DNA of 64,000 nucleotides from Longimicrobiales bacterium (lineage in GTDB: Bacteria > Gemmatimonadota > Gemmatimonadetes > Longimicrobiales > Gaopeijiaceae): the NCBI GenBank assembly GCA_958296005.1, contig CATQHQ010000001.1:200134-264133 (forward strand). The letters run 5' to 3'. This document shows positions 1 to 64,000 of the stretch, piece by piece. Under the pieces are notes generated by a model. It was given only the letters and a program-made list of their open reading frames with translations, made no database searches and was not told the DNA's origin. The first letter of the stretch is position 1. Each line of letters opens with the position of its first letter. Position numbers and translations under genes: made by a program.

Positions 1-846
1 CCGGAGGCCGTTCAGGCCATGGCCACGCCCGCCGTTCTCGAAAGCGGCGACTCCACCGGCTACGGACTAGGGCTGGGCGTGGGCGAGATGCGCGGCCGCA
101 CCGTCTACGCGCACACCGGCGGCGACGTGGCCCACCGCGCGTACTTCGGCTACTTCCCGGAGTTGGACGACGGCGTCGTCGTCATGAGCAACAACGCGGC
201 GTTCAACCTGGGGCTGGGCGGGCAGATCGCCCAGTTGTTCTTTGCGGACGATCTCGAAGCGGAGGACGACGAGGAGGCCGAGGCCACGGGCGACGGCAGC
301 ATGTCGCCGGAGCGGATGGAAGCCGTCGCCGGCCACTGGGTCCTCGACGTGCGGGGCATGTCGCTGGACGTGGAGATCACCACCGAAGACGGCCAGCTCT
401 TCTTCCAAGCTGCCGGCCAGCCCCGCACGCCCGTCCAGACGTCGTCCGATTCGACGGCGGCGATCCCGGCCGCTCAAGCATCCTTCACCTTCCACTTCGA
501 GCCCGACGGAACCACCCGCTCCGCCACCTTCCGCCAGGGCGCCGAAATGGCGATGCGCAGATCGAACCGGGAGGCGCTGACCGAAGACGACCTCCGCGCC
601 TACGTCGGTCGCTACTTCTCGGAGGAGCTCGAGACCTTCTACGAAGTCAAGCAGGAAGACGGCGGACTCGTCCTGCACCACTTGGACAGGCCGCCGATGG
701 CACTCACCCACCGGGACGGAGACGAGTTCTCTTCCGAGTTCACCTTCCTGGCCACGGTCGCGTTCCAGCGGGCCGGCAACGGTCGAGTCACGGGGTTCAC
801 CGCGTCGAACGGCCGCACCAAGGGAGTATGGTTCCGGCGGATGTAG
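1..846 (+). CDS. serine hydrolase / beta-lactamase-family protein, C-terminal part (5' end outside window)
   Basis: The frame is open from nt 1 (track ORF 19..846). 'YAHTGGDVAHRAYFGYFPELDDGVVVMSNN' resembles the H/K-T-G box region of class-C beta-lactamase/esterase-like hydrolases and is followed by an extra C-terminal domain. TAG stop at 844-846. Confidence 0.6.
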   Translation, partial: PEAVQAMATPAVLESGDSTGYGLGLGVGEMRGRTVYAHTGGDVAHRAYFGYFPELDDGVVVMSNNAAFNLGLGGQIAQLFFADDLEAEDDEEAEATGDGSMSPERMEAVAGHWVLDVRGMSLDVEITTEDGQLFFQAAGQPRTPVQTSSDSTAAIPAAQASFTFHFEPDGTTRSATFRQGAEMAMRRSNREALTEDDLRAYVGRYFSEELETFYEVKQEDGGLVLHHLDRPPMALTHRDGDEFSSEFTFLATVAFQRAGNGRVTGFTASNGRTKGVWFRRM

Positions 847-1994
847 CCACCATGGCCAATCACTCTACGTTCGACCTGCTGATCTCCAACTACAAGAGTA
901 TCGCCTCGTTGAAGATCGGCGGTTTGCTCCCCTTCACGGTCTTTGCTGGGCCGAACGGCTCCGGCAAGAGCAACTTCTTCGACGCCCTGGACTTCGTGGG
1001 GAAGGTCTGCCGCTACGGTGTCGAGGATGCATTGCGGGCTCACGGCGGTGCCGACAACATCCGCTCAGCGAAACTGTACAAGCCCAAGAATCGACATTTT
1101 GAGTTCGAAATCAAGCTGCATGACGCGAACGCTGAGAAACGCGACGATGCACGGTCTTCCGACTACGCACTCCGAATTCAAGAGTTTGCGACTGTGCCAG
1201 AGATCGGGGAGTCTCTTTATCGTCACGACATCCCGTTGTTCACTCGTACTCCGGGGAGCCCAGTACTTAGACACCAAGCGGACCGCATCCGGAACTTCAG
1301 CTATCCGGCTTCAATGTCGACTCTGCGGACCTTCAAGCATCTGTTGGCGCGCCTACTGACAAACATCACCGTGTACCGCATGGACCCTCGGTCGGCCAAG
1401 GAGCCGGACCCCTCCGACGCGGACCCGTCCAAACTCAATGCCAGGGGAAGCAATTTGGCGGCTGTACTGGGACGCATTGAGTCCGACCGAGAAGCCCGGA
1501 CACTCATCGGCCAGTGGATGGAGATGGTCGTTCCTGGCGTTCAAGCGATCACGACCAAGCGCCAGCGACTTGACCATAGCACGGCGGTACTGTTCAAGGA
1601 ACATGGCACAAAGAAGCAGTTTCCTGCGGGCTTGATGTCGGACGGTACGATCTATGCACTCAGTCTGCTAGTGGCGGTGCTGGACAGGCCCTACCGCCGC
1701 GGCCTTACGCTCATTGAGGAACCAGAACGCGGACTCCATCCGGCGGCGATAGCCGAGTTCGTCGACTTCCTCCGAGACTCGGCTGGACCAGAAAACCCGA
1801 TCTGGGTCACGACCCACAGCGAGTCCGTAGTGCGGAGGCTTCAGCTTGAGGAGCTGGTTGTGGTGGACAAGAAGGCTGGCCGCACTCGCATGAAGCGTGC
1901 GGACTCAGGAAACCTAGAGCAGGCGGACTTGGATCCTATTGGCTTGGACATGGCATGGCTGTCCAACCTGCTGAACGGTGGGGTGCCATGGTAA
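828..1994 (+). CDS. ABC/SMC-like AAA family ATPase (AAA_15/AAA_21-type, OLD/PARIS AriA-like)
   Basis: Walker A 'FAGPNGSGKSNFFDAL', signature-like 'GLMSDGT', Walker B 'LTLIEEPERGLHP', H-loop 'VTTHSE'. An alternative ATG at 852 (MANHSTF) avoids overlap with the upstream gene. The TAA stop overlaps the next start (ATGGTAA). G+C is lower than the flanks. Confidence 0.85.
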   Translation: MVPADVATMANHSTFDLLISNYKSIASLKIGGLLPFTVFAGPNGSGKSNFFDALDFVGKVCRYGVEDALRAHGGADNIRSAKLYKPKNRHFEFEIKLHDANAEKRDDARSSDYALRIQEFATVPEIGESLYRHDIPLFTRTPGSPVLRHQADRIRNFSYPASMSTLRTFKHLLARLLTNITVYRMDPRSAKEPDPSDADPSKLNARGSNLAAVLGRIESDREARTLIGQWMEMVVPGVQAITTKRQRLDHSTAVLFKEHGTKKQFPAGLMSDGTIYALSLLVAVLDRPYRRGLTLIEEPERGLHPAAIAEFVDFLRDSAGPENPIWVTTHSESVVRRLQLEELVVVDKKAGRTRMKRADSGNLEQADLDPIGLDMAWLSNLLNGGVPW

Positions 1995-2490
1995 AGATCG
2001 GATTTGTGGTAGAGGGATATACGGAGAAAGTATTTGTTCAGAGCGAGGCGTTTCGCGGGTGGCTTGAGGAGCGGGAAATGCGTCTTGTCGATCCCGTGAT
2101 AGTTGCGGGTGGACACGGGAGGATGCGGCGACGGGTTGCCGAGGAGTGCCGTGCATCACCGCACGAAAGAACCAGATTGATTCTGAAGCGGCCGACCTTG
2201 TTGTCGTCGCCCGGAAAACCATCGAATCGTGGTTCTTGGCCGACACCGAAGCGATAGCACGCTGGACGACGGACGACTCGTACTACGAAGCGCATCCAGA
2301 GGCAACTCCGGGTATGCCATGGGACCGCATCAAGGAGGTCGGTCCCGTAAGGCGCGGAAGAAGCAAGGTCTTGTTTGCAAAGCGCTTGACCAAAGAACAT
2401 GGATTCGACATCGCACGAGCGGCGGAACATCCGGAGTGTCCGACAGCCCGGTACTTTGTCGAGCGTGTTGGTGCCTTGGGACTAAGCTGA
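1988..2490 (+). pseudogene. DUF4276/TOPRIM-like partner of the AAA ATPase, interrupted by a frameshift
   Basis: The N-terminal part 'MVKIGFVVEGYTEKVFVQSEAF...VIVAGGHG' is in frame 2 (ATG 1988, runs to the stop at 2257). The C-terminal part '...DLVVVARKTIESWFLADTEAIARW...' is in frame 1 (open from 2068, stop at 2488-2490). One indel between ~2100 and 2170 would join them. Family assignment is from remembered motif patterns (EG-TE N-terminus, ESWxLAD C-terminus). Confidence 0.55.
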
Positions 2491-2493
2491 CCG

Positions 2494-5400
2494 TCACCAG
2501 GACTCGACGCGCCCCTGCGTCGTGAAGACCAACATCCGCTCGATGACGGGTTCGCTTGTGATCTGCTCCCAGCACTCGGCGTAGATGTTGACCTGTGCCC
2601 TGTACTTCAGGACGCGGTCGGGGAACCTCGGGTGCGTGCCCGTGTCGTTCTTGTAGTCGGCCACGACCCAGCCGTCGTTCTCGCGGAAAACCAGGTCGAT
2701 CACTCCCTCCAGCACTTCGGGCTGGTCGTCGGGGCCGCCGCCCCTTCCGAGCGCGAACGGAACTTCGGTGTAGCGTTCCTGGCTTGCCGTCGCCCTGGCC
2801 CATATTTCCGAGCGCACCACGTCGTCGACGAGCGTCAGCAGCGTGTCGAGTTCCTTCGGGTTGCCGTGGGCGTCCAAGCGACGCTCGTGGCTGAGCAGGA
2901 GATTGCGAGCCCGAGCCGCCAGCACTTCCTTCCCTTCACCCTCCTCGACGGCAGACAGCATCTCGTGAACAACCTTCCCCCACTCGGGGCCGCCGGAGAG
3001 AGGGCGCGCCGCGCGCACGGGAAAGGCACTGGTTCCCGCGGGCGCGTCGGTAGCAGCAAGAGCAGTGTCAGCAGAACTGCTGTCATCAAAATCGCTGACC
3101 TCGACCTCATCGCCTTGAGCCAGGCTGGTCGCCGTCCTCAGCCGGTAGGTGGGCGTCCCGGCGTCCTTCACCGCCGCCTCGGCCGCCTTCACCTCCGCCG
3201 CCAACTCTATCTCCGGGTCCAGTGCTTCGGAGTGGGGCGCCTCCGGCCGGCAGACGATCTTCAGGCGGGCCGCCACCTGCCCTTCGCCGGCACCGTCGCC
3301 CAAATCGCCGGCCTCCCGTTTAGCTTCCCGGGCGATCCACCGCTCGACCGCCTCCCACGGCGACTTGGTGCCTCGCCGCGGCGGGGCTTCCCACCTGGCC
3401 ACCCAGAGCTCGTCCCTGGCCCGGGTCGCCGCTACGTAGAGCAGCCGCTTCCTTTCGGCCATCTCGAACTCGGCCTCGACCTTCACGTCCTCTTTCCACG
3501 TATGCGGCCGGGCGATCACCTCCATGCGTCCGAACCGTCCCGGCTTGCCGACCGGCATCACGCCTCGCGCCACGCCGTCGTTGCCACGAGTGACCTGCAT
3601 CGTCGGAGTCCGATTGTTGTCGCCGAACGGCGAACCCAGAAAGACGACGTTCGCTTCCAGCCCCTTCGCTTGGTGCATGTTCATCACCTGAACGGCGTTG
3701 CCTCGTCCGGGCACCAGCGACACTACCGCGTCGTTCCAGTCCAACGCCGTTTCCATGGCTTCGACGGCGCCCCCCAGGGAAGCGTTGCCGGCAAGGGCCT
3801 GCGCTCGCACCGCGTCCAGGAGGTAGACGAGCGCACCGGCCCGCAGCTGCCCGAGCGGCCCAGCCGCCGCCAGGGGAAAGAGCCCAGTCTCCGCCGCCAG
3901 CCTCTCGGCAGTCACGTCCGCCGGCTCCCGACAGGCCAGCTTCCACCAGCCGTGCAACTTGTCGAGCGCCTCGACAACGTTGGCGACGCCGGGGGCGCCC
4001 GCAGACCCGGCAACCCCTTCGTCGCCCTCCCGCACCCACGGCCGCTGGTTCGCCACCAGCTTCCCGCGGGCGTCCCGGTACGCCACGATCTCGTCCAGAG
4101 TGATTCCGAAGAACGGCCCCGCGAGCACGCCCAGCACGCGCACCTCGTGGGCCGGGTCCGCCATGCACTTGAAGAGCAGAAGGAACGCCAAGAGCTTGTC
4201 CTCGAAGTCCACGCCCGCGCCCGACACCTCCACTGGCAGGCTCCACTCCTCCAGCACCTTGGCGTAAAGGGCCAAGTGCTTGCGGACCCGAGTGAGGACC
4301 ATGAAGTCCCCCGCCTTCCGGGCACCCGACGCGATCTCGTCGGCGATGTGGGCGGCGATGAACCTGGCGTCGTCTTCCGCCACCTCGTCTTGAGTGCAAC
4401 CCTCGACGGCATAGGACCTCAGCACCCCCGGACCGCAACCCGTCGCCGGCCTGCGCTGCGCCCGCAATGGCGCGAAGGCGGCCTGCTGCGGCTGGTCCTG
4501 AGCCGGGAACATTTGCTCCGAGTCGAACACGCCCTTCACGACTCGCTCAATGCACTTCAGCGACCGGAAGTTGGCTTCCAGCTGGAGCACTTCCCCGAAC
4601 TCGGCGAACCGCTGCTTGACGAGCTCGTACAGGGCGATGTCCGCTCGGCGGAAGCGGTAGATGCTCTGCTTCGGGTCGCCCACGACGAACAGCGCGCCGG
4701 GTCGAGGCTTTGCGCGGGTCCAGTCGACGGCGGACGCCACCTCGTCCTCGACCGAGGGCTCGCTGGCCAGGAGGAAGACGATCTCCGCTTGCAACGGGTC
4801 CGTGTCCTGGAACTCGTCCACAAGGAGCCGGCGGTAGCGACTCCCCAGGTCGCGACGGGTGGACGGGTTGCTGCGCAGGAGCTCGGCGGCCAACACCAAG
4901 TCGTCCTGAAAGGTGACTTGCCCCAGCTCCTTGCGCTCCTCGGCGAAGGCGTCGGCCGCTCCCTTGGCGAAGCCGACGGCTACCGGGTAGCGGTAGGCCC
5001 ACCACGCATTCAGCAGTCGGCCTGCCGGGCTCGCCGGGTCTCCGAATGCACGGAAATCCTCGCCCAGCTGCTTGACTTGAAGCTTTCGCACCGAGTCGCT
5101 GGACCATCGATTCTGGGTCGGCTTGGTCTTGAACCGGTGAAGTTTGGCCAGAGCGTCGAAGAAGGCGGTTCGGTCGTCCCATCCGAACGACCTGCGCTGG
5201 TAGAGCAGCGTGCGAACCTTCTTGGCGAGCGGATCCCATCCCTTCTCCGGTTCCCGGTTGGGGAGCAGAGCCTTCGCCCGGTCCAGAAGCGCGTCCAGCT
5301 GCGCCCGCACCACCGCAGCCTGGGCTTGGTCTGGAGGCGGTACCGGCGCCGAGCCGAAGTCCACATCCGGGTTGTCCACCAGCTTTCCGTACAGGTCCTC

Positions 5401-5937
5401 GAGCCGCTCCGGCCTTATGCCGAGGTCGTCCAGCTCCCGCAACCGGGGGTCGCCGTCGGCAGCCAGCCGCTCCAGGTAGCCGATCCAGAATTTCTTCTGA
5501 AGCCGGAGTGCCTCCGTCTCCATGACCTCCCGGAAGCCCGGGTCCAGGCCCGCCTCCAAGGGTCGCTCCCGCAGCAGCTTGGCGCAGAAGGAGTGGATCG
5601 TGCCCAGGAACGCGCCGTCCAGCTTCTGGAGAGCTTCTTCCACCCTCTCCCGTTCAGGGTCGTCGGGTTTCCGTCGGGCGCCGGCCTGCTCCAGCTCCAC
5701 CTGAAACCGCTGCCGCAGCTCCGCCGCCGCCTTCCGGGTGAAGGTGACCGCCGCGATCTGCTCCACTTGGCACGCCCCCTGGCGCACCAGCGCGACCATC
5801 CGGTCCACCAGCGCCGTGGTCTTCCCCGACCCGGCACCCGCTTCCACCAGGAAGTTCGCCACCAGGTCCTCCCGGATGCGGTGGCGAACCGACTCGTCCG
5901 GCGGCGGCGGAAACTTGCCAGTGGACCGATCACCCAC
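2494..5937 (-). CDS. addA: ATP-dependent helicase/nuclease subunit A (UvrD-type helicase + PD-(D/E)XK nuclease)
   Basis: 'VEAGAGSGKTTALVDRM' (Walker A), 'LLVDEFQDTDPLQ' (motif II), 'VGDPKQSIYRFRRAD' (motif III), C-terminal nuclease 'GVIDLVFRENDGWVVADYKND'. Start taken as GTG 5937 (residue 128 of the track ORF), which overlaps the addB stop as GTGA. The upstream part of the 1274-aa ORF is read-through. Confidence 0.9.
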   Translation of the reverse strand: MGDRSTGKFPPPPDESVRHRIREDLVANFLVEAGAGSGKTTALVDRMVALVRQGACQVEQIAAVTFTRKAAAELRQRFQVELEQAGARRKPDDPERERVEEALQKLDGAFLGTIHSFCAKLLRERPLEAGLDPGFREVMETEALRLQKKFWIGYLERLAADGDPRLRELDDLGIRPERLEDLYGKLVDNPDVDFGSAPVPPPDQAQAAVVRAQLDALLDRAKALLPNREPEKGWDPLAKKVRTLLYQRRSFGWDDRTAFFDALAKLHRFKTKPTQNRWSSDSVRKLQVKQLGEDFRAFGDPASPAGRLLNAWWAYRYPVAVGFAKGAADAFAEERKELGQVTFQDDLVLAAELLRSNPSTRRDLGSRYRRLLVDEFQDTDPLQAEIVFLLASEPSVEDEVASAVDWTRAKPRPGALFVVGDPKQSIYRFRRADIALYELVKQRFAEFGEVLQLEANFRSLKCIERVVKGVFDSEQMFPAQDQPQQAAFAPLRAQRRPATGCGPGVLRSYAVEGCTQDEVAEDDARFIAAHIADEIASGARKAGDFMVLTRVRKHLALYAKVLEEWSLPVEVSGAGVDFEDKLLAFLLLFKCMADPAHEVRVLGVLAGPFFGITLDEIVAYRDARGKLVANQRPWVREGDEGVAGSAGAPGVANVVEALDKLHGWWKLACREPADVTAERLAAETGLFPLAAAGPLGQLRAGALVYLLDAVRAQALAGNASLGGAVEAMETALDWNDAVVSLVPGRGNAVQVMNMHQAKGLEANVVFLGSPFGDNNRTPTMQVTRGNDGVARGVMPVGKPGRFGRMEVIARPHTWKEDVKVEAEFEMAERKRLLYVAATRARDELWVARWEAPPRRGTKSPWEAVERWIAREAKREAGDLGDGAGEGQVAARLKIVCRPEAPHSEALDPEIELAAEVKAAEAAVKDAGTPTYRLRTATSLAQGDEVEVSDFDDSSSADTALAATDAPAGTSAFPVRAARPLSGGPEWGKVVHEMLSAVEEGEGKEVLAARARNLLLSHERRLDAHGNPKELDTLLTLVDDVVRSEIWARATASQERYTEVPFALGRGGGPDDQPEVLEGVIDLVFRENDGWVVADYKNDTGTHPRFPDRVLKYRAQVNIYAECWEQITSEPVIERMLVFTTQGRVESW

Positions 5938-8900
5938 GGAAGGCGGCTTCCTTCGTCCACCCGCGCACCCGCCGCAAGACCGCAAGCTCCTCCATCTCCT
6001 CCAGGTTCCGCTTGGTCCAGTCGGCGTAGCGCGACGACATGTCGCCCCACTGACTCTCCCGCACGTCGCACACTTCCTTGTAGTCGCAGAAGCGGCAGTC
6101 CTTCTTGGCGTCGTCGGTGGCAGGGAACCACCCCTTCGACACGCCGTCCAGCAGCGCCGCGACCAAGCTGCCGCCGTGCTGCAGATCGTCCCACTCGTAG
6201 AGCTTGACCGCGTTCTCGCCCCGCCGGGTGGGGAAGTGGTACTCCATGCGATCGACCCGTCGCCCCAGCAGCTGCGACGCCGCTCGACAGTACACCACGT
6301 GCTGCAGCCGCCGCCCACCGTCGTAGGTGCCGGATCGGCTGTCGTAGCCGAAGGTACTCCCGGTCTTGTAGTCGACGACCCGCAGCCCGCCCGGTCGGTC
6401 GTCCACTCGGTCGATGGCGCCCACCACCTGAATTGATCCCGCCGGCGTGTCGAACTCCACGTTTTCCTCGTCGAAGCCGAAACGCCGCTCCAGCGCCAGC
6501 CACTTCGGCGGTTCGTCGCGGATCATCTCGACGAAGGAGCGCGCATCGTCCCGCAGGGCGTCGATCTCCCACTCCCGGACCGCCGCGCTGGGCGAAGGAA
6601 TGTCCGCGCGCGCCTGCCGACCGACCTCTTCGACCTGCGCCAGCGCCAACGCCATGAAGGCGTCGTCCTCCGGCACCAACCGGCGCTTCCGAGCCTCGTG
6701 CAGGGTGCGCTGGTAGACCGTGTGGAGAAGGCTGCCGCGCTGGCGGGCGTCAAGCCAGCGTCCAGGGTCGAACTCCGGGTCTTCGGGAGGCTTCGCCCGG
6801 ATGACTTTCTTGAGCAGGAACTGTCGCGGACAGGCGCCCAAGGTGCTCAGCGCGCTGGCCGAGTAGAGTTTGGCGAAGGGATCTAGGTACGGTGGGCCAG
6901 CGGCGTCTGCCCCCGGCGGCGAGCCGGCGCCCAGAACGCCGACATGGACCGACGGCAGCTCGCTCTGCAGCGCCTTGTCCACTTCGATCCCGCGGGCAAG
7001 TCCAGGGTAGAACCGACCCACCGCCGCCAGCCCGCTTCGGAGCCTGCCGTCGTCGGTAGCCAGCGCCCGGAGCCAGACGTCGGAGGCGTCCACGTCGCCC
7101 GCAATCCATGGCCGGGGCAACCGGGATTCGGCCAAGCCGAGCGCTCGCTCAAGGTCGTCGAAGGTGAGGGAACCGTTGCCCTCTCGAAGGCGGTACGCCT
7201 GAAGCATCTCGGGCGCCGGGGTCAGCGCCCGGGCTTCGGCCGGGTCCCAGCGGCAATAGCTCATTGCGACTTCGCCCCGCAGGCGCGCGAAGAGTCCCGC
7301 GAAGAGGAAGCGGGCTTCGGTCGAACGGTCCTTGGCCAGGGGCAGAACACCCTTCCCCAACCGCCACCGTTCCTGGTCCAAGAGGAGGGGGTCCTCCGAA
7401 ACGGTCCCGGGGAAGCGCGTCGAGGCCATCCCCACGACGAAGGTGATCGGTCGGCCCGTGGCCCCGCCGTGCTCGAAGTCCGACAGGTGCAGAGTACCGG
7501 GGATCGCGCTCCACGGCGCGGCGCCCTCCGCCCGGGGGGCCGGGACGGAGATTTGGAGGAACCCCTGCACGATGTTGGACGCCGACGCGAAGTCGGTAAG
7601 GCGCGTCTGGGTCTTCTCGATCCGGTTCAGGACGCTCATCAGCCGTTCCCGCGCCGTGCCGTCGGTGGGCGTGCCGGGGGCGACCTGCGCCAGCAGGCTC
7701 TTCAGTCCTTTGGCGACATGGGCTGGCGACACGACGCCGGCCTCCGCCTCGCCGCTGGTCGCTGGCGTTGCCGCAAGCACCGGCGCCAGCAACGCCCTCA
7801 GCGCCCGCAAGTCCTTTTCGGTGCCGAGCTTGCGCCGCTCGAACTGCTCGTCGTCCTCGTACCGGCGCTTCGAGGCGGCGGGCAGCTCCTCCAGGGCGTC
7901 CTCCACGGCGGCGAGGTAGCGCGTGCGCCCCCAGCCGATCCGCAGCCGTCGCAGCGACCGGGCCAGCCGAGGTCCCGGAATCCAGCCGTAGGGGTCGGGC
8001 GGCTTGACGTCCTCCGCTTCTACCAACGCCCGGAAGACCGGCTCCTGAAAGCCGTTCTCGATCCAGCGGAAGTACGCCGACGCCACGCGTCCGGGCCGCG
8101 TCCGCTCCACCGGCAAGCCCACGGCGAAGTTGACGCTGATCCCGATCGGCCCGGCCAGGGCGTGAAGGGCCGAGCCGTAGGTGGCGGGATCCGGGGTCAC
8201 GATCTCGACCTGGTCCCAGCGCGCGCCTCGGTCCAGCACCCGTCGCAGGACGCCCCTCAGCTCGTCGTATACCGACGCCGCCGCGAAGAGGTCGATTCGT
8301 TCAAGATCGCCGCCGCCGGCCGGTAGCGCGTCGCCGTCCGAGCGTGGCGGTCCTTCGCCGAGGCGACCCTGCGCAACGTGTGCGGGGCGGCGGTCCACGG
8401 CGTGGAGCCAGCTCCCGGATGCTTCCGCCGGCATCACGTCCCAAATAAGGTGACGCGGCGCGGGCAACCCTTCGACCGGATCGGTCTTGAGGAGCACGGC
8501 GCCACGGCGTTGAAGCGCACGAACGAACCGGCCCGCGAGCCCGCGATCCGACAGCCCCGGCAACAAGTACACTGCCTGGTCGCCGACGCCCCGGGCGTCC
8601 AACGCCGCCAGGGCCAGCTCCAGCACCCCGGCCGAATCCACCAGCTTCTCCTTGCGTAGCAACGCTTCGTAGCGCCCCAGCACTTCGGCGACGAGCGCCT
8701 GCTTCTCCCGGTCGCCGATGACGCGCGGAGTCAGGTCGCCTTCGCGGACTCCTCCCTCCCGCAAGGCAACCACCGACCTCCGCACGGCGTCCCGGAACCC
8801 CACCTTGTTGACGAACCGCGCGAACCGGCCGGCGGTGCCCGAGATCACGTCGTCGATCGCTTGCTCGGCGATCGCCTGTTCGTCGAAGCGGTCGGCCGCG

Positions 8901-9220
8901 ACGGTCCCGTCCCGCAGGATGCGGGGCATGGCAGTCTGGGTGGCCAACGGCTGAACCGTGGTGACTTCCAGTCCAGCCCACGACTGGCCCCGCAGCGCCA
9001 CTTGGCGAAGCAGCTCCTTCCCTTCGCCCCGCGTCCGCGCAACCAAGACCGTACGGCCCCGACCCCGACTCGCCGCCACCCGCGCCAACTCGCGCACCAG
9101 CACGCTGGCCCCGTCGAACTCGGGAGGCAGGCGACCGTCCTGGTCGCCACCGCCGGTGCCGGCCGGTACCTCCGCTGGAGCGGGAGGCGCGTCGAAGTCC
9201 AGCCAGAGCTGGTCGCTCAC
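5930..9220 (-). CDS. addB: helicase/nuclease subunit B (RecB-family nuclease with Fe-S cysteines, inactive helicase-like N-terminus)
   Basis: C-terminal 'GAIDRVDDRPGGLRVVDYKTG' nuclease motif is bracketed by Cys residues ('LGACPRQF' ... 'CRFCDYKEVCD'), as in the AddB Fe-S cluster. No intact Walker A. Translationally coupled to addA. Confidence 0.85.
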   Translation of the reverse strand: MSDQLWLDFDAPPAPAEVPAGTGGGDQDGRLPPEFDGASVLVRELARVAASRGRGRTVLVARTRGEGKELLRQVALRGQSWAGLEVTTVQPLATQTAMPRILRDGTVAADRFDEQAIAEQAIDDVISGTAGRFARFVNKVGFRDAVRRSVVALREGGVREGDLTPRVIGDREKQALVAEVLGRYEALLRKEKLVDSAGVLELALAALDARGVGDQAVYLLPGLSDRGLAGRFVRALQRRGAVLLKTDPVEGLPAPRHLIWDVMPAEASGSWLHAVDRRPAHVAQGRLGEGPPRSDGDALPAGGGDLERIDLFAAASVYDELRGVLRRVLDRGARWDQVEIVTPDPATYGSALHALAGPIGISVNFAVGLPVERTRPGRVASAYFRWIENGFQEPVFRALVEAEDVKPPDPYGWIPGPRLARSLRRLRIGWGRTRYLAAVEDALEELPAASKRRYEDDEQFERRKLGTEKDLRALRALLAPVLAATPATSGEAEAGVVSPAHVAKGLKSLLAQVAPGTPTDGTARERLMSVLNRIEKTQTRLTDFASASNIVQGFLQISVPAPRAEGAAPWSAIPGTLHLSDFEHGGATGRPITFVVGMASTRFPGTVSEDPLLLDQERWRLGKGVLPLAKDRSTEARFLFAGLFARLRGEVAMSYCRWDPAEARALTPAPEMLQAYRLREGNGSLTFDDLERALGLAESRLPRPWIAGDVDASDVWLRALATDDGRLRSGLAAVGRFYPGLARGIEVDKALQSELPSVHVGVLGAGSPPGADAAGPPYLDPFAKLYSASALSTLGACPRQFLLKKVIRAKPPEDPEFDPGRWLDARQRGSLLHTVYQRTLHEARKRRLVPEDDAFMALALAQVEEVGRQARADIPSPSAAVREWEIDALRDDARSFVEMIRDEPPKWLALERRFGFDEENVEFDTPAGSIQVVGAIDRVDDRPGGLRVVDYKTGSTFGYDSRSGTYDGGRRLQHVVYCRAASQLLGRRVDRMEYHFPTRRGENAVKLYEWDDLQHGGSLVAALLDGVSKGWFPATDDAKKDCRFCDYKEVCDVRESQWGDMSSRYADWTKRNLEEMEELAVLRRVRGWTKEAAFRG

Positions 9221-9320
9221 AGGTCCAAGTCAGCCAACAAGCGCAACGCCGGCCGACGGGAGCGCGGAAGCCCCGCCGACCGGCGCGTCGCGTGAAGTGA
9301 CCAAGCTCGCCGTCGGCTAC

Positions 9321-10820
9321 CTAGTTCTGGAACGGCGAAGCGCGGCTCTCCGTCAAGACCCGGTTCATGTCGACCTCAATCGTCACCTCCGTTTCGAGGA
9401 GGGCGGCGGCGGGTCCGTCTCCGTCGTACAGCTCGACGGGAGAGTAGATGTCGATCGCGTACCTGGGGTTCAGGGGAACCCAGGCGGGCACCGCCACGGT
9501 CGTGCCCGGGTCACCTTCGTTGATGCCCTCGTTCTGGTCGATCTCCCTTTGCATCATGGGGAGCTTGATCCCCAAGTCCGCCAAGCGCCGACCTTCCAGC
9601 AAGAGTATCTCCTGCCGAGCCAGCCACAGAGCGTGCCAAAGCTCGTCGGCGGTGGCCAGGGACGAAACGCTGTCGGCGTCCAGAGAGGTGCCGGAAACCG
9701 CGGGGATCTCCAGACCCTTCGCCGGCCGGTCCAAGACTAGTCCAGCACGGAACGGACTGTTGGCGTCTGCCCGGATCATGATCTCCGAACTCCGGGGCCG
9801 CAGGGAGAGGTCCGCGTTCCGTCGCTCGTCGATGTCGTTGAACATGACCATGGCTCGGGTCCCGGCGATGGTGATCGCCGTCGCCAACTGTGCCGCCGCT
9901 CTCGACAAGTCTCCGCTGGCCAAGGCCGCCTCGGCCAGGATCAGACGCATCTCCTCGGCACTGGCGATCGGAATCGCGGCGGCGCGAGTCGTGTACTTGG
10001 GATCGAGGAAGTCAAGGCGGGGCAGGGGCTGCATCTCCTGCAACGCTCGTAGGACCAGGAAGGCCACGGCCGTGTTGTTGAGGAAGCTGGCGTCGTACCC
10101 CTGGGCAAAGAGGAAGTTCGGCGCAGCGGTCAGTACCGTGTTGGCGGCAGCTTCGGCTGCTCCGGCGTCGCCGAGCAGACGATGGGCCCTCGCCAAGGCC
10201 GCGTTCGCTTGGGCGCCGAACCCGGTTGCAGCCTGAAGATCGGTAACCGCCTTGGCCAAGGACGTCGTTGCGGGCTGGGGCGTCCCGTCCTCCTCGTGAG
10301 GCACAAAGGAGAAGACTTCGCCCATCGTTAGAAAGGCCATTCCGCGGTAGTAATGGGCCTCGGCGACGAGGGCCGCCGGCGCTGTCTCGTCGTTGGGCGC
10401 GATCTCGTCGATGACGAAGTCGGCCAGCGCCCGCAGCTCCTGCACGTTCCAGTAGATGCCGCTGACGCTTGTCCCCGTTCCGTTGAGCAGCTCCGGCTTG
10501 ATCGCGCCCGGATCGTCCATGTCCACGACGATGCCTGTGCCGTGGATCGAATAACTGTCCGTGACCACCTCCGCCACCACATAGGCGTTGACCATGCGGG
10601 CGAACTGCGCTCGCAGGCCCGGCAGCAGAGCCTCGGTGGGACTGCTTGCCTCGGCGAGGTCCGCGTCGGTGGTGGTGGGGTTGCTCACCTGGGTCGGGTC
10701 GATGGCGTCGCAGCCTGCCAGCAGGACGACCACCGCAGCCAAGAGGGCTCCGGCAGCGTGCCTGCGGAGTGCGCTGAAGACGTTCGTGTCGTTCATCGGT
10801 CGGATCATCTCCTTGGCCAT
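9321..10820 (-). CDS. SusD/RagB-family nutrient-binding outer-membrane lipoprotein
   Basis: Lipoprotein signal '...LLAAVVVLLAGCDA'. Helical TPR-like body. Sits immediately (1 nt) downstream of a SusC-type receptor. ATG at 10820 chosen; M at 10808/10796 are also possible. Confidence 0.8.
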   Translation of the reverse strand: MAKEMIRPMNDTNVFSALRRHAAGALLAAVVVLLAGCDAIDPTQVSNPTTTDADLAEASSPTEALLPGLRAQFARMVNAYVVAEVVTDSYSIHGTGIVVDMDDPGAIKPELLNGTGTSVSGIYWNVQELRALADFVIDEIAPNDETAPAALVAEAHYYRGMAFLTMGEVFSFVPHEEDGTPQPATTSLAKAVTDLQAATGFGAQANAALARAHRLLGDAGAAEAAANTVLTAAPNFLFAQGYDASFLNNTAVAFLVLRALQEMQPLPRLDFLDPKYTTRAAAIPIASAEEMRLILAEAALASGDLSRAAAQLATAITIAGTRAMVMFNDIDERRNADLSLRPRSSEIMIRADANSPFRAGLVLDRPAKGLEIPAVSGTSLDADSVSSLATADELWHALWLARQEILLLEGRRLADLGIKLPMMQREIDQNEGINEGDPGTTVAVPAWVPLNPRYAIDIYSPVELYDGDGPAAALLETEVTIEVDMNRVLTESRASPFQN

Positions 10821-10821
10821 T

Positions 10822-13728
10822 TTAGAACACCACCTCGACGCCGAACCTGAAGGTCCGGTTGGGAGGCAAGGTGACGCTGCTCTCACCGCCGAGCTCGAGG
10901 CCTCCGCCGTTAAGCCCGCTGAGCTCGCCGTCGATCATCGCGTTGCGGGACCAAATCCATAGGTTCTGGGCCGACCCATACACGGTCGCCCGGCCCAGGC
11001 CCGCCCTGCCGATGATGTCGTCGGGAAGGGCGTACCGCACCGACACTTCTCGGACCTTGAAGTAGTCGCCGTCATACAGGAAGGCGCTCCGGGCCGCACT
11101 CTGGCTGTACTTGCCTCGGCGTGTCCCGTCCGCGTTGTACTGAACCGGAAATTCGTATTCGCACCCAACCTCTGCGCCGTCGTCCATGCCGCATCGAACC
11201 AGCTCCCGGCGGTAGATGCCGTTGAAGGTGGCCCATACCGAACCGAAGTCGAAGACGTGATGACCACCCGCCCAGTCCGCCAGCGCGCTGATGGTGAGGT
11301 TGCTGCCCACAGAGACGGTCGTGTTGACGCCGCCGCTCTTGTCCGGCACCGGCATGTCCCCGGTGAAGACGCGCTCGGAGCCGTCGGCCAGTCCGTCGCC
11401 GTTGGTGTCCGTCGGGGTCGTCACGCGCCAAGCGCCGACGGGCATGCCCTGGGTCACCCACTTCTGACCGTCCACGCCGAAGTCGGCGACACCGCCCATG
11501 TCCGTCACCTCGTTGTGCACCCACTGGAAGGTCCCGCCGACGGACCAAGCGACTTCGCGAAGGTTCAGCAGCTGAACGTTGGCGGCGACCTCCACGCCGG
11601 TGTTGCGTATCTCTCCCACGTTCTCCTGTTGCGTGCCCTGTCCCGTCACCGGCTGTCGCGGCACCTGGAAAAGGGCGTCGGAGGTGATCGCGTCGTACCA
11701 AGTGAAGTTGAGGCCGATTCGGTTGTCCAACAGGGCGGCGTCGATGCCGGCTTCGATCGTCGAAGTGGTCTCCGGCCTCAGGTCCGCGTTCCCTGGATTG
11801 GCGAAGCGCGGCGCCGACTCGCCCCGGAAGGAGGTGGCGGAAAACGTCCGGTCCTTCAGGAACGCCCCGGGGAAGTTACCCGCTTGTCCGTAGGCCGCCC
11901 GGATCTTGAGCTCGTCGACGAACCCAAGGGGAAGATCCTCGGAGAGGATGTAAGAGCCCGTGGCCTTCGGGTAGATCTTGTAGTCGATGTTGTCGCCAAA
12001 GCTGGACGCGGCGTCGACCCGGAAGCCGCCGCCCACGTACAGCTTGTTCCAGAGGCTCACCTGCTCGTCCACGTACACGCCGCCGCTGAACACCTCGGCG
12101 TTGCCCTCGTCGGCTGTGATCGTCGCCGCCGAACCGAAGTCGAAGGTGCCGGGCAACGCGAACGTCCGGCCCAGTCCAATGATCGTGCTCTGATCGTCGC
12201 GGAACCCCTGCACTCCGACGGACGTGGCGGAGCCGTAGGCACCGCCTGCGCTGCTCCAGTTGTACGTCAAGCCCGCGTCCAGGGACACGGAAGTGAAGGA
12301 ACGGTCGAAGCGGCGAAGCTGTCCCGTGGGTTCACCCGGCGTGAAGCCGATCGGCTGATACGTGCGCTGCTGGTTGGTGCGGTTGTCCGTGCCCAACGTA
12401 AACCGGAAGCCCAGGTCGTCGCGGATCTGCCAGCGCGCCGTAGTGGACACGATGAACCTGTTGACCGCTTCCGTGATGTCCGGCAACAGGAAGATGTCCA
12501 TCGCCTCCTGCAGTGTGGCCGCTCCCGAAAAGAACAGCGCGTCGCCCACCTCGAAGCTGGTCAGCGGGTCGGCGATCGCCGCGCCATTGTAGAGGCGGTC
12601 GAAGTTGTGGCGCATATAGCTGCCCGCGAACTCGAAGGTGAAGTTCTCGGTCAGGGAGGCCTGAAGGCCGCCGCGAAGGCTGTAGTTCGTGCTCGCGTCC
12701 TTGGGCTGGGTGCCGTCTCGTTCTTCCAGCCGGCCGCTCACGTTGTAGGTCACGTCGGCGGTTCCGCCGGATACGGCCGCGTAGTAGTTCTGGGTCCGGC
12801 CGTTCTTGAAGTAGACGTCCTTCATGAACGTGCTGGGCACTTCCCCCGACTCCACCTGCTTCGGGAAGATCAACCCCGTGTCGAAGATGTACTTGAGCTC
12901 GGGCATTTCGATCCCCTGCTCGATGCGGCCCACGATCCGGGGGGCGCCGGGCGTGCCCTTCTTGGTGAATATCTGAATCACGCCGGTGGCGGCGTCGGAT
13001 CCGTACAGGGTGGACGCGGCGCCGCCCTTGGTGACCTCGATCCTCTCGATGTCGGTCGTGAGCAGGTCGGCCAGCGCCGAGGACTGCTCGCCGCCGGTGC
13101 CGGCGGCCGTGGACTGGTCGTTGTCCACCCGCACGCCGTCCACGTAGATGATCGGGGTTTGGGCGCCGAAGACCGACGACACGCCCCTGAAGTTGATCAA
13201 CGACCCCGTGCCCGGCTGGGCCGAAGTGGCGTTCACCGTCGCGCCGGGCACGCGTCCCTGGAGGAAGCTGGCCACCGACTGGACCGGGGCCACGGCGATC
13301 TCCTCGGCACCCACGACCTCCACGGAGGTTCCAAGGGCGCGCCGTGCGGTCTGGGCGCCGACTCCCGTCACCACCAGCTCGTCCAGGGAGATCGCCGTGG
13401 ACTCCAGCAGGATGTCGATGGTGACGGTCTGGCCCGACCCCACGGTTACGCTCTGCCTGGCCTCGCTGTAGCCGATCAGCGAGACGCGCACGACGTGGTC
13501 GCCCGCTGGCACGTTGAGGAGCAAGAAACGCCCGGAGGCGTTGGCCAGCTGGCCGATCCCGGTTCCTTCGACCAGGACCTGGGCGTCGGAGAGCGGCCGC
13601 ATCGAGGATGCGTCCACCACCTGCCCCTGTACGACGCCCGTCTGGGCCACGGCTGGGGCTGCAGTGCCCACCAGCGCGAAAAGTGCGGCAAGGACTGCAA
13701 CCGCATTCATACGTAGGGTTCCGTTCAT
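10822..13728 (-). CDS. SusC/RagA-family TonB-dependent receptor
   Basis: Signal peptide. Carboxypeptidase-regulatory-like N-domain ('GVVQGQVVDASSMRPLSDAQVLVEGT...GRFLLLNVPAGDHVVRVSLIGY'). Plug ('LDELVVTGVG', 'FRGVSSVFGAQTPIIYVDGV'). Terminal beta-strand '...RFGVEVVF'. Confidence 0.92.
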   Translation of the reverse strand: MNGTLRMNAVAVLAALFALVGTAAPAVAQTGVVQGQVVDASSMRPLSDAQVLVEGTGIGQLANASGRFLLLNVPAGDHVVRVSLIGYSEARQSVTVGSGQTVTIDILLESTAISLDELVVTGVGAQTARRALGTSVEVVGAEEIAVAPVQSVASFLQGRVPGATVNATSAQPGTGSLINFRGVSSVFGAQTPIIYVDGVRVDNDQSTAAGTGGEQSSALADLLTTDIERIEVTKGGAASTLYGSDAATGVIQIFTKKGTPGAPRIVGRIEQGIEMPELKYIFDTGLIFPKQVESGEVPSTFMKDVYFKNGRTQNYYAAVSGGTADVTYNVSGRLEERDGTQPKDASTNYSLRGGLQASLTENFTFEFAGSYMRHNFDRLYNGAAIADPLTSFEVGDALFFSGAATLQEAMDIFLLPDITEAVNRFIVSTTARWQIRDDLGFRFTLGTDNRTNQQRTYQPIGFTPGEPTGQLRRFDRSFTSVSLDAGLTYNWSSAGGAYGSATSVGVQGFRDDQSTIIGLGRTFALPGTFDFGSAATITADEGNAEVFSGGVYVDEQVSLWNKLYVGGGFRVDAASSFGDNIDYKIYPKATGSYILSEDLPLGFVDELKIRAAYGQAGNFPGAFLKDRTFSATSFRGESAPRFANPGNADLRPETTSTIEAGIDAALLDNRIGLNFTWYDAITSDALFQVPRQPVTGQGTQQENVGEIRNTGVEVAANVQLLNLREVAWSVGGTFQWVHNEVTDMGGVADFGVDGQKWVTQGMPVGAWRVTTPTDTNGDGLADGSERVFTGDMPVPDKSGGVNTTVSVGSNLTISALADWAGGHHVFDFGSVWATFNGIYRRELVRCGMDDGAEVGCEYEFPVQYNADGTRRGKYSQSAARSAFLYDGDYFKVREVSVRYALPDDIIGRAGLGRATVYGSAQNLWIWSRNAMIDGELSGLNGGGLELGGESSVTLPPNRTFRFGVEVVF

Positions 13729-13764
13729 TGTCCCTTCCCTATTGTGAGTTGTCCAATCCGTAGT

Positions 13765-15200
13765 CTATCGGAAGTTCCCAAAGTTCGCTTCCGCGGTCGC
13801 CGCTCCGTCGCTCCAATCCACCACCACCACCCCCGACGACTCGGGCGGGATGTTGTTCAGGGCATAGTCGACCAGCGCAGAGACCCGAGCGTAGGCCGTG
13901 GGCTGGTAGCAGATGTTGGTGCCGAAGCTGACGATCCCCACCTGAATCCAGCGCTTCCTGAAGGGTACCATAAGCGGCCCTCCCGAATCGCCGTTGCAGG
14001 TAGACTCGGACGAGCCGAGCATCCCGGCGCAGATCGTCACGTCCAGGATCGACGAGTCCAGGTGGGTCTTGCACTCGTCGTTGCTGATGATCTGCGATTC
14101 CAGCCTCTTCAGAAACGGCGACAGGTTGCCGCCCTCCGACGTGAGACCCCAGCCGACAGTGGTCGCCATCGTGCCCGGCGCGGCCATATTGGCCCTGTCC
14201 GGGGTCAGCAGCTCAATCCGCGGATAGGCGTAGTAGCCTTCCAGCTCAAGCAAGGCGATGTCGTTGGAGATGCCGGCGGACCCGTAGGCGGGGTGGATCA
14301 GTATCCGCGTCACCTTGAGGAGCTCGCCGCCCTCCCGTACGTCGTGGGTTCCCGCCAGGACTTGAATCGCCGCCGGGCCGTCGAGGTCGTCCACGCAGTG
14401 AGCCGCGGTCAGAACCCAGCCGCCGGCCACGAACGTTCCGCCGCATGACAGGAACCCGCCGGTCCGCACCAACGCGACCTGGAAGCGGAACTCCTCTGGG
14501 TCGGTCGGCTCGCCCCCGATGATCGGCAGCGCCCGGAACAGCGACCGCGAACCGGGCACTCCCGGGGCAGTGTTGGTCCAGCCCAGGGTCATCTCCTGCG
14601 TAACGTTGTAGGACTGGCGCTCGTCCAGCCCCTCGAACCGGTACTCGCCGTCGTCGTTGGTGACCGCCGCCGTCTCCGTGGAGTCCCTCGCGCCGTCTCC
14701 GTTCGCGTCCAGGAAGACCACGAAGCCGGGCACCGTCTCCTCGTCCGGGTCTCGTTCTCCATCGTTGTCGGCGTCGTGCCACACCACTCCGGTGATCTCG
14801 TTCTCGCCGGTTCCCGGGGGGCTGTTCACCGTGATGGCGTTCCCCTGGCGGGTGTGCGTCGCCTCGCGCTCGTCGGTCACGGTCAGCGACGGCGTGTAGG
14901 ACCCGGCCTCCTCGTACACGTGAGTCGTCGTGCGGCCGGTGCCGGTCGCCCCGTCCCCGAAGGTCCACGCCCACCCCACGATCGTCCCGTCCGGGTCCGT
15001 CGACGCGCTGCCGTCGAAGCGTACTTCCAGCGGCGCGGCGCCTTCCGCCACGTCCACCGTGAACGACGCCACCGGCGGCACGTTGGGCGTGCCGGTGAAC
15101 GTGTCCGGCTCAGTGCCGCCGTCGCCGCAGGCCGCAACAAGGACGAGCATCGTCGCCGTCGTCGCCGACCGCCGATCCGCTGTCCCTGCTGCTCTACGCA

Positions 15201-15201
<1 letters not shown>
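13765..15201 (-). CDS. secreted lipoprotein: PKD domain + Cna-B/SdrD-like domain + trypsin-like (S1) serine protease
   Basis: 'LVLVAACGD' lipobox. PKD motif 'VRFDGSASTDPDGTIVGWAWTFGDG'. S1 catalytic triad 'LTAAHC', 'NDIALLEL', 'CNGDSGGPL'. ATG 15201-15199 shares one nt with the gyrB TGA. The 988-aa track ORF is read-through into gyrB antisense frames. Confidence 0.9.
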
Positions 15202-17483
<2,282 letters not shown>

Positions 17484-17487
<4 letters not shown>

Positions 17488-18617
17488 GCTTCGATCGCTC
17501 CGGCGCGGATCCGCCAGCGGGCCAGCGACATGCTGCGCAGCCGCACATCCGACTCCTTGGGCACAGTGAGGATCACCTGGCCCCGTCCCTCTTCCTCCAT
17601 GAGCGACATCACCCTCTCCGATCGACCCGGGTCCAGCTCGGCAAAGGCGTCGTCCAGCAGCAGGATCGGCTCGGCGGCGCGCTGACGACGGATCGTTGCG
17701 GCTTCCACCAAGCGCAGGGCCAGGGCGGCGGTGCGGCGCTGTCCCCCGGAGCCGTAGGTGCGGACAGGGACCCGGCGCCCGCCGGACTCGACGGTGATCC
17801 TCAGCTCGTCCCGGTGGGGGCCGGCGCCCGTCGAGCCCCGGCGAACGTCGTCGTCCCAGCCGTCGTCCAGCTTGCGGCGGAAGCTTTCGCGCGCGGCCTC
17901 CGGCGGCGGGTCCGAAGCGTCGTCGGCGGGATCCGCCCCGACGCCCAAGTTCGGCCGGTACTCCATCGCCGCGGCACCGTTCCCGGACACGGCACGGTAG
18001 TAGGCGGCGAAGGCGTCCGCCCAGGCGGCGACCCACTCCTGGCGCAGAACGGCTACCGCCCCGCCTTGCGTCACCAAGGGTCCCTCCCACGCTCGAACGG
18101 CGGCCCGCCCGGAGCCCGCCCGCAGCGCTGCGTTCCGCTGGACCAGCGCCCGCCGATACTCCTGAAGGGCCTTCACGTACCCCGGCCTGTTCAGCGACAG
18201 CACGACGTCGAGGAAGCGCCGTCGCCGCCCCGGCCCGCCGCTGACCAGCCCGGCGTCCGCCGGAGAGAACGCCACCGCGCCGAGTCTGCCCAGGGCGTCC
18301 GCGATCCGGGAAGCGTCGTTTCCGTCCACCGTCACCTTCTTCTTCCTCAGTTTCCGGTCGAACCCGGCGGACACCGTGGCCGGCCTCTCGCCGGAGACCG
18401 CGGCTCGCAGGTGGAACACGTCTTCCGAGAACGCCCCTAGCTGGCCGTCGCCGGCTCCGCGGAACGAACGGAAGCTCTCCAGGTAGTAGATCGCTTCCAG
18501 CAGGTTGGACTTCCCCTGGGCGTTGTCGCCGACGACCGCCACGCCCTCCGGGGGGAACCGCAGCTCCTGGACTCCCAGGTTCCGAAAGTGGCGCAGTTCC
18601 AGCTCCCTCAGAACCAC
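17484..18617 (-). CDS. recF: DNA replication and repair protein RecF
   Basis: 'LRHFRN', Walker A 'GDNAQGKSNLLEAI', signature 'GSGGQRRTAALALRL', Walker B 'ILLLDDAFAELD'. GTG start. Confidence 0.96.
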
Positions 18618-18639
18618 GGTGGAGGCCGGACGAGGCGAG

Positions 18640-18675
18640 CGTCGGACATTTCTTTAATATAGCGAAGACAGGGAC
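18640..18675 (-). promoter_or_regulatory. AT-rich patch upstream of recF (candidate promoter)
   Basis: In an otherwise GC-rich spacer, the minus strand reads '...TGTCTTCGCTATATTAAAGAAATGTCC...' with a TATATT/TATTAA -10-like element ~40 nt upstream of the recF GTG. No convincing -35. Confidence 0.3.
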
Positions 18676-18749
18676 CTGGCGGGGGCTCCAGCCAGGGGGC
18701 CCGCGGGCCGCAGATCGCCCGCCTGCCGCCGCTGTCGGGCCGTCGTCGT

Positions 18750-19535
18750 CTACCGTCCCTCGAAGCGCGCCTTGCGTTTCTCCAGGAACGCCGCCATGCC
18801 CTCCCGCATGTCGCGGGTCGAGGCCAGGAGGCCGAATAGGGACGACTCCAGCGCCAGCGCGTGCTCCATCGTGTTCTCCGCGGCCGCGTACATCGACTTG
18901 AGAGCCATCTCGAGGGCCTTCGGGCCGTTGCGGACGATCCGCGCCAGGAGCTTTTCGGCCCGCTCCATCAACTCGCCGTGGGGCGCGACGACGTTGGCCA
19001 GGCCGATCTCGTAGGCCCGCTGCGCGTCGATCATATCTCCCGTCAGGACGATCTCCATCGCCCGGCCCAGCCCCACCAGGCGGGCGAGGCGGATGGTGCC
19101 TCCGTACCCGGGAATGATCCCGAGCCCCACTTCCGGCAGGCCGAAGTTGGCCCGCTCGCTGGCCACCCGCAGATGGCACGCCAGCGCGAGCTCGCAACCT
19201 CCTCCAAGGGCGTAGCCTCCGACTGCCGCCACCACGGGCTTCGGGAACTCCTCAATCCGCCGGAGCACCGCCTGCCCTTCCCGGCTGACCTCTGTGCCCG
19301 AGAGGGGCTCCATCTCGGCAAGCACGCCGATGTCGGCCCCTGCCACGAACGCCTTGTCGCCCGCCCCTGTGAGCAGCACCCCATGCACCGAGGCGTCGTC
19401 CCGCAGCTGCTCGAACGCTTGGTCGATCTCCTCGATCACACCCGGGTTCAGTGCGTTCAGCTTGTCCTGGCGGTCGATCACGACGGTGGCGACAGCCCCC
19501 GAGACCTCGGTCCTGACGTACTTGCTCTCGTTCAT
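18750..19535 (-). CDS. enoyl-CoA hydratase/isomerase (crotonase) family protein
   Basis: 'VATVVIDRQDKLNALN', 'LLTGAGDKAFVAGADI', 'VAAVGGYALGGGCELALACH', 'FGLPEVGLGIIPGYGGT'. Start taken at ATG 19535 (MNESKY, residue 26 of the track ORF). Confidence 0.92.
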   Translation of the reverse strand: MNESKYVRTEVSGAVATVVIDRQDKLNALNPGVIEEIDQAFEQLRDDASVHGVLLTGAGDKAFVAGADIGVLAEMEPLSGTEVSREGQAVLRRIEEFPKPVVAAVGGYALGGGCELALACHLRVASERANFGLPEVGLGIIPGYGGTIRLARLVGLGRAMEIVLTGDMIDAQRAYEIGLANVVAPHGELMERAEKLLARIVRNGPKALEMALKSMYAAAENTMEHALALESSLFGLLASTRDMREGMAAFLEKRKARFEGR

Positions 19536-19687
19536 GGCTCGAAAGCTAGGAACGCCCGAAGGCGTCAGGAAGCCCCGTTCGGCCGGCCGAGCGGCCTCCG
19601 TCCGCGCCATGGCGGCCCCAGCGGCTTCAGCTTACCTTTCTCGTCCACCAGCAACCCCCCAGGCCCGCCAGCAGCTTCAAGGACCCT

Positions 19688-20125
19688 ATGGCACGTTCTC
19701 TCAACAAGGCCACGCTGATCGGCAACGTCGGCGGCGACCCCGATGTTCGAACCACCGCGAGCGGCAGCCGCGTCGCCAAGCTCTCCCTGGCCACCAGCCG
19801 ATCGTTTCAAGACCGCGCCGGCCAGCAGCAGGAGCGCACCCAGTGGCATCGCCTCACCTTCTTCGGCCGGCTCGTGGACGTGGTGGAGCAGTGGGTCAAG
19901 AAGGGAGACCGACTCTACGTGGAGGGCCGGATCGACTACTCGCAGACCCAGGACGAGCACGGCAACGCCCGCTACTGGACCGACATCATCGTCCAGGAGA
20001 TGATCATGCTGGGCTCTCGGGGAGGCGTCGACGGTGAACAGGGTTCGCAGCGGAGCGGCGGGGGGTATCGGCCGGCGGCCCAGAGTGCGCCGACCGCCGA
20101 GCCCGACGACGACTTGCCGTTCTGA
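19688..20125 (+). CDS. ssb: single-stranded DNA-binding protein
   Basis: '[17 protein letters not shown]', '[16 protein letters not shown]', Gly-rich tail ending in the acidic tip 'DDDLPF'. Confidence 0.96.
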
Positions 20126-20340
20126 TGGCCAACGACGCGATCGAGATGGAAGGGAAGATCACCGAGGTGCTTCCCAACGCGAACTTCAGGGTGAAGTTGG
20201 AGAACGGCCACGAAATCCTGGCGTACCTGTCGGGGAAGATGCGGAAGTTCTACATCCGCGTGCTCGCCGGAGACCGGGTGAAGGTAGAGATGTCTCCCTA
20301 CGACCTCACGCGGGGCAGAGTCACCTACCGTTACAAGTAG
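20125..20340 (+). CDS. infA: translation initiation factor IF-1
   Basis: '[66 protein letters not shown]'. Its ATG shares one nt with the ssb TGA (TGATG). Confidence 0.98.
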
Positions 20341-20347
20341 CCGGCGA

Positions 20348-20364
20348 CTGCGCGAGGGGCGCAG
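20348..20364. terminator. short GC hairpin between convergent infA and a hypothetical gene
   Basis: CTGCGC (20348-53) / GAGGG loop / GCGCAG (20359-64) lies within the 25-nt spacer. No U-tract. Confidence 0.25.
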
Positions 20365-20365
20365 G

Positions 20366-20716
20366 TCAGTCCGACTCGGCGTCGCCCTCTTCCCTCTTCC
20401 ACAGTCCCATCAGGTGAGGGTCGAAGCGTTGCGGCTGTCGTTTGTATTCCTCCGCCCAGTCCTGGAACCGGGGGAGCTTTAGGCGGTCGCGGATCTTGCG
20501 GGTTGCAAGTTGGACGGCTTCGTCGTGAGAGGAGGGGGCGATCTGATTGATGCCGCGAGCCTCCGCTTCGGCCAACGCGTACACTTCCTCGGGAGACAGC
20601 GACAGCAGGACGTCGGCCACTCGTCCTGAGCAATAGTCGTCGTACTTCGCACGAAGCACACCGTCGCGGCTGCCTTCTGCCATCCGTTGGCCTTGTCCCC
20701 CAAGGGCTGGATACAC
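20366..20716 (-). CDS. hypothetical protein
   Basis: 116-aa ORF (GTG 20716; alternative ATG 20683 'MAEGSRD'). Helical, charged sequence with no family I recognise. Confidence 0.5.
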   Translation of the reverse strand: MYPALGGQGQRMAEGSRDGVLRAKYDDYCSGRVADVLLSLSPEEVYALAEAEARGINQIAPSSHDEAVQLATRKIRDRLKLPRFQDWAEEYKRQPQRFDPHLMGLWKREEGDAESD

Positions 20717-20853
20717 ACCTCGGTAGTTAGACGTTTACCGAGACATTAAGGTTGTGCAGAGGGGTACTAAGGTCAAGGTCGTGAGTGGAAGACCCTATCG
20801 ACGAGCCCGCCTACGACGACGCGCCGGCCACCGACGCGCTGGCCACCCCCGGC

Positions 20854-21075
20854 CTACGGCTGCACGAACCCGCTGGACCCGTGGTCCGGCGACGCCGAGA
20901 CGGCTTGGTTGTTCAACTGGTCGTCCCGAAGCGCTCGGTACGCCGATCGCCGGGCGAACCCGTACGTGAGCACCTGGGCGACGAACCCGGGATCGGAATG
21001 CTGGACACTCTCCACTTCGTCGGCCACATCGGCCGGGAGCCGAACGTCAAGTCGCACGGACCGGGTGTTCCACAT
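20854..21075 (-). CDS. hypothetical small protein (possible ribbon-helix-helix-like N-terminus)
   Basis: 73 aa with an ATG start. 'RSVRLDVRLPADVADEVESV' resembles an RHH beta-strand plus helix. Third-position G+C is high by hand count. Competes with the + strand ORF 20785..21180. Confidence 0.35.
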   Translation of the reverse strand: MWNTRSVRLDVRLPADVADEVESVQHSDPGFVAQVLTYGFARRSAYRALRDDQLNNQAVSASPDHGSSGFVQP

Positions 21076-21606
21076 CGGCGCTTCATCCCTTCAAGTCGGT
21101 TGGCGGGCACGGAGCGGAACCGGTCCGGCCGCGGGGGGCCGGTCGTCTTCTCTCCGCAAGGTCGGGCCGAAACGATATGAAGCCGAGCGGGGATTCACAA
21201 GGGAGCGGGGCGGAGCATCCCGATTCGGCGGGGCTCGCCCTGCCAACTATACGCAAACTATTGTTCAGAAACGACTTACGAAGAATCGTCGCCTGGGCTA
21301 CGTCACATGTTTTCGACGATCTGCACCGCTTGTTTCGGTACCTGTCCCCGGTGACTCGGCCATCGTCTTGGTACGGCTCCAAGTACCGTTTCAACATGGA
21401 CTTGTGACGATTTCAACCGCACCCGAAACGGGTCGTTCGGGCGCCGATTACGCGCCCTGAAACCGGACTCCGAGAAACATCTTCGGACGGCTGCCGCGGG
21501 TCCGAGATCGATCTCCTCCGAGTCGTTCGCGACGCCCCCCCGTCACCCCCCGGCTGCGCCGCAGCTCCCCCGCAACGCCTCCCCGGCTCCCGGGCAAGTC
21601 CGTCTA

Positions 21607-22494
21607 CTAGTGGACCGAAGCGCCCAGCCCCATGGCGACGCCGGGGAAGCTCAGCCGGTCCAGGGTGCGGCGCTCCCCGAACGCCGACACCAAGCCGTCG
21701 ACTGCCCGGAACCGGTCGGGCTCGAAGCGGGCCACCAAGTGGGAGAGGCCGTGACGCATCCGGTAGAGGCTCCGGCGCGCCTCGCCGAACTCCACCGGCA
21801 CGCCGAAGCGCACCCGGTAGCCTCGGTGGTGCTCGCCGTCGCTCCCGTCGCCGCCGAACCGCGTGGCGGGAAGGCCGGGGAAGAGTTCGCGCAGGGCGGT
21901 CTCCAGCGCGGGATCGGGTCCGGCGGGGGAGGTCTCGAACACCAGGGCGGCGTCGTCGTACTCCAGATGAACCCGGACCAGCCTCCCGCCCCCGGTCGCG
22001 ATCCGCACGGCGGTGCCTTCGTGGAGGTCGAGGTCCTGGCAGAGGTCGCGGTAGCCAAGCCGGAGAAGCGTGGGGCGCGTCAGCGGCGTGAACCCCTTCC
22101 TGGCCAGCACCCGCAGAGCCAAGTCGAAGCAGTACCGTTCCAGCCTGGCACCGGCGGGCCGTTCCTCCGCTGCGTCGAGGGCGAGACGGCGGAGATGGGC
22201 CAGGGTGGGCTCGTAGACCCAGTCCAGAACCACAAGCTCGGAGCTCAGATCGAGGAACTTCGTCTCGGCGGACCCTAGGTCGATCGCCCGCACCGACGAC
22301 GCGAAGCGGCCCTCCACGACGACGGCCAAGCCGATGTCCTGGATCCGCCCGCCCGGGTAGTCGAGCTCGTGCACGTCGCCGTACTGAACGACAGCCCGGG
22401 TCAGGGGCAGTTCGCAGACGCCCGGGACGTCGGCCATGGCCTCGGGACGGCGGCTGGCGGCAGTGGTCGTCAACATGGCAGCTACGATAAGCAT
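21607..22494 (-). CDS. hypothetical protein
   Basis: 295-aa ORF with protein-like composition and no recognisable motif. Start is ambiguous (ATG at 22494, 22476 or 22437). Confidence 0.55.
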   Translation of the reverse strand: MLIVAAMLTTTAASRRPEAMADVPGVCELPLTRAVVQYGDVHELDYPGGRIQDIGLAVVVEGRFASSVRAIDLGSAETKFLDLSSELVVLDWVYEPTLAHLRRLALDAAEERPAGARLERYCFDLALRVLARKGFTPLTRPTLLRLGYRDLCQDLDLHEGTAVRIATGGGRLVRVHLEYDDAALVFETSPAGPDPALETALRELFPGLPATRFGGDGSDGEHHRGYRVRFGVPVEFGEARRSLYRMRHGLSHLVARFEPDRFRAVDGLVSAFGERRTLDRLSFPGVAMGLGASVH

Positions 22495-22517
22495 ATGTTT
22501 ACGGGAACGGCAAGCCG

Positions 22518-22546
22518 TTGACGCGCGCCGCCGATTCTTCCATCAT
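22518..22546 (+). promoter_or_regulatory. candidate sigma70-like promoter for tRNA-Asn
   Basis: TTGACG (22518-23), 17-nt spacer, CATCAT (22541-46). The mature tRNA 5' end lies 23 nt downstream. Confidence 0.3.
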
Positions 22547-22568
22547 TCGGGCCGTTTTCCACTTTCGG

Positions 22569-22641
22569 TCCCGCGTAGCTCAGCTGGTAGAGCAGACGGC
22601 TGTTAACCGTCGGGTCGCAGGTTCGAGTCCTGCCGCGGGAG
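22569..22641 (+). tRNA. tRNA-Asn (anticodon GTT)
   Basis: 73-nt cloverleaf folded by hand. Acceptor TCCCGCG/CGCGGGA. D-arm GCTC-AGCTGGTA-GAGC. Anticodon arm GACGG-CTGTTAA-CCGTC. Variable loop GGGTC. T-arm GCAGG-TTCGAGT-CCTGC. Discriminator G. CCA is not encoded. Confidence 0.95.
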
Positions 22642-23772
22642 CTTCAAGGCCGACAGTGCCGCCACGAACGCGTCCACTTCGTCGGTCGTGTTGTAGAAAT
22701 GAGGGCTGGCACGCACGATCCCCGGCCGCTGGTCCACCACGATCCCTTGTTCGGCCAGTTGGCCCACGGCCTCCGCCGGCGACGGATGCTGCACGGGCAC
22801 GATCGCCGACCGGCTCGCTCGGTCCGGCGGCGTCCGAACCCGGAACCCGGCCTCTCGACATGCGTCCGCCAGCCGCTCCGCCAGCATGAGGTTGCGAGAG
22901 CGGATCGCCGAGACGCCCACTTGGTCGATGATCTCCTGTCCCCCCAGAGCCGTGTGCACGGTGGGGAGCGACGGCGTGCCCAGCTCGAAGCGGCGGGCGT
23001 CGTCGTGGTAGCGGAAGTCGCCGGAGTTGAAGAGGAACTGGTCCTGGGTGGCGAACCAGCTGGTGATCCTGGGGGTCAAGCTGCCGGCCAGCTCCTCGCG
23101 GACGTAGAGGTACGCCAGCCCCGGGCCGCCGCAGAGCCACTTGAGGGGTCCCGCGGTGTAGAAGTCCACCCCTGCGGCGGGGAGGTCCAGCGGGAGTTGG
23201 CCTGCTCCCTGATAGCCGTCGATGATCGTGAAGGCGCCTGCGCGGCGGGCGATCGCGGCGATCGCGGCCAAATCCTGAACCGCTCCCGTCGTGAAGAAGA
23301 CGTGGCTGGTGGCGACGGCCAGGGTCCTGTCGTCCACGGCGTCGGCGAACTGCTGGGGGTCGATGGCGACGCCGTCCGCGCTCTTCAGCACCACGAGCTC
23401 GGCTTCCGGTCGCACCATCCAAGGGTAGAGGAGAGTGGGGAAGTCCAGCTCCGTGGCGACGATCCGGTTGCGCCTTGTCCGCCGGCTCCACTCCAGGCTC
23501 GAGGAAGCCACGGCCAAGCAGGCGGAAGTGGACGGCAGGAGGGCCACCGTCCCTTCCGGAGCGCCGAAGGTCGCCTCCACGCGCCGCCGCAGGTCGCCCA
23601 GGAGACCCCACCAGTGATCGTACCAAGCCGCCGCGCCCAGATCGTGCCACAGCCGCGTGAAGTCGCCCAGACGTTCTTCCGAGCGTAGCGACAGCGCTCC
23701 CAGCGAGCACGAATTCAAGTAGTTTCGGCGGAGGAGGATCGGGAAGATCTCCCGGATGCGTTGGGTCTCCAT
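22603..23772 (-). CDS. class V aminotransferase-fold PLP enzyme (cysteine desulfurase/kynureninase-like)
   Basis: 'IFPILLRRNYLNSCSLGAL', 'ATSHVFFTTGAVQDL', 'FTIIDGYQGAGQLPLD', 'FYTAGPLKWLCGGPGLAYLYV'. Start ATG 23772 (METQRIREI). The first in-frame stop lies inside the tRNA-Asn gene on the opposite strand. Confidence 0.85.
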   Translation of the reverse strand: METQRIREIFPILLRRNYLNSCSLGALSLRSEERLGDFTRLWHDLGAAAWYDHWWGLLGDLRRRVEATFGAPEGTVALLPSTSACLAVASSSLEWSRRTRRNRIVATELDFPTLLYPWMVRPEAELVVLKSADGVAIDPQQFADAVDDRTLAVATSHVFFTTGAVQDLAAIAAIARRAGAFTIIDGYQGAGQLPLDLPAAGVDFYTAGPLKWLCGGPGLAYLYVREELAGSLTPRITSWFATQDQFLFNSGDFRYHDDARRFELGTPSLPTVHTALGGQEIIDQVGVSAIRSRNLMLAERLADACREAGFRVRTPPDRASRSAIVPVQHPSPAEAVGQLAEQGIVVDQRPGIVRASPHFYNTTDEVDAFVAALSALKLPRQDSNLRPDG

Positions 23773-23802
23773 GGGAACGAAGCTACACTCGCCCGGCGGT
23801 CG

Positions 23803-25044
23803 GTGCCCGGCTCGCTGAACAGCCGGCTGAACGGCCCGCTGGACTCGGAAAGGGTCGTCGCCGAGGCCGTCGCCCTCGGGTTCGAGACGGCCGGGGTCGC
23901 GACCGGAAGCCGAAGCGGCCACGTCGCCCACTTCCGAGAGTGGATCCGCGCAGGGCTTCACGGTGAGATGGGGTACCTGGCCCGGCGTTCCGCGGTGGAG
24001 CGACGAAGCGACCTGACGCGGACGCTGGACGGGTTTCGGAGCGCAGTGGTCGTGGCTCACTCCTACGCCGACGCGGATCCCGCTGCTGGTTCCGGCGACC
24101 GATCGCGAGCGGTGGTCGCCCGCTACGCCAGGGGGCGCGACTACCACCACGTCGTTGGGGAACGGCTGGAGGAATTGGGGGACCGTCTGGAGGCGGCGGC
24201 CGGGAGGCCGGTGCAGCGCAGGGCGTACGTGGACACGGGGCCGGTCCTGGAGCGCGACCTGGCCCAGCGCGCCGGACTCGGGTGGTTCGGCAAGAACACG
24301 ATGCTGATCCACCCTAGGCGCGGCTCCTACTTCTTTCTGGGCGTGCTCTTGACCGACCTGCCGCTGGCTCCTTCATCGCCGTTCCGCGAGGACCACTGCG
24401 GGAGCTGCCGACGGTGCATCGACGCCTGTCCCACCGGCGCGCTGCTGGGCCGCCACGAGGACGGCGCTCCCGTAATCGACGCCCGGCGGTGCATCTCCTA
24501 CCTGACGATCGAGTTGCGCGGCGCGGTTCCCCGCCACCTGCGTCCGGCGATCGGCAACCGGGTGTTCGGCTGCGACATCTGCCAGGAGGCGTGTCCCTGG
24601 AACGAGAGCTTCGCGACGCCGGCGAGCGAGCCCGCCTACATGTCCCGGCCCGACCTGGACCGCCCGTCGCTGGTGGAGCTGGCGCGCCGGCTGCTGGCGA
24701 TGTCGGGGAAGGGGTTCCAGCGCGAGTACGCCGGGTCGCCGTTGTCGCGGGCGGGGCGCAAGGGGATGCTCCGCAACGTGTGCGTGGCGCTGGGCAACTG
24801 GGGAGATCAAGAGGCGGGGCCGGTGCTGGCGGCGGCGTTGGCCGATCCGGCGCCTCTGGTGCGCGCCCACGCGGCCTGGGCGCTGGGGCGGGTGGGGTCG
24901 GCGGAGGCACTGGCGGCGCTGGCGACGCGGCGCGAAGTGGAGACGGATCGGACGGTGCTGGCAGAGGTCGAGGCGGCACTGCGGGAGGCGGAGGCGGACG
25001 ATACGCAGGGCAGCGACGTGTGCCTCGACATCGTGGACGGGTGA
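23803..25044 (+). CDS. queG: tRNA epoxyqueuosine(34) reductase
   Basis: 'HGEMGYLAR', 'GLGWFGKNTMLI', 4Fe-4S motifs 'CGSCRRCIDACPTGAL' and 'FGCDICQEACPWN', 'CISYLTIE', C-terminal HEAT-like 'LVRAHAAWALGRVG'. Start is either GTG 23803 or TTG 23761. The TTG would overlap the divergent aminotransferase start. Confidence 0.9.
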   Translation: MPGSLNSRLNGPLDSERVVAEAVALGFETAGVATGSRSGHVAHFREWIRAGLHGEMGYLARRSAVERRSDLTRTLDGFRSAVVVAHSYADADPAAGSGDRSRAVVARYARGRDYHHVVGERLEELGDRLEAAAGRPVQRRAYVDTGPVLERDLAQRAGLGWFGKNTMLIHPRRGSYFFLGVLLTDLPLAPSSPFREDHCGSCRRCIDACPTGALLGRHEDGAPVIDARRCISYLTIELRGAVPRHLRPAIGNRVFGCDICQEACPWNESFATPASEPAYMSRPDLDRPSLVELARRLLAMSGKGFQREYAGSPLSRAGRKGMLRNVCVALGNWGDQEAGPVLAAALADPAPLVRAHAAWALGRVGSAEALAALATRREVETDRTVLAEVEAALREAEADDTQGSDVCLDIVDG

Positions 25045-25117
25045 CTTCGGCTGGCTCTGCCGCATACCTTGGCGCAGCATCGCGTGCCGACCGCCACCCG
25101 CCGAAGGATCGTCCGCC

Positions 25118-26854
25118 ATGAAGTGTCTGCTCCCAGCCCCGCGGCCAGCCGCTCTCTCCGTGCTGCTCGTCCTGGCGGTCCTCGCCTTTCCACCTCCCGG
25201 CGCACTCGCCGTCCAGCACTTCGATGTGCTCTTCCGTGGCGGGCGGGTGCTGGACGGGACGGGCGGGCCCGCCGTGGTCGCCGACGTTGGCGTGGTCGGG
25301 AGCGAGATCGTCGCCGTCGGCAAGCTGGCCAGGGCGACGGCCGACCGCGTCGTCGACGCCACGGGGCTGCACGTGGTCCCGGGCTTCATCGACATGCACT
25401 CTCACGCCGACCGGTCGTTCGCCTCCGACGACATGGAGGCCCGGCGCGCGCACAACTTGGTCATGCAGGGGATCACCACGTCCGTTTTCGGGCCGGACGG
25501 GCGCAACCCGGTGTGGCCGATCGCCGACGAGATGGCGGCGTACCGCACGCCGGGAGTCGCCACCAACGTGGTCCCGATGGTGGGCCACGGCACTGTTCGG
25601 GGGCTGGTCATGGGCGACGACTACGAGCGCCCCGCCACCGAAGCCGAAGTCGCCGAGATGGCGGCGCTGGTGCGCAGCGGGATGGAGGACGGCGCGTGGG
25701 GGCTGGGCGCGGGACCCGAGTACCGTCCCGGGCGGTTCAGCGCCACAGCGGAGCTGATCGCGCTGGCCAAGGTCGTCGCCGATTACGACGGGTTCTACTA
25801 CGCGCACCAGCGGAGCCAGTCGCCGCTGCCTCTCTGGCAGACGCCCTCGATCGTGGACGACCAGCCGCTGACCGGAACCGACGGGATGCGGGAGACGATC
25901 GAGATCGGCCGGGCGGCGGGGATCCGCGTCGTGGGCACCCACATCAAGGCGAAGGGAACCGACAGCTGGGGCCACGCGGCGATCGACGTTCTCATGATCG
26001 ACGCCGCCCGAGCCGAAGGCGTGCAAGTCTACCTGGACCAGTACCCCTACGAGACGTTCGGCGGCGGACCCGTGGACGTGATCCCCGACTGGGGCTTCGC
26101 TCCCCCCGGCACCGACCGGTCGGGCGGGCTGGACGCGCCGATCTGGCGGGACGAGGAGCTGCTGAAGGACCACAAGGCCAACCTGCAGGCCAACTTGGCG
26201 GATCCGTCGATCGGGCCGGAGTTGGTGCGGGACACGGAGTACGTGCTGCGACTGCAAGGCGGCGCGGACCGCCATGTGGTCGTCTTGGCGCCGGACTTCC
26301 CGGAGACGGTGGGACGCAACTTGGCCGAGATCGCGGCGGAAGCAGGGCGGACGCCCTTCGAGCAGCTCGTCCGCTTCGCCGTCGACGCGACCCGGCTCTT
26401 GCCGGCAGGCGTGCGCTTCCGGCCCGTCGCCGGCCACCGCTTCGACGTGGAGCACTACATGCGGCAGGAGTATACGGCCACCTCCACCGACGGCTTCGTC
26501 TCGCTGGAGACGCGCCCCGGGCAGCACCCACGGTCCTACGGCGCCTTCCCCCGCAAGATCGCCCACTACGTGAAGGAGCGGGGCGTGATCACGCTGCCGT
26601 TCGCGGTCCGGTCGTCCACCGGGTTGCCCGCCCAGATCGTCGGGCTGAAGGACAGGGGCTACGTGCGGGAGGGGTACAAGGCGGACTTGGTCGTGTTCGA
26701 CTACCAGACCATCTCGGCCCCCGCTACCATCATGGAACCCGACCGGTACCCGACGGGTATTCGGTACGTCGTCGTGAACGGCCGGTTCACGGTGGACGAA
26801 GGCAGGCCTACGGGGGCTCTGCCTGGCGAGGTTCTCGACCGGCGGTACAGATAA
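25118..26854 (+). CDS. N-acyl-D-amino-acid deacylase (D-aminoacylase) family amidohydrolase, secreted
   Basis: Signal peptide. 'FDVLFRGGRVLDGTG', 'VVPGFIDMHSHAD', C-terminal 'GYKADLVVFD'. Confidence 0.88.
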   Translation: MKCLLPAPRPAALSVLLVLAVLAFPPPGALAVQHFDVLFRGGRVLDGTGGPAVVADVGVVGSEIVAVGKLARATADRVVDATGLHVVPGFIDMHSHADRSFASDDMEARRAHNLVMQGITTSVFGPDGRNPVWPIADEMAAYRTPGVATNVVPMVGHGTVRGLVMGDDYERPATEAEVAEMAALVRSGMEDGAWGLGAGPEYRPGRFSATAELIALAKVVADYDGFYYAHQRSQSPLPLWQTPSIVDDQPLTGTDGMRETIEIGRAAGIRVVGTHIKAKGTDSWGHAAIDVLMIDAARAEGVQVYLDQYPYETFGGGPVDVIPDWGFAPPGTDRSGGLDAPIWRDEELLKDHKANLQANLADPSIGPELVRDTEYVLRLQGGADRHVVVLAPDFPETVGRNLAEIAAEAGRTPFEQLVRFAVDATRLLPAGVRFRPVAGHRFDVEHYMRQEYTATSTDGFVSLETRPGQHPRSYGAFPRKIAHYVKERGVITLPFAVRSSTGLPAQIVGLKDRGYVREGYKADLVVFDYQTISAPATIMEPDRYPTGIRYVVVNGRFTVDEGRPTGALPGEVLDRRYR

Positions 26855-26865
26855 GGGAGCGATCG

Positions 26866-27597
26866 ATGTCTTGGTTCCAGAGGAAGCGCGCGGCGATGGC
26901 GCTCGCATCGCTTGGGCTGGTGGGTGCGACGCCTCTGGTGGGCGAAGCGCAGTCCGCCGCAGAGCAGTCGGCGTTTCGGGGCGAACTCGTGTTCTACGGC
27001 GACTTCGCCCTGCCCGTCGGGGAGTTCGGCGACAACGTGGACGTAGGGGGCGGAGGGGGGCTGGCGGGCGTGTGGCTGCTCGACGCCGACGGGATGATCG
27101 GGTTGCGCGCCGACGCCACCTTCGTGCTCTACGGCTACGAGTCGGAGCGGCGGCGCTTCAGCCTCACGGTTCCGGAGGTGGGCGTGGACGTGCGCACCAC
27201 CAACTACATCGTGACGGGAGGCGTCGGCCCGCAGATCTTCTTGGCAACCGGCCCGATTCGGCCCTACGTCTTCGGAACGGTGGGCGTCTCCTACTTCGCC
27301 ACCGAAACCACGGTAGGGGGCGGCGACCGGCAGGAGGACATCGCGTCAAGCACCAACTTGCGGGACACGAGCTTGGCGCTCACGGGCGGGGGAGGCTTCT
27401 CGATCCGGGTCTCCAGCGGCGTCAACCCGGTGTCTCTAGACTTTGGGGCCTCCTACCAGTACAACGGCGAAACCGAGTACCTGACGAGCGGCAATTTGGA
27501 GAAGGCCTCGCGCCGGCAAGGTCGGCGCTTCGTCCCGATCTTGAGCCAGACGAACATGGCGATCTTCCGAGTGGGCGTGACGCTGGGGACAAGCTGA
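26866..27597 (+). CDS. outer-membrane beta-barrel protein (OmpW/porin-like, unassigned)
   Basis: AAGGGAG Shine-Dalgarno motif 7 nt upstream of ATG 26866. Signal peptide '...ASLGLVGATPLVGEAQS'. Alternating hydrophobic strands. Aromatic-rich C-terminal strand 'MAIFRVGVTLGTS'. Confidence 0.75.
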   Translation: MSWFQRKRAAMALASLGLVGATPLVGEAQSAAEQSAFRGELVFYGDFALPVGEFGDNVDVGGGGGLAGVWLLDADGMIGLRADATFVLYGYESERRRFSLTVPEVGVDVRTTNYIVTGGVGPQIFLATGPIRPYVFGTVGVSYFATETTVGGGDRQEDIASSTNLRDTSLALTGGGGFSIRVSSGVNPVSLDFGASYQYNGETEYLTSGNLEKASRRQGRRFVPILSQTNMAIFRVGVTLGTS

Positions 27598-27617
27598 CTG
27601 CAAACACCCCCAGGCTC

Positions 27618-27654
27618 GCCCGCCGCCCCGCGCGGAAGCTTGGGGGCGGCGGGC
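27618..27654. terminator. bidirectional GC-rich hairpin between convergent genes
   Basis: Perfect 12-bp inverted repeat GCCCGCCGCCCC (27618-29) / GGGGCGGCGGGC (27643-54) with a 13-nt loop. It sits in the 80-nt spacer between the OMP stop (27597) and the LVIVD-protein stop (27678). No U-tract. Confidence 0.5.
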
Positions 27655-27677
27655 AAGCGCCCTAGTGCGATATCAGG

Positions 27678-29744
27678 TCAGCCGGCGTCGGCCAAGCGCC
27701 GGACGGCGTCTGCCAGCTTGTTCACCTTGGCGGGGTCGCTGGAGCCGCTGCCGTCCATATCCAGACCGTCGGCGAGGGCGCGCAACGTTCTGCTCCGGGC
27801 CATGCCGGAGCTGGACTCGGCGTCCGCCAAAGCGCCGAGGACCTCCCCGAGGCGCATCCTCGAGAGTCCGCCGGAGCGCACTAGCTGGTCGACGTAGGCC
27901 CGGGCCAGGGCGAACGTCGCCGGCCACTCGAAGATCGGCTGGCCCTGCGAGTTGAGCTGGTCGAGGCGCACCGAGTTGGCGGCGTCGATCTCGTTCTGGG
28001 TGAGGACTTCGCTCGGAACCAACTCCAGGATGTCGAGCCCGCGAGCGATCTCGGAGTTGACGATCAACCCGTTGTACCAGTACACGGACCAGCTGCCGGC
28101 CATCTCCATCCGTTCCCCGTTCAGGGGGCCGCGGTCGAAGTAGGCGATCTCCGTCGGGTTGCCGGGGTCGGTCCAGTCGATCAGCGAGATGCCGCCCTGG
28201 TACCAGCCCTGAATCATGATGTCGCGACCGGGGATCGGGATCAGCGACCCGTTGTGGGCCACGCAGTTCTCTTGGGGTGTCTGGGCAGCGGGGAGCTTGA
28301 AGTAGCTGTGGAAGACCATCTCGCCGTCTTCGATCGTGAAGATCGCGTTGGCGCCCCACTCCATCGGGTCCAGCGCCCGGCACTTCGGCGCTCCGCCCCC
28401 ACCCCACTCGTCGGTGAAGAGGACGGCGGTGCCGTCGTTGTTGAAGGTGGCGGAGTGCCAGTAGGCGAAGTTGGAGTCGGCCACCGCGGCTAGGCGTCTG
28501 GGGTTGACCGGGTCCTGGATGTCGATGAGCAGCCCGTAGCCTCCGCAAGCGCCGCCCGCCAAGCCGATGGCGGGGTAGACCGTGATGTCGTGGCACTGGG
28601 TGGGACCGGGAGCGGGGCCCTCTTCCTCCGACTGGTTGCCCATCTGCGCCGCCATCGCGTCGAGCTGCTCCCGCAACGCGGTGCTGTCGGCCGCCGTGGG
28701 GTCGCCTTCGCCTCCCCTCTGACTCACGATCTGTGCCAGCATCTGCGCGGCGAACCGGTCGGGCACGACTTGCGAGCCCTGTCCCGGAATGTCTACCACG
28801 AACGCGCCCCTTGCCCGGGCCACCTCGATCTCGGCCAGGTCGGCCTCCGACGGGCCGTGGACGGGCGGCGCCACCAAGTCTTGGAAGATGCGAGGCGAAC
28901 TCACGATCTCGGCGCTCTGCGGATCGTCCAGCGGCACTCGGATCACCTCGATGCGGAAGAGGGCCGAGTTCGGGTCCTCGTCGGGCGACAGGCCGGAGCA
29001 GCCCGCCAACTCGTCGGCCGGTCGCACGCCCGCCGAGCCGGAGACGTAGATATAGACGTTGTCGTCGTCGCCTGGGTGCTTCAGGACGGTGTGGGTGTGG
29101 GAGCCCCGGCAGGTCTGGACGTTGGCGACGTACTCGGGAGCGGTGATGTCGGAGATGTCGAAGATGCGGATGCCTCGTAGCCGGTGGTGGCTGACGGCCT
29201 CTTGGACGCCCTCGTCGCCGCAGTCCAGTCGCCCGCTCAACCCCTCGCCGGAGACGAACAGCAGGTTGTCGTAGACCGACACGTCGCTCTGGGACGCCGG
29301 ACAGACGTAGGTAACTACCGACGTAGGCTGGGCTGGGTTGGAGATGTCCCACACCTGGATCCCGTCGTAGTTGCCCTGGATGGCGTAGTTGCCGGTGAAG
29401 GCCAAGTCCGAGTTAGTTTGGCCGACGAACGGCTCCTCGGGGGGTGTGGCCGAGACCAGCCTCATGTTCCATATCGCCTCGCCGGCGTCGAACATGCCCG
29501 GGGCGAGTCCGATGCGAGGGTCGGGGGAAGGCGGGCTGGCCGCGTCGGCGACGAGCGCCAACGACGGGACGACGGCCATCGCGGCCGCTCCTGGCTGGAC
29601 GGCGGCGGCGGGAGCCATGTCGGTGCTCCCGTACTGGGACGCGCAGCCGGCAACGGCAGCCGCGGCGGCCAGGCTCGCCAAGCCGGCAAGCACGCGCGTG
29701 GGGGTCCGCCGAGCAGGCGCGGCGGATGTTGAAGACAAGGTCAT
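27678..29744 (-). CDS. LVIVD-repeat beta-propeller lipoprotein
   Basis: Lipobox 'AAAVAGCAS'. Repeated strand motifs 'GIQVWDISNP', 'GIRIFDISDI', 'GLLIDIQDP', 'ISLIDWTDP', 'GLDILEL'. Confidence 0.75.
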   Translation of the reverse strand: MTLSSTSAAPARRTPTRVLAGLASLAAAAAVAGCASQYGSTDMAPAAAVQPGAAAMAVVPSLALVADAASPPSPDPRIGLAPGMFDAGEAIWNMRLVSATPPEEPFVGQTNSDLAFTGNYAIQGNYDGIQVWDISNPAQPTSVVTYVCPASQSDVSVYDNLLFVSGEGLSGRLDCGDEGVQEAVSHHRLRGIRIFDISDITAPEYVANVQTCRGSHTHTVLKHPGDDDNVYIYVSGSAGVRPADELAGCSGLSPDEDPNSALFRIEVIRVPLDDPQSAEIVSSPRIFQDLVAPPVHGPSEADLAEIEVARARGAFVVDIPGQGSQVVPDRFAAQMLAQIVSQRGGEGDPTAADSTALREQLDAMAAQMGNQSEEEGPAPGPTQCHDITVYPAIGLAGGACGGYGLLIDIQDPVNPRRLAAVADSNFAYWHSATFNNDGTAVLFTDEWGGGGAPKCRALDPMEWGANAIFTIEDGEMVFHSYFKLPAAQTPQENCVAHNGSLIPIPGRDIMIQGWYQGGISLIDWTDPGNPTEIAYFDRGPLNGERMEMAGSWSVYWYNGLIVNSEIARGLDILELVPSEVLTQNEIDAANSVRLDQLNSQGQPIFEWPATFALARAYVDQLVRSGGLSRMRLGEVLGALADAESSSGMARSRTLRALADGLDMDGSGSSDPAKVNKLADAVRRLADAG

Positions 29745-29745
29745 G

Positions 29746-30462
29746 TCAGCTTCCTGGATGGGGGGTTGGTTGCTGCGGGCTGGGCGGTAGAGCGTCCAGC
29801 ATCAGTTGCATGCGGTGTATCTCGGAGCCTTGGTCCGCTTGGATGTCGGAGGCCAGCTTGAACACGAAGTCGCCCTGGGCGGCCCCGTCGGTGCCGAACA
29901 GCTCCTCCACCATCGTGACCGCGCCCTCGTGGTGCATGATCATGTACTTGAGGAAGAGGCGGTCGAAGTCGGGGCCGCGGGCGTGCCGCAGCTCGTCGAG
30001 CTGCTCGGGAGTGAGCATCCCGGGCATGTGCATGGCGTGCTCGGGGCCGTGGACCATGAAGCGGCCGCCCTCGGTGTGGAGCTGGGGCACGGGGAGGCCT
30101 CGGTCCGCCAGCCACCGCTGCATGACCGCGATCTCGTCCTTCTGAGCGTTGATGATGCGGGTGCACAGCGTTTGGATCGTGGGACTGGCGTCGTTGTCGG
30201 GCGCGAACCCGGACATGACCAGCGCCTGCCCGTGGTGGCCGATCATGCCGGTCATGAAGTGCACGTCGGCGTCGTGGTAGTTCTCCATGACGCTTTCGGC
30301 CCGGGCTTGGTACAGGGCCTCCAGCTCGGCGGCGCGGGCGGCGGTGGGACGGGTGGGCTCGGCTCCGGGCGACGCGGGGCTGCCCGCGGTCGCGCAACCT
30401 TGGAGGGCCGCGGCGACGGTTGCCACGACGACGGACGCGACGGGAGTTCGGCAGTTCTTCAT
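29746..30462 (-). CDS. DUF305 family lipoprotein (four-helix, His-rich; metal/copper-stress associated)
   Basis: Lipobox 'AAALQGCAT'. Duplicated DUF305 motifs 'DVHFMTGMIGHHGQALVMS' and 'DRLFLKYMIMHHEGAVTMV'. Ends 1 nt before the LVIVD gene start. Confidence 0.85.
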   Translation of the reverse strand: MKNCRTPVASVVVATVAAALQGCATAGSPASPGAEPTRPTAARAAELEALYQARAESVMENYHDADVHFMTGMIGHHGQALVMSGFAPDNDASPTIQTLCTRIINAQKDEIAVMQRWLADRGLPVPQLHTEGGRFMVHGPEHAMHMPGMLTPEQLDELRHARGPDFDRLFLKYMIMHHEGAVTMVEELFGTDGAAQGDFVFKLASDIQADQGSEIHRMQLMLDALPPSPQQPTPHPGS

Positions 30463-30644
30463 CTAACCAATGTACGGAATCGGCGAGCGTTCGGTTACTG
30501 GGCGACGTGCTCGCGGACGGCTCGAGCCGGGGCGGGCGAAGCGCATCCGCTCGTCCAACAGTACCTTCAAGCGACGGCCGCGTTGAACCGCGGCGGACGG
30601 CGACGAACTCATAATTCGAAGGCGACGCAAGGCCGGAGCGACCT

Positions 30645-32030
30645 ATGGACCGACGGGGTTTCCTGAAGGCCGGCGCTGCAGGAGCGGCCGGGGGAGCGCT
30701 TGCAGGTTGCGACCGGCCTGGCGCGACGGATGCGGGCGGCGGCACGCCCGGACGCAACGAGACCGCTATGGTTCCTGCCGCGCTGGGCCCGCCCCCCATC
30801 CAGCCGTTGGCGGCGGCACCGATAGGGGAGGTGCGGATCGGGTTCGTGGGCGTGGGAGGAATGGGAACCGCCCACGTCCGCAACTTGGTGCGGATCGAGG
30901 GGTGCGTGGTGTCGGCGGTCTGCGACGTCGAGGAGAGCCACGCCGAGCGGGCGGCGGGGATCGTCGAGGAGGCCGGGCACCCCAGGCCGGCCTTGTACAC
31001 CCGAGGCGAGACCGACTTCCAGCGCCTCTGCGCGGAGGAGGAGCTGGACCTGGTGTACACCGCGACGCCCTGGCGCTGGCACGTGCCCGTGTGCGTCGCC
31101 GCCATGGAGAGCGGGAAGCACGCCGCCACGGAAGTTCCGGCCGCCTATACGCTGGAGGACTGCTGGCGGCTGGTCGAGACCGCCGAGGCGACGAGCCGCC
31201 ACTGCGTGATGATGGAGAACGTGAACTACGGCCGCGCCGAGCTGCTGTGCCTCAACCTGGTGCGCCAGGGGGTCTTGGGCGATATCCTCCACGCCGAGTG
31301 CGGGTACCTGCACGACCTGCGGGCGATCAAGTTCGCCGACGAGGGCGAAGGGCTGTGGCGCCGCGACCACTCCTGGACCCGCGACGGCAACCTCTACCCC
31401 ACCCACGGCCTGGGACCCGTCGCCAACTGCATGGACGTCAACCGAGGCGACCGCTTCGACTACCTCGTGTCGATGAGCAGTCCGTCCCGGGGCTTGCAGG
31501 AGTGGGCCACCGCCCACTACCCGGAGGGTCACCCGAAGCGCGACGAGACCTTCGCCCTGGGCGACGTGAACGGGAGCCTGATCAAGACCGCTCTGGGCCG
31601 CACGATCTACCTCTCCCACGACACGAACCTTCCCCGCCCCTACAGCCGCATCAACCAGGTGCAGGGAACACGGGGCGTATTTCAGGGGTACCCCGACAGG
31701 GTGCACGTCGAAGGCAGAAGTCCCGGCCACCAGTGGGAAGATGCGGAGGCGTACTACCACGAGTTCGAGCACCCGCTTTGGCGAGCGCTTCGAGAGGAGT
31801 CGATCGGCGCGGGCCACGGCGGCATGGACTTCATGGAGGACTACCGGCTGGTCAAGTGCCTGCGAGATGGACTTCCCACAGACATGAACGTGTACGACGC
31901 GGCGGCGCTGAGCGCAGTGTGCGAGCTCTCCGAGATCAGCGTCGCCCGCGGCAGCGCGCCGGTGGCGTTCCCCGACTTTACCCGGGGACGTTGGCAGGAG
32001 TGGGCGTCCTGGTCGATCGTGGAAGCGTGA
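30645..32030 (+). CDS. TAT-exported Gfo/Idh/MocA-family oxidoreductase (GH109-like)
   Basis: Twin-arginine signal 'MDRRGFLKAGAAGAAGGALAGC'. Rossmann motif 'VRIGFVGVGGMGTAHV'. Confidence 0.88.
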   Translation: MDRRGFLKAGAAGAAGGALAGCDRPGATDAGGGTPGRNETAMVPAALGPPPIQPLAAAPIGEVRIGFVGVGGMGTAHVRNLVRIEGCVVSAVCDVEESHAERAAGIVEEAGHPRPALYTRGETDFQRLCAEEELDLVYTATPWRWHVPVCVAAMESGKHAATEVPAAYTLEDCWRLVETAEATSRHCVMMENVNYGRAELLCLNLVRQGVLGDILHAECGYLHDLRAIKFADEGEGLWRRDHSWTRDGNLYPTHGLGPVANCMDVNRGDRFDYLVSMSSPSRGLQEWATAHYPEGHPKRDETFALGDVNGSLIKTALGRTIYLSHDTNLPRPYSRINQVQGTRGVFQGYPDRVHVEGRSPGHQWEDAEAYYHEFEHPLWRALREESIGAGHGGMDFMEDYRLVKCLRDGLPTDMNVYDAAALSAVCELSEISVARGSAPVAFPDFTRGRWQEWASWSIVEA

Positions 32031-32074
32031 GGGCCGGCCACAAGTCACGAGACGAACAGACAGGAAGATGCTCC

Positions 32075-34873
32075 ATGCGAGAGGTTGACAGTGGAACGCC
32101 CTGGGTGGTTTCGGCGGCGGAAGCGCTGGTTCTAGCTGCCGTAGCGGCTCTTGCGGCGGCCGCCGCGGTTCCGGTCGTTGGCACCGCACGCCTGAACGCC
32201 CAGCAAGTCCCCACGCCCGAGTCCGTGCTGGGTCATCGGGTCGGGGCGGACTTTCATCTGGCCACGTTCGAGGAGTCGATCGGCTACTTCGAGCAGCTGG
32301 ACGCGGCGAGCGACCGGTTGGAGCTGCGGCAGGTGGGACGCTCCTCGTTCGGGCGGCCGGTGTACGTCGCGCTGATCTCCAGCGCCGAGAACCTGCGCAA
32401 CCTGGAGCGGCACCGGGAGATCGCCCAGCGGCTCGCCCACCCCAAGGAGCTTTCCGACGACGAGGCCCGGACGCTGGCCGCCGAAGGCAGAGCGATCGTG
32501 CACATCGACGGCGGACTTCACGCCACCGAGGTCGCCCACGCCCAGCACACCATTCAGCTGGCCTACGACCTGACGACCGGCGACGACGACCCGGAGATCA
32601 GGGCGATCCTGGACAACGTGATCCTCATGCTGTGGCCGTCGATCAACCCCGACGGGCAGACGATGATCGCCGAGTGGTACCGCTCCAACTTGGGCACGCC
32701 CTACGAGGTGTCGTCGGCACCGTTTCTCTACCAGAAGTACATCGGCCACGACAACAACCGGGACGGGTACATGATCAACCAGATCGAGTCTCGGATGGCC
32801 ACGCGAGTCGCGCGGGAGTGGGAGCCGCAAGTCCTCTACAACCACCACCAGAGCTCGCCGTTCCCCACGCGGATCTGGATTCCGCCCTTTGCGGAGCCGA
32901 TCTCGCCTCACGTTCATCCCCTCATGTGGCGAACGGTCAACCTCATCGGCATGTCGATGGCGCAGGCGCTGGAGGAGCGCGGCCAGAAGGGCGCCACCCA
33001 TATGGGCACGGGCTTCGACAACTGGTACCCGGGCTTCATGGACCACGCCCACAACTTTCACAACGTGGTGTCGTTCCTGACGGAGACGGCGTTGTACCGC
33101 TACGCCACCCCGCACTTCTACACGATTCAGGACTTTCCGGGGAACACCCGCGAGCTCCGTCCGCAGTCCCTCTACAGCAGTCCATGGGAAGGAGGATGGT
33201 GGCGACTTCGCGACGCCGTAGAGTACATGCTTACCGCGTCGATCTCGGTGCTCGATCTTGCAGCCAAGTACCGGACCGACATCTTGTACAACCGCTACCA
33301 GGCGGGGCGCGACATCGTTGCGCAGTACACGGAGGAGCCTCCGTACGCGTTCTTCGTCCCCCAGGACCAGCGGGACCCGGTGGCAGCGGTGGAGATGCTC
33401 CGGCGCCTCGCCTACAACGGGATCGAAGTGCACCAGCTTGCCAGTGCGGTCGCGTTTGAAGGGGTTGCGCATCCGGCAGGGACTTGGGTGATCCCGATGG
33501 ACCAGGAGTTCGCCAACTTCGTGCGGCAGCTCTTTGCGGTGCAGGAGTACCCGGACCTGCGCCAGTATCCGGAGGGGCCGCCGGACCAGCCTTACGACGT
33601 CTCGGGTTGGACGTTGCCGTACCTGATGGGCGTGCGCGTCGTGGAGGCGGCGTCGCCGTTGACGGAAGGGGTGCGCGACGCAATGGCGCCGCTAGCCGCC
33701 GAACCCCTGCCGTGGGACGCCGACGTGGACGACGCGTCGCCGTTCGACTCGCCTCCGGGGGTTGGGTTCGACAGCCATCCCGTGGCGGCAGCGATCGTGC
33801 CTCCGCCGGGGAACGCCGGGGGCGGCGGGGGCGGGCTGGTGGCGGATCCGGCCCAGAACAACGCCTTCAAGGCGATCAACCGCGCGTGGGCGGCCGGGGG
33901 GCGGGTGCGCTTCGTACCGGGGACCGGCGGCGAGGACGGAGCGCCTGGAAGATCGGGACGGTACGTGGTCGCGGGCCTTTCCGGGACGGCCCGCAGCGCG
34001 CTTGCGTCGGAGCTCCACTTGCGGAGCGTCGGCGACAACGGCCGCGGCAGCTCCGGCACCCAGGGCGGCGTCGACCTGCGGCGGCCTCGAGTTGGCCTCT
34101 ACCGCCCGTGGAACCCGTCGATGGACGAAGGGTGGACGCGCTGGCTGCTGGAGGCTTACGACTTCGAGTTCGCCAGCTTGTACAACCCGGATGTGCTGGC
34201 CGGGGACCTTCGGGACCGCTACGACGTAATCGTCTTGGCGGACATGCGCGCCAGGCAGATTCTGGAGGGCTTCGCCAAAGGATCGGTGCCCCCGCGCTAC
34301 GAAGGCGGCATCGGCAGCCGTGGCGTCCGGGAGATGGACGCCTTCGTGCGGAGCGGCGGCACGTTGGTGGCCTTGAACGACGCGGGTCTGTTCGCGATCG
34401 ACCAGCTGCATCTGCCCGTGGAGAATGTGGTGGCGGACCTTGATCCCACCGACTTCTTCATGAGCGGATCGATCGTGGCGATGGAGGTCGATCCGTCGCA
34501 TCCCGTGATGTCGGGGATGCCGGCGCAAGCCAAGATCGTCGTCGAGGCAAGCCCCGTCTTCACGACCAAGGACGGATTCGAAGGCTCGGTCATCGCCAAG
34601 TATGCGGCGGAGGGCTCGCCCCTGCTGTCTGGCTACCTGTTGGGAGAGGAGCACTTGCAGGGCTACGCGGCCGCTCTGGACGTGGCGCATGGAGACGGGC
34701 GCGTGGTGCTGCTGGGCATGAAGCCCCAGTGGCGAGGCCAGCCCTTCGGCAACTTCCGCATTCTGTTCAACGCGCTGCTGTACGGCACCGGCGTCGCCGC
34801 GGCGGCCCCGGCGAACCCGGAGTTCTGGACAGCTCCTGACAGCGCGGCGGCGCCGAAACCACCCGAGCCATGA
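32075..34873 (+). CDS. M14-family zinc carboxypeptidase-like protein (large, secreted)
   Basis: Signal/anchor 'ALVLAAVAALAAAAAVPVVG'. 'VHIDGGLHATEV' (H-x-x-E zinc ligands). 'YIGHDNNRDGYM', 'YNHHQ'. Start ATG 32075. The upstream part of the 1388-aa track ORF is read-through across the oxidoreductase gene. Confidence 0.85.
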   Translation: MREVDSGTPWVVSAAEALVLAAVAALAAAAAVPVVGTARLNAQQVPTPESVLGHRVGADFHLATFEESIGYFEQLDAASDRLELRQVGRSSFGRPVYVALISSAENLRNLERHREIAQRLAHPKELSDDEARTLAAEGRAIVHIDGGLHATEVAHAQHTIQLAYDLTTGDDDPEIRAILDNVILMLWPSINPDGQTMIAEWYRSNLGTPYEVSSAPFLYQKYIGHDNNRDGYMINQIESRMATRVAREWEPQVLYNHHQSSPFPTRIWIPPFAEPISPHVHPLMWRTVNLIGMSMAQALEERGQKGATHMGTGFDNWYPGFMDHAHNFHNVVSFLTETALYRYATPHFYTIQDFPGNTRELRPQSLYSSPWEGGWWRLRDAVEYMLTASISVLDLAAKYRTDILYNRYQAGRDIVAQYTEEPPYAFFVPQDQRDPVAAVEMLRRLAYNGIEVHQLASAVAFEGVAHPAGTWVIPMDQEFANFVRQLFAVQEYPDLRQYPEGPPDQPYDVSGWTLPYLMGVRVVEAASPLTEGVRDAMAPLAAEPLPWDADVDDASPFDSPPGVGFDSHPVAAAIVPPPGNAGGGGGGLVADPAQNNAFKAINRAWAAGGRVRFVPGTGGEDGAPGRSGRYVVAGLSGTARSALASELHLRSVGDNGRGSSGTQGGVDLRRPRVGLYRPWNPSMDEGWTRWLLEAYDFEFASLYNPDVLAGDLRDRYDVIVLADMRARQILEGFAKGSVPPRYEGGIGSRGVREMDAFVRSGGTLVALNDAGLFAIDQLHLPVENVVADLDPTDFFMSGSIVAMEVDPSHPVMSGMPAQAKIVVEASPVFTTKDGFEGSVIAKYAAEGSPLLSGYLLGEEHLQGYAAALDVAHGDGRVVLLGMKPQWRGQPFGNFRILFNALLYGTGVAAAAPANPEFWTAPDSAAAPKPPEP

Positions 34874-37293
34874 TCGGCCGGGGGCGACGGCCAGCCGTGC
34901 TTGCGGCCCGGCTGCTGTCCTTGACGGTGGGGGTCTCGACGGTCCTTGGGTGCGAGGTCGTTCTAGACCCTGCGCTCTCGTCTCCCGGACCTTCGGCCGC
35001 GGACCCGACAGCGCTCGCCGGCGATCATGCGCCGAACGGACGGATTCGGGTGTCGCCCCAGCGAGCGGCGTTCTTTCGACGGAACGGAGAGCCCTCGGAA
35101 CGCTTCGCCTTTTCTGCACAGTTGTTCGATTCCACCGGCGCCGTCGTCGCCTTTTCGAGTCCGCCGGCATGGACTGTTGCGGGAGACGGCGGGTCGAGTC
35201 TCGCAAGAGATTGGCTGTCTGACGACGGACTCGCCGCGGTGGCGGAGGCGGAGTCGGAATCGGCCGGGCGCGACACGGTGATCGCGAGCCACGGGTCGGC
35301 GGCGGGACGCGCGACGATCACCAACTGGGAGTGGCTGGACGGTCGGTGGCAAGGGCTCGACTGGACCCGTCTGGGGAGGTCCCAGTGCCTCTCGTTCAGG
35401 GTCTTGGACGGCCGGGGGACGCCCATTGCCCTGTCGTCCTTCCAGCATTTGCACGGCTTGTCGCTGGCGCCCCAGACCGTCGAAGTGGAATCGGTCTCCT
35501 TGGTCGGCGACGGCGTCGAGGCGCGCGTTTGCATCCGGGCGCACCGACCCGGGACGAGCCGCGTTGTCTCGTCGGCCTGGGACACGGTGTCGTTCCGCTA
35601 CGTGGGGAGCTACCAGCCTCACCATGTGCTCGCAGAGCCACTGGCGTTGCGGTTCCGGGCGGACCGCTGGGAGCTGGGAGTTGGTCAGGCGGAGCGCGTC
35701 GAGCTGCACGTGACAGGCAGTCAGGGAAACGTTGGAACCGCGCCGACGTCGGAGGTTTCGGTGTCGTCGTCGCGCGCCGACGTGGCGGTGATCGACGACG
35801 GGGGCGTGGCGAGGGGCGCGGGGCCGGGTTCCGCGACCTTCCTGGCGTCGTATTCGGACCTTGAAGCCGAAGCGCGGGTTGGAGTGAAGGTCTACGAGAT
35901 CGTGGCCGTTCGCGCGGGCCAGGGCGTCACGTGCTTGCTGATGCGCCGGGGAACCGTTCGGTGCGCGGGACTGAAGCACCGGCCCGCGATCGGCTACAAG
36001 CTGGAAAGTCAAGGCGGCGTGCTCGCGTTCGCCGATGCGCCCGACGTTCCGATCGGCGGACCGCCGGTTGTGGACTTCGGGCGGGGATTGGCCTTCCGTC
36101 ACCTGTGCGTGGTGCAGGAGAACGCCGAGGTTCGCTGCTGGGGAGAAGGGGCCTATGGCAAGCTGGGCTACGGCAACGAACTCTCCGTGGGCAACTGGAG
36201 CACGCCTGCCGATGCGGGCGCCGTGTCCGTAGGGCTCAGGGTCGGAAGCGTTGGGATGGGCGAGTTCCATACCTGCGCCGTCGCGGCAGAATCAGGCGTG
36301 GTGCGTTGTTGGGGACTCAACTCGGCTGGCCAGCTGGGGTACGGGTCCGAGGAACCGGCCGTAGGCGACGACGAGACGCCAGCCTCTTTTGGCGACGTGC
36401 CCCTGGGCGGCAAGGCAGTCCAGGTGCAGGGCGGTCGATTCATGACCTGCGCGCTGATGGAGACAGGCCGCGTCCGCTGCTGGGGAATCAACAGTGACGG
36501 ATGGGATCCGAAGACCAAAGAAGTGGCGGGCCAATTCTTCGGCCTGGGCTACGGCGACCGGTTCCCGCCCGATCAAGCTCTGGGCGACGACGAAACGCCG
36601 GCTTCGGTGGGCGACGTGCCCTTGCCGGGGCGGGTCGAGAAGCTCGCCGTCGGGGGCTTTCACGTGTGCGCACTGATCGTCGGGGGCGCGGTTCGGTGCT
36701 GGGGGTCGTCGTGGTGGGGCGTCTTGGGAGACGGCAGCAGGGGCGAGCGCATAGAGCACGTCCTCGACGCCGCCGATGCGCCCGAACTGCAGTTCGAGAC
36801 CCCCGTGGTCGACCTGGCGGCGCATTACTTTCACACCTGCGCGCTTTTGGAAGACGGCTCCGTGCGGTGTTGGGGACTTGGCGACAACGGCGCACTGGGC
36901 TACGGGCACACCCGCAACGTCGGTGACGACGAACCCGTGACGGCCGCTCCGCCCGTGCCGCTTGGCGGGCCCGTCGCGGCGATTGCCGTCACCTATCAAG
37001 GGGGTTGCGCCGTTATGCGGGCCGGGGGTCTCCGTTGCTGGGGAGCCCCGAGCGATCTGGGCTTCACCGGCGCGCATCTCGGGGACGATGAGGCGCCAGC
37101 GGTGGGTGGGGATGTCCGTGTCTTCGCCGGACCGCTCGGAGGGACGACGAGTCGTGCGTTCTGGGCCCGCAAGCCGACGATGGAGGTCGGTATGTGGGTG
37201 TCGGCCCCCCGTCGCGGTCCGGTGGCTGGACCTTGGGGCGTGCTGTCGCCCGACTCCCTGCCGCCCGTGTCTTCTTGGCCGCCCGTCCGATGA
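34870..37293 (+). CDS. lipoprotein with Ig-like (Big_2-type) domains and RCC1-like beta-propeller repeats
   Basis: Lipobox 'STVLGCEV'. At least six repeats of the type 'VRCWGEGAYGKLGYG', 'VRCWGLNSAGQLGYG', 'VRCWGINSDG', 'VRCWGSSWWGVLGDG', 'VRCWGLGDNGALGYG', 'LRCWGAPSDLGF'. Its ATG overlaps the upstream TGA (ATGA). Confidence 0.85.
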   Translation: MIGRGRRPAVLAARLLSLTVGVSTVLGCEVVLDPALSSPGPSAADPTALAGDHAPNGRIRVSPQRAAFFRRNGEPSERFAFSAQLFDSTGAVVAFSSPPAWTVAGDGGSSLARDWLSDDGLAAVAEAESESAGRDTVIASHGSAAGRATITNWEWLDGRWQGLDWTRLGRSQCLSFRVLDGRGTPIALSSFQHLHGLSLAPQTVEVESVSLVGDGVEARVCIRAHRPGTSRVVSSAWDTVSFRYVGSYQPHHVLAEPLALRFRADRWELGVGQAERVELHVTGSQGNVGTAPTSEVSVSSSRADVAVIDDGGVARGAGPGSATFLASYSDLEAEARVGVKVYEIVAVRAGQGVTCLLMRRGTVRCAGLKHRPAIGYKLESQGGVLAFADAPDVPIGGPPVVDFGRGLAFRHLCVVQENAEVRCWGEGAYGKLGYGNELSVGNWSTPADAGAVSVGLRVGSVGMGEFHTCAVAAESGVVRCWGLNSAGQLGYGSEEPAVGDDETPASFGDVPLGGKAVQVQGGRFMTCALMETGRVRCWGINSDGWDPKTKEVAGQFFGLGYGDRFPPDQALGDDETPASVGDVPLPGRVEKLAVGGFHVCALIVGGAVRCWGSSWWGVLGDGSRGERIEHVLDAADAPELQFETPVVDLAAHYFHTCALLEDGSVRCWGLGDNGALGYGHTRNVGDDEPVTAAPPVPLGGPVAAIAVTYQGGCAVMRAGGLRCWGAPSDLGFTGAHLGDDEAPAVGGDVRVFAGPLGGTTSRAFWARKPTMEVGMWVSAPRRGPVAGPWGVLSPDSLPPVSSWPPVR

Positions 37294-39668
37294 CGGGGAC
37301 CTCCCCTCCGGTGACTCGGACGACGCGCGGTCGCGTCCGAGCCGCTCTGATCCTGACGCTTGGCGCTGGCGGGGCGGCGTGCGGCGGCGACGCGCCCGTT
37401 TCTCCTCCCGATCCTCCGAAGGCGGCGCGCCTCGAGCTGGTCACCGACTCGGCTGCACTGTGGGGGTACCCTGGGTCGGCGACCGTCGAGCGCTTGGTCG
37501 TGGTGGCCAGCGACCGGGCCGGCAACCCTGTGCCGGGCGTGCTCGTGAGCTTCTCGGCAACGGACGGAGGGTCGGCAACGCCTTCCCAGGCGACCACCGG
37601 CACCGACGGTCGGGCAACAACGACCTGGGTATTGGGAACCGAGCCGGGGGCCTACCGCATGACGGTGCAGGCGGAGGGGGTCAGCCCGTTGGTCGTCGTG
37701 GCGTCTACTCGGTTGCTGGTCGAGTTGGAAGGCGACACGGTGGCCGTCGCGTCGCCCGACACCTCGTTCACGCTTCCCGTCAACGTGCCGTCGGGACAGG
37801 CATGGGCCGGGCGCGTTGTCGAGGAGTCCCGATCGCTGGACGACGTTCCCGTGGTGGAAGTGCGCCGCCTCCGGGACCCTCTCCGCTTGGAGCTACGAGT
37901 GCGATCGCCCGGGACCGCACAAATTGCGGTGGAAACCGAGGGGGCGGCGCGCCATTTCTTGCTCGTCGTGGCACCCACGCGTCCGGTGGTCGTGGATGTC
38001 CTCCAGCCCGATTGGCCGGCCAGTCAGGAAGCGGTGCTTCGGGGCTACAAGCTGGACGAACTACCCTTTCCGGCTATCCAGTTGGACGGAGAACCCGTCG
38101 CCCGTGCCTACCGCTTGGACAGCACGCAGATCGTAATCCAACCCGTACCGTTGAACCGTGGCGCATGTTCCGGCCCGGCCGTGGTGCCGGGTGTCCTGTC
38201 GGTTGTCGGGGGGATCGTTGTCGGGGAACCGGTGGTCATGCGCACCGGGGGTCCGCTCCTGTCGTTGGCGCTGGGCGAAGCGAAGCGCATCGACTCCAAC
38301 GACGCGTGCCTTCGGCTGTTGCTGGCGCCGGACGCGCGACTCGCCGTTGCCGGCGTGGACCGCTCGTACCTGGACCAAGCTCGGGAAGAGGCCGAGGTCG
38401 TACGCTATGCCGCGCACCCGTTCTACACGATCTTCATGGCCGACAGCACTCCGGCCGCCGGGTATTCGGCGGCCCGGCGCAGAGAACAGCTGCCCTTCCA
38501 CGACGCCGTCTTCGACCGGCCTCCCGACGTTGTGCCGTACATCCCGTCGGCCGCTCTCGCTACGGCGAACGTGTACGCCAACGCCCAGCCTTACGTCGTG
38601 GGCGACGAGTTCGAGTGGTCCACGAACAACGGGCGGCACGGAACATACCGGGTCATGGGGCTCTACCCGCCCAACGTTGTGCTGGCCGTCTTCAAGGACG
38701 ACCTGCCCGCGCTGTGGAACGACGCCCGCAAGGCCGCCATGGACTCTCTGTTCATGGAGCTGGGGTCCAGCGAGGTGCAGGGGCTCTACAAGAACGTCTT
38801 CGGCCCCCATCCGCCGGCCACGAGCGCGGCCACGGGGCAGATGCTCGTCCTGTTTCACGACGGAACCGACAGCCAGGGCACCGGTGTCAACAATCCGTAC
38901 TACGAGGACAACCGATACTCCACGATTCACTTCCGCAGAGTGCACTTCCAGGACGACAACGGCTGGTACCGCAACTTGGTGTCTCACGAGTTCGCACACG
39001 CTTGGCAGTTCCGCAACATGCAAGCCTTCTCGGCCGTGTGGAGCATCGAGGGGATCGCAAATTTGTTCGCCGAAGAGTTCCTTCGGATCTCCGTCGGCCT
39101 GCCCTTGCACGCCAACCGCGACCACGACCGCCAGATCCGCGGCTGGCACTTTCGCTTGCCCGTGACTGGGTCCTTTCCCGGTGGCTACCGGGAGAGCCAT
39201 CCGTTCCTTCGGTTCCTCGTCTCCCGGTTGGTCCTGGTTCATGGACAGAGCTACGAATCGGCGGTCCGCCGGGTGGTTCGGGGCGCCGCCCTCGGATGGT
39301 ACGGACGTCACTTCGTCCAATGGGGAAGCGAAGAGGCCGTACAGGGCCTAGGGCTGGTCGGCCGGATGCAGGAAGTCGTTCCGGCATGGGACCCGTTGGA
39401 AGCGCGCCTCGACTGGATGCTCTCCTTCGCGCTGGACGACCGCGCCCCCTTCGACGAGTACGACATCCCGTTCGTGCGGGACGCTTGGCAGCACTTCGGA
39501 CCCGCACAGGAGATACGTCTGGGCGACGGCGAGGAGATGTCCGTGACGGCCTCGCGCGCCGGGAACTTGTACTACGTGCTGACTGGCGGCGCCGAGCCCG
39601 CCAGCGTCCGCCTGCGCATCGTTTCGGGGGAACCGAAGATGGCGTGGAAGGTGGTGCGCTTCAGGTAG
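37290..39668 (+). CDS. lipoprotein with Ig-like (Big_1-type) domain and MA-clan HExxH metallopeptidase-like domain
   Basis: Lipobox 'GAGGAACGGD'. 'VASDRAGNPVPGVLVSFSATDGGSATPSQATTGTDGRATTTW' (invasin/Big-like). 'VSHEFAHAWQF ... SIEGIANLFAEEF' (HExxH plus a downstream Glu). ATG 37290 overlaps the upstream stop (ATGA). Confidence 0.75.
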   Translation: MTGTSPPVTRTTRGRVRAALILTLGAGGAACGGDAPVSPPDPPKAARLELVTDSAALWGYPGSATVERLVVVASDRAGNPVPGVLVSFSATDGGSATPSQATTGTDGRATTTWVLGTEPGAYRMTVQAEGVSPLVVVASTRLLVELEGDTVAVASPDTSFTLPVNVPSGQAWAGRVVEESRSLDDVPVVEVRRLRDPLRLELRVRSPGTAQIAVETEGAARHFLLVVAPTRPVVVDVLQPDWPASQEAVLRGYKLDELPFPAIQLDGEPVARAYRLDSTQIVIQPVPLNRGACSGPAVVPGVLSVVGGIVVGEPVVMRTGGPLLSLALGEAKRIDSNDACLRLLLAPDARLAVAGVDRSYLDQAREEAEVVRYAAHPFYTIFMADSTPAAGYSAARRREQLPFHDAVFDRPPDVVPYIPSAALATANVYANAQPYVVGDEFEWSTNNGRHGTYRVMGLYPPNVVLAVFKDDLPALWNDARKAAMDSLFMELGSSEVQGLYKNVFGPHPPATSAATGQMLVLFHDGTDSQGTGVNNPYYEDNRYSTIHFRRVHFQDDNGWYRNLVSHEFAHAWQFRNMQAFSAVWSIEGIANLFAEEFLRISVGLPLHANRDHDRQIRGWHFRLPVTGSFPGGYRESHPFLRFLVSRLVLVHGQSYESAVRRVVRGAALGWYGRHFVQWGSEEAVQGLGLVGRMQEVVPAWDPLEARLDWMLSFALDDRAPFDEYDIPFVRDAWQHFGPAQEIRLGDGEEMSVTASRAGNLYYVLTGGAEPASVRLRIVSGEPKMAWKVVRFR

Positions 39669-40944
39669 CGTCGTACAGCAAGCACGGCGCCACGGAAGCG
39701 TCGAAGTCGTCCAGTTCCCGCTCCGCCTCCTTCATGATCTCGCCTGCGCTCGCGCCCGCTTCGAGGCCCGTTCGCAACCCGTCGTGCCCCCACAGGATGT
39801 CGATCGGCGGCAGATTGTGTTCGTACTCGTAGGGCGGGGCGCGCCACTCGAAGCGGTCTGGCGCCAAGGCACGGGCGGCGGCCAGGACTTCGACGGCGGT
39901 CCGCACCGGCGCGAAGGCGCTGGGGTCGGTCACGTGCAGCTGCGCCCCGCCGCACAGCTTGCCGGCGTGCTTCTGGAAGGTGGGCTCGAAGTGGCACGGG
40001 CGGAACACGACGCCGGGCAGATTCGCGGCGCGCAGCCGCTTCACGAGCGCGTCGGGGTCCAGCCACGGCGCACCAAAGAGCTCGAAGGGGCGCGTGGTTC
40101 CGCGTCCCTCCGACAGGTTGGTCCCCTCCAGAAGCACCATGCCTGGGTAGACCACGCAGGACGCGACCGTCGGAAGGTTGGGGCTGGGCATGACCCAGGG
40201 CAGTCCCGTGTCGCGCCAGGTCGTCTCGCTCCGCCAGCCTCGGCACGGGAGCACCGACAGCTCGCAGGCGACGCCCCTTTCCGCGCAGAGCCACCGGGCC
40301 AGCTCCCCGCACGTCAGCCCGTGTCGTAGCGGGATCGGGTGCAGTCCCACGAAGGACTCGAAGCCGGGCCGCAGGACGGGACCCTCCCGCGTGGCGCCTA
40401 CCGGGTTGGGCCGGTCCAGGACCACGAACCGGACCCCGGCTTCGCCGCACGCCTCCATCGCCAGCGCCATCGTCCACACGAAGGTGTAGACGCGTACGCC
40501 CACGTCCTGAAGGTCGAAGAGCACGACGTCCAAGCCGGAGAGCATTTCGGGTGTGGGCCGGCGCACGTCGCCGTACAACGAGTGGACCGGCAACCCGGTG
40601 GCCGGGTCCACGTAGGGCGCCGATTCGATCATGTTGTCTTGCTTCTCGCCCCGGGCGCCGTGCTGCGGGCCGAAGAGAGCGCGCACGTCCAGCCCGGCGT
40701 TCCTCGCCGCGTCCGCTGCGAACGCCAAATCCGACGCAACCGACGCGGGATGAACGATCATCCCCAGGCGGGCGCCGGTCAGTCCCAGGCGCGTTGCCGC
40801 ATCGGGCTCCCCGACGAGTCGGTCCAGGCCCGTCGCGACTCGTCGTTTCGCAACCTGCTTGCCTGCGTTCAGGGGTCGGGAACCGTCCTCGGCGGTTGCT
40901 CCCGCTGCCAGTAGAACGGTCCGGCCGGAACGCTGTCGGGCCAT
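39661..40944 (-). CDS. DUF1343 family protein (NamZ-like exo-beta-N-acetylmuramidase family)
   Basis: 'LFGPQHG', 'VVLFDLQDVGVRVYTFVWTM', 'FVVLDRPNPVG', 'LTCGELARW', 'NLSEGRGTTRPFE'. The only canonical in-frame start is ATG 40944, which overlaps the upstream gene by 76 nt. The 3' end overlaps the convergent 37290..39668 gene by 8 nt. Confidence 0.85.
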   Translation of the reverse strand: MARQRSGRTVLLAAGATAEDGSRPLNAGKQVAKRRVATGLDRLVGEPDAATRLGLTGARLGMIVHPASVASDLAFAADAARNAGLDVRALFGPQHGARGEKQDNMIESAPYVDPATGLPVHSLYGDVRRPTPEMLSGLDVVLFDLQDVGVRVYTFVWTMALAMEACGEAGVRFVVLDRPNPVGATREGPVLRPGFESFVGLHPIPLRHGLTCGELARWLCAERGVACELSVLPCRGWRSETTWRDTGLPWVMPSPNLPTVASCVVYPGMVLLEGTNLSEGRGTTRPFELFGAPWLDPDALVKRLRAANLPGVVFRPCHFEPTFQKHAGKLCGGAQLHVTDPSAFAPVRTAVEVLAAARALAPDRFEWRAPPYEYEHNLPPIDILWGHDGLRTGLEAGASAGEIMKEAERELDDFDASVAPCLLYDAT

Positions 40945-43900
40945 ACCTGGTCGAGCGTGTCCCCGTCGTAGAGGCGACCGTTCATCATGACCCGGTCGAT
41001 CGCGTTGGTGTTGCGGATGTCGTCCAACGGGTTGGCGTTCAAGATCACCAAGTCTGCCAGCTTGCCCGCCTCGATCGACCCCAGATCCCGGTCCAGGCCG
41101 AGCGCGTGCGCGCCGATGATCGTGGCCACCCGCAACGCTTCGTGCTCCGTCATGCCGCCCGAATGGGTGGCCCACAGCTCCCAGTGGTAGCCCAGCCCCT
41201 GAAGCTGGCCGTGGCTGCCCACCCCGGCACGGCCCCCCGCCCGCACCAGGTCTCGGACGAACGCCGACACTTGGTCGAAGGTGTGCACCGCCGGATGAAA
41301 CCAGCCGGACGGCCCCGGCCCCGGTCCCGGCCGCCTCAGCGCCTTCTGGTGGATCTCCTCGAAGGGCGTGAAGCGGGCCAGCTTCTCGTCGCCCAGCACG
41401 TCCTCGGTGGCGTAGAAGTAGTTCTCGGCCCACGGTCCGCCGTAGGTGACGAGGATCGTCGGCGTATAGGCCATCGTCGAGCGAGCCACTAGCTCCGTCA
41501 TGTCCGCGTACATGGGGAAGCCCGGCATGTTGTGCTCCATGCCCGAGTAGCCGTCGATCGCCATCGTCATGTTGGCCTTGGTGTCCAGGCCGCCCTCGGT
41601 CGTGGGCATGAGCTTCAGCTCTCGGGCGGCTTGGATGATCCACTGGCGCTGCTCCCTGTTGCCGGCGCCGTACATCTTGATCGTCTTGGTGTCGTAGTAG
41701 TCGCTGTAACGCCGCAGAACGTCCCGGGCGTGGTCCAGGTCGCGGACGTTCTCCGACGAGAAGACGCCGGGGCCCGTCGAGTAGATGCGGGGCGACAAGA
41801 TGCGGCCCGCCCGCACAAGGTCTTCGTAGCTGATGACGTCGGTCGTGCCCGTTTGCGGGTCGCGAGTCGTGGTGACGCCGTAGGCCAAGTTGGCCGCATA
41901 GGACCACGGCTGGCTGCGGTGAATGTTGATCTGGGCGCGCAAGTGAGCGTGGGTGTCCACGAAGCCGGGCACGATCGTCTTGCCGGAAAGGTCGATCACT
42001 TCGGCGTCCGCGGGCAACGCCGTGGCGCCGGTTGGGGCGACGGCGAGGATTCGGTTGTTCTCGACGACCACGTCGCCGCGCTCCAGCACCTCGTCCCCGG
42101 CCATCGTGATCACCCGTGCACCCGAGAGCACGACGGTCCCTTGGGGAACGTCCCTCGGAACCTGAACGCGAATGCGCGCTTCGGCGGGCCGGTAGCGCGC
42201 GTCGGCGTCCTCGACGGCCACCGAGTCGGCGGATCCGCCTTGATCAAGGTCGCCGTCAGGGTTCTCGGCCGCCGCCAGCGAGTCCTCGAAGGCTTTGGCC
42301 GCGTCCAGGTCGTACGCCAAGTGGGCGTTGCCAAGGGTCCAGTGGACGGTTCGGCCGTCGCTGCTCCACGCCGGGAACTCGCCGCCGACCTCGGTGAGCT
42401 GCCGGGCAGGCGTGGCCGCGTTCGCCGGATCGCCGACGTTGATCGTGGGAACATCGCCTCCGGTGCGGGGCACCGTCACCGCGTACAAATGGTGGAAGAC
42501 CCGTGCGAACGCTTGGTCGCCACGGGGCGCCATCTTGACGAGCGATGCTGGCGGGGAACTGCTTGAACCTGGCGGCCCCTTGCCCACGACCTTGACGTGC
42601 TGCTTGCGGTCGGTGCCGTCCCAACGGAACGACACGAGGCCGTCTTGGGCGTTGTAGGCGTAGATGCGGTCAGGGTCGCCGGCGAAGTGCGGCCCACGAT
42701 GCTCGGCGGGTCCTATGACCGTTGCGTCGCCGCCTTCAGCGGGGATCCATACGAAGTCGGCGGCGCCCCCTGGGACGCCTCGCACCAGCGCTTCGTCGTA
42801 GGCGCGCCCGGGGCCGCGGATCGCTACGATGCGAGTTCCGTCGGGCGACCAGACCGGCTCGTTGTACAGAGCGGGCACCGTAGTCAGCCGCTGGGCCTCG
42901 CCGCCTGCCGACGCTACCCGGTAGATGTGTCCGCCGACGGCGTCGTCCCAGGTGGCGTAGGCGATCCACTCTCCGTCCGGGGACCACGCCGGCATGTGTT
43001 CGTTGACGCTGTCGTCCGAATCCGTCAGCCGCTCCGGCGTTCCGTCGGGCCACGCCACGACGTACGCCTTGGACAAGAGCGAGAACGCGATCCTGTTCCC
43101 TGAGGGGGACGGAACCGCATCGCGAACCTGCTTTGCCACGAAGGACTCGGTGTCTTCGACGGGGTAGTCGAAGTCCACTTCGGGACCGATCGCCATCTCC
43201 AGCTCGACCCGAAACGGGATCGCCGCCGGCTCGCCGCCGTCCACGGGGATCCGCCAGAGGCCGCCGCCGTAATACGCCACGACAGCCTTCGAGTCGGGGG
43301 TGAAGGACATGCCGGGGTAGGCATCGCGCGTGGCCCGGGACTCCTGGTCGTCGCGCTGGACGGGGAATGCCAGCCAGCGTTCGTCGCCAGTGTCGAGCTC
43401 ACGGATGCGCAAGCCGGTCTGGCCGACGTGGCGCGACCCGTAGACCAGCCATCGACCGTCGGGGCTCAACGTGGGTCGGAACGCACCGCCGTAGCGGGAC
43501 GAGCGCGTGAACGATTCGCCGGTCTCCCGGTCGTAGACGGCCAGCTGGTACTGGCGCATCCCCGAGTTGTACTCCCAGCTGCCGGTTCGGTAGGCGTACC
43601 AGACGTAGCGGTCGTCGCCGCCGAACGCCGCTCCGGTCGTGCGTCGGTTCTCGGGCTCGTCGATCAGCTGTATGCCCGAGCCGCCGTCCACATGGTACAT
43701 CCACAGCTTGCCTTGCCCGGGGCTTTGCTTGGTGGCCACCACATACTTGCCGTCGGGCGTCCACTCCGGCGACTGGTAGGCGCTCGACTTCCCCTTCGTG
43801 ACCTGAACCGTGTCGCTCTTGTCCAGCGCGACGACATGGATTGCTTCGCCGCCGCTGCGGTCGGACGTGAACGCCACCCGGGTCCCGTCGGGGCTGAAGC

Positions 43901-44237
43901 GCGGCTGGCCGTCGAAGGCCATTCCCTGGGTGAGGGGCGTGGCTGTGCCGCCCTCGATCGGCAACGTGTAGAGGTCTCCGAGAAAATCGAAGACCAGGGT
44001 TGTGCCATCGGGGCTTACGTCCACCGACATCCACGAGCCTTCGGTAAAGGAGGCGGCAAAGGTTCGCCCGGGCGCCAACGGAAGGCCCTCTTGGGCTGGA
44101 TGGGACTCGGCGTCGTCTTCTTGCTGAACGGGCAAGGGCTTCGCGGCGGCGGCGTGCGACGGCCGGGCGCCCGCCAAAGCCGACGCGGCGACGGCCAGAA
44201 CCAGGCCTCGCGCCGTCGTCCACCAAACCGTCCTCAT
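40869..44237 (-). CDS. secreted TolB-like beta-propeller(s) fused to an amidohydrolase domain
   Basis: Signal peptide. Repeated 'SPDG(T/K/R)' propeller blades. C-terminal metal-dependent hydrolase motifs 'IVPGFVDTHAHL', 'GVGSHGQ', 'GSIEAGKLADLVIL'. Confidence 0.88.
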   Translation of the reverse strand: MRTVWWTTARGLVLAVAASALAGARPSHAAAAKPLPVQQEDDAESHPAQEGLPLAPGRTFAASFTEGSWMSVDVSPDGTTLVFDFLGDLYTLPIEGGTATPLTQGMAFDGQPRFSPDGTRVAFTSDRSGGEAIHVVALDKSDTVQVTKGKSSAYQSPEWTPDGKYVVATKQSPGQGKLWMYHVDGGSGIQLIDEPENRRTTGAAFGGDDRYVWYAYRTGSWEYNSGMRQYQLAVYDRETGESFTRSSRYGGAFRPTLSPDGRWLVYGSRHVGQTGLRIRELDTGDERWLAFPVQRDDQESRATRDAYPGMSFTPDSKAVVAYYGGGLWRIPVDGGEPAAIPFRVELEMAIGPEVDFDYPVEDTESFVAKQVRDAVPSPSGNRIAFSLLSKAYVVAWPDGTPERLTDSDDSVNEHMPAWSPDGEWIAYATWDDAVGGHIYRVASAGGEAQRLTTVPALYNEPVWSPDGTRIVAIRGPGRAYDEALVRGVPGGAADFVWIPAEGGDATVIGPAEHRGPHFAGDPDRIYAYNAQDGLVSFRWDGTDRKQHVKVVGKGPPGSSSSPPASLVKMAPRGDQAFARVFHHLYAVTVPRTGGDVPTINVGDPANAATPARQLTEVGGEFPAWSSDGRTVHWTLGNAHLAYDLDAAKAFEDSLAAAENPDGDLDQGGSADSVAVEDADARYRPAEARIRVQVPRDVPQGTVVLSGARVITMAGDEVLERGDVVVENNRILAVAPTGATALPADAEVIDLSGKTIVPGFVDTHAHLRAQINIHRSQPWSYAANLAYGVTTTRDPQTGTTDVISYEDLVRAGRILSPRIYSTGPGVFSSENVRDLDHARDVLRRYSDYYDTKTIKMYGAGNREQRQWIIQAARELKLMPTTEGGLDTKANMTMAIDGYSGMEHNMPGFPMYADMTELVARSTMAYTPTILVTYGGPWAENYFYATEDVLGDEKLARFTPFEEIHQKALRRPGPGPGPSGWFHPAVHTFDQVSAFVRDLVRAGGRAGVGSHGQLQGLGYHWELWATHSGGMTEHEALRVATIIGAHALGLDRDLGSIEAGKLADLVILNANPLDDIRNTNAIDRVMMNGRLYDGDTLDQVWPDSVPAGPFYWQREQPPRTVPDP

Positions 44238-47200
44238 CGGAGCCGTGGAACGCCGCGAGAGAGCACGCGGTAGTACTCCTCCACCAAGGCGCGGTACTCA
44301 TCGGGCACGTCGCCGGAGGGGCGCATGAGGAGTTGCTCTTCGCCGGCAGCGGCAAGTTCCCGGCGCAAGCGGAACTCGATCTGCTTCATCCCGTCCACGA
44401 GCTCGCTGCGCAGGCGCATCACCTCTTCCGGGTCGGAGTAGGTGCGGTCGCGGTCGAGGGCGCGCATGGCGGCGATCATCGCCTCCAGCTCGGACGGGTC
44501 GGCGCCTGCCCGCTCCATCAGCTCCGCCAAAGCCCGAGCCTCCCCGGCGCGCTCGCGAACCTCCCGGCGCATCCGCCGGACGTCGTCGGTGTCGAACGGG
44601 CCAACGGGTCCCCGGGGGCCGCTCCCGCGGGCGCCCCCGTTGATCGCGGGTCCGCCTTGGTTTTGGCCGCCCGCCCGGTCCTGGTTTCCTTGGCCCTGTT
44701 CGCCTTGCTCGCCCCCTTCGCCTTGCCCCTGCCTCCGCTCCATCGACTCCAGGCTGCGCACCAAGTCGCGGGCCGACTCCAGCGCTTCCTCCCGGGGGTC
44801 GTCGCCTGCCGGGGCGCTGATCGCCTCGGCGGCCTCCTCGAGTCGGTTCTGCAACGACTGGATCGCCTGGGAGGTCTGGTTCTCGAACGCCTTCGCGTAC
44901 TCCTCCTGGTCAGGCCGGCCCACCAAGCCGCGGGAGTACAGCAGCCGCTCTCTCAGCTGGGTGTCTCGGATCGTCTCGGCGGCTTCATCGAGCTCGTCCG
45001 CCCCCGTCCTGCCGTCGCGACGGGCCTGGGCGGCCGCCCGGTCGAGCTTCTGCAGAACCTCCTCGGTCCGCTCGGCCATCGATGCCTTGACGTCGTTGAT
45101 GCGGCCGATCTGGTCTGCCGACGGACGGCCCGCCCGGCGCATCGCCTCCAACCGGTTGTCCACGTCCCGTTGCTGACGCTGCAACTCGGCAGTCTGCCGG
45201 CGGGCGTCGGCCACGTCCCGCTCCAGGCGGTCGTCGCGAGCGTCCTCGAGCTGCTCCCGGGCATCCCGCAACCGACGAAGCGCCGACTGGGCTTCGGCAA
45301 CTCCTGCGCTGCCTCGGTTGGCGGCGGCCCGGCGCATGTCGTCAGCAGCTTGCTGAAGCTGTCGCGAGACGTCTTCCAGGCTCCGGTCGCCGGCTTCTCG
45401 CGAAAGGCGCTCCAACCTCCGCGCTGCTTCTTCGGCTTCGTCGGCCAGCTGCCGAGCCGCTTCGCCGCCGCCGGCACCGGTCGCATCCCCCTGCTGGGCC
45501 GCCGCCCGCCGCCTCTGCCGCTCCAGTTCCTGCTCCTGACGGCGCGCCAGCTCGCGGAGCTTCTCCAGCGACTCGTCCACCGCCTGGTCGGCGCTCTGCT
45601 GGCGGCTCTGCTGAACGGTCTCGTACTGGTTGCGCAGCTGGTCCGTCTCCAACTCGAAGAGGTCGGCCAAGTCTTCGGCGCTGGGGCTGCCGCCGCCACC
45701 TCCACCCCCTCCTCCCTGCTGCTGCTCCATGGAGACGAAGCGCTCGTAGGTCTCCTCGGCCTTTTGCAGCTCCCGCAACGCCCGCTGCTCCGGCCCTATT
45801 GCGCCATCGGGGGCCAGCGCGCGCAACGAGTCTTCGGCCTCCTGCATCGCTTCCACCGCACGGGGCAGCGTCTCGGCGATCCGCTGGAAGGACTCGTCGG
45901 CACCTGTGATCCCCCGGTTCACGATCCGCTGGGCCAGCGTCTCCACCTGCTCCCGCAGCCGCTGTTGGCTGAGGGCGATGCTGATCACGTTCTCCTCCCA
46001 CGCCTCCGGTGCGTAGCTCTTCCGGTCGCGCACGAGGTTGAAGCTGGCGGCGATAATCTGGCGCTGGAGCCGCGACAGGTCTTCCTCCATCCCTCCCCCT
46101 TCTCCTCCACCGCCTCCGCCGCCGCCTGCCGGTGCCTCTCTGAAGTCGCGACGGAAGGGCCGCACCTGCAGAAAGTAGATGTCCGTCAGCGCCTCGTTGG
46201 GGACCGGCGCGTTGTCTCTGGCGACGCCGTGGTATGCGACCAGATCGCCCGTCTCCAGCTCCAGCTCTTCCATGAAGACGACATGGCTCGCCGTCACCTC
46301 CGCCATCGGCGCGCCCGTCGAGCCATGAATGCGCACGGTGTCCGGCGGTCCGCCGTTGACCGACGCGATCCATAAGACTTCAGCGACCCCGATGTCGTCG
46401 TCGGCCCGAGCCTCGATGAACACCTCCTCGATCGAGCTGACCTCGGTGTCGCGCCCCGGCTTGCTGAACGAGATCGACGGCCCCTGGTCCGCCAGCACGT
46501 CGATCCGGTAGTCGGGTGCGCCCGCCACCCACGTGCCTTCGGCGGTCCGAAACTCGATCCCGTAGAAGCCTTGGCGGGCGAGTCGGAACGAGCCCTGGAA
46601 CGAGGACGCGACCTGGAGAGCGTCTTCCTCTCCGGCCGGGACGCCGGCCGCGGGGGTCTCCAACGGCGACATCGGTATTGTGTCGCCCGAATCCATCACC
46701 AAGCGGGCCGCCGGGGCCGACAGCGTAGGCGTGACCGTCAGCACCACCGTGGTTCCGGCCAGCGCGGCCACGTCGCCGCCGTACTCGAAGTGGCGAGGGG
46801 CAAGACCGGAGTAGGCGGGAAAGCGGTACTCCATCGCTAGGCGGTCCACTGCCGGAAGATCGGCGACGCCCAGCGTGAACGTGCCGGAGCGGACCCCGCT
46901 GGACTCGACGTAGTACCGGGTCTCGTCGGCCACGTTGAGGAGCAGCCCGTCGAAAGCCCCGGTTCCCGTTGCGATCATGGGCATTACCGACCAGCCGCTC
47001 TCTCCCGCTTCCCGCATGAACAGCACCACATCGTCGGAGTCGAAGCCCCGGAGCACCGCGGAGACTACAAGGTCCGAGTTGCGGGAGATCGTCGTGTCGC
47101 CCGGGCTCACCGAGACGCTGTACGGGTTGACCGTTTCCGCGGCGCGGGCAGGGAAGAAGAGCGCCGAGGAGGCGTGGCGGAAGAAGCCGGGGCCGAGGAA

Positions 47201-47734
47201 CACAAGCGCGAACGACGCCAGCGCCAGCCCGCCCAGCGCGCCCGAGGAGCGTCGGATGGCCGATCTCTCTATTGACTTGCCGTGGTCGATCCGACGGCAC
47301 CGCTCCACGGCCCGCTCCACGACCGCTTCCAGCAGCTCCGTGCGGGCCGGAGCGCCCGGGCGAACCGTCTCGACCGCCGTCAGCACCCCCGACTTGAGGG
47401 AGGGCTCGTGCTCCTCCAAGTAGAGCGCCACCCGGTCGTCGGAGATCGGGCGAAGCAACGGCCAAGCGACCCACCGCGCCAGGAGGCCCGCCACGACCAG
47501 CCACAGGACGACTCGAAACGCCGTCACGGCCTCCGGCTGGAAGCGCAATACCTCCAAGCTGGAGGCGGAAAGAAGGAAGGTGAGGAGCGCGCCCGCCATC
47601 GTCAGGGCGAGCCCACGGAGGAGAAGCTTGACGCGCCAGCGACGGCGCACGCGCCCGACGATGCGGCGAATCTCGGCGGAGGCCCGAAGCTCGCGTCCGG
47701 TCTTGGTGGGTTTGGCTCGGTCCATAGCCATCAA
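44234..47734 (-). CDS. large membrane-anchored coiled-coil protein (DUF4175-like), Bat/MoxR-cluster associated
   Basis: N-terminal TM pair ('LLLRGLALTMAGALLTFLLSA', 'VLWLVVAGLLARWVAW'). Long Arg/Glu-rich coiled-coil C-half. Two poly-Gly runs. Its stop overlaps the downstream start by 4 nt. Family name is from memory of similar Bat-cluster proteins. Confidence 0.65.
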   Translation of the reverse strand: MMAMDRAKPTKTGRELRASAEIRRIVGRVRRRWRVKLLLRGLALTMAGALLTFLLSASSLEVLRFQPEAVTAFRVVLWLVVAGLLARWVAWPLLRPISDDRVALYLEEHEPSLKSGVLTAVETVRPGAPARTELLEAVVERAVERCRRIDHGKSIERSAIRRSSGALGGLALASFALVFLGPGFFRHASSALFFPARAAETVNPYSVSVSPGDTTISRNSDLVVSAVLRGFDSDDVVLFMREAGESGWSVMPMIATGTGAFDGLLLNVADETRYYVESSGVRSGTFTLGVADLPAVDRLAMEYRFPAYSGLAPRHFEYGGDVAALAGTTVVLTVTPTLSAPAARLVMDSGDTIPMSPLETPAAGVPAGEEDALQVASSFQGSFRLARQGFYGIEFRTAEGTWVAGAPDYRIDVLADQGPSISFSKPGRDTEVSSIEEVFIEARADDDIGVAEVLWIASVNGGPPDTVRIHGSTGAPMAEVTASHVVFMEELELETGDLVAYHGVARDNAPVPNEALTDIYFLQVRPFRRDFREAPAGGGGGGGGEGGGMEEDLSRLQRQIIAASFNLVRDRKSYAPEAWEENVISIALSQQRLREQVETLAQRIVNRGITGADESFQRIAETLPRAVEAMQEAEDSLRALAPDGAIGPEQRALRELQKAEETYERFVSMEQQQGGGGGGGGGSPSAEDLADLFELETDQLRNQYETVQQSRQQSADQAVDESLEKLRELARRQEQELERQRRRAAAQQGDATGAGGGEAARQLADEAEEAARRLERLSREAGDRSLEDVSRQLQQAADDMRRAAANRGSAGVAEAQSALRRLRDAREQLEDARDDRLERDVADARRQTAELQRQQRDVDNRLEAMRRAGRPSADQIGRINDVKASMAERTEEVLQKLDRAAAQARRDGRTGADELDEAAETIRDTQLRERLLYSRGLVGRPDQEEYAKAFENQTSQAIQSLQNRLEEAAEAISAPAGDDPREEALESARDLVRSLESMERRQGQGEGGEQGEQGQGNQDRAGGQNQGGPAINGGARGSGPRGPVGPFDTDDVRRMRREVRERAGEARALAELMERAGADPSELEAMIAAMRALDRDRTYSDPEEVMRLRSELVDGMKQIEFRLRRELAAAGEEQLLMRPSGDVPDEYRALVEEYYRVLSRGVPRLR

Positions 47735-47828
47735 CCTACGACATGGTCAGCTGAGACGGTTCAACTGCGACCTGCAAGCAAACCATCCTATCCGAGGTGG
47801 GATTCGTCGGGCAAGCGAGGCGGGGGGA

Positions 47829-50000
47829 TCAAGCGGGTCCCGGTCCTGCGGCGCCCCCGCGCCGCGCCTCCTTGAACCGGGACAGACGGTTGGCCAGGAT
47901 CGTCTCCGAGACGATCAGCAGGAACACGGTCGCCAAGAGGTACCGCCAGAAGGACTGGCGCTTCTCGAACTCCGCCGCCTGGACGTCCAGGGACGCGGTT
48001 GCGGCGTCGGCGGCCGGGGCGTCCGGGCCGGTCCTTCCAGCCGCTTCGGCTTCGTCCGCCGCCAGCCCACCACCGATCGCTCCTACGAACTCCTCCAGGT
48101 CCAGCCTCGACAGGTCGGATTCGGCCAGGTTCACGTTGACGGCCAAGGCCATGGGGTTCGCCGGTCGCTGTCCCGGAGGCCGGATCTCCCAGATGCCGTG
48201 AGCGTCCAGCGTCAGCAGGGGCACCGTTGGATCAAAGGAAACAGAGCCGCCGCCCGGCTCCATCGCCACGGCGTCGGTGGGAACCTCCAGCGAGCCCATA
48301 GCCTCCGCCAGCTCGGCCAAGTTGACGGTGGTGCCCGCCGAGTGCCACGCCGGAAGATCGCTCCGGCCGCCCAGGTAGCGGGCCATTCGGTGGACGAACG
48401 GCAGGTAGACGGGGTGCAGCGGCAGGTCGTTCCAGAAGCGGTCCAAGCCCGTGGCCCAGATGAGGACCCGTCCTTCGCCGCGCCGCCCCTCCACCAGGGC
48501 CGGCGAACCGTCGTCGAAGCGTGCGAGCACGCGGCCGTCGGTGGGGTCGAGAGCCCGGCTGCGGAAGAAGGCGGCGCGCGAGAAGTCGCCGGAGCGCGCT
48601 CCCTGAAACGCCTCGAAGACGGCGTGATCGTAGTCCACGAAGCCGAGACGCCGCTGCTCGCCGACGGCATCGGACGTGCCTCCGACGGCGGCGGGCAGAA
48701 ACTCCGCGTGGACCGACGGTATCCGGGTTCGTTCGCCGAGAACGACGAGCAGCCCGCCTCCGTCCTCCACGAAGTCGCGCAGACGGGCGCCGGAATCGCC
48801 GCCGGGAAACGGTCCGCCGTTCACTACGACGACGTCTTGATCGGCCAACGCGGCATCGGTCGGCACCCCCCGGACGACGCGGGTCGCGAACCCGGCCCCT
48901 TCGGCTATTCCCAAGGCGCCGCGCAGGTACAAGTTGGATTCGCCGTCTCCCAGGGGGTCCACGATCAGCACGTTCAGGTCGCCCCCGGGCGAAGTCACGA
49001 AGTGCAGCGTGTTGTCGGCCTGCAACGCGTTGTCGGAGAAGCGGAGCTCGCCCCGGGTGAAGGGGTTGGTCAGGGTGAAGGGATCGAAGGCGACGGGCGC
49101 GGTTCCGCCGGAGGGCACGACGACCAACGCGCGGCCCACTTCGGTGTCGTCGACGAGCAAGGCGACTTCGGCGGCGATCTCCGCCGGAGGATCGGCGGCT
49201 GATCCGGAGCTGCCAGCCCCGACGTTGCCCGTTGCCGCCAGCCGGGCCCTCACCGAGACTCGCTCCCTCCCTCCCGCGGTCGTCTCCCCACCCAGCTCCA
49301 GCCCCCCGAGCGCCAGGTTGGTCGACCCCGCGTTCTCGTCGCCGACCACAAGAGTCTCGACGGCCGTGCCTTCGGGAAGCGCTGCATCTTGGTCGGGCCG
49401 CCACCCGGTGCGCTGGAAGTCGCTGACGATCACGGCACGACGCCGGGGAAGCTGGGACGCCTCCAGCACCGAGGCCGCCAGCTTCACAGCCGGCGCCAGC
49501 CGAGTCGCCAGGGAGCTCGTCTCCAGCGTGTCCAGGGACTCGGCGACGCGCCTGGGTTCGGCAGCGGAGCGGTGTAGCAGGAGAGGCGTCTCGTCAAAGG
49601 CGATCAGGGAAACGCGATCCCCCGGTCCCTGTGCCTCTACGACCGATCTGGCCATTGACACGCCCCGTTCCCAGTGGTCGGCCAGCTCCATGGAGTACGA
49701 GCGATCCAAGAGAACGACGACCTCTTCGGGACCCGGGCCTCCCACCGCCGCCAACCGCCCTCCCCGCGCGAACGGGCGCGCGAACGCGAAGACCATCAGC
49801 GCCAGCGCAGCAAGTCGGATCAGCAGCAGCACGAGGTGGCGAAGGCGTCTGCGGGAGGTCGCTCGAAACGGAATCCGCTCCAGAAACATGAGCGACGGGA
49901 ACGACAAGGGCTTGCCCCGCTCGTTGCGGGTGAGGTGGATCAGCACGGGTATCGCCAAGCCGGCCAGTCCGACGAGGAAGAGCGGGGCGAGGAAGCTCAT
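47829..50000 (-). CDS. BatA-domain (aerotolerance N-terminal double-TM) + VWA domain protein
   Basis: 'MSFLAPLFLVGLAGLAIPVLIHL' (BatA_N). MIDAS 'VVVLLDRSYSM'. C-terminal TM. Overlaps the DUF58 stop by 4 nt. Confidence 0.88.
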   Translation of the reverse strand: MSFLAPLFLVGLAGLAIPVLIHLTRNERGKPLSFPSLMFLERIPFRATSRRRLRHLVLLLIRLAALALMVFAFARPFARGGRLAAVGGPGPEEVVVLLDRSYSMELADHWERGVSMARSVVEAQGPGDRVSLIAFDETPLLLHRSAAEPRRVAESLDTLETSSLATRLAPAVKLAASVLEASQLPRRRAVIVSDFQRTGWRPDQDAALPEGTAVETLVVGDENAGSTNLALGGLELGGETTAGGRERVSVRARLAATGNVGAGSSGSAADPPAEIAAEVALLVDDTEVGRALVVVPSGGTAPVAFDPFTLTNPFTRGELRFSDNALQADNTLHFVTSPGGDLNVLIVDPLGDGESNLYLRGALGIAEGAGFATRVVRGVPTDAALADQDVVVVNGGPFPGGDSGARLRDFVEDGGGLLVVLGERTRIPSVHAEFLPAAVGGTSDAVGEQRRLGFVDYDHAVFEAFQGARSGDFSRAAFFRSRALDPTDGRVLARFDDGSPALVEGRRGEGRVLIWATGLDRFWNDLPLHPVYLPFVHRMARYLGGRSDLPAWHSAGTTVNLAELAEAMGSLEVPTDAVAMEPGGGSVSFDPTVPLLTLDAHGIWEIRPPGQRPANPMALAVNVNLAESDLSRLDLEEFVGAIGGGLAADEAEAAGRTGPDAPAADAATASLDVQAAEFEKRQSFWRYLLATVFLLIVSETILANRLSRFKEARRGGAAGPGPA

Positions 50001-50920
50001 CGGACCCTGGTCGTCTTCTGGCGGAACACCAAGTAGGAGTGCAGCGCCCGGTCCAGCGGCTCCGACGTGTTCAGCAGGACGTAGTCGACGCCGTGCCGGC
50101 CCAGCATCTCCCGCATCGCGGCTATGTGCTCGCTCATCCGTTCACGGTACTCGGCGGCGAAGTTGTCCGGTGCCACCGGCAGGACCCGTCGCGTCTCCAC
50201 GTCCTGAAAGTTGGCGACCTCCGAGAAGGGGAAGTCGATCTCCGCCGAGTCCAGGACGTGGAACGCCACGACGTCGTGGCCTTGTACGCGGAAGTAGCCC
50301 AGCGCCGTTGCCACCGATTCCGGCTCGTCGTAGAAGTCCGAGGCGACCACCAGGATGCCCCGCCGCCGAAAGGTGTTCGCCACCCGCGACAAGGGGCGAT
50401 CCCAGCTTCCTTCCCCACCAGCCGCAACTCGTGCAACGGCATGCAGGACCCTGTCGAGATGGGCTGCGGACGGTCGCACGTGCTCCACCACGTCGTCGTC
50501 GAAGGCGTAAAGTCCCACACGGTCCTTGTGGCCGGCAGAGAACCACGCCAAGCACGCGATCAGGTAGCGCGCGTAGTCCAGCTTGCTGACGGCCGCCGGG
50601 CGACGGCTCGACGACTCCGACCGGTAGCCCATCGACGCCGACACGTCCAGCAGAAACCCCACGTCGGCGTTGGTCTCGGCTTCGTACTGCTTGATGTGAA
50701 AGCGGTCGGTGCGGGCGTAGAGCCGCCAGTCGATCCGCCGGATGTCGTCGCCGGGCATGTAGGGGCGGTGCTCGGCGAAGTCCATGCTCGCCCCAAGGTA
50801 GGGAGATCGGTGTATCCCTTGCAGGAAGCCGTCCACCACCGTCCGCGCCAGCAGTTGCAGGTTGTCGATCCGGGCCAGGACCGCCGGGTCCAGAAACGAC
50901 GTCCGGGAGTCGGCGTCCAC
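49997..50920 (-). CDS. DUF58 domain protein (VWA-like, MoxR partner)
   Basis: 'GIHRSPYLGASMDFAEHRPYMPGDDIRRIDWRLYARTDRFHIKQYEAE', 'LLDVSASM'. Confidence 0.92.
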   Translation of the reverse strand: MDADSRTSFLDPAVLARIDNLQLLARTVVDGFLQGIHRSPYLGASMDFAEHRPYMPGDDIRRIDWRLYARTDRFHIKQYEAETNADVGFLLDVSASMGYRSESSSRRPAAVSKLDYARYLIACLAWFSAGHKDRVGLYAFDDDVVEHVRPSAAHLDRVLHAVARVAAGGEGSWDRPLSRVANTFRRRGILVVASDFYDEPESVATALGYFRVQGHDVVAFHVLDSAEIDFPFSEVANFQDVETRRVLPVAPDNFAAEYRERMSEHIAAMREMLGRHGVDYVLLNTSEPLDRALHSYLVFRQKTTRVR

Positions 50921-50927
50921 GCCCCGG

Positions 50928-51953
<1,026 letters not shown>

Positions 51954-52001
51954 GGGGTCGTCTCGTCGTTTCTTGAGTTGAGGGCGGCGCGCGCCCGGCG
52001 G

Positions 52002-52823
52002 TTATCGGGTGAGGGCGTAGATCACGTAGTTGACACCGACCTTGTAGGCCTCGTTGGAGAGGTCGATGGGGTAGTAGCCCATGTCCGAGTACTCCCAGTA
52101 GTCGCCGATGTCGTTGTTGAGGTTGGCGACCACCTGCAGCCGCTTCGACGGATCGTCGTCCTCGCGAATGCCGAGAAAGTAGGGCTTGTACTGGCGGAAG
52201 GTGGGCGGCGAAAAGTCCAGCGTCTCGATCTTGAAGAACGTGTTGAAGATCGGGTCTTCGAGGGTGAGCTGGCGGAAGCGCTGGCCGGGAAGAATGTAGT
52301 TGAAGATGCCCTGGACGTTCCGCCACTCCCACTCCCCGCGGAAGTCGTCCAAGATCAGAAAGCCGCCCTTCTGCAGGTAGGCCGAAAGGTTGTCGAGTTC
52401 GGCCTGGGTAGGCGACCACACACCGGGCTCCGACACGTACGCGACGGGATAGCGGTGCAGCTCCGGGCTTTCGGCGTCGACGACGTTGGTGCCGTCGTTG
52501 GGGTTGGACAGAGTCACCTCGTCGAGGATCTTGACGAAGTTCCGGTCGGCGTGGGGAAAATCGTGGGCCCACGGTGGCTGCCGACCGCGGAACCCGCGCC
52601 CGAAGCCCCCGCGCCCGCCCATCGAGAAACGCACCCTGACGAAGGTGTAGCGGGCGTCGTAAGGGACGTTGCCGAACTCTTGGTACGACGGGGACGGGGA
52701 GCGCGCGGCGACGCTTCCGGCGTTGGCGACGCCCACGGCTAGCGCAGCGCCGGCGACTCCGGCCAGCGCAACGATCGACAGTCGCGGCCGCACGCGCCGG
52801 AGTCCCCGCCAGGACGGAGTCAC
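52002..52823 (-). CDS. DUF4159 domain protein (copy 1)
   Basis: Signal/anchor 'LSIVALAGVAGAALAV'. 'YLQKGGFLILDDFRGEWEWRNV', 'LEDPIFNTFF', 'GVNYVIYALTR'. GTG 52823 overlaps the upstream TGA (GTGA). Paralogous to 63520..64000. Confidence 0.85.
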   Translation of the reverse strand: MTPSWRGLRRVRPRLSIVALAGVAGAALAVGVANAGSVAARSPSPSYQEFGNVPYDARYTFVRVRFSMGGRGGFGRGFRGRQPPWAHDFPHADRNFVKILDEVTLSNPNDGTNVVDAESPELHRYPVAYVSEPGVWSPTQAELDNLSAYLQKGGFLILDDFRGEWEWRNVQGIFNYILPGQRFRQLTLEDPIFNTFFKIETLDFSPPTFRQYKPYFLGIREDDDPSKRLQVVANLNNDIGDYWEYSDMGYYPIDLSNEAYKVGVNYVIYALTR

Positions 52824-55519
52824 CGTTCGTCTCCCTCGCGTCGGATCTCCAGGAGCAGCTCCAAGGCGTCCTCGTAGTTGGGGGCGATCTCCAGGGCCGC
52901 GAGCACCTCCCGCCTGGCGGCCGCGCGGTCGTCGCCCCTGTAGAGTACACGGGCGAGGCGGAAGTGTGCCGCCGCCCGGTCCACCGGGTCCAGGGCCAGG
53001 ATCGACCGTCTGGCCATCGGCGCGCCCTCCCAGTCGCCGAGCTCCTCCAAGGTGTCCGCCAACCGCTGGTGATCCGCAATCTCGTAGGGATGGACGAAGG
53101 GCACGCCGCGAAGGGCGTCCGAGGCCCCGGCCAACTCTCCGGCGTCGGCAAGCACTCGGGCCAGGGCGGTTCGGCCTTCGTAGTGACTCTCGTTTAGGCG
53201 CAGAAGCTCCCGGTAGTGGTTGGCGGCGGCCTCCCGGTCGTCCTCCGCTTCGCGGATCCGTCCGAGGTACCAGTGGGGACCGTCGGGGCCGCCGTACTCT
53301 GGGAAGAGCCGCAACGCCGCATCGAAGTGTCGGGCGGCGGTCTGGAGCTGGTCGTCGTCGAAGAGGGCGCGGGCGAGGGCCATTCGGGACTCGAAGCGGC
53401 CCGGGTCTCGGGCGACTGCCGCCCGCGCGCCGGCCAAGTCCCGGGGCGGGTCCCCCGGCGGGTGCGCCCCCACCGACGCGACCGCCGTCGCGAACCGGTC
53501 CGCCAAGTGTTCCTCGAACTCCTCGTCGAACTCCTCCAGGCGCACTCCCAGCGCCCGTTCGAACGCCTCCTCGTTGCTCGCGCCGTCGCGGTAGGCCAGG
53601 AGCATCTCGAGGATCGCCGGGAAGCCGTGGCGCTCTTCGATCATATCGAACACCAGCGAGGCTTGGAGGTAGCTGTTGGCCACTTCGCCCGGATGACGCG
53701 GGTTGGAGAAGCCCCGGTCCAGCTCGCTCACGGGACGGAGGCCGCCCGACGCCAGGGCACGGATGAAGCCGACGCCGGGGTGGCGTCCCCAGGTGGGATC
53801 TCCCTTCCGTTGCTCGTGGACCGCCAGCCCTTCGGAGAACCAGCGCGGCACTTCGCTGTCCGACGCGCCGATGTGGAACGAGTGGGCGATCTCGTGCCAC
53901 AGGGTGGACGCCCAGTTGAAGCTCCCCTGCTCGCGGGCGGAGGGCGAGTCAATGGCCAAGGCGGGCCCGAAGCTGACTCCGAGCGCGCCGATGCCCACCA
54001 AGCCGACGGTCCGCACCGAGAAGTCGGCGTGGCGGGGGTAGACCTCCACCCGGATCGGCTCGGAGGGCGCGTAGCCGTACCGTTGGGACATCTGGCGATG
54101 GGCTCTCTCGGCGACGGGCGCCATGTACGGCGCCAGCAGGTCGGCCTCCGACTCGTGTAGGACGAGGCGGAAGTGCTCGGTCTCCACGACCCGGTACTCG
54201 GCGAAGGTGTCGAGGAGGTCCAGCGTGTTCTTGAACCAGAGGTTGAAGGGGTCGCCGGCGAAGGCGCGCTCCAGATGCGTCCGAGCTTCCTCCACCCGAC
54301 CCAGGCGGAGTTGGTTGAGCCCGGCGAGGCCCCAGCCGGTCCAGCTGTTGGGGTCGGCGCCGGCTGCCGAGAGGGCGAAGTCGAGGGCGTCGGGGTACTT
54401 GCGGTGGTCGGCGGCCAACTCCGCCAGGACGACGTAGGGCCGGGTCGGCGCCGGGGTCAGCTGGCGGACGCGCTCCATCGTGGCCCGAAAGGCCATTGCG
54501 TCGCCCGCCAAGTGGTGGATCGCGGCTTCGGCGCCCAGGGCCTCGAGCGCCGCGCCGTTTGTTTCCAGGGCGCGCTCGACCTCGGCCAGAGCGGCCTCCC
54601 GGTCGCCGCTGAGCAGGAAGAGGCGGGCGCGGAGAACGCGGGCGCCGACGAGGTTGGGGTTGGCGGCGAGAGCCGTGTCCAGCGACGCCGACGGGTTGCC
54701 CCCACCCTCCAGCCGCGCCACGCGGGCCAAGCCGAAGTGCGCCTCGGCGTGGTTCGGGTTTTCGGCGACGACGGCGCGGAACGCCTCCGCCGCCTGGGCC
54801 GCGTCGTAGCGCTCCAGGAAGAGCTCCCCGACGGCGAGCCGGGCGGAGTGGTCCAGCGGGCCGGCGGCCTGCGCCTCGTCGAGGGCGCGGAGGGCGTCGT
54901 GCGCGTACTCGTAGTTCCAGCGTGACAGACGAGAGAGGGCGCGCCCGACGGCGACGAGCTCTCCGGCGGACAGCCGGGCGTTGGCGCCGCCCGCGCTGTT
55001 GTAGTCGTCGATGAAGCCGTCGAAGAGGGCGCGGGCGGCTTCTCGGTCGCCGTACCGGTACTCCAGGACGCCGAGCTCGACCCGGGCCAGCGCGCCGGCA
55101 GGACCGGGGGCCTCGGCGGCAGCCCCCAGCGCCGCGCGCGCCGCGCCGACGCGGCCGGTCCGCAGCAGCGCCGCGCCGAGGTGGGCCTGCGCACCGGGGA
55201 CGCCCCGTTCGACGGCGGTCCGAGCCGCGGTCGCCGCGTCGTCGTAAGCGCCGGTCTCGACCAGCGCGGTGATCCAGCCGGAGAGCGCGAGGGGATCGCC
55301 GTCGAGAGCAGCGGGGCGGAGGACGCGGATCGCATCGTCGTAGCGGCCGGCGACGAGGGCGTCGTGTCCTCTCGACCGTGCCTGCGGGACCTGACGGGCC
55401 GAAGCAAGCTGCACCAGACAAGACATTGTCATCACGACAACCGCAACAGCAGATTGCCGCCTACTGCCACCGCAAGGCAAACTAGACGACCGGAGACAAC
55501 TGGCAAGTCGCCTATACAT
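52820..55519 (-). CDS. secreted TPR-repeat protein with MA-clan (Peptidase_MA_2-like) HExxH domain
   Basis: Many TPR-like helices. 'LWHEIAHSFHIGASDSEVPRWFSEGLAVHEQ' (HExxH plus Glu). ATG 55519 gives a signal peptide ('RRQSAVAVVVMTMSCLVQLASA'); alternative ATG at 55432. The first ~40 codons have atypically low third-position G+C. Confidence 0.85.
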   Translation of the reverse strand: MYRRLASCLRSSSLPCGGSRRQSAVAVVVMTMSCLVQLASARQVPQARSRGHDALVAGRYDDAIRVLRPAALDGDPLALSGWITALVETGAYDDAATAARTAVERGVPGAQAHLGAALLRTGRVGAARAALGAAAEAPGPAGALARVELGVLEYRYGDREAARALFDGFIDDYNSAGGANARLSAGELVAVGRALSRLSRWNYEYAHDALRALDEAQAAGPLDHSARLAVGELFLERYDAAQAAEAFRAVVAENPNHAEAHFGLARVARLEGGGNPSASLDTALAANPNLVGARVLRARLFLLSGDREAALAEVERALETNGAALEALGAEAAIHHLAGDAMAFRATMERVRQLTPAPTRPYVVLAELAADHRKYPDALDFALSAAGADPNSWTGWGLAGLNQLRLGRVEEARTHLERAFAGDPFNLWFKNTLDLLDTFAEYRVVETEHFRLVLHESEADLLAPYMAPVAERAHRQMSQRYGYAPSEPIRVEVYPRHADFSVRTVGLVGIGALGVSFGPALAIDSPSAREQGSFNWASTLWHEIAHSFHIGASDSEVPRWFSEGLAVHEQRKGDPTWGRHPGVGFIRALASGGLRPVSELDRGFSNPRHPGEVANSYLQASLVFDMIEERHGFPAILEMLLAYRDGASNEEAFERALGVRLEEFDEEFEEHLADRFATAVASVGAHPPGDPPRDLAGARAAVARDPGRFESRMALARALFDDDQLQTAARHFDAALRLFPEYGGPDGPHWYLGRIREAEDDREAAANHYRELLRLNESHYEGRTALARVLADAGELAGASDALRGVPFVHPYEIADHQRLADTLEELGDWEGAPMARRSILALDPVDRAAAHFRLARVLYRGDDRAAARREVLAALEIAPNYEDALELLLEIRREGDER
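55499..55507. repeat. left copy of 9-bp direct repeat ACTGGCAAG flanking the islet
   Basis: Identical 9-mer at 58217-58225. Both copies are followed within ~35 nt by TCGC..TAT, CATCAG and CTATCC strings. Chance occurrence is not excluded. Confidence 0.3.
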
Positions 55520-55982
55520 CAGCTATCCGCCAGACATTATGGCGTCGCTGCTTGGAAAACACAAGTTCCTTGAAGAAGACTGCTTCTTCTGATCTCACGT
55601 ATCTCCAAGACTGCGGTACAGCAAACCTCGTGAGGGACGATCTCAAGTGATCAAGCTCAATGGGCGCCATTCTCCACAGGCCAATAATCTCCAAAGCATA
55701 TGCCACGCTGCTACCGGCAAAATAACTATCATACTCGTCTCTACCGACGCCGGCAACGTTAGATATTCGTCGCCAAACTAATTCTGGTGATTCGCTCCAG
55801 ACACGCCCAATTCGAAACCCACCCCAGATCTCCCTGACAGGAGTCGACACATAGATCACCACTCGACGATTGGGGACAAACTCCGTGCTGATCCGTCTGC
55901 GAAACTCTACCTTCTTCCGGCCTCCAAACACCAGTTTCGCATATCTCGGCTTGAGCGAAATAAGTACCAGTTTCGTGCTCAC
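55512..55982 (-). CDS. stand-alone ASCH-domain (PUA-like fold, COG4933-type) protein
   Basis: 'LISLKPRYAKLVFGGRKKVEFRRR', 'VVIYVSTPVREIWGGFRIGRVW', 'YALEIIGLWRMAPIEL', 'AVPQSWRYV'. The GTG start overlaps the upstream stop (GTGA). A GGAG motif lies 6 nt upstream. Low G+C. Confidence 0.85.
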   Translation of the reverse strand: MSTKLVLISLKPRYAKLVFGGRKKVEFRRRISTEFVPNRRVVIYVSTPVREIWGGFRIGRVWSESPELVWRRISNVAGVGRDEYDSYFAGSSVAYALEIIGLWRMAPIELDHLRSSLTRFAVPQSWRYVRSEEAVFFKELVFSKQRRHNVWRIADV

Positions 55983-58015
55983 CGTAGACTCCGTCTGTAT
56001 ATCTCCGCAAATTCATTTGCGGTGAGCATGAGGGGTGACTGCAGGGACAACGTTCCGCGTCCGTTTTCCAGTATCTCCCTGAGTATCGCCAGTGATACCG
56101 GCTTGCGAAACGGAAATGTATGGGAGAAAAGCAATGTCATCAACTCCGTCGATACATCCCTCCGGCACATATCGAAGATGTCTTTCCAATCCAGTACACC
56201 AAGTCGCTTGAATTTCTTGAACAGCACCTTGGGCTTGTCACATACAACATCATCAAGTCGAGACACAGCAACGACTTCGCGCTGGTTTCCGCTCACGTAC
56301 CAGAGTATCCGTGCCGGTGCCTTGAGTTTCCTATGGTGCGTCTTGCGTCGATAGTATACGTTCTTCCATCGCAACAACACATCGACCCTGCCCCCAAACA
56401 TGTCCCTAGCTGATCCAGAATTGTCAACAAGGCTGATGGCATAGCCTGGTTTTATCGGTACAAGAACGAAACGTTGATCAGCATCCGTCACACTTAAAGG
56501 AGAACATACCTTCTCTAAATCGGTGCACGCCTTGCTGTTGTACAGGCCTTGAACTGATGGGGCCAACTTTCGAATCCTAGAAAGCACATCAAGACGACTC
56601 CACGTCCCAGAGAAGACAAATCGCACATATGCGTTTTCATGTCTCACGAATCCCATATCGTTGAGATATGGAAACACTGGGGGCGGTACAAAACTGTCTT
56701 CCACCTGAATCATGCATTCGTCATGGTGTCTTGCCGCTCTAGTAATCGTGTCAGCCAGCAAGTATCGACCGAACAGAGCATGGTCTTCGCCACGCGCAAT
56801 TCTGGCCAGCATTATGTTGATCTTGCTACTACTCTCGGTGACCACACGCAACGCCATGACTTCGCCACCGAACCAAAGCTGCTCTACGCGATACTGATGT
56901 GGGCACGCGCAGTGTTCGTTAAGCTTCTGGCGTAGGATTCCTTTCTTCTCGGTCTGGCCGGCTTGGCCAAGAAATCTGTCAAATGGAAACGCTTGTAGGT
57001 TGTCTGACGACATTCTCCGCCACTCAAGGCCCTGTTCTCCCGCAATTCGTGATGGTACATATAGCTGGCGGTCCGATAGTTCATGCAAACTAACAATCAA
57101 TTCCGATGGATAAACAACAGAAATGCCTGTGCATTCGAGGATGTCCCTCTGTCTCTTGAGTATACCCTCGTCTTCGGTGACGAATACTTTGATTCCGTCA
57201 GATGCAGCCGTGATCGCGAGGTGGTTGATGTCGGACATGTCGGCGTCTGACTCGCTGGGTAAGATCTGTTTTAGCTTGTCGACAAATTGATCTTTGACCT
57301 CAGGGTCGTGCTCTACTCTTGGGTATTGATGTGCAAGTTGTTGCGAACGATTGCGTTTCTCATCATCGTCGCTCCTATTGATCTCGTGGAAGAGCTCGTC
57401 CGTTATGTAATAATTAACGGAATCGACGAGATGGTCAGCCAACAGGGCCTTGGATGGCCGAGCTCTGTCACTGTCAGGTTCACCCGTGTAAAATATGATC
57501 TGAGCGTCCAGTACGGCGTCGACTCTGTCATCTGACTTGTCTGCTTGGAATAGGCTAAGTTGCTCGTCCTTTGCTAGGTTACGAACCCACAACGTTAGAA
57601 GATAGCCTTCCTTTGACCGTCCGCGCTTTTCGCCTTCCGGCACAAAAGCCAGCTTGCGCCACATGTTGTTGGCCTCATAGTCGCGTCGGCAACTAAGTTT
57701 GATGTATTTGTGACCGGTATCGCCGACCGATACCAGTCGGTCTACTAGCTTTCTTGCAAGTCCTTGACCTCGAGACGTACTAGAAACGCATAGATGCCAG
57801 ATTCGGAAATACGTTGAATGATCGGCGTACAACAGATAGGCCAGCAAGGTCCCGGAATCGTCTTGGATTCCCATTACGGTACCACGTTCAAGGTATTCGT
57901 GCAGTGCTTTCCCCGGCAAGAAGCCTAAGGTCTGACCGTTTTCCTTCATCAGCTTATCAACTGCAACGTAGTGGGCTGGCGTGAGGGTTACCGGGGAATC
58001 GTTGATCATCGTCAT
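55979..58015 (-). CDS. multidomain protein: GNAT acetyltransferase + PIN-like nuclease + degenerate GNAT-like region + C-terminal ASCH/PUA-like domain
   Basis: GNAT motif A: 'FRIWHLCVSSTSRGQGLARKLVDRLV'. PIN acidic residues: 'VDAVLDAQIIF', 'ITDELFHEI', 'DINHLAITAASDGIKVFVTEDEGIL'. ASCH-like: 'FVLVPIKPGYAISLVD', 'ILWYVSGNQREVVAVSRLDDVV', 'SLQSPLML'. AGGAG lies 9 nt upstream of ATG 58015. ~47-48% G+C. Confidence 0.8.
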   Translation of the reverse strand: MTMINDSPVTLTPAHYVAVDKLMKENGQTLGFLPGKALHEYLERGTVMGIQDDSGTLLAYLLYADHSTYFRIWHLCVSSTSRGQGLARKLVDRLVSVGDTGHKYIKLSCRRDYEANNMWRKLAFVPEGEKRGRSKEGYLLTLWVRNLAKDEQLSLFQADKSDDRVDAVLDAQIIFYTGEPDSDRARPSKALLADHLVDSVNYYITDELFHEINRSDDDEKRNRSQQLAHQYPRVEHDPEVKDQFVDKLKQILPSESDADMSDINHLAITAASDGIKVFVTEDEGILKRQRDILECTGISVVYPSELIVSLHELSDRQLYVPSRIAGEQGLEWRRMSSDNLQAFPFDRFLGQAGQTEKKGILRQKLNEHCACPHQYRVEQLWFGGEVMALRVVTESSSKINIMLARIARGEDHALFGRYLLADTITRAARHHDECMIQVEDSFVPPPVFPYLNDMGFVRHENAYVRFVFSGTWSRLDVLSRIRKLAPSVQGLYNSKACTDLEKVCSPLSVTDADQRFVLVPIKPGYAISLVDNSGSARDMFGGRVDVLLRWKNVYYRRKTHHRKLKAPARILWYVSGNQREVVAVSRLDDVVCDKPKVLFKKFKRLGVLDWKDIFDMCRRDVSTELMTLLFSHTFPFRKPVSLAILREILENGRGTLSLQSPLMLTANEFAEIYRRSLR

Positions 58016-58063
58016 GTTGGGTGGCTCCTGTTGTGTGATAGTGGCCGTCAGTGTCTAGCCAAG

Positions 58064-58090
58064 GGCGGGCTGGAGGCTACACCGCCCGCC
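58064..58090 (-). terminator. GC-rich hairpin between the channel gene and the islet operon
   Basis: GGCGGGC (58064-70) / 13-nt loop / GCCCGCC (58084-90). On the minus strand it is followed by TTGGCT-16 nt-TATCAC (promoter-like) and the AGGAG ribosome-binding site of the 678-aa gene. Confidence 0.3.
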
Positions 58091-58216
58091 GGCATAAATG
58101 GGAAGATATGCTGCTCGACTTGCTGGGTCAACGTATCGGTTGTCCGGGCTCGAGGCGAAAGGCAGGCCAAGACAGGTCTCGCCAACTACGGTCGTCAAGC
58201 TGGTCATCTGGGGGCC

Positions 58217-58225
58217 ACTGGCAAG
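58217..58225. repeat. right copy of 9-bp direct repeat ACTGGCAAG flanking the islet
   Basis: See 55499-55507. Lies 28 nt downstream (minus-strand sense) of the channel gene stop. Confidence 0.3.
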
Positions 58226-58252
58226 AACCCCCGCAGGTTGGTCGCTATCCCA

Positions 58253-58966
58253 TCAGTCCGGTTCGTCTTCGATCCATGCCGAGATCAGCCCGGCAAGGGA
58301 GCCGATCAAGCCCAGGGACAGCGTGACCAGCCAGATCGCGACGAGCCGCCCGGCGGTGGTGACCGTATAGTGGTCGCCGAAGCCCGCCGCCTCGGCGCCG
58401 ATCAGCGTCGAGATCGTCCACAGGAACGCGGCTTCGGCAGTGTCGATGTTGGCGCCTTCGTGGGAGCTCTCCACGCCGAGGACAAGGAAGCTGCCCGCCA
58501 CGACCGACACGACGATCAAGGCGAAGACCGTGGCGGCGACGGCCTTGGTGCGCCCGACGTCCAAGAGGGTGACCAAGCCTCGGACACTTCGGGTGGTGGA
58601 GCGCATGACGCGCACCATCATGATCAGGCGCAGCCCTCGCAGGGCCCGAAGCACCTCCACATCGGGGACCGACGCGATCACGTCCGCCCAACCCCACTTC
58701 CACCAGCGGAGACGGTTCGGCGCCGTCCACAGGTCCCACGCCGCCTTGGTGATGAACAGGCTGCACACCAACCGGTCCGCGATGACCGCCAAGGCGTCGA
58801 ACTCGGTGTCCAGGTCCAAGCCTTGACGGAGGCCGAACAAGATCACTGACCCCAGCGCGAGCAGGGCGTACAGCATCTCGAGGATGACTTTGGCGGCGGA
58901 GGGTGGAGGCGGAGCCGCTGCGCCGGGCTGGACCTCTGGGCGGGAGGCCTCGTCGGACGTGCTCAT
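58253..58966 (-). CDS. 6-TM voltage-gated-type ion transport protein (K+ channel-like pore)
   Basis: S4-like arginine ladder 'LRALRGLRLIMMVRVMR'. Pore region 'FLWTISTLIGAEAAGFGDHY' (GFGD, non-canonical spacing). Six hydrophobic segments and no cytoplasmic domain. Its ATG overlaps the upstream TGA (ATGA). Confidence 0.8.
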   Translation of the reverse strand: MSTSDEASRPEVQPGAAAPPPPSAAKVILEMLYALLALGSVILFGLRQGLDLDTEFDALAVIADRLVCSLFITKAAWDLWTAPNRLRWWKWGWADVIASVPDVEVLRALRGLRLIMMVRVMRSTTRSVRGLVTLLDVGRTKAVAATVFALIVVSVVAGSFLVLGVESSHEGANIDTAEAAFLWTISTLIGAEAAGFGDHYTVTTAGRLVAIWLVTLSLGLIGSLAGLISAWIEDEPD

Positions 58967-60144
58967 CGAACGCCGGCCCACGTGAGGAAGTCGGCCACCG
59001 ACACGATGGGCTTGCCGTAGCGACGGGCCGCCAGCGCCTTGCTCGATCCGCTCGCTACGTTGGCGGCCACCAGCGCGTCGCACCCCGTCTTCGTGACGCT
59101 GGCCACGGGCGCAAGACCGGCCTGCCGCGCCAGCGCCTCCAACTCGCCGCGCGTCCACATCTTGCCGTCCACGAAGGCGGTGCCGGTAAAGCAGACTCGG
59201 CCGCCTGGCACCAGCGCCTCCACGCCGGCAACGGGCGTCGGGGCGGGGACCTCCACGTCCGCAAGCTCCAGCTGGTCGGCGATGCGCGCGATGATATCGT
59301 GCTCCGCCGGGCTCACCACGCCGTCGCGCTTGGCGGCGGCCACGATGCAGTCGAAGTACTCCCGGTGCGCCTTCCGCCTGTCCCCGTCGGATATTCCCCA
59401 TTCCCGGGCAAGCCGCTCGATCTCGGTGCGCTCCGTCTGGTCGATCACGCCGTCGTCCAGCACCCAATCCAGCGCGTCCAGGTAGGCGCAGACGAACTCG
59501 TCGCTGTGGGGGTAGTGGGAACGCGCCACGACCCTGTGCATCGGGCTCATATCTGCGTCGACCAAGCCCCGGCGCACGGTTCGCTGGCTGGGTTTCCGCG
59601 CCACGTAGCCAACTCGAACCGGCTCGGCACCCAGGTCCGCTCCTTCGCTCCACAGGCACCGGGCAAGATCCGCCGTGGCCCGGGCGTCGGCCAGCGCTCG
59701 GTGGGCGCGGGAGATGGGAATGTCGCGCTCCTTGCACGCGGCTGGAAGCTTCTGGCGGGTCGCCCGGAGCGTGCACAGCCCGTTCCCCATCTCGACTTGG
59801 ACGCCGTTGCGATCGAACTCGCGCCGCAACATCCGGGAGTCGAAGGGGAGGTTGTGGGCGACCAGCACCGCCCCGTTGAGACGCCTCGCCACGTCCGCGA
59901 CCACCTCGCCGAAGACCGGCGCGACCTCCACCATCGACGCGTCGATTCCGTGCACGCCGGTGGCCCCCACGTCCCGCTCGGGGTTGAGGAGGGTGTCGTA
60001 CTCGTCCACGGTCTCCCACGAATCCGGGTCCATGGCGACGATTGCGATCTCCACGATCTTGTCGAGCCTGCCGAAGCCGGTCGTTTCGACGTCGATCACG
60101 ACGGGCGCGGCGGGCAGTTCCTGCATGAAGCGCGTCTGGTGCAT
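58963..60144 (-). CDS. DEDDh (DnaQ-like) 3'-5' exonuclease with a helical middle domain and C-terminal BRCT domain
   Basis: Exo I 'VVIDVETTG', Exo II 'LVAHNLPFDSRML', Exo III 'HRALADARATADL'. BRCT: 'GGRVCFTGTAFVDGKMWTRGELEALARQAGLAPVASVTKTGCDALVAANVASGSSKALAARRYGKPIVSVADFLTW'. Confidence 0.88.
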   Translation of the reverse strand: MHQTRFMQELPAAPVVIDVETTGFGRLDKIVEIAIVAMDPDSWETVDEYDTLLNPERDVGATGVHGIDASMVEVAPVFGEVVADVARRLNGAVLVAHNLPFDSRMLRREFDRNGVQVEMGNGLCTLRATRQKLPAACKERDIPISRAHRALADARATADLARCLWSEGADLGAEPVRVGYVARKPSQRTVRRGLVDADMSPMHRVVARSHYPHSDEFVCAYLDALDWVLDDGVIDQTERTEIERLAREWGISDGDRRKAHREYFDCIVAAAKRDGVVSPAEHDIIARIADQLELADVEVPAPTPVAGVEALVPGGRVCFTGTAFVDGKMWTRGELEALARQAGLAPVASVTKTGCDALVAANVASGSSKALAARRYGKPIVSVADFLTWAGVR

Positions 60145-60157
60145 GTTGGCGTGTTGG

Positions 60158-61186
60158 CTAGTTGGACGCCGCCCGAACTTCCCGGTTCTTCAGCGCCAGC
60201 TCGACCAGTAGCTCTTCCAGCTGGTCTTCGTAGCGCTCCAGCGGCATCTGGTTCTTCACCGCCCGAAGTGCGTCGATTCGGGCTTCGATCTCGGCTTTCT
60301 CTTCGTATAGAGCCCGGAGGGCCGGGTCGCTTGCGGCCCGCTTGGCCGTTGCGCCGCCCGCCAAGGACAGAAACACCCGCCGCGCCAACGACCCGTCGCC
60401 CCCTGCCGCATCGCCCGCCACCGCATCCACCTCCCGGCTGCCTTCGCCGTCGCCGTTGTCGTCCAGCACCGCGTGTTCGGTGAGAAGTTGGTTGTCGCCC
60501 TCGTACTCGCGCTCGACTTCGTGCACCGCGTAGCTGAACGCCTCCAGCACCGACACCCTGGAGTTCTTGTCCACGTCGGCGTCTTCGCCCGCGAACGCTT
60601 CGACGAAGTGCAGCCCGAAGCGCGTCATGTTGCGCTCCCGGCCCGTGCGGGTTGCGGCGATGATCGTGCGGTTGGGTCCCGAGAGGGCTTCGACGAACGG
60701 ACCCGATGCGCTGGCCATGTTTACGAAGGTGACGCGCCGGTTGCCCAAGCCCTCCAGGAGGAAGGCGAACTCCCCGGGCGTCATGTCGGGCCCGGGGATG
60801 TTGAAGCGCGCCTCGTCGTTGCGGAAGGTCCCGTGGCCGGCCAGCAGGACGACCAGCTCGTCCTCGGGGGCCATCGACATGTCCAGCGTCGCGAAGGCGG
60901 AACGGATGTTCTCGGCAGTGGACCGGGCCGAGATGCGGGTCGGGTCGATCTCCGTTTTCTCGCCCAGATAAACGATGCGATCGGGGTCCACGCCGTACTT
61001 CTCGGACGCGACGTCGGCGAAGCGGCTGAGCCACCCGTGGAAGGCGTCGGTGTACTCGGGGTCGCCCCCCAGGCCCGCGACGAGGAGAACGTGGGCGTCC
61101 CCCGCCTGGAAGCCCGCGGAGGGGAAGGCGCCGACTGCCGCGACGCCAACCGCCGTCGCCACGGCGTAGCCTCGCGCTCGTCTCAC
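60158..61186 (-). CDS. clan-CD (legumain C13/caspase-fold)-like protein, nucleophile position Ser instead of Cys
   Basis: 'VVLLAGHGTF' (His-Gly dyad) and 'VTFVNMASASGPF', where legumains have '..EACESG..'. C-terminal coiled coil. GTG 61186 overlaps the upstream TGA (GTGA). Fold assignment is from motif memory. Confidence 0.6.
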   Translation of the reverse strand: MRRARGYAVATAVGVAAVGAFPSAGFQAGDAHVLLVAGLGGDPEYTDAFHGWLSRFADVASEKYGVDPDRIVYLGEKTEIDPTRISARSTAENIRSAFATLDMSMAPEDELVVLLAGHGTFRNDEARFNIPGPDMTPGEFAFLLEGLGNRRVTFVNMASASGPFVEALSGPNRTIIAATRTGRERNMTRFGLHFVEAFAGEDADVDKNSRVSVLEAFSYAVHEVEREYEGDNQLLTEHAVLDDNGDGEGSREVDAVAGDAAGGDGSLARRVFLSLAGGATAKRAASDPALRALYEEKAEIEARIDALRAVKNQMPLERYEDQLEELLVELALKNREVRAASN

Positions 61187-63480
61187 GCCAGCCCTCGCCT
61201 GCGCCGGTACGCCCACTCCCCCACCAACAGTCCCGCCAGCAGCAAGAACACGGCGGGCATGTCCCACAGGTCGCGCTCCTCGCGCACGGTTACGCCCCCG
61301 CCGGCGAACCGCACATCCTCGGCGAGCTGGTCCACCGTCTCCAGCGTGTAGTAGCGGCCGCTCGTCTCCTCGGCGACGCGCTCCAGCAGGCCGCGACGCT
61401 GGTGCGGGTCCCGAAACTCCTCCAAGCTAGGCGCCACGCGGACGTTCGTCCTGGCCGATCCGAACACTGTGGAGTCCCGCCCCGCGGCGTCCACGACGAC
61501 CTCGAAGATGCCGTCGGACTCGGGCACGAACATCGCGGCGTACGATCCGTCCTCTTCCACCGACCAGTCCATGGCCAGATCCTGCGCGACGCCCGCGGGC
61601 GTCGTGATCCGGGCCGTGACCGTCGCCCCGTTCACCTCCACGAATCCGGCGTCCGCCACCGTGGCCGTGATCGTCGCCGGCTCGCCCGCCTCCACCGACT
61701 GCCGCTCGGACGACGCCTCCACCGGGTCCGGCGTCTCGGCGACGGTCCAGCGCAGCAGCTGCCTCCAGAACGTCTCGTGGCTCTGGTCCTCCAGCGGCAC
61801 CGTAGCGTCCATCTGCCACAGCCAGGTGTCCTGGACTGCCAGGACGATCGACCGGCCCTTGCCGTAGCGCTGGAACGCGCTCACCACCCGGTCGGCGGAC
61901 GGCCCAGCGCCCGAGACGACGGTGCCTGCCAGGAACTCCGTGGCGCCGGGCTTCAGCTCCAGGACCAAGTTGGTCGTGGACACCGCCGGCAACGAGTCCC
62001 ACCGAGCCTCCGACGCCTCCACCGTGCCCGCGATCCGCGCTGCCGGGTGATGCGCCCCCGCCAGCGTCGGCGCGACCTTCACGAACACTTGGCGCTCGGT
62101 CGGGGTCGATCCGTCGGGCTCCTCCAGCACCACCGGAAGCACGTCCTCCAGCGGCGTGCCCTTGTACCCGCCCTCGGAGAACGCGCGCCGTCCGCCGAGC
62201 ATCAACAGCGTCCCGCCCCGCTCGCCCACGAACTCGGCGATCATCTCCAGTTGGTCGTGAGTGAAGAAGCTGGCCTCGATCGAACCCAGCACCAGGGCGC
62301 GGTAGTTGTACAGCTCCTCTCGGGTGGTGGGGAAGCCGCCCAGCAGCTCCAGAGGGTCGTCCAAGTTGCGCCGGAGGAACTTGTTCTCCGCCGTGCGCTG
62401 AAGGAGCACGACCTGCACGCCTGCGTCGTCTTCGATCGCGCGCAACGTGAACGCGACCTCGTGGCGCGGCTCGCCCTCGAAGTACAGGATCTTCTCGGTG
62501 CGGTCCCGGACCTGCACCACCGCCCGCAGCTCGTTGTTCTCCAGCACGCGCTCGCCCGGCTGTCCGGCAACGCGAAACGAGAGTTCCCGGGCGCCCTCCG
62601 CCTCCAGCGAGACCGCGATCGGCACGACCAGAGGCTGCCCGTCCCGCGGCAACGTCACTTCTTCCTCGGCGACGATCCGTCCCATGTCCTCGACGACGAT
62701 CGACGCGGCCCGCCCGCCGTAGCCCCGAGCGTCCACCAGCACGTTCACCGGGAGCGACGACCCCGCCAGCGCCTTCGCGGGCACGTCCACGCGACTGATC
62801 TGCACGTCGGCGTCGATCTCCTCGTCGCCCAGCCCGACGGTGAACACCGGAACCGACGCCGCCCGCAACGGCAACAGGGCCTTGCCGATCGCGTCGTCGC
62901 TGTTGTCGCCCCCGTCGGACACCACGACGATCCCCGACAGCGGCACGCCTTGCAGCTCCTCCTGGACGTAGCCCAAGGCGCGTCCGATCCGCGTATTGCT
63001 TCCCCCGAAGGTCAGTTCCTCGGGCCCGCGCATCCGCGACGGCGCCGACGAGTAGCGGAAGTAGCGCAGGGCGAAGCGCTCCGAGAGGCTGGTCAGCACG
63101 CCTCCTTCCGGCGCCAGGAGTCCGGTCGCCTTCTCCGCTCTGGAACTCCCGTCCCGGTCGTCTATCGTCATGCTCTTGGAGTCGTCGATCAGGACCGCGA
63201 GGAAGTTCCGCTGGGGGACCACCGACGTGAGCACCAAAGCCGGCTGCATGAGGACGGCGAACAGCAACAGGAGCGCCGCGCCCCGAAGGACGCCCAGGAC
63301 CACCCGGTCGGCGAGCGTGCTCCGCCCCCGGGCCGTGGCGTAGCTGATCAACGCGGCCACGGCGCAGGCTGCGGCGACCGCTCCGACGACCACCGGCGGC
63401 CAAGGAGACAGGAACGCCAGCTCGCCTTCCTCGAGGAGGGCGGGCCGGTACTTGAAGAGGAACTCGAAGACGTCGCTCAC
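61183..63480 (-). CDS. membrane-anchored VWA-domain protein (Bat-cluster type, with a C-terminal TM)
   Basis: Two N-terminal TMs. MIDAS 'LAVLIDDSKSM'. 'IVVVSDGGDNSDD'. C-terminal TM 'AVFLLLAGLLVGEWAY'. Confidence 0.82.
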   Translation of the reverse strand: MSDVFEFLFKYRPALLEEGELAFLSPWPPVVVGAVAAACAVAALISYATARGRSTLADRVVLGVLRGAALLLLFAVLMQPALVLTSVVPQRNFLAVLIDDSKSMTIDDRDGSSRAEKATGLLAPEGGVLTSLSERFALRYFRYSSAPSRMRGPEELTFGGSNTRIGRALGYVQEELQGVPLSGIVVVSDGGDNSDDAIGKALLPLRAASVPVFTVGLGDEEIDADVQISRVDVPAKALAGSSLPVNVLVDARGYGGRAASIVVEDMGRIVAEEEVTLPRDGQPLVVPIAVSLEAEGARELSFRVAGQPGERVLENNELRAVVQVRDRTEKILYFEGEPRHEVAFTLRAIEDDAGVQVVLLQRTAENKFLRRNLDDPLELLGGFPTTREELYNYRALVLGSIEASFFTHDQLEMIAEFVGERGGTLLMLGGRRAFSEGGYKGTPLEDVLPVVLEEPDGSTPTERQVFVKVAPTLAGAHHPAARIAGTVEASEARWDSLPAVSTTNLVLELKPGATEFLAGTVVSGAGPSADRVVSAFQRYGKGRSIVLAVQDTWLWQMDATVPLEDQSHETFWRQLLRWTVAETPDPVEASSERQSVEAGEPATITATVADAGFVEVNGATVTARITTPAGVAQDLAMDWSVEEDGSYAAMFVPESDGIFEVVVDAAGRDSTVFGSARTNVRVAPSLEEFRDPHQRRGLLERVAEETSGRYYTLETVDQLAEDVRFAGGGVTVREERDLWDMPAVFLLLAGLLVGEWAYRRRRGLA

Positions 63481-63519
63481 GGCGCGACCCAGGTGGACCC
63501 GGGCAAGCTCGTCATCGCG

Positions 63520-64000
63520 TCAGTGGCTCATGGCGTAGACGATCATGTTCACGCCCATCTGGTAGGCGAAGGTGGAGCGGTCGAGGGGGTAGGTGGGCTG
63601 CTCCGCCCACTCCCAGGCGTCGCCCAGGTCGGTGTTCCAGTTGACGACGACCATGAGCCGCCCGTCGTCGTCGAGGATCCCCTTCACGTAGGGCACGTAG
63701 CCGTCGCGCTCGCTGTAGCCTCCGTAGTAGTAGCGACGGAACGCCGGCACTTGGAGGACCTCGTCGATCTCGTAGAAGGTGCTGAAGAGGGGGTGGTCCG
63801 TCTCCAGATCGACGATCGGCCGGCCCGGGAGCACCAAACTCATCTGGTACTCGAACTGAAGCCACTCGCGGGAGCCCCAGAAGTCGTCGATGATCAGCGT
63901 TCCGCCAGCCGTCAGGTAGTCCCGGAGTCCCTCAATCTCGGGCGGCGACAGGTTCATGTACCCCACCTCCAGCGCGTAGAGGAAGGGGTAGCGCCGGAGC
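63520..64000 (-). CDS. DUF4159 domain protein (copy 2), 5' end outside window
   Basis: 'YLTAGGTLIIDDFWGSREWLQFE', 'DHPLFSTFY', 'GVNMIVYAMSH' align with copy 1 (52002..52823). The frame stays open to nt 64000 ('RRYPFLYALEVGYMNL'). Confidence 0.85.
   Translation of the reverse strand, partial: LRRYPFLYALEVGYMNLSPPEIEGLRDYLTAGGTLIIDDFWGSREWLQFEYQMSLVLPGRPIVDLETDHPLFSTFYEIDEVLQVPAFRRYYYGGYSERDGYVPYVKGILDDDGRLMVVVNWNTDLGDAWEWAEQPTYPLDRSTFAYQMGVNMIVYAMSH

Follow-up and report, generated by a model that had tools for sequence, protein, structure and literature searches.

A low-G+C two-gene cassette of a Longimicrobiales bacterium pairs a GNAT-extended PIN protein with a free ASCH protein and is a variant of a predicted candidate anti-phage system

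A stretch of 64,000 nucleotides from a Longimicrobiales bacterium (the window) contains a two-gene cassette which is probably a horizontally acquired member of the '(PIN)-GNAT-PUA/EVE plus ASCH' class working in an RNA-directed, defence or toxin-antitoxin-like manner; as to function, an RNA-directed defence or toxin-antitoxin-like module is the most likely. Judged by its sequence, the window copy belongs to a subfamily in which an additional GNAT domain has been joined to the N-terminus of the big subunit. In a preliminary description of this DNA the cassette had been put forward as a possible toxin-antitoxin or anti-phage module acting on RNA, and this reading is consistent with the strict pairing of the two genes, the defence genes in the vicinity of relatives, the AT-richness and the spread across phyla reported below.

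As had been described, two minus-strand genes overlap by GTGA and each is preceded by a GGAG-type ribosome-binding site (Table 1). The large-gene TGA (55979-55981) overlaps the small-gene GTG (55980-55982), and a start/stop-coupled layout of this 4-bp-overlap type is common to most of 88 related loci. The evidence for the promoter-like site upstream of the large gene is weak, because the consensus scan returned 4 sites versus 2.2 expected. The composition of the cassette is foreign. It forms the deepest G+C trough within the window, with a G+C content of 0.49-0.52 over positions 55500-58000 versus 0.66-0.77 in the flanks (500-bp windows); the two genes have G+C contents of 0.501 and 0.503 and GC3 values of 0.55 and 0.54, and the GC3 of neighbouring genes is 0.88-0.89. 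The contrast in G+C claimed earlier was thus real (50% versus about 70%), whereas counting by hand (47-48%) had given a slight underestimate. The two copies of the bracketing 30-nt repeat are 70% identical and have an exact ACTGGCAAG end in common; they are possibly an insertion scar, or due to chance. The site has remained stable across three related strains, and two allele classes were found at this one site, the dS of the cassette being 0.25 versus 0.06-0.07 in the flanks. Both genes are under purifying selection, with dN/dS values of 0.43 for the large gene (versus the L008 allele) and 0.26 for the small gene.

Table 1. Features of the cassette and its borders, in window coordinates.
Feature	Position	Strand	Description or basis
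Imperfect direct repeat, 30 nt, copy 1	55478..55507	.	Brackets the low-GC segment with copy 2
Small gene	55512..55982	-	ORF, GTG start, 156 aa: free ASCH protein, ZmASCH family, S9/K23/E26/R28 pocket
GTGA stop/start overlap (translational coupling)	55979..55982	-	Read from sequence
Large gene	55979..58015	-	ORF, ATG start, 678 aa: N-terminal GNAT, PIN, degenerate GNAT, PUA/ASCH-like
C-terminal PUA/ASCH-like module, aa 510-678	55982..56488	-	Predicted non-catalytic variant (K/E551, Y554, R556)
GGAG ribosome-binding site, small gene	55989..55992	-	Sequence; 6 nt upstream of GTG, within large-gene end
Degenerate GNAT-fold module, aa 329-505	56501..57031	-	Lacks acetyl-CoA motif A
PIN nuclease module, aa 162-312	57080..57532	-	VapC-like acidic tetrad D170/E207/D262/D282
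N-terminal GNAT module, aa 1-150	57566..58015	-	Motif A R82-G-Q-G85-L-A87 intact
AGGAG ribosome-binding site, large gene	58025..58029	-	Sequence; 9 nt upstream of ATG
Promoter-like site (TTGACC, 17 nt, TATCTT)	58103..58131	-	Consensus scan; ~90 nt upstream of large gene
Imperfect direct repeat, 30 nt, copy 2	58196..58225	.	Partner of the copy at 55478-55507

The four domains that had been proposed for the 678-aa product were recovered by Pfam and PADLOC profiles, by conserved residues and, for the two GNAT domains and the ASCH-like module, by fold searches on predicted models, a check suggested at the outset. In the AF2 model of the large protein (pLDDT 82) confidence is low in the linkers at aa 150-161 and 312-328. 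Pfam GNAT models matched aa ~36-130 (E ~1e-4) and were matched by 71/71 family members, and the predicted structure of this domain resembles Ard1/Naa10/RimI (Foldseek, TM ~0.8). Its closest folds are protein N-terminal acetyltransferases and not nucleic-acid or aminoacyl-tRNA acetyltransferases; none of TmcA/NAT10, TacT, AtaT, ItaT and KacT was among the best 60 of 69-71 PDB sequence matches at E values up to 10. Motif A is conserved (R/Q 95%, G85 92%, A/G 89%), as are H74, C76, C109, R110, D112 and W119 (each at least 91%), and the domain is apparently catalytically competent.

From sequence profiles and residue conservation, the assignment of aa ~162-312 as a VapC-like PIN domain appears to hold. 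PADLOC PDC-M11A matched aa 197-324 (E 2e-15, only ~130 residues), and among 71 relatives Pfam PIN_3 was found in 44 (best E 4.7e-10), PIN in 11 and PIN_12 in 4. The acidic residues D170, E207, D262 and D282 are conserved to 99-100% in 141 sequences; three of them had been listed before, and the fourth, D262 ('SDINHL'), had been missed. The strand/helix alternation of this region in the AF2 model is compatible with a PIN fold. The following domain (aa ~329-505, model pLDDT 91) is a degenerate GNAT, as had been stated: the 50 top PDB fold matches are all GNATs (E 2e-6, TM 0.5-0.6), and at the expected motif A the GxG/A is absent and R405 alone is conserved. For the C-terminal module the fold is that of ZmASCH (Foldseek against 5GUQ/5GUS/5Y6C, E 4e-8, TM 0.75-0.81), with a profile match to 5GUS at E 0.037 and to PADLOC PDC-M11B at E 2e-6; Y554, Y555, R556, P567, R569, W572, Y573, S585, F630 and T633 are its conserved residues.

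The 156-aa neighbour proved to be the paralogous free ASCH protein that it had been taken for. It matched PADLOC PDC-M11B over the full length (E 3e-30) and ZmASCH over residues 7-144 (profile versus PDB, E 2.5e-27), Pfam ASCH was matched by 17/20 of its relatives, and its paralogy with the C-terminal module of the large protein can be detected by BLASTP (E 4e-5, 26% identity, 87 aa). Among 87 sequences S9 is conserved to 98% and K23, E26, R28, Y44, Q124, S125 and R127 to 100%. ZmASCH (ZMO0922; PDB 5GUQ, 5GUS, 5Y6B, 5Y6C), a homologue over the full length, has the GxKxxExR signature in common with the small protein, and its Y47, K53, Q127 and S128 align to Y44, R50, Q124 and S125. It has been described as a ribonuclease that requires Mg and is specific for ssRNA (Kim et al. 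2017, PMC5615036), an activity taken from one in vitro study and from a protein whose cleft has no acidic metal ligands; it was studied in isolation, and its genomic partner was not discussed. The spacing of S9/K23/E26/R28 equals that of S7/K21/E24/R26 in EOLA1 (EOLA1/TRIP4-like clade), a pocket linked to N4-acetylcytidine deacetylation in a 2026 preprint (bioRxiv 10.64898/2026.08.01.741249). The deacetylase activity of mouse EOLA1 is disputed; bacterial homologues in restriction-modification operons, beside predicted tRNA endoRNases, are mentioned in the preprint. With the small-protein profile neither EOLA1 nor YqfB was matched at the sequence level, and the link to both is one of motif spacing alone; the YqfB clade has Thr/Ser where the small protein has Glu.

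The family of the large protein is not rare, with 1,422 clusters (50% identity) at E<1e-30. The extra N-terminal GNAT defines a large subfamily, as almost every one of the 150 best clusters at this identity level has it. The large gene and an ASCH gene were paired in 88/88 loci, so the ASCH neighbour, whose conservation it had been proposed to test, is conserved, and the cassette was AT-richer than its host in 84/84. The cassette has probably been horizontally acquired and has spread across phyla: its distribution is sporadic, amino-acid identity between phyla reaches 76%, copies are found on cyanobacterial plasmids, and the flanks differ and are unrelated from locus to locus. Among the 88 loci the large gene is frameshifted or interrupted in L004, L056, L077, L079, L082, L086 and L087. 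Relatives are often placed in defence islands, their neighbours including Type IIG and Type I restriction-modification, PLD-helicase, HEC-01/PARIS-like/AriA/OLD ATPases, PD-T4-4 and PDC-S15; the Calothrix copy is flanked by Eco29kI and McrBC, and on the cyanobacterial plasmids an AAA ATPase gene comes after the cassette, which may be the AAA_17 ATPase that Bell et al. (PMC7641849) describe beside such operons. The window copy, however, lies outside any defence system or defence island. Housekeeping genes adjoin it on either side (an ion channel and a TPR/peptidase-MA protein), which makes guilt by association inapplicable at this locus, and the defence-island context, which it had been proposed to examine, is found among the relatives.

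The claim that the architecture could not be assigned to any named toxin-antitoxin or defence family was wrong, since its core, a PIN, a degenerate GNAT and a PUA/EVE domain accompanied by an ASCH gene, had been found computationally in work of 2013, 2017 and 2020 (PIN_15/PIN_17 and '(PIN)-GNAT-EVE') and is also listed as PDC-M11. PDC-M11 is a PADLOC phage-defence candidate (Payne et al. 2024, bioRxiv 10.1101/2024.01.29.577857), predicted via 'guilt by embedding' in BREX, DISARM or Type I RM. It has the same two genes in the same order, an A subunit with PIN and a small ASCH protein as B; both window proteins match its profiles, and window relatives likewise adjoin restriction-modification genes. 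The PDC-M11A profiles, of 486-501 positions, begin at the PIN domain, whereas the window protein has an additional ~160 N-terminal residues that form a GNAT with intact motif A. As profile position 36 aligns to aa 197, PDC-M11A begins at ~aa 162, the PIN start, and the published family is therefore one without the N-terminal GNAT. Because only ~130 residues resemble the A profile, the large protein is best placed in a diverged sister family of PDC-M11A; moreover, PDC-M11 is defined by embedding in defence systems, and the window copy stands outside any.

The class was first noted by Iyer et al. 2013, as cited by both Matelska et al. 2017 (PMC5499597) and Bell, Wolf and Koonin 2020 (PMC7641849). 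The former describes PIN_15 and PIN_17, with PIN, degenerate GNAT and PUA-like domains and a second PUA/ASCH gene, and the latter '(PIN)-GNAT-EVE' operons with ASCH. In these accounts, as in the window cassette, PIN lies N-terminal to a GNAT-like domain that lacks motif A and precedes a PUA-like domain, a second PUA/ASCH domain is always supplied by a separate gene in the operon, the distribution is sporadic and the annotation is 'acetyltransferase family protein'; the published link to Type I RM and further defence genes is reproduced in the window relatives. An additional N-terminal GNAT is not mentioned in the available text of either paper. The window cassette differs from '(PIN)-GNAT-EVE' in that its ASCH protein has no fused HTH and in that its C-terminal module best fits ASCH (ZmASCH) by fold. 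As far as these sources extend, no experimental phenotype is reported for any class member (PDC-M11 or the modules of Bell et al.), and none of the modules had been characterised according to Bell et al. (PMC7641849).

Among the alternatives, the one that survives best, although unlikely, is that of an accessory reader and effector for DNA restriction-modification, i.e. a modification-dependent restriction add-on rather than an RNA-targeting module. The PUA-like/ASCH domains would read a DNA base modification, e.g. m6A set by the methyltransferase of a nearby Type IIG, Type I or BREX-like system or a mark on phage DNA, and PIN or GNAT would act on DNA. This would agree with the Type IIG REase-MTase genes (Eco57I/MmeI-type N6-adenine methyltransferase-restriction) that lie immediately upstream on the same strand in 14-17 loci, with gaps of -63 to ~250 bp, and with HsdM and HsdS near the cassette in 5-6 loci. 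However, an adjacent methyltransferase is absent from most loci, the window locus included, so the cassette must be able to function alone; in addition, the PIN domain is of the VapC/PIN_3 type, whose characterised members cut RNA. The embedding by which PDC-M11 was defined (bioRxiv 10.1101/2024.01.29.577857) again speaks for DNA, as does the view of Bell et al. that ASCH in these operons binds modified DNA, for which HTH-ASCH and HsdS-ASCH fusions are cited (PMC7641849). ZmASCH bound ssDNA as well as ssRNA but cut ssRNA and not ssDNA (PMC5615036).

Next, and improbable, comes an acetyl writer/eraser toxin-antidote pair similar to DarTG, in which acetylation of a nucleobase (e.g. cytosine N4) or of aminoacyl-tRNA by the GNAT would be the toxic act, PIN and the fused reader would destroy marked RNA, and the free ASCH protein would be an amidohydrolase removing the mark, with the cell spared until infection shifts the balance. 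The strong conservation of motif A and other residues in the N-terminal GNAT would fit, as would the 98-100% conservation of the S/K/E/R pocket with the EOLA1 deacetylase-site spacing in the free ASCH protein and its loss in the fused module (E/K551, Y554), a split that suits one eraser and one reader; nucleic-acid acetylation was also proposed for the class by Iyer et al. 2013, as related in PMC5499597 and PMC7641849. Against this, the core system with no active GNAT (PDC-M11; PIN_15/17, motif A lost) keeps the ASCH partner, whose role is therefore not only the reversal of acetylation by the N-terminal GNAT. The absence of a detectable relation to TmcA/NAT10 and TacT/AtaT in the matches given above, and a deacetylase link made through motif spacing alone, count against it as well. 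The writer/reader/eraser hypothesis of the preliminary description gains some support because the S-K-E-R pocket is conserved, and is weakened by the retention of the same partner in relatives that lack the N-terminal GNAT.

PIN and GNAT are two enzyme classes that serve as translation-targeting toxins in type II systems (VapBC and GNAT-RHH). The VapC-like tetrad and the GNAT acetyl-CoA motif of the large protein recall VapBC and GNAT-RHH (TacAT/AtaRT), but in the window the toxin candidates are fused in a single 678-aa polypeptide and a downstream ASCH gene supplies the partner. A selfish addiction module with no immune role, in which a PIN and/or GNAT toxin would be neutralised by the bound ASCH protein and which would be maintained by post-segregational killing and horizontal transfer, is improbable and ranks third. 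The translationally coupled two-gene operon, the sporadic cross-phylum distribution with plasmid copies and the frameshifted or interrupted large genes are compatible with it, and the genes are classed as putative toxin-antitoxin systems by Matelska et al. and Bell et al. (PMC5499597, PMC7641849). However, conservation of the small protein far exceeds that of a typical proteinaceous antitoxin, an enzyme-like pocket is kept in it, and its gene follows that of the putative toxin; at the cassette no gene for a DNA-binding antitoxin (RHH, AbrB, HTH), VapB or RHH/DUF1778 was found, the gap upstream of the large gene holds no credible ORF, and defence genes are enriched among the neighbours of relatives. 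A housekeeping pair for RNA modification or RNA turnover (e.g. acetylated tRNA nucleoside metabolism) that is foreign in look only is very improbable: ASCH, PUA and GNAT domains are widespread in translation-related proteins (PMC7641849) and the window copy sits between housekeeping genes at a stable site, but its strongly foreign composition, the patchy phyletic distribution with cross-phylum transfer, the changing flanks with frequent defence genes and a cassette dS four times that of the flanks argue against it.

For the preferred RNA-directed defence or toxin-antitoxin-like module we infer complex formation, an RNA target, a trigger, an acetyl acceptor and an anti-phage phenotype. The GTGA coupling would yield the two proteins in fixed proportion, acting as a single complex. 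The ligands of both PUA-like pockets would be single-stranded nucleic acid or flipped, modified bases, most likely RNA such as tRNA; the fused pocket, with its catalytic residues lost, would be a reader, and the free ZmASCH-like protein retains the S-K-E-R pocket that is tied to N4-acetylcytidine deacetylation in EOLA1. The VapC-like PIN domain would be the effector, cutting RNA and thereby halting translation, so that phage replication or cell growth is blocked. The degenerate GNAT may be a scaffold or ligand-binding module, and the N-terminal GNAT, with acetyl-CoA, may be a second effector or the writer of a mark read by the PUA-like modules. The cassette is no new kind of system but a variant of an already predicted candidate anti-phage system, from which it differs by the extra N-terminal GNAT.

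The cassette, in which a large gene for a GNAT-PIN-GNAT-PUA protein is followed by a small gene for a free ASCH protein, is a variant of a known, predicted class and not a new category. The preliminary description had seen no named family for this architecture; the class is however already covered by the PADLOC phage defence candidate PDC-M11, by the PIN_15 and PIN_17 families and by the '(PIN)-GNAT-EVE' operons. Under the label PDC-M, PADLOC collects multi-gene candidates for phage defence that were predicted from their embedding in BREX, DISARM or Type I restriction-modification (RM) loci (Payne et al. 2024, bioRxiv 10.1101/2024.01.29.577857). In Matelska et al. (2017, PMC5499597), PIN_15 and PIN_17 are described as PIN domains fused to GNAT-like domains without motif A and to PUA-like domains, with a second PUA/ASCH domain always contributed by another gene of the operon. 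For '(PIN)-GNAT-EVE' operons that include an ASCH gene, Bell et al. (2020, PMC7641849) report an association with Type I RM and state that no module had been characterised, and in both sources credit is given to Iyer et al. 2013. The literature searched yielded no experimental work on any (PIN)-GNAT-PUA plus ASCH member.

Both minus-strand reading frames were recovered by ORF calling where the preliminary description had placed them, and the signals claimed for them could be read from the sequence: the stop of the large gene and the start of the small gene share the tetranucleotide GTGA, and ribosome binding sites of the GGAG type precede the two starts, AGGAG 9 bases 5′ of the ATG and GGAG 6 bases 5′ of the GTG. 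The coordinates of the cassette and of the other features are compiled in the table.

Coordinates of the cassette genes, of further features in the window and of related loci
Feature	Sequence	Position	Strand	Remarks
Large gene	window	55979..58015	-	ATG start, 678 aa
Small ASCH gene	window	55512..55982	-	GTG start, 156 aa
Low-GC segment	window	55500-58000		G+C 0.49-0.52 vs 0.66-0.77 on both sides, a contrast as claimed
TPR/peptidase-MA ORF, start as called	window	55519		899 aa; overlap with the small-gene stop
TPR/peptidase-MA gene, probable true start	window	near 55432		
HEC-01 pair	window	828-2490	+	milder G+C dip (0.585-0.615)
HEC-01A, ABC ATPase	window	828-1994	+	intact, E 5e-124
HEC-01B, first frame	window	1955-2257	+	profile positions 1-48
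HEC-01B, second frame	window	2146-2490	+	profile positions 76-186
Cassette of a same-site relative	L008	10001-12504		sample ERZ19489113
Cassette of a same-site relative	L095	8001-10500		sample ERZ19489113
Related locus with interrupted large gene	L079	9959-13811		
Cyanobacterial plasmid locus	L089	10643-13506		AAA-family ATPase gene after the pair
Cyanobacterial plasmid locus	L090	3125-4411		AAA-family ATPase gene after the pair

An AlphaFold2 model of the large protein, built with 13 homologues, reached a mean pLDDT of 82, and its modules are set apart by two linkers of low confidence (aa 150-161 and 312-328). Profiles, fold matches and residue conservation showed the preliminary calls of a GNAT, a PIN, a second GNAT-like and an ASCH/PUA-like module to be accurate. 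The N-terminal GNAT (aa 1-150) gave a weak Pfam GNAT match in the window protein and matches in 71/71 diverse relatives, and superposes on Ard1/Naa10/RimI-type acetyltransferases with a TM score of about 0.8. Its motif A, R82-x-x-G85-x-A87, is kept among 141 family members (R/Q 95%, G 92%, A/G 89%), in which H74, C76, C109, R110, D112 and W119 are conserved as well. The PIN domain (aa 162-312) precedes the GNAT-like middle module (aa 329-505) on the same polypeptide, as in the known class; Pfam PIN_3 was matched in 44/71 relatives (best E 4.7e-10), PIN in 11/71 and PIN_12 in 4/71, and in the acidic residues D170, E207, D262 and D282, whose spacing is VapC-like, conservation amounts to 99-100%. 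The middle module, modelled alone, reached a pLDDT of 91, and all 50 of its best PDB fold matches are GNATs. At the motif A site after beta-4 no conserved G-x-G/A is present and only R405 is kept (96%), so that this module is a degenerate GNAT; a PIN-associated GNAT without motif A (R/Q-x-x-G-x-G/A) is also what the consulted part of Matelska et al. (PMC5499597) describes. The class feature of a PUA-like domain at the C-terminus was found on the same polypeptide (aa 510-678), where Foldseek matched the Zymomonas ASCH protein ZMO0922 (ZmASCH) with E 4e-8 and TM 0.75-0.81, accompanied by a weak profile match. Based on the model, this module is best described as PUA-like, EVE/ASCH in the broad sense, with ZmASCH as best fold match. 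A search of a viral fold library returned generic GNAT matches only.

The small protein matches PDC-M11B over its full length (E 3e-30), while the match of the large protein to PDC-M11A (E 2e-15), read without PADLOC coverage thresholds, covers aa 197-324 only. As profile position 36 of PDC-M11A aligns to aa 197, this profile begins at the PIN domain, and a second GNAT is not mentioned in the parts of Matelska et al. 2017 (PMC5499597) and Bell et al. 2020 (PMC7641849) used here; as far as these sources go, it is therefore the extra N-terminal GNAT that sets the subfamily apart.

Two established toxin-antitoxin families were considered and rejected. The four conserved PIN acidic residues are common to VapBC and the window protein, whereas VapBC has a gene for a VapB-type DNA-binding antitoxin directly upstream and the cassette has none: the 237-bp upstream gap holds two unconvincing ORFs only, of 45-50 aa, no VapB-type gene was called in the relatives, and VapBC membership was discarded for the missing antitoxin. 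The GNAT-RHH family (TacAT, AtaRT, ItaRT, KacAT) was discarded because no RHH/DUF1778 gene is present and the GNAT has no TacT/AtaT relatives among the matches listed. The PDB sequence matches listed for the large protein are AAC(3), RibT, Ard1/Naa10 and RimI-type enzymes, with TacT, AtaT, ItaT and KacT absent among the 60 listed of 69 to 71.

With a profile of 20 small-protein sequences, ZmASCH (PDB 5GUQ/5GUS) is matched over residues 7-144 (E 2.5e-27). Over 87 distinct small-protein sequences, K23, E26, R28, Y44, P48, W70, Y87, Q124, S125 and R127 are invariant and S9 (98%), P123 (99%) and Y128 (98%) nearly so, with G21 at 93%; the GxKxxExR signature is present, Pfam ASCH was matched in 17/20 relatives and dN/dS of the small gene is 0.26. 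Signature and homology place the small protein, at the level of sequence, in the ZmASCH/TRIP4-like clade of the ASCH superfamily. The small protein is closely related to ZmASCH, the one ASCH protein for which, to our knowledge, RNA cleavage has been reported. Residues Y47, K53, Q127 and S128 of ZmASCH, implicated in nucleic acid binding and ssRNA cleavage (Kim et al. 2017, PMC5615036), align with Y44, R50, Q124 and S125 of the window protein. The N4-acetylcytidine deacetylase pocket of EOLA1 and the TRIP4-like clade (S7, K21, E24 and R26; 2026 preprint, bioRxiv 10.64898/2026.08.01.741249) recurs with identical spacing as S9, K23, E26 and R28, and pocket spacing together with conservation makes the free ASCH protein a putative deacetylase of N4-acetylcytosine derivatives. 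Membership in the clade of YqfB, the E. coli N4-acetylcytidine amidohydrolase, was rejected, as the Thr/Ser of the K-x-x-T/S-x-R triad is replaced by Glu (E26), a residue shared with the TRIP4/EOLA1 clade, and YqfB was not recovered from the small-protein profile at E values up to 10. In PDB entries 5GUQ, 5GUS, 5Y6B and 5Y6C the depositors' molecule name is 'Helix-turn-helix domain-containing protein', while the crystallised 149-aa protein is described as ASCH; the name probably stems from HTH-ASCH homologues (COG4933) that were annotated automatically and that partner PIN-GNAT-PUA genes in alphaproteobacteria (Matelska et al. 2017, PMC5499597).

The claimed paralogy of the fused C-terminal module and the free ASCH protein was borne out by BLASTP (E 4e-5). 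At the positions equivalent to the free-ASCH pocket the fused module carries E/K551, Y554 and R556 and thus resembles a reader without catalytic residues; by its residues it looks like a PUA-like reader in which catalysis has been lost.

In a word-indexed homologue search 12 clusters were obtained, and the same 12 with a 71-sequence alignment as query. The rarity suggested by this search was overturned by an exhaustive profile search with 4,643 matches, of which 1,422 have E<1e-30; nearly every one of the top 150 representatives (50% identity) aligns from the N-terminal end of the profile onwards, so the four-module architecture constitutes a large family. The conserved ASCH neighbour was confirmed in a set of 88 loci composed of metagenome contigs and 80 genome loci, the latter found with a 13-sequence alignment: in 88/88 a small ASCH gene comes next in the same orientation, in most cases overlapping by 4 bp, which agrees with the second PUA/ASCH domain of the known class being provided by another operon gene. 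In RefSeq, the copies on plasmids of cultured Calothrix and Nostoc are annotated as 'GNAT family N-acetyltransferase', and the protein that comes after as 'hypothetical' or 'EVE domain-containing'. The cassette occurs in at least eight phyla, cross-phylum identity reaches 76% (Latescibacterota and Dehalococcoidia proteins), and its G+C content is below that of the host in 84/84 loci (median -8.9 points). All of the closest genome matches (L009-L088) are MAGs, from Poribacteria, Latescibacterota, Dehalococcoidia, Vicinamibacterales, Nitrospirales, Binatia, Caldilineaceae and Alpha-/Gammaproteobacteria. Such an assemblage of taxa is typical of marine sponge microbiomes, and the MAG taxa suggest that the cassette may be shared within one habitat. 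No match to the cassette was found in a phage collection. In some loci the large gene is disrupted and the small ASCH gene intact: in L079 about 1.26 kb interrupts the large gene between residues ~504 and the C-terminal part, and in L004, L056, L077, L082, L086 and L087 it appears frameshifted.

In the window, the cassette trough is the lowest in G+C of the 64 kb, and GC3 amounts to 0.54-0.55 in the cassette genes versus 0.88-0.89 in neighbouring genes. A weak 30-nt direct repeat flanks the low-GC segment on both sides, and no tRNA or integrase gene adjoins this island in the window. No empty insertion site was found: when metagenomes were scanned with the ion-channel protein of the flank, only four distant loci came up, each non-syntenic or too short, so that composition and the weak repeat are the basis for the insertion boundaries. 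No Rfam families were detected in or around the cassette, and the 237-nt leader folds no better than shuffled sequences (z = -0.93). Two related strains, L008 and L095, also carry a cassette at this site between the ion-channel gene and the TPR/peptidase-MA gene, and the three strains share flanks of 97-100% identity. Two cassette allele classes exist at this site, 8-18% apart and with a divergence peak over the PIN module; dS is 0.25 in the large and 0.17 in the small gene vs 0.06-0.07 in flanking genes, and dN/dS of the cassette is below 1. Rather than decay, this pattern fits an older allele brought in by recombination. Between L008 and L095, co-occurring strains of one sample with different cassette alleles, divergence tapers off on either side over a few hundred bases of flank, as homologous recombination would be expected to leave it when one allele replaces another. 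In these two relatives the gene callers place the TPR/peptidase-MA start about 29-31 codons further in than in the window; the true start (table) would probably leave an intergenic gap of ~80 bp with one copy of the bracketing repeat.

The defence-island context proposed for the cassette applies to many relatives, which lie beside RM and defence genes, and not to the copy in the window, which has the ion-channel and TPR/peptidase-MA genes as flanks. The neighbours of the relatives are a mixture of unrelated housekeeping and defence genes. Given as raw locus counts, the defence neighbours are Eco57I/MmeI-type Type IIG REase-MTases directly upstream on the same strand (14-17 loci); PLD-SNF2 helicases (12), HsdM (6) and HsdS (5) nearby; PDC-S15/FRG proteins (7), HEC-01/AriA/OLD-type ATPases (4) and PD-T4-4 (2) downstream; and Eco29kI and McrBC on both sides of the Calothrix copy (1 locus). 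A single-linkage neighbour cluster with a sigma-factor representative had chained unrelated proteins, and its members were re-examined singly. The upstream Type IIG genes (L009, L011, L012, L014, L015, L018, L022, L031, L060, L083 and others) encode N6-adenine methyltransferase-restriction proteins of 950-1290 aa with NPPY and DPACGSGAF motifs, at gaps of -63 to about 250 bp, and in a subset of hosts such a gene and the cassette may form a three-gene unit. Downstream, about 575 bp past the large-gene stop and just beyond the small gene, the recurrent genes (L042, L058, L069, L085 and others) are of two types, those for the PDC-S15/FRG proteins in 7 loci and those for very large TPR-repeat proteins in 9; they may be linked to the cassette or simply common in the genomes concerned. 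In the four named loci the downstream ORFs are of 491 aa. The ATPase that follows the pair on the cyanobacterial plasmids may be the AAA_17 ATPase mentioned in the consulted part of Bell et al. (PMC7641849); the window has none. Elsewhere in the window, the HEC-01 pair constitutes a second defence system; its HEC-01B is divided over two frames, which suggests either a pseudogene with a frameshift or an error in the sequence.

The best-supported reading of the cassette is an RNA-directed defence or toxin-antitoxin-like module. In such a module the PIN domain would act as effector, the two PUA-like pockets would recognise nucleic acid or modified bases, the degenerate GNAT would serve as scaffold and the N-terminal GNAT would add a second activity. 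The main rival is a role connected with DNA modification, because methyltransferase genes recur directly upstream of the cassette. Acetyl-mark immunity, in which the N-terminal GNAT would write a mark (e.g. N4-acetylcytosine in RNA or DNA), the fused PUA-like module would read it and direct the PIN domain, and the free ASCH protein would erase it to protect self or to reset, is considered improbable. A reader/eraser division of labour between the fused and the free module is nevertheless worth testing, with the pocket intact in the free ASCH protein and degenerate in the fused module; against a writer/eraser pairing, relatives without an active GNAT keep the same ASCH partner, whose role is thus not only to undo the acetylation that the N-terminal GNAT would carry out. 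Less likely are a plain addiction module and a role in housekeeping. The conservation of the small protein and its dN/dS are higher than would be expected for a simple binding antitoxin.

The class of (PIN)-GNAT-PUA plus ASCH operons was predicted more than a decade ago and is flagged by PADLOC as a candidate. Within two polypeptides the subfamily brings together an acetyltransferase that appears active, a VapC-like nuclease with its residues intact, a PUA module of the reader type and a free ASCH protein whose pocket is linked to N4-acetylcytidine deacetylation. If it is an ordinary toxin-antitoxin pair, the value is confined to annotation, with hundreds of 'GNAT family N-acetyltransferase' genes reassigned to the class. 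If the acetyl-mark reading were true, its writer/reader/eraser logic would be comparable to that of DarTG or restriction-modification, based on acetylation. The conserved residues provide handles for point mutants, namely G85/A87 in the N-terminal GNAT, D170/D282 in the PIN domain and K23/E26/R28/Y44 in the free ASCH protein, and open the question of nucleic acid acetylation in bacterial immunity.
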